Below the pieces are notes generated by a model. That model worked only from the letters and a program-made list of their open reading frames with translations. It did no database searches and was not told the origin of the DNA. 64,000 nt of DNA, taken from assembly GCF_048593235.1 (NCBI RefSeq), contig NC_133618.1:498623675-498687674 (forward strand), in the 5' to 3' direction. This DNA is from Sminthopsis crassicaudata (taxonomy: Eukaryota). A program made the position numbers and the translations under genes. Shown one piece after another: positions 1-64,000 of the stretch (its first letter is position 1; the number at the start of each line of letters is the position of its first letter).

Positions 1-428
1 ATGATTATTCTCCCCTAGCTGTGGCTAGTCTTATAGAGCTTCTCATACCCATAGTCCAGTGCACTTGGACTTATTTTGTGTCTTGCTCCAACAGACTGGT
101 AGCTCTTCCGCCAGCGCTTAACCGGGCACATGCTACCAAACTGAGGGCAGCTTTCTCAGCCCTTTGATGGTACGGTGTGTACCCCAGGGACAAATACAGC
201 TTTTCAGGCTGCCACAGGACAATCAGAACTCTGCCTGGGGATTACCAGCAGTAACCTGAGCTTGTGGGCTCTGCCTAATGGCCTGGTCGGGGAATTTTCC
301 TGGCTGCGTCCAGATGTCTGAACCCAGGCTTCTGGGCAGTGCCCAGCCTGAAACAGAACAGCTCAGAACACCAATAACCTCTCCTACATACCTGTGCCCC
401 ACTGACTCTTAACTCTGCTTCTCCCCAG

Positions 429-501
429 CAGGAAGGGCCCGGCCTCACCTACGCGACCTGCTGCCCCCCGACCGGCTGAGCCTCCCCTCTTAGACTTATA
501 A
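429..501 (+). CDS. DNM1: Dynamin-1 alternative C-terminal exon (RKGPA tail)
   Basis: Acceptor ctccccag|C, then (S)RKGPASPTRPAAPRPAEPPLLDL-TAA; resembles the mouse dynamin-1 C-terminus SRKGPASPTRPAAPRPTEAPLLDL. Confidence 0.85.
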
Positions 502-1149
502 CCTTGAGGCCTGTAGGCCACTGGCACCCATTGCATGATCACACTAAAGGAGGAACCGTTAGGTTCTCTGACCCCACCAAGGAGGTTGTCATGCTGACAC
601 ATGCATCCTCAGCCACCTGCCCCTGGAGCCTCATCTTTAGACTTACCCCTCTTCACCCAATGTTTTCCAAGCTTTAAATCCCCACTTCCAGGCAGATGCT
701 GGCTGGGTGGTAGAAATTATGGAGCTGTTTTAAACAGGGATGGATTCTAAGAGCTCTCTGGGCTCCTTCAGGGCAAGCAGGGTTAGGTCTGGGCCTGTGG
801 GAGGTGTAGGAGGCAGAGCATGTGATTAGAGCTTCGGATGTGGCACCTTGGGTGCAGTGAGTGTGAGGTGGAGAGTGTATGTATGTGTGAGGAAATGTTG
901 CTCTTTGGTGGGGAGGGTGGAATCCAACTAGCCTCCCCTCCCACATCCCTGCCAAAGCCCAGATTCTTTCATTCTGGGTGCCCCTTCCCCTCCATCCCAA
1001 TGCTTCCTCTCCTTTCTCCTTTGCAATCCAGTTCCCTTTCTGTACTACACAGCTGCTGCAAATGGTGGGGTGGGAAAAGGTTTGGTCACATCAATGGTTT
1101 TCCTGCCTTATCAGTTTTCTTCCCCTCCTTTTCTCTCTTCAACTGCCAG

Positions 1150-1210
1150 CCGAGCGGGTCAGGCAAGTCCATCCCGTCCGGAGAGTCCTAGACCCCCCTT
1201 CGACCTATAA
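1150..1210 (+). CDS. DNM1: Dynamin-1 terminal exon (xA long tail)
   Basis: Pyrimidine tract plus ctgccag|C, then (S)RAGQASPSRPESPRPPFDL-TAA; matches the human dynamin-1 C-terminus RSGQASPSRPESPRPPFDL. Confidence 0.92.
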
Positions 1211-1401
1211 CCTACTCCTCGGTGACACCCTGTCCCTACCCTTCTTACTGCTGTTCTGTGACTGATGGTGACTACCCTCCCAAACTTCATGACTTGGTCT
1301 GTCATAGTTGTGAGCTGACATATATCCAGGTGTGACATTAATGAAAACCTGTGCTCAAAAAATGCCCCCTCTGTGGTATCTCTCCCACCCACTCAGAACT
1401 T

Positions 1402-1532
1402 NNNNNNNNNNNNNNNNNNNNNNNNNNNNNNNNNNNNNNNNNNNNNNNNNNNNNNNNNNNNNNNNNNNNNNNNNNNNNNNNNNNNNNNNNNNNNNNNNNN
1501 NNNNNNNNNNNNNNNNNNNNNNNNNNNNNNNN
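1402..1532. other. Assembly gap (131 N)
   Basis: Run of N within the DNM1 3' UTR. Confidence 1.
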
Positions 1533-1767
1533 AGTTGGAAGTCAAACCATCTGCTGTCCATGTGGTTTTGTTGCCCAAGTAGTAGGGGATGTTGTTGCTC
1601 TGGATTCCCCACCCCCAAAGTGTTCCATCTGCCTGGATGTTTCTTGAGCCTCACTGTCTCACCTATGCCTGGGACAGCAGGGCACTCCCCCTTCCTGTGG
1701 ATGTGTGGGTGCCGTACCAGTGACTACTACAGTTCTGTCACTTCTGTTGTGCTGTCTCCTGGCTGAG

Positions 1768-1773
1768 AATAAA
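1768..1773 (+). terminator. DNM1: Polyadenylation signal, DNM1
   Basis: First readable AATAAA after the DNM1 stop codons, followed by a T/GT-rich stretch. Confidence 0.7.
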
Positions 1774-2460
1774 ACTCATTTCTGTATGACACCAAACTTG
1801 CCTTGGTTGGGCTATTATGTCTTGTCAATTAAGCGGATTGGGAGAGACCCAGGCATTGGCTCAAAGGTGAAAAGGATAAAGTAAGGTAGCACTAGGTGCT
1901 GACTTGGGGAAAGGACTGGGCTCTCATCCTATCATTCAACACATGTGAAGTGTTGTGCTCCAAAACAGCAGGTTCATCTGTCAAGGAATGAATGAGAAGT
2001 TATTCCAACCTAGACTTGAAAGAGTTCTTGACTCCAGGCTTTTTTTGAAGAATCAGGGACTAGCACGATATAGCTATAGAACCATAAAACAATGAATAGA
2101 AAGCTTTGGCCTGGAGTCAAAAAGCTTGAGTTCTGGCTCTTTATCACTGACTTGTGGAACTTGTACTTGGGGGTAAATCACTTTCTCCTACAAAATGATG
2201 GGAATTGGGCTAGAAGATTTCTAAAGTCCCTTCTAACGATTTCCTAATTGAAGGCCTTTTTTTTCCAGGGGTTTTAAGCTAGGCCTTTGGCAAGGATGGA
2301 CTCAGACTGGATGAAAAGGCATATGTAATACAGTTCATAAAAATGTGGCCCAGCACATTTTTTTTTTTTTTAAAGGTTTACAGAATGGAATGAATCCAGT
2401 AACAAAGGACAATTTGTCAAACTAAGAAAACAGAAATTTACTTGCAACAATTAACTAAAA

Positions 2461-2466
2461 TTTATT
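2461..2466 (-). terminator. GOLGA2: Candidate polyadenylation signal, GOLGA2
   Basis: AATAAA on the minus strand about 1.15 kb past the stop codon; other candidates at 2839-2844 and 3356-3361. Confidence 0.45.
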
Positions 2467-3619
2467 TTGAAATACAAATTTTAAAAATGATATGATATCC
2501 CACTTTTTGGGGGAGACATAAAAGTTGTGCCTCAGGCACACATTGTATCCATGCCCTCTATCTCATAAGACAGTAGACATATCATGCCAGAATAACTTCT
2601 GTCTGATGGCTAGGACCCAGAAAAGACCCAACATAGCAAAATAGTGGGTAAAGTATTGAGGGCAAAGAGGAGAGCAGTAAGATACCTCATGTTACTTGAG
2701 GTGGATGGAATGAAAGGTACAGCTAAGTTCATATTAAGCATGACCCTAGGAATGACATGGTTAGCTAGAAGACATAATAAACTTGTCTAGGAGAGACAGA
2801 GCAAGAAGACACAGAACTGACATCATTGGCTGAATTCATTTATTCCGAAAGAGAAAAGCAAAAGAAACAGGAGTCGAATCACCCAGGAACTAGAACCCCG
2901 TCACCTCTTCCTTTCCCTGTATTGTGCCACCAATAAATAGTTTCCCTATTCCCCCAAATAATTATTAGAACATTGCTCCATAGTAAACCTGTCCTGCTTC
3001 AACTCTTATCATACAGGGTGGTAGCCTGCTCAGGGGTGTCTGCCCTCTGTTGGCCCACCCCCCGGAATATACAAAATGTTACACAGATACAGTATGTACA
3101 CTCAAGGGCCATAAAGCTTGCTCCCTTGCTCAATGGAATCCCTGCCCGTTTTGCTGTCCCATCCCATTACCCACTGCAAGCCTTGATCACCCTGATGCCC
3201 ATCAAAAGTGCTGTCTACTGCCACTCCTAGCCCCAAGATGAGATGCCAACTTGGATAAGCTGGTACTTTTTTGCCCCACACCCACAAAGTACTCCCAGCC
3301 ACTCCTTGTACCCCAGAGAGGTAAGGCAAGCCCCAGGCCTTCCAAACAAACAGCCTTTATTCAGCCACTTGCTCTCTGTTTTGGCTGGAACGAAATAAGA
3401 CTCAGGCCTAGGGAAGGATAAACAGCCCTGTGGGGTGGGCATCGAGGGGCCTCACGCTAACCTGTGCACCTTCCCCACTCCAGATGCCAGGGATGGAGAA
3501 GGGGACCATCATTCCCTTGAATCCACCTAGCTATTCTAGAGTTGGAGATGAGAGAGACAAAAGGTCCTGCTGCCCTTGGCTTAGGGCCCAGTCCATTTCC
3601 TCCTACAAGCATCCCACTG

Positions 3620-3846
3620 TTAGATCACCATGATCTTGACCTCATCATTCTCGTCAGCTCGGTAGAAGAAGGGGATACAAGGGTTTTCTCCCAAGCCCCC
3701 TGCTCGATCCCTGGGGTTCTGGATCTCCCGCAACAACTGCATGATCTGTTGGGCTGTGGGATCATCTGGGCGAGGTTGGCTCAAAGGGGGCTCACTCACA
3801 GTAGACACAAGCTCTGTCTCATCTGCTAGGCTTACTTCTCGGAGGC
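3620..3846 (-). CDS. GOLGA2: GOLGA2 exon 27 (last coding exon)
   Basis: cttccag|GC; LREVSLAD...[24 protein letters not shown]. Confidence 0.95.
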
Positions 3847-6800
3847 CTGGAAGAGACAGGGTTTTAAGATATTTGGCAGCTTATAACTCACCCCCCCCCC
3901 CCCGCCCCTGCTATTCTTTTCTTAAGCCCTGTAGCTGCTTTTCCACATTCTACTCACCCTCTTTATCAGGAAGACTGAGATCCAGATGGCTTTCAGGGAT
4001 TGGGTTGGGACTGCTCTCCCCAGCAGGCCCTGAAGGTGCCTGGGTGACAGCCAGGAACTTGTTGAACCACTCATTTCGCTCACCCACCAGCCGTAACACC
4101 AACTCCTGCAGTTCCAGAAGCTTCATCTGGCAACAAGAGAGGAGAAACTAAGCTACTGGGCTCTTCCTGGCTTGACTCCACTCCCTAATTTAGGTATGAA
4201 GGTGGACAAAGATGCTGAGAACAAAGAGGGCAGCCTGGGGTCCTCTCTCCTCAGAAAGGCAGCGCCTGCTAACCTTCATCTCCTCTTTGTCCTGGGCCAG
4301 TCGGCTGATATATTCCTCTTTCTCCCGATGTCTCTCCTTTAGCACAGCTCTCTGGCTCTGGTATAGTGCAATGTATTCACCTGGGGTGGGGATGGGAGGA
4401 TATCCGATTCAGGTGAGACTTTTCAACACCCCAGGCTCCCTGACAACGGACCATTTAGTTTGCTTAAGTCACTCACAACTATCTGGCCTCCCTCTGTATC
4501 TATCTTCCCCATCAGTCATACCTGTCCCCCACACCATTGCTACCTAGTTTAAAACTTCCCCTACACTTTCCCCATCCTCCTTTCACTCTGTTCCCAATGC
4601 CTCTCCTCACCAATGGTATCTGTTTCTCCAGAGAGCTGGATGCACCTATGCTCTAGTTCCTCCACTCGTTCCCGAAGATCCACTTTCTCCTGCATCAGTT
4701 CTGTGAATCGGGCCTAGGGCCCCAAAAAGAGTCAGCTGCACATTGCAAAAACACCAAGCTTGGCTTCCTAACTCTCCTCTCTGCACCTTGAGATCTCACC
4801 TGCAACTTCTCCATGGCAGCCTGAAGTGCCTGGTGCACTTCCCTGGGCACACTGTCCCCACTCAGTGAAGAAGGGCTAGGCTGGGGCTGGGGCTGGGCCA
4901 TCTCCTGTGCCAGATGCCGGCATCGTAGTCGCTGTTCCTTCAGTTGCTGCCACAGCCTATTCCTCTCTTCTTCCATACTTGACAAAGTTGAGTTCAAGAA
5001 TGCCACCTGGGGCAGAGAGGCAGGAGTGGAGAAGCTGGCAAGGAGTACCAGTGTGGGTAGTTTTGAACAAGGGCACAAAGGACTGGGGCAGTCAGCGTGG
5101 AGGGAAAGGCTATAGAGCAGATACTTTTTACAATGTAAGCAGTTTGATGGGTTTGGGAATCTTAGATTGAAATAAGAGTGTAGAAAGATCTATTATAGAG
5201 GTGGTGAACAGGAAGAAAATCATGCTCACCATGGCCTCCCGACTTTCAAAGTCCTCAGGGATGCTTAACGCTGGTCGAGGAGCATCCTCCATTTCTTCTT
5301 CAACAACTAATTCATCTCCTGTTGGGGGTAGCCGGAGAGGCAGCATGGTACAGTAGGAAAAGCACTAGATTGGCAATTAATGCCAAACAGGATTCTGATC
5401 CTAGACCTACTACAAGGTGGCTGTATGTCCTTGGACAAATTGTTTCACACTCTGGGTTCCAAGTTATTAGTATGAGGGAACTAATCAATGTAATCCGCAA
5501 AGTTTCTTCTAGCTTTACTGGTCAATCTATAATTCTAGGTGGAGCAGCTAGGTGGCACAGTGGATAGAGCATCAGCCTTGAATTCAGGAGGACCGGAGTT
5601 AAAATCTGGTCTCAGACACTTAACACTTTGTAGCTGTGTGACCCTGGGCAAGTCACTTAACCCTAGCCTCAGGGAAAAAAAAAAAAATCTCCCCCCTCCT
5701 TCTGCCATCTCCTAGAGGGAATATAAATACCCCTCACCTTCCCTGGGTTCTGGCGTAAAGCGGAGTTGGGCCTGCAACTGCTGGTTTTCTTGGTTAGCAG
5801 CCTCCAGGCGTTCCTGTGGGGGGGAAAGGGATGATGTTAGCTTTTGAGTCCTCTACTCCCTGTCCTTGGGGAGAGAATCAAAGGCCCTCTTACCTGTGTT
5901 TGTAGCAGTTCCTGGCGGGCCAAGTCAGCAGCTACCTTCCCTTGCACTTCCTCATGCTGCAGCCGGTCCATAAGCTGGGTCTGCAGTAGGAACTGCTTAT
6001 GGAGTTCCTCCTTCTCAGTGGCCAACTGCTGGTAGGCTGCCACGTATTGCTGCAGGTGTCCCAGGTATTGATCCCGCTGTTCCTGTAGCCCCTGGGCTTC
6101 CTGGTTCTTCAACTCCATCTATAAAAGAGCACCATTGAGGTCCAGCACCCATTTAGCAGTGGAGGTGGGAGGCAGTGTCCACAGCTCTATCCAGCCTGAT
6201 CTTCAGTCTCTGACCTTGTCTTGGATGGAGCCCTCCCCACATGACAGTCAGACCAATGCCTGGCTCTTTCTTATTTTTAGAGCTAAGAAAGATGTAACAA
6301 TGGCTGACCCAGCTTTCTAGAGATTGCCTTCACTACTTATTGTCCCCATGGTTTACCAGCCCTCCAGGAACTCAAATCTCTCTCATGAAATCTTTACTTT
6401 CTAGTCCCTCCCCACAGGTACCTCCTTTTCATCCAAATCATTGTGTCCTTTCCCCAAGCTGGAATGAGACTCATTCAGACATATCTGTGACCATCCTTTG
6501 TCTGCAACCAACATCTCTGTGTACCTACATAACTGGGAATGGTACCTGGCTGCTTGTGTTTGCTTCTCTCTGTCCAGCTAGTCCCATCCTATTGGCCCCA
6601 TATAATACTCCACACATCCTTTCCAAAGGATGCTTATCCAATATCAGATACTCCAAGGCATTACCGTCTCCTTCAGCTCCCCCAGCTTTTCCTGTAGCTG
6701 TCCCAGCTTCTTGGCAAGTTCCTTCTTGACGTGTTGCTCTGACTGCAGAGCACTTGTTACCTCCATATTCTCATTGGTCTGGAGACATGAAAAGGATAAA

Positions 6801-9286
6801 GAAGCAATTACTAGCAATCAAGTGCCAACTCAGTCCATAGAGGAAAGAACCATATACTGTGTACATTAGGGTCACTGAGGTTGACGTGAAAGTCTCTTGT
6901 GAGATTTGGCAACAAAAGAGTTTTGAAAACAAGTAAAGTTCATCAAAGAAAAATTCCCAGAGGATCTGAGAAGGGGAGTTCATGTGTGGATAGAAGAACA
7001 GACTAGGAGCCAGGAGATCTGAGCTTTAATTCTGTCACTGTCACTTACTAGCATTATGCTCAAGTCACTTTTCCCTTCCAGCTTTGGCTTTCTAAATAAA
7101 ATGGAAGTTGTTCAATTAGATTCAACTAGCTAAGATCCATTCCGAACTAGTACTCTTTAACTCTAAAATCTTAGCATGGAAGGAAAAGTGGGCAGGAGGA
7201 GAGAGAGTAGGTGGATAGCTCACGTACTAGTTTGACAAAGCCGTTCTGTAGCTCTGCCAGTTGCTCCTTCAGCTCCCGGTTCTGGGTGAGGGCCCGACTG
7301 ATGGTAGTGCGGTCACTCTGCATGCTTTCCAGGATTTGTTCCCGTTCGGCTGCTTGCTCCCCCCAGCGCTCAGCTGCACGTTCCAACTCCAGCAACCTCT
7401 CTTCCTGCTCTCGGTTTAAACGGCTGAGACCCTCATTGTCCTGTACCTGGGCCCGGAGCTGCTCTGCTAGGCCCTCAACCTCCTTCCGGAGTCGCTCTGC
7501 CTCTTCTTGCAATCTTTGCTCTGCCTCTGAGGGGCCAGTTGGGGGCTCTGGAGCTGGGGGTATTGCTAGTAAAAGGAAGCATAAGAACTTCTAATTGCTC
7601 CCCATCTTCAGGCACACAAGCCTTCCTTCAGTCCCTTAGCCCTCAGGTCCCATTCCTTACTGTTTGGGCTCTGGCTACTATCAGAGAGCCCAGCATCCAA
7701 CTGTCCCTGTCCCTTGGGGACACATCAGAAAGGACAAGGGCTTAGAGCAAAATCTGAGAGAAGCAATAACTCTTAAAAGTACTTTAAAGAATCCTCTTAA
7801 AACTACTCTAAAACTCTCAGTTTTTTTTCAAGTAAGTTTTTACTTATTTCATTTTATTTTTATTCTCACAGCCATATGAAGTAGGTAGGGTATATGTTAT
7901 CATACCCATTTTATAAACAGAGAAACTGAGGTTTAGAGTGAAAAAGCTTGTCCAACATAATTCAGTCCATTGATGAAAGGTCTTCTGATTCTTGGCTGGG
8001 ATCCCTAACTAGCTAAAGCCAGAGATTTTGCCAAATTAGAATATTTCTACCTAGCCAAGTTATTTAAGAGATTTTCTTAAAGTTCCAAATCATAGCTTGT
8101 AATAAGGCATTAATAGCAAACACAAGATTTCTGTCTTCAATCCTAAAGAGGACTATGATTCTGAATAGAAATATCTCTGGATTCCTGAATGCAATACTGA
8201 GGGAAGAGTTGGATGCTGGGCTTGTGGATTCTAGCTAGACCCCAAATTTCTAATCTCTGACATTGAAGGACTTCCTGCCTTGCTTTCCCATCTAAAACTC
8301 TTAGGGCACTGCCAACTACTGGCTACAAAAAGGGATGGGGGAACCCAAGGAGAGCACAGCATCTGACTACCAGTATTTTCAATGCTTCCTCCTAATGTCT
8401 AATTCACCCATTATGTCATGTGTACCCGACCCTCACCACCCTCCCCTGGCTTTCCTAGCCCCAGCCTACCAGACTGGCTCTTCAGTTCAGCCAAACTGGT
8501 CTCTAGCTCGTGCACCTGGTTCACACTGTATTCCTTCTCTTCCCCTAGAATCCGCACCTGCCCACAGCATAGTAAGAACAGATGATGAAGGGAGGGATGA
8601 GAACATGAAGTTTTATTTCTCCCAATCTTCACCTTCCCATCAATCCCAAGTCGTCCCCTTCTTGCTAAGTCCTCAGATTATTTTGAAGTGCCAACCTGTT
8701 CTGAAAGTTGCTGCACCCGCTGTTGCCAGATTGTGCCCTCCTCCTTCAGCTTCTCTGCATACTGGTCCCTCTCTGCCTGGAGCTGCTGCAATGATTCCAA
8801 CAGCTGGAAGAAGGGAAGAAAAATAAGTTGAAGGGGGATGGCCTTGGGCAATGCTAATCATCTAGGAATTAACCTCTTTCATCTCTGTCCTGCTCACCTG
8901 GCCCACATGGGTCTCCAGTTGCATTCGCTCCTCTAGAGCCAGCTGCAGCTGTTGGTTACTATCAGGGGCACCCGACTGACTGGAAAACTGGATGAAGAGA
9001 AATCAGAGAGAGTGAGAGCCAGGGCCACTGTTGAGATGAAAGGTCAGTTAGTGAAACCTCACTTTATAACCTCTAAGTCAGGTGGAACAGAGACTTAATT
9101 TAGAGCTGATGAAACAATGGGGGAATAACCTGCCCAAGCTGCAAAGTTAGTCAGTGATAGAGTAGGAACCACATCTAGATAGGGGGAGAGAGAGAAACAG
9201 ACAGAGGGACGGAGGGTGTGAGAGGGGGAGAGGGGAAGGAAGAGAGAGAGGGAAAGGGAGAGGAAGAGGAAGGAGGGGGAAGAGAG

Positions 9287-9367
<81 letters not shown>

Positions 9368-12300
9368 CAGACTCTGAGCTAGATGAGTCAACTAAAAATG
9401 CTCACATGATCTTGGGTTGCACTGACAGAAGCAGTGTCCACAAAGAGGGAGTATAAGGCCCATTACACTTGGCCAGCATATATTGTATTATATTCAGTTC
9501 TGGGCACCACATTCTAGGAATGGCATTAACTAGACCAGGGAATTCTTCTCTTTACATTACAAACCCCTGGAGCAATAGCCTCTAGACCTCTTCTCAAAAT
9601 AAGGTTGTTAAATGTGTAGAAGGAAAGACATAAGAATCACAAAGGAAATCAATTATACAGAAATATAATTATCAATTCCAGATGAAGAACTTCTGAACTA
9701 GAGAATATCAAAAGGAGGACCACAAAGTAAAGGGACTTGAAAATATGTCACAAAAGGACTTGTTTAAAGACCTGGAGATATTTAACCTGGAAAAAAAGAA
9801 ACTTAGAGGGGACATGATAGCTGTTTTTGGCTTGAGTAACTTGGTCTCAGAGGGCAAGATAAGGAGCAGTGAGTCAAAGATAATGGTCAGCAGATTATAG
9901 TCCAATATAAGCAAAACACTCAACAATAAGAATTAATATAAGATAAAAATAAATGGAATGGGCTGTGTCAGGAACAGATGAGTTTCTGAGGAATAAATGG
10001 ATGCTTTTCAAATGTCATTGAAACTTATTAGTAACACAGCAGAAGAGATTCCTATTCAGGTATGAATTAAATGACCTTTAGCACCTGTAATCTCTAGCTT
10101 CTCTCTAGAGTCTGCTGCTCAGTAAAAATCCCACGCCCATCTCAGAATTCTGGAGCTGGACAAATGGCTGAGGAGGCTTGAATTCCCTGAAATGCCCTCC
10201 CTTTTGTTACCTGTTGCAACATCAGCTCTGTCATCTCCAATTTCTTATGCAGCTCCTCTATCTCCATCTGTGTAGCTGCCTTCTCTGCCACCAGCACCCG
10301 GAGCTTCTCTTCTAGCTCTGAGTGTTGCTGCTTCAGCTCCTCACTGCTCTTGCTGGGACAGGCATCAGTGTGGGGTAAAGATAGGAAATATTAGAGAGGT
10401 GTGTCAGGAGGACCAATGAGAACCACAGCACCTTCCACAACCTCTCCAAAGATTTAAGAGAATCTGAAAGCTTGAGGAGACTATTAGCATGTATTCCTTT
10501 ATTTCACAAATTAGCAAATTTAGGCCCAAACTTTTTAAATAGGGGGCCAGTTCACTGTCCCTCAGACTGTTGGAGGGCCAGACTATAGTAAAAACAAAAC
10601 CTCACACTGCCTCGCCCCTCAGCCCATTTGCCATAACCCAGCGGGCTGTATAAACATCCTTAGCAGGCTGCATCTGGCCCGCGGGCCGTAGTTTGAGAAC
10701 CTCTGGACAGGAGCTCAAGCTCATGCTAGAACTCGAATAGGGCTCCTAAGCCTAGAGCAATTTGGAACACAAGTGTTTTTTGACTCTAACAAGGTTTCAG
10801 TCAGTCTTCCTCATAAGAACTCACCCTAATCCATAGCCCCTATTCACTTCTGGACTGAGATCCCCTAATCTTTTCGATCTGTTACCCCACTAACCTGTGC
10901 TTATATAATTCCAGTTTGAGAGCATCCCGTTCTTTAGTTAATTCCTTGTTATACTGCAAGAAGAGTGAAAAGTCACATAACAGAAAAGAGCAATAACTCA
11001 GGAAATAATATTTAATCATGTTGATAATAAAACTTCATATTAAAAAGTACTTAATTAAAAAGTACTTAATATTTCCCAGAACATTTCCATACCCATGATC
11101 TCACTAGAAACTTATAACAACCCAGTAATGCAAATGGGATCAGATATTATACCCATTTTATAGTCTCTTTTCCCATGGTCCAAAGATAGGTAGTACCCTG
11201 CTGAGAATTGCATCTAAGTTGATTGATACCTAAACCTAGTGCTTTTTCCAAAATAACACAACAGGTATTGCCGACTCATCCAAGGACCTATTTCTAATAA
11301 GTTACACAGCATGAACATGAGACTCACACCACTATTAAGGAGTAAGAATAAGAGTTACTGTGAGGTGAGCTCACCCTATCAGTTTGCTTCTGTTGTGTGG
11401 ACACTGAAGAAAGTGTCCGCTCCAACTCCCCAACACGTTGCCGGGAAGATTGCAGGCGACTGGCCAACTCTTCTGACTCCCCTAAAATGAGATAGGGTAG
11501 GAATAAGAGCAAGGTTCCAATTTCAAGAGTGTAAGATAAGAAAAATACATGAGCAGGGGGACAGGATGGGACTACAGAATGGAAAAGGATGGCAGAATCA
11601 AGGAATTGCATTATCAAGATAAGGGACTTTTAGGATAGCATTTAGTAAGGACAATAACTCGCTTCTACCTGATTTCTGGCGAGCAGCCTGCTGTGTGTGG
11701 GCTAGAGCTGCTTGTAGATCTGTCTTCTCTGACACAAGAATCCCAATGGTCTGGATATGAACCTTTAAAAAGAACAGAAGAGTAAGAGGAGAATTTCTAT
11801 GGGACAGCAGGAAATTTGCTTTATCACATCCACTTACCTGTAGCTGTTCCCTTAGGGCTCCCTGCTCCTTGGCAAATTTCTGCTCAAATTCTTTCTTCTC
11901 CTGTGAAAGAAAGGAGATGTTACCAGTAATATAAATGTGTTGTCAAAGGAAACCCCCATCATAGGGGGCAGATGGCAAGTCTGCCAAGCTACAACAGGTT
12001 CTAATCTAAGGCACCTGTACAAGGTGCTGTCATTTTACCTTCTCCAATTGATCCAGGGCATCCTGGTTCTGTTGTTTCTGTGGGAAGAGCAAAAACAAGG
12101 TGTTGTTCTAAGAAGTATCCATATTCTCCCAGCNNNNNNNNNNNNNNNNNNNNNNNNNNNNNNNNNNNNNNNNNNNNNNNNNNNNNNNNNNNNNNNNNNN
12201 NNNNNNNNNNNNNNNNNNNNNNNNNNNNNNNNNNNNNNNNNNNNNNNNNNNNNNNNNNNNNNNNNNNNNNNNNNNNNNNNNAAATAAGTTTCCCAGGGCC

Positions 12301-13399
12301 TAGACAGACCTAGACTGGTCTCTATTTTTTCTTAAAAATTCTGGGGTTTCCCAAGGGATTACTGAATATAAGATCATACCTAGGAGGCCAGCATGTATAC
12401 AGCAGACTGTCCATTCTAGAGGACAATCATAGCCACCTCGGAAAAGCAAGCCCAGATATACAAGCCTTAGAATAGGAACTGAAAGAAAATTATAGAATCA
12501 TAAAACTAGAATTGAAAGGAACTTTAGATAATCGAGTCTGGACCCCTCCCATTTTTAAATTTTTTTTTTTAATTAACTATCAAAAAATACAACATTTCAA
12601 AAACATAACAATAGAGAACTGTGTACCCCTCACTTTACAGAGATGAAAACAGAAACCCAGAGGGGTGCATGAAATCATGCAGAGGCCAATTTTCAACTAA
12701 GTGCTCCTTTCCACTATACCCTAATACCTCCCAGAAAAAGTGGGGGAAAGACAGGTGGTAGGAGGGTTTAAGGAGTAACTTGGGAAGAAATGTTAAAAGA
12801 GAGTAGCAGACAGAAACAGCCATGCTACATGCTTAATGCCTCAGAAATCATTTTGGAACTTTGATTGATGCCACCCCAAAATTCAAAGTTCTTTCCTAGT
12901 TCCAGTAATGGCTAGGATCTAGTTCTAAGGCCCCTAAAGAAGACTGGAGACTTAGACCAAGGTGAGAAAAGTTACCATGCTAGAATCTTACCAATTCTTC
13001 TATCTTGCTACCGAGCTGTTTGTTTGTTAAATTGCTGGAATCCAGGGCTACTGCTAGCTCTTGATACCGACTCTGAAGCACGTGCAGAGACAAGAAAGAA
13101 ACAAAGAAAGGATTGGGATAGTAGTGAATAATTATTAGAATGGGAGAATGGCTAAGACAGTTTTATAGGATATAAGATATTCTACTTATCCACTATGACT
13201 AAGATTGAGAATCTGATCTTTAGCCTAGCCCACCAAAAGCCTTACCTCTAGGTCCTTCATGCTGGTAGAAGTCACTGGGCCCTCCCCATTGATATAGGAT
13301 GTGGACTGGAAGAAAAGAATTTCAATTGGGATTTTCTTGACCTCAATATTTCCTACATCCTCCAATTTCATTTTTTTCTTTTCAGTCACAGACACCGAC

Positions 13400-13465
<66 letters not shown>

Positions 13466-16400
13466 ATTAATTAGCTTGGTCCCTTTTCTCTTTAATCCAT
13501 CAGCCTTTTTCTTCTCGCCAACATATTCTTTACCCAACTAATCCTACTAATCCATTTTCCCCACACTAATCCATTCAGGATTCCAATGTTAAAACTGAAA
13601 GAGAACTAACTTGGAGATCCTCTAATTCAGAGGTTCTTAGTTTGGAGTCCATCAACTTATTTATAAAAAATGTTCTGATAGCTATATTTCAATATAATTA
13701 GTTTCCTTTGTAATCCTTTGATTTTATTTTGTACAACTGAAAATATTATTCTGAGAAGGGGTCTATGACACAGAAAATGGTTGAGTCCCGCTCTATTCCA
13801 ACTTCTTCCTTACAAAAAGGAGGAAAATGAGATCCAGGAAGATGACATTAATTAACCAAGGTCACACAACTATTACTAATAGCTAGCATTTACACAGCAT
13901 TTTTTTTTTTTAAAGGTTTGCAAGTACTTTACATATAGTGACAGAACTTATTTGAGTCACACTAACCCTGGAAGGCAGATGCTATTATTATCTCCATTTT
14001 ATAGAGGAGGAAATTGAGACTGAGAAAAATTAAATGACTTGACCAGTGTCACACAGTTGGTATATTTGATCCTGGATTTGAATTTGTCTTTCTCACTCCA
14101 AATCCAAATGTTTTATGCACTGGACAACCTAGCTGCCAGTAAGAAACAGAATAAAAATGGAACTCAGTTTCCCTAACTCCCTACACAATACTTTACATCA
14201 TAAATATTAATCACTTTTACTATATTCTCTCTAATACTGTTCCAAACTTCCCAGATCAGACTATCCTTCCCTGTGTATCCCCATATGCCACCCTACCTCA
14301 ATCCCCATGCTACCTGGGAAACGAGACCATTGAGTTGTTCTGAGATCTGCCGTAGAGTTTCAGTAGAAGACAGAGATCTGAAAGACATGCAAAAATGAGG
14401 TTCAATACAACTGGGTAGAAAAAGGGCACAGAGACTAAGATGACTTAGACCCCTAGGCCTCTTAGGGAGACATGTGCTCTTGATACACTCACTTGCTTTC
14501 ATCCATAGGACTCGGACCGTTTTCAATATCACAATTCTGTTAGGAAGGAAATAAAAAAGGTGAGGTCACAAATTTGATATAATTACCACCCAGAGACAGA
14601 ATGGGCCCTGCTAATTCCAACATCTCCTCCTCCTTCCTATTCCAGGGCAGCCAAATGAGATAGAAAGCCCAGACTTGGTCTTACCTCAGTCATGGGTTCA
14701 CTTAAGCCAAAGGAGTAGATCCCTTAACTCTGGGAACCAAGCTACCCAGGAAAAGGGAAGAAGGAAGAATCCCAAAGGAATATATGTATCAGACAGGTAT
14801 AATCCTGTCAGGGACAAAGTTGCGATGACGAACAAGTGGGATGGTAAGAACACAAACCTGAGGTGAGGCCATGCTAGTGGGGCAGGGGGGACTGGTACGG
14901 GGGGAATGGGCACTGCCAAAGGGCACGGTGACATCTGCAGGCAGCAGGGCAGGAGCAGCACTGTCTCTGGATGCCTGTTACAGAACAAAGCAAGGGGGTT
15001 ACAGGGACATGCAGGGAAGGAGAACACTGGCAGATCTCTGGATAAAGATGGAATGTGTGATAAGGGAGGTGGTGAAGGGGAAAAAATGAAGAGATGCTTT
15101 TCTGCTAGGGAAATAACTCTTGCAGTAGTCAAGTAATGGCTGCATTCCAGAATTTGGACCGAGTGTCCATTCTATCCTCAGGTCCCTTCAAGGAATGAGT
15201 GTGAGAAGGTCAAAGTTCTGAGTAGGGATGGTACAATCACCTTTACACAGAAAAGATGGCAGCAAAAGACTCTAACATCTGTAGCAGGTACACTGTCAGA
15301 GAGGGAGGACAGAACGTAGCCAAAGGAAAGAGATTACTGTCCAAGAAATCTAATTTACTGGAACCCTCTCTCTGCTGCCTATCTAGTAGTGAATTTAGGG
15401 ACGCTCAAACATGCAACCATGCTTGGCAGACTTACTTCCTATATACCCTCAATCCCATTTCTGGGATCAATGGATCCAGTTCTCCTCAAAGATAAATTAC
15501 CTAACTAGGGTACTGAGAACAAACTACAACTATATCACCATCATCACCCAAACTTCTCTGCTCCAGGAAGATCCCTTTAGTCAAATAGCCATTCCAGGTG
15601 CAAGACAGCAATGGCTATCGAAGACCATCTTCCTGACTCCTGGCATCTTGGAGATTTCAATTCTTCCCTCTTTGAGGCAGTAAATCCAGAGCACTATTAT
15701 AGTTGAAGATCTGGTATTCTGGGAAATAAGGTATAATCCCTTTGCCTTCCCTTACTGGTTCTGCCTAATAACCTTTACTCCAAGCCTCAACCTATGAAAG
15801 AGATTCAACTCCAGATGAAAGCCCAAATTACCCATAATTTATATTAGGAATCCAAGGGACACCCATCTTCTTGGAAGCTCACTAGGAGAAGAGAACGAGA
15901 TTGTCTTTATCCTAACTAAGCAAGTCCAGTTTTGGATAGAAATGGGATATGAAAAATGCAACTGTCTAAGGAAACTTCAGCTTGGTGAGGAAAGGAAAAG
16001 CATTTTTACGTGGGGGGAAATGGAAGTGCTCCTTTAAATTTCCAAAGTCATTTCACTCTCCTGATATAGAAGAGCAAAGGTAAGACTCAGTAATGGACAT
16101 ATAGTGCCTTCTGCCTACTATGCTATGATCACTGCCTATTAGGCCTAGTTTTGCCCTGCCATTTTCTAAGATTTTGGTCATTGATTAACACAGATGTAAT
16201 GCTATTCATTTTATAAGTAAGGAAAATGAGTTCCAGAAATGCTACAGTTAAGGACCTAAGCCAAAGTACAGGGGCAAGTAGTAATTGGCAACACTGGGAT
16301 TAAAACCCAGATCACCTCACTCTAAATCCTGTGTTTTTTTCACTGTACCAATAAGTTGCCATATATCTGTAAAGGATGGTTTAAAATACCTATTTTTCTA

Positions 16401-19400
16401 CTTGTTCTCTCCACCATCCAAAATGTTTTCCCCTACCAATGCTTTAGTTTCCAGAAATTTTACAATTTTATCTAGGACCACCCCGACTTGCTACTTTTAG
16501 AAATAAAGGGCAAGGGAAATGAAAAGGAAACTGCTAAGAGGAAGAGAGAGTCAAAAGGAAATCCAATTTGGGTGATCTGTTATGTCCAAGTGATTTCATA
16601 AAGCCTCTCAAATCTCAAAGTACTTTTGATTAAAAACTCTATTAAGCATATATTCTATTTTGTGTTGCAGTCACTTGTGTATAACTTTAATCTCCTTTCC
16701 ATGTCTATCAGTTCCCTGAGGGGAGGGTCATGTTTTATTTGGCTTTTATTAACCTCAGTGCTTCATACCATACCTTATGGAAGAAAGGTATTTAATACAT
16801 TTTAAATGAAGAAGTCCCAAAAAGAAGGGGGAGAGGTGGCCAGTAAAGGAAACCAAGTATCCAGTCATAGAATAAACCTTAGTAATGAAATAGTCTAGGC
16901 ACCTTCATGATCCATATTAAGACAGAGAATAAGGTCTCACAACTCCTTAGTGGCAGAATTGAATTTCCTTTCTCCTTAGATGTGTGTGTATATATATCTA
17001 TCTACATAGAGATATAGAGATATAGATAGATAGATAGATATCAGTGGTCTTTCTTCTAACACCACATTGTCTCTTCCTCAAGTAGACAAGGTAATCCACT
17101 TCACTTTTCCCTATCTGGCTAATCAGGTGTGAGAAGTTCTGAAAAACTAAAGTACCAAGTACGTCTTTCTTCCTCATCAAAGTCAATAGTTGACCTTTTC
17201 CATTCTTTTACCCATGAACATCAGAAACAAGATCTTGGCCCAAGTTCAATCTCACTTCTCAGGTCTGGCAATCATCTCTTGTGCATGCTGTTGTAGAAAG
17301 AAATGCCAATATCACTTCCTGATGTGGATCACCTGCCAGTTGGTTTGGCAGAAGAAATCCAACTTCAGAAGGTGGGAATCACCACCTGTCGGCCTTCCAA
17401 CTTCACCTCTAGGGAACAGACTGGAACAAGAATTGGCAATCTCCTCCCTCTCCTGCCCCCCATCAATGGCTTGATCTAACTTCCTGTCCAATCCCTGAGG
17501 AATCCTGCCAACTGATATCCCAAGTACAGCTGGTAGCACTCATCAAGGCTAAGTAGGCAGTTTTTTCAATTCCACTGGGGCATCCACTCTACTGCAATTT
17601 GGGCTGCAATCCAAAGGGTGCTGTTCTCTGGAATCCCCTGACAATTTAGACTTAGAGCAGCCATTTGCCCAGTCTTCTTCCATTCCTCTAATCACTTTCT
17701 TTAATTTCCCTCCTCTTCTACAAGCAGCAAAAAGCACACTTTCTGGGAAATAAGGTATAATTCCCTTGCCTTCCCTTACTGGTTCTGCCTAATAACCTTT
17801 ACTCCAAGCCTCCATTTCAAAAAAGCTCTCCAGCCCTCTGCCCACTCCTACATTTTTGTACTTTAGTATCTCACCCTGCCTACCCAACAAGGCTCTTTTT
17901 CCTATGCTTCTCAACCATTTCTTTATGGGAAGACTTTTTAAGGCACCTCAAAAAGAAGAGACTCCCCATTTAAAACAATCCTCTATCTGGAAGCACTAAA
18001 ACCATCTCAGACAGATAACCACCTAGTTCTTTTTTAATGTAGTCTATTCCTATAAGTGCTCTGGAGCAGTTTGGAGTAGTATAAGTACATAATAGCCTGT
18101 TTCACTGTCACACCTTCCTTACAGAAAAGATAGTCCCTCCTAAAATCTAACATGAATCTCTCCAGTTACAATATGAATCCACCTTTTCTTTCCTTATCCC
18201 AAACCATTACTTCTCAAAAATCCAAAATTTCATCCCACCTTAGTTGGACAGAAGGTCTAAGGACAGACCCAGCTGATTTTGTATAGTGACCAACAGAACA
18301 GAAATTTTTAAAAGGAGTCTCTCCTGGCTCTCTACCATTAGCTACAGAATATATTTCACTTCCTTCTAAATAACAAAGGGATGGGAGAGGGGGGAAATCA
18401 CAACCAACCAAGTAGGTGAACGTGAAGGAGTGATCAGGCCGCCATGGATTAATGACAGCAACAGAAAACTCAAGCATGAGGTCATCCCCAAACCCAGAGA
18501 AGTCTTAGGGGCATGCAGAGCTGGGCAAGCAAGCCAGTGAAGAGGGGACCTCGGCACTGTCTCACCTTCCGCTTGTCCAATGGGGGTAGCGCTACCCCAT
18601 TGGAACGGTTAAGGTCGGACACCAGCACCTTCAGAATGTCCTGAATCTACAAGAGGCGAAAAAGGAGAAACAAAAAGGGAGGAAGAGAGAAAGAGAGGTG
18701 GCTTAGAGGAGAAAGAGTTGGGAAGGGTGAAAGGGATGGGTCTGAGGAAATGGGGGTGAGGATGGGGACTGAAGGTGGCTAGAGTAAGGACCCAATCCAT
18801 AGACAGGGGTTGGGCATAGCCTTCCTAACATTTACTTTTAGCCTTGCCATTTTATTAATACAATTCAGAAGAACTATCGAGAAGTTCACAGAATTACAAA
18901 AATCTAAAACAACAAAGCCAGAAGTCATGTCTAAAATTACCTAGTACATCTTTTACTTCCTTTAAACTTAGGTTTAAAGGAGTGAAGTGACTTGTACAAG
19001 TCATACAGTAAGTAGCAGAAAAGGGACAAGAAACTAGATCTATTTGATTTCCAATTTCCAGGTCTTTCTTTACCCCCACCACGACTTTCTTAGTATCTTA
19101 GAGGAAAGGGTAGTTTGGTGCTCTTTTCATTTGTAAAGTTTCTTCTGGGGATGGGAGAAAACTGTCAGCTGAGTCAGGTCCACAAACTCAAATAACTCTC
19201 CCTTTCTCCATTATTCCAAGGGAGTATTTCTAGTTAAGACTCACATCCTCAGGAGAGTGTCGGCCACCTGATGGAGGAGTCTCAGGGTTACTGCCATCTT
19301 TTGTTTTCCTTTTCTTCTTGGCTCCTGCTGGGGCACTGGGACTGGTCTTCTGCTGATACTCCTTCAACTGCAAGAAGGAAAAAGTTAGGATTGGAAAGGG

Positions 19401-21150
19401 TACGGGGTCATGATCCAGGCAAATACTTCCCCAGGGGAGTATAATTTTACAAAAAGTTGGGCTCAAGAAGAAAGCATATTATGGCTGAGAGATCAAACAG
19501 CTAAGTTTGGATTCCAACTTTGCCCAAAGGCTATCTAGGTGCTGAGAAATGATTCACAGCTCGGATGTTCAGTTTCTTTAACAAGTCATACTTCCGTGGT
19601 GCTTCAAGATTTACAAAGCCTGTTCCTCAGAACTAGTTGGTTTTAAAAGAAGGGGAAATGATTTGCCCAGATATTAATTGTGAGAATCTGGACTCTCAGG
19701 TGTCCTGGCTCTAAGACTTCTGCCACCCCTTAAAAGTAACTTCTCTGACAACCGTAATAGCATTCCTTCCGTTTTAAGTCCTCTCCATTCCCTGGTAGAT
19801 AAGCACATTTTATCCCAGAGGAGAGTGAATGAAAAACAAGAGTGTGTGGAGGAAAAGTTTGAAGGAAAAAATCATGGACCTTTCAAAAGAGTTGCAATCT
19901 GGGCAGACACAATCCTCTCATTCGTTTTTCAAGCATGTTTTGAATCTTTGAGAGCATAAAACAAGGAAGTGGATAAATTTAAGAGATTACTGTCATCATT
20001 ATCATCTTCCGTGTTAGGTCTCAGAATGTGATGCAGTCATTCCTGTTCTTTTAGGCTTCCTCTGAAAGTGTGTTTCAAAGAGACTCAAGAATTTTCCCAG
20101 AGGTAGTAATTTTAAAAATCCTGTCCCTTTTCCCAGGCCAGAAGGTTATAATGACAGCTTGGAAAGGGGGATGGTTACCTAATCTCATTCTAAATTCTCC
20201 CCATGAGTTACTCAGAGGGAAAAAATTATCTATTCCCCTCCCATAATATTATCCTACATATGTGTGGGTCCTTCCACCCATCCCTTCCCCCAAACTACCC
20301 CACCATCCCTAACTCTGGACCCCCAGTCTGGATCTGAGGCAAAGGGAATCCCCTTCCCTCCTCCCTTCCCCATCATAGAGGGGAGGAAGAGTGTAGAACA
20401 GGCTGGAAGAGGTTTGGGAAGGGCCCCGAGGAAGTCCGGGACGGCGTCGGATTCCCACAGAGCGGGCGGGGCAGGCCTAACAGCTGGCTTGCCCAAGCCT
20501 TCACCTTGGGGCCCTCCTGGGGTATCGGGGTTTGGGGAGAGTGGGGGTGGGGAGCTACAGGAGCGGCGGGACAAGGAGGGGGGCATCTCCCTCCGGCACC
20601 AGCGGTGAAGGGGGGGCCGGAGGTGAGGCCTTTCCGGGAGGCCAACAGCTGGGCCTGACGTCACGGCCCGAGCCCGGGCCCGGGGAGAGGGTGTCACGGG
20701 CCCAAAGTCACCAAGGGGGCGGCGGGGGAGGGGCGTGGGGCGTCAGGGTTTTGAGGAAGTCCTGGGGGGGGTTCGAGGCGCGGACCTGTGAGGTCAGGGA
20801 CGGAGACTACGAGACTGAAGCCGAGGACCCTGAGGGGATCGAGGAGAGGGAAGGGGCGGGAGAGGAGGGCGCTTCAGAGACAGGCGAAGGAAACCCGAAG
20901 AGGCTGAGGGGGACGATCAGAAGGGATCCGGAAGGGGATCTGTGAGGATCTGAGAGAACCACCGAGAGGCTGGATCGGGGAGGGGGTCTGTCAGGGCCCA
21001 GACGGCGAGAAAGGAAGGGGCGGGGCCGAGCCCGCGAGTGTAGGGGCCGCCTCAAGAGCGATTACCTTCTTTTTGGCCGCGGCCAATTTGCTCTGCCGGG
21101 TCTCGTCCGCCATCCCGAGCCGGGGAGGGGGAAGGCGGGGGGGGCCACAT
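3620..21150 (-). CDS. GOLGA2: Golgin subfamily A member 2 (GM130), whole gene, 27 coding exons
   Basis: 27 GT-AG exons in continuous phase give 3063 nt from the ATG at 21113 (1020 aa). N-terminus [16 protein letters not shown], long coiled coil, C-terminal GRASP65-binding ...[16 protein letters not shown]. Confidence 0.97.
3958..4126 (-). CDS. GOLGA2: GOLGA2 exon 26
   Basis: [20 protein letters not shown]...; AG and GT flanks. Confidence 0.93.
4274..4380 (-). CDS. GOLGA2: GOLGA2 exon 25
   Basis: [35 protein letters not shown]. Confidence 0.95.
4611..4713 (-). CDS. GOLGA2: GOLGA2 exon 24
   Basis: [34 protein letters not shown]. Confidence 0.95.
4800..5006 (-). CDS. GOLGA2: GOLGA2 exon 23
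   Basis: [29 protein letters not shown]...AMEKLQ. Confidence 0.93.
5230..5318 (-). CDS. GOLGA2: GOLGA2 exon 22
   Basis: [29 protein letters not shown]. Confidence 0.92.
5541..5687 (+). mobile_element. WSINE1-like CORE-SINE
   Basis: tRNA-like head gcagctaggtggcacagtggatagagc, CORE ctgggcaagtcacttaac, A tail. Confidence 0.85.
5738..5813 (-). CDS. GOLGA2: GOLGA2 exon 21
   Basis: [25 protein letters not shown]. Confidence 0.92.
5894..6118 (-). CDS. GOLGA2: GOLGA2 exon 20
   Basis: [32 protein letters not shown]...ELLQTQ. Confidence 0.95.
6665..6778 (-). CDS. GOLGA2: GOLGA2 exon 19
   Basis: [38 protein letters not shown]. Confidence 0.95.
7228..7565 (-). CDS. GOLGA2: GOLGA2 exon 18
   Basis: [25 protein letters not shown]...LQNGFVKL. 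Confidence 0.95.
8470..8557 (-). CDS. GOLGA2: GOLGA2 exon 17
   Basis: [29 protein letters not shown]. Confidence 0.93.
8696..8803 (-). CDS. GOLGA2: GOLGA2 exon 16
   Basis: [36 protein letters not shown]. Confidence 0.93.
8898..8987 (-). CDS. GOLGA2: GOLGA2 exon 15
   Basis: [30 protein letters not shown]. Confidence 0.93.
9181..9362 (+). repeat. Purine-rich tract ending in a (GA)n microsatellite
   Basis: Nearly pure A/G tract, with an uninterrupted GA repeat over roughly the last 70 bp. Confidence 0.95.
9400..9990 (+). mobile_element. L3/CR1 3' fragment, interrupted by a probable old DNA-transposon remnant (~9540-9690)
   Basis: CR1-type motifs cagttctgggcaccacatt and ttaacctggaaaaaaagaaacttagaggggacatgatagctg; boundaries approximate. 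Confidence 0.55.
10211..10352 (-). CDS. GOLGA2: GOLGA2 exon 14
   Basis: [24 protein letters not shown]...MTELMLQQ. Confidence 0.94.
10526..10705 (+). mobile_element. OC1 (OposCharlie1)-like hAT MITE, left terminus eroded
   Basis: caaactttttaaatagggggccagttcactgtccctcagactgttggagggcc ... ggcccgcgggccgtagtttgagaacctctg (hAT-Charlie terminal sequence). Confidence 0.7.
10895..10953 (-). CDS. GOLGA2: GOLGA2 exon 13
   Basis: [19 protein letters not shown]. Confidence 0.94.
11375..11481 (-). CDS. GOLGA2: GOLGA2 exon 12
   Basis: [35 protein letters not shown]. Confidence 0.94.
11669..11762 (-). CDS. GOLGA2: GOLGA2 exon 11
   Basis: [31 protein letters not shown]. Confidence 0.95.
11838..11900 (-). 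CDS. GOLGA2: GOLGA2 exon 10
   Basis: [21 protein letters not shown]. Confidence 0.93.
12039..12077 (-). CDS. GOLGA2: GOLGA2 exon 9
   Basis: [13 protein letters not shown]; cccacag acceptor, gtaaaa donor. Confidence 0.9.
12134..12281. other. Assembly gap (148 N)
   Basis: N run in GOLGA2 intron 8; exons 8 and 9 join in frame, so no coding exon appears to be missing. Confidence 1.
12992..13072 (-). CDS. GOLGA2: GOLGA2 exon 8 (81 nt, symmetric)
   Basis: [27 protein letters not shown]. Confidence 0.94.
13246..13305 (-). CDS. GOLGA2: GOLGA2 exon 7
   Basis: [20 protein letters not shown]. Confidence 0.93.
13401..13458 (+). repeat. (CA)n microsatellite
   Basis: About 29 CA units. Confidence 0.97.
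13628..13790 (+). mobile_element. Old hAT-Charlie-type MITE fragment
   Basis: cagaggttcttagtttggagtccat ... ttctgagaaggggtctat; a related copy lies at ~52760-52920. Confidence 0.45.
14314..14377 (-). CDS. GOLGA2: GOLGA2 exon 6
   Basis: [21 protein letters not shown]. Confidence 0.94.
14493..14536 (-). CDS. GOLGA2: GOLGA2 exon 5
   Basis: [14 protein letters not shown](K); 44 nt, phase matches exon 6. Confidence 0.88.
14858..14974 (-). CDS. GOLGA2: GOLGA2 exon 4
   Basis: [39 protein letters not shown]; divergent but phase 0/0 and similar to human TPKDNAA...SMAASQ. Confidence 0.82.
15717..15788 (+). repeat. 72-bp direct repeat, copy 1
   Basis: 70/72 identical to 17741-17812. Confidence 0.92.
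17741..17812 (+). repeat. 72-bp direct repeat, copy 2
   Basis: 70/72 identical to 15717-15788. Confidence 0.92.
18566..18646 (-). CDS. GOLGA2: GOLGA2 exon 3 (81-nt cassette exon)
   Basis: cttgtag|[27 protein letters not shown]|gtgag; nearly identical to the human alternative exon. Confidence 0.9.
19245..19367 (-). CDS. GOLGA2: GOLGA2 exon 2
   Basis: [41 protein letters not shown]; contains the SP site equivalent to the mitotic Cdk1 site and the basic NLS. Confidence 0.95.
21066..21150 (-). CDS. GOLGA2: GOLGA2 exon 1, coding part
   Basis: ATG 21113: [16 protein letters not shown]|gtaat. The upstream ATG at 21150 gives MWPP... but is 37 nt away, so out of frame by 1. Confidence 0.9.
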
Positions 21151-21437
21151 CACCGTGATCCCGGCAACCACCGCGGCATTCCATCCAGCAGCCACCGCGC
21201 CGCTCCCGCTCCTCCCATAGGGAGGATGAAGGGCGGGGTCGGACAGCGCCGCGCATCCCAGCGTCTGCGCCTGCGCCGATTTCCAGTACTCGCGCGCACG
21301 TCGTCCAGCCCCGCCCACGACGCTACTTGGCTCCCGCATTTCTATTCCTTCGAATTACTCCTGACTTGCGCGGGCTGTCCTTGCTCCTTGCGCTCGTCCT
21401 GGACCGGGAGTGAGCCTCGGCCCGCCCGCTGGCAGCC

Positions 21438-21499
21438 CTGGAGTCCCACTCGCTGCAGAAACCCTCGGGAGGGGAGCCTAGGACCCCGGGCCCCCGGAG
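21438..21499 (+). CDS. SWI5: SWI5 coding exon 1 (putative CTG start)
   Basis: gcagccCTGG context; (M)ESHSLQKPSGGEPRTPGPR(R)|gtgcga, similar to human ...RGPRTPGLRR; in-frame TGA at 21411 and no in-frame ATG. Confidence 0.7.
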
Positions 21500-35491: not shown

Positions 35492-35972
35492 GCAGAAAGA
35501 TGGATTCACCTGCACCCTCCCTAGCCAGGGGTAGATGAAAAGACCCAAGGAAATCATGAAGAAGAAACCTACAAGACTTCTAAGTGAGGCCACCAAAACA
35601 AAGAAAGTTTTAAAGTGCTTTACTAGAAAGGCTAGACTCATTTAGAAAGAAACATATGTATTGTGGGTATTGAGGGAGCAAATTTGAATTTTCAGTTCTA
35701 CAATCCTCATAATTCTGAGTATTTCAGGGAATCTATCAGTAGCATCCTTGAGTATATATTATATTTTAAAAATCATTTCTCTCATCCATTGTTTTGGAAT
35801 TTTTATTAATTTGTGTCTTGTATCTTCAAACTCATAAGAACAGTTTGGGACTTGAAGGTAATTTGTCTCCCTTTTTGAGTTACTATTTGCATGTAATTTT
35901 CCAGTCTTGAAAGACAAAAATTTTATTGGTTTCTTATGCTGTTACTTATCATTTATTCATTATAATAGCAAA

Positions 35973-35978
35973 ATTAAA
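35973..35978 (+). terminator. SWI5: Candidate polyadenylation signal, SWI5
   Basis: ATTAAA about 480 nt after the stop codon. Confidence 0.4.
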
Positions 35979-38900
35979 GTGAAATCACTATCCTCGGTGC
36001 AGCCCCTCATTTGGCCAAGTGTGCTTTCCAACTTTGCTGCAGGTGGGGGGCAAGGCAGCTTCAAATGGGACATGTCATAGTTTCTATTTATGCCAAATGG
36101 TAAAAAATATTTTCAGGGAGAATTTTAATGAACACCTACTATGTATAAGGTATTTGGAAATTGTGGTAGTGGCCTTAACCTATTTTCATTCCTTTTAAAA
36201 ACTGAGAAGAGACCTGATAGGGAAGGGAGATTGAAATTAGGAATTGTATCTTGGTTAGACTCCCAAGAAACTCTTTAAAATAACAGTTCTTAAGACTGAT
36301 CCCACTTGAGAATATCTTCTCCAGGATGGTAACAGCAGTATAGTTAGTAACTCCCCACAAAAGTCAAGAATTACTGTTCAGCACAAAAGTCAGTATGTAA
36401 ACAGTCTCCTTCCCCTTGTTCCTCCTTTCTGGCTGGCTGGGAATCCCAACCCCACACTGACACATTCTATCTTTCTACTTTGGATTAGCCACACATATCA
36501 TTGGGAAGAGGCTTGTAGGTCAGTAGTGGCTGGAGGACGACAAACCCTATTCCCAGCAGCCAATCCATTTCCTGAGCCTTGAGATTTCCCTGTTATAGGT
36601 GCAGCATCAGGTGCGGGCCTCTGGGAGGCAGTGTCACCCCAGGAATGAACCCAAGTCCTTCAATGCTGACTGCACAAGAAAGAATTCTCTGATGTCTTGA
36701 TCATATTTTACAAAGCATCAGCTGAACAACCTTGCACAGGATTGTCCAGGCAAGAAACTGGTGAAAGAAGCTGTTCTCTCCAACTGACTCCCCTCAACAT
36801 CTGAAGGGAGAAGGAATTCCAGGAAGCAATCATTGGGAGATCTGGATTATGGTCTGAGCCACAGATCCAATTGCTTTAATATCTTAATATGAAAGGTATT
36901 CTGGATAAAATATTCTAAAGTTAAAGCCTTAGCCATCTAGGTATTCCAGATTCCTAGAGTTGGAGAAGATAATCTTTAATAATGAATGATATCCCATCTT
37001 ACAGCATTGTGATAGAGGAAAAAAATTCATCATATTGGCTAGATACCAGTTCCTACTTGTCCTACCATAAGGTCATTTCCCCTCTGACACAGAAGTCTGT
37101 CCGTCAAAATATGTTCCTAAAGAAGCAAAATTACAGGGACTACATCTTGTTTTGCCTTTGCAACTTAGTTTTAGAAATTACCTAGAGTAAAGAGATTGTA
37201 ATTGCTGAAAGTTATAATGCCAATATGTGTCAGAGGTAAGACATGTCAGAGTCTTGCAGTTAAGACCAACTCACTCAATCCATTATGGCACTGCTTGTGC
37301 ATGACAGATATTTAATTTTTTGATTTGACTGGCTGCCCTTTAAAACAGTGAGTGAAGACTCATAAAGCTAAGCCCTACGTAAGCTCTCCTTAATGTTCAG
37401 GTCTGAAAGAGATTCAGGGTGAAGTTTTCGGATCTAGAATCTTCCAAGAGCATTGTGAAGAAACTGCCTGACTCAAATGTTTTCTGTTGGCCAGTCTGTG
37501 TGAAGGGTTAACAAGGATGCAGAAATCCTGGAGGGTGGGTGGGAGCAGTAAACCAGGCAAAAGGTTAAAATTACAAATCAAAATAGTCATCCATGTAATT
37601 AGTACAGCATTCCTCTATAGAAAAGATTTTGACTAGTTAAGTCATCATTGTCCAGAATAGAAAATTTATACTTCCATAACATGCTAGGCATCCAGATACT
37701 GGAAGGTCAGAAGATTAGTCAAGAGTAGGTTCATACTTCAACCTAATCATCTGCCCTATTTTTCAGACATCTAAATCTTATGCTTAGCATTCTCAAAAAC
37801 TTCTGACTTGACAGTCAACTTTTTCTTCCAGTCTATAAAAATGGAATAAGCAATAGATCTTTTCCTAACCTTTCTCCTTAAGATTCTTGTGTTAGAACTA
37901 GAAGGCAAAGTTAAAATGTAAACAATCCTACTGGTCATCTGAAAGCCCTCCCAAAATGAAAATTCCCACAAATGTAAGCCAAAAGTCCATTTCCAGGTTA
38001 AAAAGAAAGAAAGAAATACTGGAAGCATGCAGAAGGAAAGTTCAAGTATCTAAAAATCACAGGACACATAAGATTTGGCAACTACTATAACAAATGAGAA
38101 AAGAGTTTGGAATACTATAATCTAAAAAGCAGAAAGTAAGCTCATAACTAGGAATAACTTGCCCAGAAAAAAAAAAAAAGTGAGTATAGTTCTATAAATG
38201 AAATATGACATCCAAATATTTCTTATGAGAAAAACAGAAACTTTAAAATGTAAACACAGGAGTTAAAAGTAAATACATTTTAGAAATTTCAAGAGACTAA
38301 AAATGAATGAAGTTGCTTGTGTTTATTCCTCCAAGTTACATATGATGACCTTGGGCACAGGGGATTTAAAGCTCACAATTTTATAGTACCTTAAGGTTTA
38401 TAGAGAATGCTTGCTTTCCATACATGTTAAACATTCCCAAACTATCACAAATTAAACACAACTTTATTCTTAAACAGCAAACTTGCTAATTCTAAAACCA
38501 ACATTATTCAATTTGAATCAACTATAAATCAATAATTTTCTTTTGGTAAATGGTCACTTCAATCTTTCTCTAATCCTTAAATTTTGAAGGAGGAAATGCT
38601 GTTTTCTGGCTTCTTTATTCACCTTACCAAAAAAAAAAAAAAAGAAAGAAAAGAAAACCCGTCCAGCTGGTTTGTTAGGGTAAGGAATAGGACTGTTTGC
38701 TTCCACTGGCACATTTAGAAGTCTCTAAAAGAGCTGAGCTTAGCCATTGGGAATCCTCAAAGTATCCTAACTCTTTCAAATGTTAATGATATTAATCTTA
38801 TACTGTTATATATGTAATCACATATATTCATACATTATATCCTTTGATCATCACAATAACACTATGAAGTATATATTAATTATCTCCATTTTATAAATGA

Positions 38901-41014
38901 GAAAACCAGTGCTCATTCATATTTGGCAATTTGTCCACGGTTTTATGACTAACAAGTGACTAGAACACAGATTTTCTGATCAACCTGGGTTTTTTTTCAG
39001 AGTACACAAGGAAAGGTAACTTTGACACCAATATGTATGCAAAAACCTTAGGCAGAAAGGAACTGAGAGATCCAACACAGTGCTTCCCCCTAACTACTCT
39101 ACAGTTGGTATTCTTAACCATCTTCTGTGAGATGCTCCCTTAATAGTGAGTATTGTGTCTCACAACACAAACAGGAAATTCTTAGGGATGACTAATATCA
39201 ATCATACCTGTGGACACTGAAACCACTTCCCTGTGACCTTGCCATCACTACAGATAGGGGAGAGCTCTTTGCTATCCTTCATTTCTTTCCTTGGGTGAAA
39301 TGTAGCAATTACTATCTAGCTGAAGGGTCAGGAAGAAAGATTTTGATAGAGCACCAGAATATATGCATCTAGGATATAACTACTTTGTGTAAATGCTGTG
39401 CAAATTATGGGCCCTAGGGGTTCCTGGATCCTGTTTTCTTTATATGGGACTTTAAGTTAATAAACATTTATAACATTCATAAAAACTGAGCTAGAAAAAA
39501 ATACCTTAAGAGCCAAAATTAGAGTGGAGAGTAACTGGGGGAAAAAAAAAAAGGACTAAAACCTAGTCAGAGAGGGAAAAGGGCCTGAGGTTATTTGTGA
39601 AGTAAACAAGCAGAGACCAAAAACAGGAAAAAACTATGTGTCAAAGACTAAGACTAAGCTCTTATTTCTTACATAATTAAAACAGCACAGTGCTAAGCAT
39701 AAAAGTATACTGAAATAATTATTTCATTCCAATGAAATCACAATACTTGGCATTTCTCTTACTATACTTTTCATGTATGTATTGTATTAAGTGTATATAT
39801 CTTTTATTCTACCCCTACCCCCACTACACTGTAAGCTCTAAGAAGTGTCTTATATGAACATTACCTACAGTCTAGTTAAGTGCTCATACACAGAAAGCAT
39901 TCTATAAACATGTGGGAGTGGATGAATGGTAGAAACTTAAAAAAAAAAAAAAGTTTTGACTGAAAAATTTAAGCTTTAGTACTTGAAAGAGTAGAAATTC
40001 AATTCTATTCACCAAGAACTTTTAAATATCCACTATATGCAAGGTGAAAGATACACTTGAAATGAACCTTTCTAAAAATTAGCTCTCCTGGCAGAATAGA
40101 AATGAGGAAAAGAGAAGAAATGAATACTTTTAACCCATCCCTGAACTCAAGTTGAATGGAGAAAATCAAGGCAGAAAGGCAGTTATCTGATTTGATAATC
40201 CATTTGGATTTTATGGGAGTTTGTATTTGTTGGAAGTAGAACATACCAAAAACCTTGGTTTGCTTAACAAAAGGGGTGGATACCTTCTGGAGGGAACAGG
40301 ACTGTATGAGTAATGATGGGTGGAGCTGATGCTTTAAGTTTATCAGCAATTACTATTCATTGTGACCTATTACTAAGCATAGCCCATACATTCCTATAAG
40401 ACTAGGTTTTAGAAGCTCTGGCTTCTAGATATACATATACAATAATCTGGAGGGGTAGCATCAGGGAAAAGGAGGCTGAAGAAAAAAGGCAGGAGAAAAT
40501 TTAGAATTACCAAATCCCTTCAGCAGGCTTTTCTAATCCCTAATCTCTAGGTTATTAGGTAACATATAACATGCTTTGCAATCACCTTTCTCTTCACTTC
40601 TAAACTAGCCCCATCCCAGAAAAACAGATGAGCCTCAGCCTTTCTTAAGTTCAGCCAAAAAGCCCATCTCTGGAGCAGAGTTTTAAAAAGGTTACCTGTC
40701 CTGCTCAGCCTTTCACTCAAAGATCCACCACCCTAAGCTGGGAGTTTTACAACTGTTAGCAGCACCTGACCCTCATACAGCACTGGAAAATTTACAGAAT
40801 TCTTTATACACAGTCTCATTTTATCCTCTTAATAACTGTGGTAGAAATGTGTACCAAAGAAGGCTCAAAAAAGTGAAGTGAGTTGGCCATGGTCATCTAG
40901 CTAAATGGCAAATCTAGGATTCAAACTCGGGTTTTCTGAGTAAAAATCCAGTGTTCTTTCCCTCACAACTATGCTACCTAGTGAATGAGATGAGGTGAGA
41001 TCTTTCAAGACAGT

Positions 41015-41394
41015 TGTGAAAGACTTTTGAGCATTGATTCAAGGGCATAATCAAGTCCCCTTCCTGCTATCTTCCCATGACACAATTTCCTCCCAATTTC
41101 AGTCAAATATGGGCAACTATGTATTTATTGGTCAAGTTCAATTTCGTGGGTATATCTCGAGTTTAGAATGTAATACTCTCAGCCAATGAGGATGAGGGTC
41201 AGTGGTGGGAGGGGATGTTTTGCATTAGGGATTAAAGGTGCTGTCCTGCCCACAGGAGGCGCTTCCTCTCTTTGATTGTTTACTTGAAAGGTGGGATGCC
41301 CTTCTCTAGAGAATGTACAATAAACTTTGCTTTATTCTAGAGATCTCTCCAGCTTTTTTATTAAATGGTGACCCCTCACCATTTCCATACCACA
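41015..41394 (+). mobile_element. Putative solo LTR
   Basis: TG...CA ends, CCAAT 41183-41187, TATA-like gattaaagg, AATAAA 41319-41324; TSD not clearly resolved. Confidence 0.45.
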
Positions 41395-41444
41395 CACTAG
41401 AAATTTAGGAATCAAGGAAGAAAGGAAGAGACAAAGACCTGGTT

Positions 41445-41450
41445 TTTATT
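41445..41450 (-). terminator. TRUB2: Candidate polyadenylation signal, TRUB2
   Basis: AATAAA on the minus strand about 560 nt past the stop codon. Confidence 0.5.
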
Positions 41451-42009
41451 TGATTTCCACCCTCTCTGTAACAAAACCCATAACAATCCCAGCTATTAAA
41501 TGCTCCGAATTCTTCATAGAATCCTTAGTTCTTCCTAATTCCTCCCTCTCAAGATTGATAGAAGGGATCCTCTCAAAACTTAAGTATTCAAGAATATAAA
41601 TTCCTCCTCCTTTAATATCTTCCTCTTCTCACCACTTCTTCCTGGAATCTCCACCTCTCTATTGACTTTGGCCAGATTGTGCCAGAATCAACAAGGCTGC
41701 CAAGGATGCTGATTCAGAGGCTCTCTCTTAGCTATGTTCACTAGACTAAGAACACCAAGTCATTTCCTTATATCAAAGCCAGGGGGCAGGACCTTTTACT
41801 TACTAAACACACAAGGATGATTTTTAAAGTGTCCCAAGTCTTCCTCCTGGCAGTCAATGAACTCTAACCTCAGTCAGGTCGAGGCTCTCTCTCCTGCAAT
41901 CCAGTTATTTGCCAGCTTCCATACCATGCAGTACCCTCCCCTGCTGTTCTTTCCTCAGGCTGTGCGCCTTATTCTACCTAGCACATGGGGAAAGTTTGTG
42001 ACCTGGATG

Positions 42010-42281
42010 TTAGGAAACAGATTGTCCCACAAGGTCTGGATGGCCCAGTGCTCTGGTCTGGCATTTTTCAAGCTCCGCCTCTACTCGAGGGGCTGCTTTT
42101 TGGATCGATGTCTGAATGTTGTGAATGTTCCACTGTGTCCGCAGGAGGGCATCCTCCAGGGTGAAGACCCCATCTCGGGTCCGCCGCACCTGAGTACAGA
42201 CCGCAGACGATTTTAGTTCTAACCCAATCTCGTGCACCACTCGACGGAGCAGCTGCTGGGTCTCATGCATGCACTGAATCT
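42010..42281 (-). CDS. TRUB2: TRUB2 exon 8 (last)
   Basis: IQCMHETQQLLRRVVHEIGLELKSSAVCTQVRRTRDG...GQSVS-TAA. Confidence 0.95.
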
Positions 42282-45200
42282 CTGCACAGAGAAAGGAATG
42301 TAAGGAAACACGTAAGTGCGGGAAGCAGAAAAGAAGAAAAGCAATCCATAAAAAGGAGCAGGAGGAAAGGGAACTGAGCAAGGCCAGAGTGAAAGAAATT
42401 CACTGGGGCAGCTTTTACAAGAGATGCCAACCAATCCTGGGAACATGCCTCTCAATATAACCTTTGCTCGCTAGGATTCTGCATCAAAGAATGATCTGGC
42501 ACGAGACAGGAGACCACTTGTTCTCTGAGGTCTGTTATCTGGCAAGGTCCTGGCGCCAAGGCTGGGAAGAAGCTGGAGGCCCTAAGAGTGAGTGAGTGAG
42601 CTGCCATGGCACTGGATGATGTCAGGAGACTTCCTCTGCTCAGACCATCTGGGGTTGTCAGAAAGGGAGGTACTGCCAGCAGGACTGAGAAATGCCAGCC
42701 TTTCCCCAGGATTACCTTCAACCTCCTGTTCTCAGGCTGACAGGTTATCCACAGTCCCAAATCCTACCTAAAAGGAATTCAGGAGGAGCAAATTCAAGAC
42801 ATCGGATTCCTGTAATCAGCATTGGACTCTTGTCCATGGGCCGGATTAACCCTTTCACAGCCATTTCATAGGCCTCTTGAGTTTTCAGGTCGAGATTGGA
42901 ATACCTAGAGAAGAAGATAACAATTTTCACTGACCACATCATAATAAGAGCTTGGAAATATGGTAATATGTCTTCCCTTTCCTAACTCCAAATGGGGTTC
43001 TCTTGAAAGGTGTCCCTTTCCCTTTTGCCTAACCAAAAATATTTTAATGTTATGAAGGACCAAGTAGATTCAATTCAATAAAAATTTATTGAGCAACTAC
43101 AAGGTACTTTTGAGGATACACAAAAAAGACAAAACCCTTGTCCTTGGAGCACAAAGAATGAGGCCACAAAGAATACAAGGTAATATATAATCTAGGATGG
43201 CATAGAAGACATACACACATCTTATGAAATATGATTCATTCAATAGAAGGAGAGATCACATCTAGCTGGAGAGAAATCAGGAAAGGCTTCAAAAAAGGTA
43301 GCCTTTGACTTGGGTTTAAAAAAATAGATTAGGGGGAAGCTAGGTGGTGCAGTGGATAGAACACCGGCCCTGAAGTCAGGAGGACCTGAGTTTAAATCTG
43401 GTCTCAGACACTTAATACTTCCTAGCTGTGTGACCCTGGCCAAGTCACTTGACCCCAATTGCATCAGCAAAATAAAGAAAAAAAGAATAGATTGGATAGG
43501 AGGGGAGTCAAAAATAAAGAATAATGAGCAAAGACAGAGACATGGTATGGTCATTTAAGGAACAGAAAATATTTCAGTTTGACAAAAGAAGTAATGGGAG
43601 ATGTGGCTGAAAAGGTAATTTGAAGGCATACTATATGGAAGTATAAAACTATTTCCCAAGTCTTCATACTCAGGATTACTTTCATTCTCAGAATACTGAG
43701 AATTTTTGGCTTTTCCTATAGAGCATTGGTAGATCAAACTCCTGACAAATGCCTTGAGCATCTCAAACCAGATTAAATGTGCTCGGAAAATGTTTCACAA
43801 AATAAACATAAATGATGTTAATTTGTGGTTTTTCTATTTGAGTTTGATATCATTGTCATAGGCAATGGGGAACCAATGAGGGTTTTTGAGTAGTCTTTGG
43901 GGATGATCAATATAATATTTTATGAACAGGAATCAGATCCAGGAGAAGCTGGAAGATCAATTATGATGTTGTTGCAATAATACAGAATTCTGGTCATAAG
44001 GGAAAAGAAATGAGATGAGATAACAGAACAAAATTCAATGAGCATTTATTAAGTGGATACTATGTATAAAGGCCTATATATGATGACAAAGCAAAAAAAA
44101 AAAAAAAAAAAGGAAAACAGTAGCTGTCCTCACAGAGCTTACCTTCTTGTGAAAGGGATACATCTTTATGCAGATATATATGCAAAAAAATTCCATGAAA
44201 GGGCTAACAACTAACTAGAAGGATGATCGACTTGCAAGAACCAGACCACAGGACTTGGCAACTAATTTGATGTAAAGGTTGAGGAAGAAGTCATCCATGA
44301 CTCCCCAAATGTCAAGATATATTGATATTGATAATGCCATTAGTAGTCAACTACTTTGGGGTGAAGGGAAGACAAGTAGTTTTATTTTGGACTTAAGTCT
44401 AAGATGTTGGCAGGACATCTAGTGGATATATGACTTGGGAGCCAATTGTGTAGAAGTGATCATTAAAGCCACAGGATTAGATGAGATGGCAAAGGGAGAA
44501 AAAATGGAGAAAGAGGAGGAAATAACAGAATCTTGGTATAATATCTTTGGTTGCGAATCAGAAAGATGACAAATGTAGAAGCCAGAAAGATAAAAAATCA
44601 GAATCTGTAGATCCAAGGAACACTATAGAATTAACAGAAAGAAGAGTGCTACAAAGAAATTAAGGAAGCTGAGAGCTAAAAAATTTGCTAAGATGATGAC
44701 TGGTAATTGGGTCTCCCCGTCTTCCCCAGGAAGTATAGAAGCTAATCACAATTAGATCCTACTTTAATAGGAATAGGAGCTCTGACCAGCTATTTTCTCA
44801 GTGCCTCCCTGCTCCATGGATCTCACCATAGTAATACTGAACATTGTGGACACTTGATCAGCTTACCAAACAGCTAAGAGCAATTCAGAACTCCCAAATT
44901 CAAGAGATCCACCATCTTTAACCTCCCCTGGTAGCAGACTAAACAAGTGTGCACCTCCTTTACTTTGCAAAGAACAGCAGTGGGGATTGCTTACAAATAT
45001 TAGAAAGGGAATGAGTGAAGTAGAGGAAGTAATGATAAAGGGAACTCAATGGGGTAATGAGGTTGAGAGGATTTGTTGTTCCTGTTTAAAACATGGATCA
45101 TCTAACCTTGTATATAGACAGAAGGGAAGATGTTAATAGAGAGGAAGTGATGAAATATACAAGATAACAACCAAAAAAGGAAGGTCTCAGAAGAATCAGG

Positions 45201-48200
45201 AGAAGAACAGAAATAATGTTAAAAAACAAATAAACTCTAAAAGACTTAAGAACTATGAACAATCAATAATCAAGAATGTCTCCAGAGAACCTAGGGTGGA
45301 GAATATTACATACGTGCTGACTGAGAAGAAACAAGATGAAGTACAATATATACATCATATATACAGCACAGTATTGCATTCCTTTTGCCTGACTATATTT
45401 ACCTGTTGTGAAATGTTTTTTTCTTTCTCTTGGTTTTCATTTGGAAGGTAGGTTTGGACAAAAGAAGGGGCAGCAGTAGTGAGGCTGACAACACTGTCAT
45501 TTTTTTTCCAGTGCATAAAAGAGAACAGAAGGAAATACAGACAAGTAGGACAATGAAATGGAGATTCAAGGTTTCATATGAAATCTTTTTTTTGTGTTTT
45601 GTGGTATATGAAAACTTTTTAAATTTTCAAAATTAAAAACTATTAAAAAATTTTAAAAGAAGTCCTTTTTCAAGTAAACGAGGGAGAATCCCACCAAATA
45701 ACAAAAACACCTAAGCCTTTTCAGAAAAATGAAGCAGGATCATCTGTTGAATAAGAAGACCAGGGATGCCAGACCTGGAGGAGAGTGGACAAGTTGTGGG
45801 AATGGCAACGTGAAAAATCTGGCAGACAGAATATCTGGGTGACTTCCCCAGGTGCTTAGGAGAATAGACAGGAAAGACATCCCACGACAAGAACCACAGC
45901 CAAGACAGCATGGGTACTGGCAACAGCCTGGATTCCAGTCTCATTGATCACCTGCAGTGGGAAGGGGTGAGACTAGGTAGTCCAGTCTTGACACTTACGT
46001 TACCATTGCCTTCTGATGGGAGCCTTGGATGACTGCCAGGATTCTGCTGAGCTTCTCTGGGGTCACATGATCTGGGAAAAGCAATGGATATTAGAGGAGA
46101 ATCACCTGCATGACATGGGGCAAGAGGAAGCTGCCCTCATCCTGCTCAGTCTATGTCTCTTTATAGTTTCTCCAATTCCTCCTATTTCTCCTCTTCAACC
46201 TCTGAGTGGGACCGCACCCTGACAAGGTTGGGCCTTTGCAACAAACTCTGCTGTACCCACAGAAGCTCTCTGGCACATCTTGGGATGCCTTCACCTTCCC
46301 ACATAGCTCACCCATTGGGATCCGGGATCCTAGTACTTAATGGTGTCTTTCTTCCCTCTCCTTCAGGGCAAGTGGGATGATAGCTTTGTGAAGTAGAGCG
46401 TTAATCAGCAGAGGAAGGATTCTCTGGCTAATGCTGAAAAAGGTATAGTTATCTGTCTCCCCTACCACCACCCAGATACTAAACTGTCATAATCACTAAA
46501 GAGAATGAGCAAAGCTACTCAAATTCCACCCACATGCTTCCTTAGGCTCCATGTTTTCCTAATGTTTTTTCTCTTCCTTTTAAAATTCATTTTAGTCTAA
46601 TTTCATCTGGATTAACACAATGTGGGAGAGCCCATAGTTTGATCGCTCCTTATCTTGTACCTTCACACAAAAGGTTCTGGCAATATATGAGCCTCAGGCC
46701 ACTGGGGAACTAATTGGGGACAAATATATCTGCTGTCACTGCCTAAGGGTAAACCACTGGGGAAGTCAAGAGTAGTCTGCCTAAAATACAAGAATTCAGT
46801 CAGAATTTTGGTTGAGGAGCAGACCTGCTAGGAGGACTGAACAAGAGCACTTAGATTCCTAGAATCTTAAAATGACAGAAGACTTTAGGTGTGCAGACAC
46901 CTGCAAGATCACTGCAAGAATCAGAAGATGGGTTTCCAGCTCCCACTTGAACATTTTGAGTAACACAAAACTCATAAAGCATCCTATTTCACTATCAGGG
47001 AATTCTTGCTTATTTTATATTGAACCAAAATCTGCTTCCTTAATTTTTGCCATAGCTATTGGCAGTGTCCTGAAGACTAAACAGGGATACCAGGATGAAA
47101 GACTTTTAGAGCCAGAAGAGATCTAGTCCAGCTCCCCCAGTTTAAACATAAGAAAAATAAGACCCAGTGAGGTTTTAGATGGTTTGGTCAAAGTCACACG
47201 GGTAGTAAATATAAGAGCTAGGCAGATGGGGAGCATCAATTTTCTCATTCTTTCAACTGAACCCCACAGAAACATCATAGCTTAGGTCCTTGGATCCTAA
47301 ATTGAATGTTATTTTCTTACTGAAACCTCAAGCTCGTCTAACTGAGTGTTAGCAAAGAGACTTTAAAGTCAAAACCCTTAAAGTCCTTAGAGAAGGACTA
47401 GAAACTTCACACAATTAACAGCCCCAAGAATATTTATTCCCTATTCCCTGGGCTTTCACATGCACTTACCATAAGTTGTCTTTTCAATCAGCCTTCCTTC
47501 ATCTGAGAAGTCATCTGTGGCTTTGCCCAGGAGCCCACGAACTGTGTAATCCTTTGAGAAGGGAGATGGGGAGCATCAATTTTCTCATTCTTTCAACTGA
47601 ACCTCACAGAAGCAGCTTAGCTGAACACTGCAACTCTAGAGCACTACTGTGATTCCTACCAGATAGCCACTACCTTGCTGAGTAAATTCCACAAAGTCAA
47701 GTGACAGCAAAGCCTGTCACCCAATATTTATTATTCACCCACAGGTTGAGAAGCAGGCCATCAAATATACCATATATACTTCAAATGTACCCAGTTTGCT
47801 AGGTATAGAGCAGTATATAGCAGACAGTCCCTTCCCTCAAAAGTATGTCTTCTTTGTTCCTGACCATTTATTTATTTATTTGTTTTTATTAATAGTTTTT
47901 ATTTACCAGATATATGCATGGGTAATTTTACAACATTGAAAATTGCCAAACCTTTTGTTCTAATTTTCCCCCTCCTTTCCCACCCCCCAAGATGGCAGTT
48001 GAAATGGGTTCATGGCTTAAGACATAAAGGTGATACTATAAACAAATCAGGGAAAGTTTATCTATCAGATCTTTGGAGAAGAGAGGAATTTATGATCAAA
48101 CAAAAAATAGAGAGTATTATGACATGCAAAATGGATAATTTTAATTACATTAAATTAAAAAGATTTTGCATAAACAAAACCAATACAGTCAAGATTACAA

Positions 48201-51200
48201 AGGAAGATGAAAGCTGGGAAACAATTTTTACAGTCAGTGTTTCACATAAAAATCTCATTTTTAAAATATGGAAAACTGAGTCAAATTTATAAGAATATAA
48301 GTAATTCCCTAATTGATAGTCAAAGGATATGAACAGACACTTTCCAGATGAAATTAAAACTAACTATAATCACATGAAAAAATCCTCTAAATCACTACTG
48401 ACTAAATAATGCAAATTAAAATAACTTTGAGGTACCACCTCATAATCTAGCTAGATTGGCAAATATGACAGGAAAAGATAACAAATACTGGAGGGAATAT
48501 AGGAAAATTGATACATTGTTGGTGGAGTTGTGAATTAATCTAGCCATTCTGGAGACTAATTTGAAACTATGCCCAAAGGACTATAAAACTGTGTATATCC
48601 TTTGATTCAGCAGTGCCTCTATTACTGGGTCTGTTTCTTAAAGAGATCATAAAAGAGGGAAAAGGACCCGCATGTGCAAAAATGTTTGTAGCAGCTCTTT
48701 TTGTAGCAAGGAACTAGAAACTGAGTGCATGCCCATCAGTTGAAGAATGGCTGAATTAGTTATGGTATATGACGGTTATGGAATATTATTGTTCTATAAG
48801 AAATGATCAGCAGGATGATTTCAGAGAGGCTTGGAGAGACTTACATGAACTGATACAAAGTGAAGTGAGTAGAACCAGGAGACCAATGTTCACCATAATA
48901 AAAAGACTGTGTGATGATCAACTATGATAAACTTAGGTCTTCTCAGCAATACAGTGATCCAAGACAGTTCTAATAGACTTGGGGTAGAAAATGTCATCTG
49001 CATCCAGAGAAAGAACTATGGAGGCTGAATGTGGATGGAAGCATAGCATTTTCACCTTTTGTTTTGCTTTTTTTCCCCTTTCTCATCAAAATGTTTTTTC
49101 ATTTAAAAAAAGTTCTGTTTTTTTTCTTTCCCAATGTGACCAATATGGAAATATGTTAACAAATGATTGTACATGTATAACTTATATCAGATTGCTTGCT
49201 ATCTTGGGCTTGTGGGTTAAAGGAGAGAGGGAGAAAAAAACATTTTGAACTCAAATTTCACAAAAATAAATGTTTAAAACTATTTTTATATGTAATTAGA
49301 AAAAATAAAATACCATTAACATAAAACAAAAACCAATATTATCTCTTGATGTTCATCTTCATAAATTCTCTCCTCTTAGCAAACTAGTCTAGAGTCCCCC
49401 AAACATAATGTACAGTGATCCTCCATACTTTCAGGATCCAATTTCCCCTCCAGCTTTAGCCTTAAATAACCTCTTTTCTAAATTTATACCCTAGGTTAAT
49501 ATTCTTCTTTCTATGAACCCTTCCTAACACACAGTGACCTCTCCCTCCCTGCTCTGAACTTCATCAGGGCCTCTCTGTTCTATTCAATGGACTGCAATGA
49601 ATCCCACACACCCAGTGCTGTCTTGCAATATCTTTTTCGGTATTACTTAACTCATCATGTAAATACACATGCAGGTGATGAGTAAGTAAATATGAATAAA
49701 TGAATGAATAAATGAATGACTTTAAGATTCTTAAGGGCAGGGACTATGTCTTCTGTTCTTTTGTAGTCCTTACAATACCAAACACCTGGCCTTTCACACT
49801 ACAGGTATTTAATAAATGTTAATGAATTAATTCTCTCCCTCACTCTTCTTCTCCCCACCAGAAGCTGGATGAATTCCTTTCTTTCAGATTCCAGGTGTGG
49901 GTGAGAGGCTATGAGACCCATTCAAGTGCTATAGCCTGAAGTACCAAGTTCAGGCCTTGGGGAAGAAAAATAATAAGCCCTTACCTTTGAACCTTCATAC
50001 TTTACAAGGAATTTCACAATCCAAAACCTTTGCAGATTTTCATAACAGACATATGAAGTTCAGTAAAACAGGAATTATGATCCCCACCCATTTTACAAAT
50101 GAAGAAACTAACACTCATTAAATGATTCACTGGAGATCACTTAGCTAATCACTAGAGCTACACACCCATAGCAGGTACCTTGGTGAGATGGGCATTGTAG
50201 ATGTCTGTGAGCAGCTTGTTGCCATGTCCCACTCCGAGCACTAAAAAATACCAATTTGACAGTTCAGTTACAGAGCTCCCTAGACCCTTCAAGCCTAGGA
50301 GTTTCAACCATCAGAATCACTGTCCAGTAGATGCCTAAGCTATCATACCAATGGTTCTTGCTCCGATCCTGCCTTGATTTTCAGCCCTGTTTTCTTAACT
50401 ATTGTCCTGTCCTATCACAGAAGGGTAATAAGCATATAAGATTCTGGCCTAAAATTTTTCTGGACAAATTCTGGCCTCAGTTTCTTGATCTGGTTGAAGG
50501 AGAAAATTCTCCTAATTTCTCATGTAGAGTGAAGAAAAAGGACAGCAAGGGAGAGGAAGAAAAATTTGGAACACAAGGTTTTACAAAGGTGAATATTGAA
50601 AATTATATTTGCATGTATTTGAAAAAATAAAATATTAATTAAAAAAAAAACACAGCAAAACGAGATTATGTCTGTCCAGCCTGAATCTAAATGGGGACTG
50701 GGGGGTTGGGAGAAATACAAGAAAAAAATACAAAGGACTGACTGTGACTGGACCCATCTAGAGGATGTGGTCACTGACTCCTCGGCCACAAACAGCACTG
50801 AGGCAGCTGCCAGTTGGCTCTCATCCCTCTGAACTAGGACACTGTGCTTTCTGATGACAGATACATCCAAGTGCCTACCAACAGGACCAGAACCACATGC
50901 TCATACATCCTAAATGTGATCATGTATTTCCTGATTCTTGGCCCTAGGACAAATCCAAAAGTTTTAACTACCCTCACTGGCCTATAACTTCTACCCTTAC
51001 ATATCAAAGACCTGGGTCAAGAGAGGGTCAGGAAAAGGAATTAGAATAGCAGAGCAAGCAACAAGGAATGACTGTAGGAAAGATTCTAAGAGCAACTTCT
51101 TTTGGCCTTGACACAAAATTTCACGCTCCTTTCATGGGGGTTGGGAGGGACAGTTACATTCTCTTTTATCCTTCCCCTCCTCCTTCAGGCAGTTATCTCT

Positions 51201-54200
51201 TGTTAATCCCACCCTCCAAGAAGCCATCCTCCTCTCCCACACATCCCAAGGCATGCCAGCTCTGCCTACCAAGCACTCCAGATGACTTGACATCCAGTCG
51301 GTGCCCAACGCCCACCTTCACACTGGTGTATTTTGGCCCTCTCACTGGAAAGAAATGAGATATGTGAAGTTCCTGCATTAATGTAACAGTAGCATTTTGG
51401 GGGCCCCAGGAAAAAAAAAAAAAAGAACTCTTTAGAAATCAATGAGAATTCTAGAAATAGGACTGACTTTGAGATAGGGGTGGGGTGGTATAAGATTTTC
51501 CTCCAATTTTTCAGTCAACTTCAGTGAGTGACTGGTTTTCAAGATTTATTTGTTTGAAATATTTTGCTCCAAAAAAATTCAAACCAGAACCAGTTCTGGA
51601 TTATAAATCCCATTAGTATTGGTCATGAAAAGTCCATTTTCTTCTCCCTGAAGATGTAATCATTTCATTGAGCCCAGGATGAAACTGAACTATGACTGCT
51701 TCTAAGCACAAATAGGAAAGAAAAAATATACTCAAAAGAATTTTCCTTGTGCACAAAAGGTTCCCAGACTAACTCTGGCCTCAGAGTAAATACTCCTATT
51801 AAATGATGGCATAAACCCTGTCATTTATCCCCATGATTGCAAGGTTTGTCCCCATGATTGCAAGGTTCTGAGAAGAATGAAAATAGGAAGTCAGGGCACC
51901 AAGTTCCATGTCCAGACCCACCTTAATAAGTGTCCCTGAATGTACCCTCCAGGGCAATTGAGTTTTTCAGCAGAGAAATGATAAAGCAGCATGCAATGCT
52001 TATACGTCTAATCAGAATTGGCAAGCTACTGCCCTGCCTGTTTCTACATGATTAAAAATGATTTTATAATTTAAAAATGACTATATTTAGCTCATAGGCC
52101 ATACAAAAACAGGTAGTGGACCAAATTTGCCTGCAGACAGTAGTTTGCCAACCACTTTTCTAGAGGATGAGGAGAACACTGTAGAAGTAGCCAGCAGGCC
52201 CAGAATAAATGACTTGACATCATCAGGATTTTCCTATACATTTATTTTGCTTATTTCCTATTTACTTATCTTGGGGCAGCAAAGAGATAGATCAACAGAT
52301 TCAAAGTTGTTATAAGATCTCAGTTCAAATACTAAACTTCACCATTTACTTTTGGCATAACCTAACAGTAAGTCACTTTTATATCTCTGGGTATCCGTTT
52401 CTTAACCTATAAACCAAGGATACATCTAAAATCCCCTGTAGCTATAAATCTGAGAATTTGCCTCTTCCTTATCCCACAATCCTTGGCAATTATCCTCTGA
52501 CAACTTATTCCATTATTCTAGTTTTGGATAATGATATAGTATTCCTGAAACCATGTATACACTATAAATTTATAGTATTTAATCTCAATTGAGCCATTAA
52601 TACAACTCTCTTTAACCTTTCATTTCTCCCTACCTGTTCTGATCTTGCTGGATATAAACATATCAAATCTTCCCCATCCTTAAGAAATATTCACCAGATC
52701 CTACCATATGTACATATAGCATGTATAAGCATACATATACATGTTGTCTCTTCCATTAGAACAAGGGCTCTTGACCTGAGGTCCATAGATACCCAAGGGT
52801 TCTATGGAGAGATTTTAGGGGATCCATGAACTTGAATGGGAAAAAAGTACAAATTAATTTTAATATAATTATTTCCTTTGTGATCCCATTTTATGCATTT
52901 AAAAACCCATTCTGAACTAAGAGCTCCTTGTACGTAGTAACGGCAAGTTTATGTGATGATCAGCTATGATAGACTTAGCTCTTTTCAGCAGTGCCTTGAT
53001 CCAGGACAATTCCAATAGTGTAAGGATGTAAAATGCCATCCACAACCAGAGGGAGCACTATGAAGACTGAATGTGGATTGCAGTATAGTGTTTTTGCCTT
53101 TTTTTTTTTTTTCTCATGTTTTTTCTCTTTTGGTTTTTCTTACACAACACAACAAATATGGAAATGTTTAGAAGGATTGTACATGTTAAACCTATATCAG
53201 ATTGCTTGCTGCCTGGGGAGGAGGATAGTGGGGGAAGGAGATCGAAAAAATTTGAAACATAAAATTTTATAGAATTGAATGTGGAAAACAAAATAAGACT
53301 GAGAAAATCTCCAAAAACAAAAACCTCTTCTGAGATGTGTTCTATCAGTTTCACTAGATACCAAAGGAGTCCAAGGCACAAAAAAGATTAAGAATTGCCT
53401 TAGGAGCAAGTTCCTTGAGGGCAGAAACTTTTATTTTTAAAAATTATTTTCACCAATAACTGTTATAGTCTTTATATGTATAATTGCTACACGGTTTGTC
53501 TTTTTAATGGGTGATGGATGGGTGAAGGATGAAGGAGGGCATTAACTTGTAATTCAAAAGTTTTTTTAAAAACAAATAATTAAAAATCCATGCCTCTTCC
53601 CCCCCCCCAAAAAAAAAATCATACCCATGGTTTCTTGGTAGGCATTTAAATACTTGTTGCTTAGCATTGAATGACATCCCCAGCCTGCTTTATGGAGGTG
53701 ATGCCTTTAACGATCCCAAAAACATCTTACCTAATGAGTGTTCAGAAAGGGCTGGAACACTTTTGGCTATGAGGGTTAGTTCTCCCCCTTCACTTCCTTC
53801 CTTGGGGGCAACCAGGAATCTGATGTGCTCTTGAGGGGTATATTGTTTATTTGAGTTAAGACCTGCAAGATGAAGAGATAATATGGAGCAATAGAGGAAA
53901 ATTAAAAGGTAACATAGTTTGGATATTAGTAACTACTTCTGGGTCTGGAGCTATTCTTCTAACCTTGCCCAAGACACTTCTAATATCAGATACCCGTTTT
54001 CCTGGTAAAATGAGGGAAATGGAATTGAGATGACCTTTAAGAGATCAGCAGTCTAATTCAGAGACCAAGAACAGTTCTCACTGGCAGAAGCCAGAGGGTC
54101 ATAAACAACTTAAGTGTCCAGGAGCCAGACTGGTAACCTTGGAGTCCAAAGCCTTAATTCGGAATCCTCCATTGGACACTTCCTAGGTACAAGTCACTTA

Positions 54201-55667
54201 ATCTCTACCTTCCAGTTTCCTCATCGGCATTAAGAGGATAACAGTAGCTACTTCCCGGGTTGTTGTCAGAACTATATGAGATCTATGTAAAGTGACTTGC
54301 AGACTTTAAACAGCTTATATAAATGTTAGTTCTAAGGGAAAAAGCATGAAAAAACCCCTGTGGAATGGTTTCCTAGTCTCTAAAAGAGGGGATGGGGAGA
54401 TTGGTTTATCAGATGTCTGCTAGTCTACAATTCTAAAATCTAGGGCCCTGGGGAGGAGGCAATAAGGGAAATCTTGCTTGAGGAGAGGAGAGGGCCCTGG
54501 TAGGGGGGGGAAAGAAAGGAAACCAGGAAATTATAGACAGATTATACTATTAAGAGTTTCCTATTTAGATGAACTCATATGTACAAGCTATATTAGATTA
54601 CTTGCTGTCTGGGGTAAAAGACACAAGAAAAATTTGAAACACAAGGTTTTGCAAGGGTTAATGTTGAAAACTATCTTTGCATGTATTTTGAAAAATAAAA
54701 AGCTATTATTATTATTACTTTAAAGAATTTACTATATGGCAGGCATAAAACATGCTTATTGTAATGAGAAAGAGCAGGCTACCATAAATAAATCCAAGGA
54801 GGAGGGTCCAAGTCAGGTGGAGAGGGTGGGCTAAGGAGAATGCTAAAAGAGGACAGGGAGGGGTGGCTAGGTGGCGCAGTGGATAGAGCACCAGCCCTGA
54901 AGTCAGGAGGACCTGAGTTCAAATCTGATCTCAGACACTTCCTAGCTGTATGACCCTGGGCAAGTCACTTAACTCCAATTGCCTCCCCCCCACACCCAAA
55001 GGAAAAAAAAAAGTATGTAGGAGATCATCTAGACCAGGGTTTCTGAAACTTTTCCCACTTTCAACCCTTTTTCACTCAAATTTTTTTTTAAAGTACCCTG
55101 GACATATAAGTATACAAATTAAACATTTACTGATACTTAATCATAAAGAAATTTGTTTTAATTCTTTGGTATACATGTTTATTTTTACATAAAGAATTAA
55201 ATCTTGAAATAACATTTACTTTTACTATTTTTTACTATTGCTTTTTACTATTTTTAATTTTTTAAAATTTTACTATTTTATTATTTCTTTTACTATTTTC
55301 ACTATTGCCAAATTTTTTGTGACCCCCACATTCAGTTACGTGACATCATATGGGGATCACGAACCACATTTAAACTGCTCGTTTTTAGAGATGACGAAAC
55401 AAAAAGAGGGGAGTGACTTATCCAAGATCACACAGCAAGTCTGACAGAGTGGGCTCTTATTAAGTGCTGGAAGCACGAAGTTAGTGCATAGAACCGGCCA
55501 TGGAGAAGAGGAAGGGAACCAGGGAGGAGTACAAGGGCCAGGGAACGAGGCTGTTCACCCTTCAGGAGCTTAAATTCCACAGTGTCCCGCAGATGTTTCC
55601 AGTTCAATCCAGGTGGCTTGTAGACCGCGAAGAGTCCATTAAGACGACTGCATTGCAAGGACTCCAT
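42010..55667 (-). CDS. TRUB2: Mitochondrial pseudouridine synthase TRUB2, whole gene, 8 coding exons, 313 aa
   Basis: Exons of 109+132+75+62+82+73+137+272 = 942 nt in phase; TruB motifs GLFAVYKPPG and GVGHRLD (catalytic Asp). Confidence 0.96.
42768..42904 (-). CDS. TRUB2: TRUB2 exon 7
   Basis: YSNLDLKTQEAYEMAVKGLIRPMDKSPMLITGIRCLEFAPPEFLL. Confidence 0.96.
43331..43475 (+). mobile_element. WSINE1-like CORE-SINE
   Basis: SINE head, CORE and A tail; imperfect TSD (aaa)aatagatt after a ttt/aaaa site. Confidence 0.85.
43870..44720 (-). mobile_element. Degenerate L2 fragments
   Basis: Reverse L2 motifs ttggcaactaatttgatgt and ttgggagccaattgtgtagaagtgatc; boundaries approximate. Confidence 0.5.
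45999..46071 (-). CDS. TRUB2: TRUB2 exon 6
   Basis: HVTPEKLSRILAVIQGSHQKAMV. Confidence 0.95.
47224..47271 (+). repeat. 48-bp direct repeat (copy of the TRUB2 exon 5 upstream intron, 47564-47611)
   Basis: 47/48 identical. Confidence 0.92.
47470..47551 (-). CDS. TRUB2: TRUB2 exon 5
   Basis: DYTVRGLLGKATDDFSDEGRLIEKTTY. Confidence 0.96.
48001..49310 (+). mobile_element. L1 ORF2 3' part plus 3' UTR, degenerate
   Basis: MDNFNYIKLKRFCINK...WETIF peptide, L1 3' UTR and A-rich end; a separate reverse L1 3' end abuts at ~47870-48000. Confidence 0.8.
50179..50240 (-). CDS. TRUB2: TRUB2 exon 4
   Basis: LGVGHGNKLLTDIYNAHLTK. Confidence 0.95.
51270..51344 (-). CDS. TRUB2: TRUB2 exon 3
   Basis: RGPKYTSVKVGVGHRLDVKSSGVL. 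Confidence 0.95.
52940..53285 (+). mobile_element. L1 3' UTR fragment
   Basis: gatcagctatgatagacttagctc...atcagattgcttgctg...aaatttgaaac. Confidence 0.65.
53731..53862 (-). CDS. TRUB2: TRUB2 exon 2
   Basis: LNSNKQYTPQEHIRFLVAPKEGSEGGELTLIAKSVPALSEHSL; 132 nt, phase 1/1. Confidence 0.92.
54861..55012 (+). mobile_element. WSINE1-like CORE-SINE
   Basis: SINE head, CORE and A tail. Confidence 0.85.
55559..55667 (-). CDS. TRUB2: TRUB2 exon 1, coding part
   Basis: MESLQCSRLNGLFAVYKPPGLNWKHLRDTVEFKLLK|gtgaac. Confidence 0.95.
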
Positions 55668-56059
55668 GCTTACTTTCTCTGGAAAACAACGGAAGTGACG
55701 TAACCAGTGTCCAGGAAATGCGGCCCTTCGCTGGGCGCCGCCATACTATTAGGCCGGAAATGGTACTTTCTTACTGTCCCAGAGAGAAACATTACTCAGG
55801 CCGAGAATAGGACCGCTTCAATCTGGAGATAACATCCATTTCCAGCAAGGATTGCCCCTTCTCTCTAGGTTTATGATAGTAGAATAAGAGAGAAAGGTGA
55901 CTATCTCTCAAGGATAGGGAGAGGTCCAAGAAGAGCTGGGAAAACAAATAGCTGGGAGCTGACGAGTGCGATCGCACTACTTTTGGCCTCCGCGCGGCTC
56001 CGTCGCAGCTGGTTAGGAAGTGGATTATTTTGCTCTTCCTTCCTAGTGGAGCCGCTACC

Positions 56060-63933
<7,874 letters not shown>

Positions 63934-64000
63934 GTAAGTTCCTTTGTGGCCTCTTGGGTGGGTGTCCAAGCAGGAAAAAGAGCTGGGGGGCAAAAAAGCA

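Follow-up and report, generated by a model that had tools for sequence, protein, structure and literature searches.

The stretch of Sminthopsis crassicaudata (dunnart) DNA analyzed here, which we refer to as the window, is 64,000 nucleotides long and contains the gene for SWI5 lying head-to-head with GOLGA2. SWI5-SFR1 is a conserved accessory factor that stabilizes RAD51 filaments. The exons of SWI5 were treated separately, with foreign proteins aligned to the window by tblastn, and the following features were obtained for the two genes.

21066-21113, minus strand: first coding exon of GOLGA2, with its ATG at 21113-21111, head-to-head with SWI5
21438-21499, plus strand: predicted coding part of SWI5 exon 1, 62 nt, (M/L)ESHSLQKPSGGEPRTPGPR plus AG, with the donor gt at 21500
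22079-22127, plus strand: SWI5 exon 2, 49 nt, (R)ARLGLPKRHSAAFRSP
28340-28461, plus strand: SWI5 exon 3, 122 nt, coiled-coil region
30983-31077, plus strand: SWI5 exon 4, 95 nt, Swi5 domain core GYVVSELEDHISLLHEYNDIKDVGQMLMGKL, whose homologues carry Pfam PF07061
35427-35491, plus strand: coding part of SWI5 exon 5, 65 nt including the TAA at 35489-35491

The NCBI wombat SWI5 protein (P0001) matched the window in five exons over residues 1-130, and the splice sites read in the window sequence were AG/GT throughout. Exons 3-5 were identical to those of the NCBI Sminthopsis model (P0002) and 90-100% identical to wombat SWI5. As marks of the SWI5/Sae3 family we took the Swi5 domain, an N-terminal coiled coil, and the conserved C-terminal tail ...YPEF.LD...; PF07061 was present on all homologue hits and the synteny with GOLGA2 was conserved, placing the gene in this family. 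Intron 1 contains a block ...GTGGGCGCCTAATAAATGCTTGT... (~21630-21665) that is conserved in all three of the marsupials compared below, includes AATAAA, and is reminiscent of an ancient MIR-type SINE core; intron 3 contains an (AC)n microsatellite (~29640-29700), visible as a THTHTH run in translations. The runs of N at 1402-1532 and 12134-12281 are assembly gaps or masked stretches.

An earlier, sequence-only reading of this DNA had claimed that the frame of exons 2-5 runs into an exon 1 that has no ATG and is closed by a TGA at 21411. Re-reading the window gave the same result, with the following features in the SWI5 frame.

21411-21413, plus strand: in-frame TGA, closing the SWI5 frame 9 codons 5' of the CTG at 21438
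21429-21431, plus strand: another in-frame CTG, less favorably placed (C at -3); as a possible minor start, it would lengthen the protein by 3 residues
21438-21440, plus strand: proposed CUG initiation codon, context gcagccCTGg

After the TGA the exon 1 frame reads ASARPLAA-LESHSLQKPSGGEPRTPGPR plus AG and is followed by the donor gt at 21500. ATG was absent from this frame, from every frame between 21340 and 21499, and also from exon 2. The CTG at 21438 had been described as lying in the context gcagccCTGG, and G was seen at both -3 and +4. Counted from this CTG the exon lengths total 393 nt, i.e., 130 codons plus a stop, in agreement with the exactly 130 residues claimed earlier. The first in-frame ATG had been placed near the end of exon 3, where its use would lose much of the coiled coil; we located it at 28454, which is the 39th codon of exon 3 and residue 76 of the protein. 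The first AUG of any frame on the exon 1-2-3 mRNA was at 28368 in exon 3, out of frame and opening an ORF of 14 codons. By a rough estimate, the chance of one well-placed CTG in a GC-rich open stretch of 29 codons is ~10-20%. Because a lone CTG in a good context is thus not improbable by chance, we put the weight on cross-species conservation.

These AUG positions raise the alternative that exon 1 is untranslated and that translation starts at the AUG at 28454 (Met76), yielding a 55-residue product with little beyond the Swi5 C-terminal domain. The S. pombe Swi5 protein is 85 residues long. Short Swi5 proteins also exist in mammals, e.g., the functional 89-residue mouse form (PMC2954829), and the AUG at 28454 is the sole in-frame AUG on the exon 1-2-3 mRNA; however, amniotes share 75 conserved in-frame codons 5' of Met76. 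Protein models from marsupials, eutherians, platypus, and turtles have, all in one frame, an exon 1 ending in P-R-T/P-P-G-L-R-R, an exon 2 with ...AFRSP, and an exon 3 starting with P.PKSGQ. The sequence 5' of Met76 is coding, and therefore a start upstream of exon 2 is required. Use of Met76 is also opposed by the eutherian proteins, which have LISEGY and no Met at the position of the marsupial Met76, by the out-of-frame AUG at 28368, which comes first, and by the deletion of most of the SFR1-binding coiled coil that it would entail. We regard initiation at Met76 as very improbable.

We compared the DNA of exon 1 in the window with that of eight other therians, whose loci (L001-L008) were reached via database proteins. 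Two are marsupials, the devil (L001) and Dromiciops (L002), and six are eutherians: Pteropus (bat, L003), Choloepus (sloth, L004), Trichechus (manatee, L005), Heterocephalus (naked mole-rat, L006), Phodopus (hamster, L007), and Lepus (hare, L008). The codon homologous to that at 21438 was CTG in eight of the nine genomes (window and L001-L007) and ATG in the hare, where it was read as DNA (L008:1201). Between this codon and the splice donor all nine genomes had exactly 62 nt, with no indels, and the block CC[C/A]TGGA was invariant in all nine. Each of the eight CTGs had a purine at -3 and G at +4; conservation of the CTG and its Kozak context across mammals, which the sequence-only reading had singled out as a check, was thus borne out. 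The hare ATG had C at -3, and a rabbit model had Leu at the position of the hare's ATG. A macaque model, P0029 (...ALDPLAPLNPLIRGPRIPGLRR), gave a gap-free alignment of 21 residues with Leu at the position of the CTG, as in the human peptide given in the earlier reading.

Given that Met stands at this codon in the hare and in the wombat model, the CTG at 21438 might be taken for a sequencing or assembly error or for a recent mutation of an ATG. The cross-species DNA refuted this idea, as CTG was present in seven other independently assembled genomes; furthermore, the NCBI Sminthopsis model avoids the site, and the Gracilinanus and Trichosurus models read Leu at this codon. The probability that remains for an error or recent mutation is negligible. 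The NCBI wombat model is complete at 130 aa and has M exactly at the codon homologous to the CTG, with its CDS starting 354 nt from the GOLGA2 start as compared with 353 nt for the Dromiciops CTG. Because the same pipeline calls other marsupials partial, the wombat codon, judged from the model and not from DNA, is very probably ATG. Met at the CTG codon also appears in 130-residue Ensembl-derived UniProt entries for cow, cat, lynx, lion, and meerkat. We rejected these as evidence for ATG because read-through models (NCBI and Ensembl) from the same species give Leu, as in the Leu and Met pairs from Lynx canadensis (P0037 and P0171, respectively) and the Bos hybrid (P0115 and P0163, respectively); most likely the Met in such entries is a CTG displayed as Met. 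Some pipelines have thus already placed the SWI5 start at the CTG codon, seemingly without comment.

Upstream of the codon, in-frame stops were found at the following distances.

Sloth (Choloepus): in-frame stop 8 codons 5' of the codon
Hamster (Phodopus): in-frame stop 8 codons 5' of the codon
Dunnart (window): in-frame stop 9 codons 5' of the codon
Bat (Pteropus): in-frame stop 13 codons 5' of the codon

No in-frame ATG was found between the upstream stop and the CTG in the eight genomes checked, and the stop-to-CTG interval of the sloth contained no further near-cognate codon. The TGA at 21411 was CGA in both devil and Dromiciops. Indels 5' of the CTG measured 12 and 13 nt among the marsupials, because of which the frame in this region of dunnart and devil is unlike that of Dromiciops, and 11 and 2 nt among the eutherians. 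For codons 2-20 the mean pairwise differences at codon positions 1, 2, and 3 were 0.32, 0.22, and 0.39, respectively, which is the order expected for coding sequence; the signal is modest, as the exon 1 peptide is fast-evolving. Of the five eutherian pairs compared, three had more synonymous than nonsynonymous changes and a fourth had equal numbers; synonymous changes were not in excess in the Heterocephalus-Lepus pair or in most of the pairs involving a marsupial. That the third base of the CTG does not vary carries no significance when taken alone, since 5 of 20 third positions were invariant. The second residue was acidic throughout (Glu in the marsupials, Asp in eutherians and in platypus), which would fit both a need for G at +4 and a Met-Asp or Met-Glu N-terminus. 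No conserved hairpin 3' of the CUG was supported (RNAalifold consensus -9.7 kcal/mol, covariation term ~0). The sequence-only reading had held that the CUG start is conserved between marsupials and eutherians, and at the level of sequence the comparison upholds this, with CTG in eight of nine genomes, an invariant context, upstream stops, and frame breaks. The sequence properties expected of a conserved non-AUG start of a main ORF were thus found at SWI5: the predicted mRNA has no upstream in-frame AUG, a near-cognate codon is conserved together with its Kozak context, a coding signature begins at that codon (with stops and frame breaks 5' of it and none 3'), and AUG replaces it in a lineage (hare by DNA, wombat by model).

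A different near-cognate codon might instead serve as the start, either the CTG at 21429 in dasyurids or a CUG in the boreoeutherian YLADLRG stretch, and the product would then be slightly longer. The CTG at 21429 is in frame, lies 3' of the TGA, would be met first in scanning, and is present in the devil; but it has a pyrimidine at -3 and is unconserved, being TCG in Dromiciops and TGG (W in the model) in Gracilinanus. Boreoeutherian models are alike in frame for ~14 codons 5' of the CTG (YLADLRGRSPAPA), a similarity indicating that some eutherians may start further 5'; after a TAA, Pteropus shows two CTGs in frame, and Mustela and Microcebus have ATGs in the YLADLRG stretch. However, the stops in sloth and hamster exclude the upstream eutherian stretch and, with the stop located directly before the boreoeutherian-similar stretch in Pteropus, argue against general coding there. 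The upstream region, moreover, has indels that are not multiples of three, and only the codon at 21438 is universal, and it is at this codon that the hare has ATG. We consider it quite unlikely that another near-cognate codon is the start of SWI5 in place of the codon at 21438; some eutherians may also use upstream CUGs.

In the hamster the CUG exon lies at L007:1418-1479, and the product from that CUG would be ~134 aa long, exceeding the 121 aa of the larger mouse cDNA product discussed below; the NCBI hamster model omits this exon. The platypus model P0092 is partial, with ALDSP at the position of the CTG and a shorter exon 1 peptide. Turtle models P0153 and P0157 have an ATG ~45 codons 5' of the conserved RR and contain GLRGRS. 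Carnivore models (Lynx, Callorhinus) have the same six residues in frame 5' of the CTG; in most other boreoeutherians the motif is shorter, LRGRS. The upstream ATG of the turtles points to loss, in mammals, of an ancestral AUG start, a scenario that we offer as speculation.

Two features lie between the GOLGA2 ATG and the proposed start of SWI5.

21226-21228, plus strand: out-of-frame ATG, context gggaggATGa with A at -3; GTG in devil and Dromiciops
21340-21437, plus strand: predicted 5' leader of SWI5, with no ATG in any frame; its 5' end is approximate

GOLGA2 (Pfam GM130_C) was the head-to-head neighbor of SWI5 in all eight fetched DNA loci and, by gene table, in three loci more. The portion of the window from 20 to 22 kb is a CpG island with 59-63% G+C. 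The GOLGA2 ATG and the SWI5 CTG are 325 bp apart in the window and ~340-375 bp apart in most of the therians examined. Dunnart, devil, and Dromiciops differ very little over the ~190 bp nearest GOLGA2, and this near-identity suggests that GOLGA2 and SWI5 share a bidirectional promoter. We place the probable TSS near 21340 from the start of foreign models, namely the partial Dromiciops model and a similar Gracilinanus model. The Dromiciops partial model starts at L002:1501, which is 15 nt past the in-frame stop and not directly at the stop. The Trichosurus partial model extends much further 5', possibly as a result of unstranded reads from GOLGA2. The ATG at 21226 is specific to the dunnart. 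A long ORF starting from it overlaps exon 1 of SWI5 in a different frame and, were it transcribed, would act as an overlapping upstream ORF. The ATG matters only if the TSS lies upstream of it, in which case the AUG would intercept most scanning ribosomes and compete strongly with the CUG.

According to the sequence-only reading, annotators that accept only ATG would mis-annotate SWI5, and we found many models that are partial, divergent, or exon-skipping. The NCBI models labeled "partial", in which no start had been identified, comprise, outside the eutherians, those of Dromiciops, Gracilinanus, Trichosurus, Petaurus, devil, and platypus and, among eutherians, include those of Pteropus, Rhinolophus, Hipposideros, hippopotamus, naked mole-rat, Chinese pangolin, two Lynx species, manatee, Przewalski's horse, Dipodomys, Budorcas, and Nannospalax. 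The N-terminal extensions in other species' SWI5 models were mutually unrelated. In the NCBI partial model of the devil (P0003), exons 1-2 are in a shifted frame and exon 3 is skipped, whereby the frame of the Swi5 domain is restored; it represents either an exon-3-skipped transcript or a forced model. For the dunnart, the NCBI model makes use of an additional feature of the window.

21877-22005, plus strand: alternative ATG-started segment in intron 1, used by the NCBI Sminthopsis crassicaudata model P0002

Model P0002 (136 aa) starts at the ATG at 21877, splices from 22005 directly to exon 3, thereby skipping exon 2, and matches the window residue for residue. As an RNA-supported model with an exact match, it lends some weight to the alternative that a different first exon with an in-frame ATG makes the functional protein, the CTG exon being a minor exon or an untranslated 5' exon. 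The segment is unconserved even among marsupials, however, as in Dromiciops the ATG is replaced by ACG and the donor is lost, and in the devil an indel shifts the frame; and the exon 2 that P0002 skips encodes a peptide kept from marsupials to turtles. We regard the P0002 start as probably an annotation artefact of the requirement for ATG, or else a lineage-specific minor isoform. Alternative ATG first exons also occur in the mouse, for which Swi5 cDNAs encoding 89 and 121 aa have been cloned (Akamatsu & Jasin, PLoS Genet 2010, PMC2954829). These cDNAs complement Swi5-/- cells, which favors a functional role for such first exons, but the endogenous mouse protein runs larger than either AUG-started cDNA product, and a non-AUG initiation codon was offered, among other reasons, for the size gap (PMC2954829). 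That work thus dealt with the same gene and raised a non-AUG start; its isoforms differ from the one described here in having ATG alternative first exons, and the CUG exon went unidentified there (PMC2954829). Another alternative first exon is carried by hominine and other eutherian models; yet the ATG-started N-termini are unrelated across species, as opposed to the conserved exon 1 tail PRTPGLRR. Taking both sides together, we think it unlikely that an alternative ATG first exon, and not the CTG exon, provides the start of the functional protein. The eutherian alternative exon (xGEGxAGPGPRSLET...GGRR; P0030, P0033, P0036, and P0149) begins with ATG in hominines, but in tiger, dingo, and squirrel models with GTG, displayed as V; xGEGxAGPGPRSLET was not located between -400 and +1500 nt around the CTG in any fetched locus.

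Later Swi5 biochemistry used the 89-aa mouse form (PMC5291256), which does not have the N-terminal region described here for SWI5. In our search of the SWI5/C9orf119 literature, no paper found named a CUG start, the nearest statement being the remark by Akamatsu and Jasin (PMC2954829).

Use of a near-cognate codon as the only start of a main ORF has a counterpart in another gene. The main ORF of EIF4G2 (DAP5/NAT1) starts only at a conserved GUG, which is proven experimentally and annotated. SWI5 resembles EIF4G2 in having a main ORF without a usable AUG and a single well-placed near-cognate codon, conserved in mammals, from which the only full-length product would arise; it differs in that its codon is CUG and not GUG, and in that the case for SWI5 is comparative. 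Also comparable are the CUG-initiated N-terminal extensions of AUG-started proteins such as MYC, FGF2, and PTEN-L, in which a downstream AUG gives the principal functional protein. Conserved non-AUG extensions were reportedly found through comparative genomics by Ivanov and coworkers in 2011. SWI5 shares with extensions of this type a conserved in-frame region 5' of the first AUG, a near-cognate codon in a Kozak context, and AUG in single lineages. Unlike them, SWI5 would have its main protein, as opposed to an additional isoform, made from the CUG, because a start at the AUG at residue 76 would lose conserved sequence and most of the coiled coil.

From these comparisons, and with the size of the endogenous mouse protein as a published experimental pointer, we conclude that SWI5 translation very probably begins at the CTG at 21438, which would also be its main start. 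The explanation that we consider probable is that the dunnart SWI5 mRNA arises from a CpG-island promoter shared with GOLGA2, carries a leader without AUG, and is translated from the CUG at 21438 into a protein of 130 residues. SWI5 would then be a conserved non-AUG start of a main ORF, a kind of start that is already known and of which SWI5 is a new case. We propose the following sequence of events. The canonical SWI5 mRNA would be made from a bidirectional CpG-island promoter common to SWI5 and GOLGA2 and would have a short, AUG-less leader, on which scanning 43S complexes would start with Met-tRNAi at the CUG at 21438, in its near-optimal Kozak context. Decoding by initiator Met-tRNA is established for CUG starts elsewhere. 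In the 130-residue product, exons 1-2 would supply a short N-terminal tail, followed by the coiled coil and the Swi5 domain. Any ribosomes bypassing this CUG would next encounter, in exon 3, a weak AUG that is out of frame and after it the in-frame AUG at residue 76; they would be largely wasted or would yield a truncated protein lacking most of the coiled coil as well as the N-terminal third, which is conserved. The CUG start would be common to therian mammals, and probably to the platypus too, with single lineages having switched the CUG to AUG, as the hare would have done and apparently the wombat. Beyond the dunnart, we lean, if only slightly, toward the view that in all mammals the canonical SWI5 mRNA is without an AUG start and that the native subunit of this RAD51 mediator comes solely from one conserved CUG. 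AUG-started SWI5 isoforms may coexist with it or may dominate in some tissues.

A CUG start would have practical consequences both for annotation and for studies of SWI5. If the native start is the CUG, many SWI5 database entries have the wrong N-terminus, among them the "partial" models, those with unrelated extensions, and the exon-2-skipping P0002, and the SWI5 locus would offer a clean test case for ATG-only annotation pipelines. The size gap reported in 2010 between endogenous and recombinant mouse Swi5 would be simply explained. Endogenous SWI5 would be ~130 aa long and would begin with Met-Asp or Met-Glu, making it a likely NatB substrate, and it would possess a conserved N-terminal stretch of ~40 residues that the 89-aa mouse construct of PMC5291256 lacks. 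In evolutionary terms, an ancestral upstream AUG would have been kept in sauropsids and lost in mammals. CUG starts are generally less efficient than AUG starts and are sensitive to start-codon stringency and to stress. If SWI5 does start at the CUG, its dosage would depend on how stringently start codons are selected (eIF1/eIF5), and we speculate that translational control through the CUG start may provide a route for dosage control of a recombination factor.
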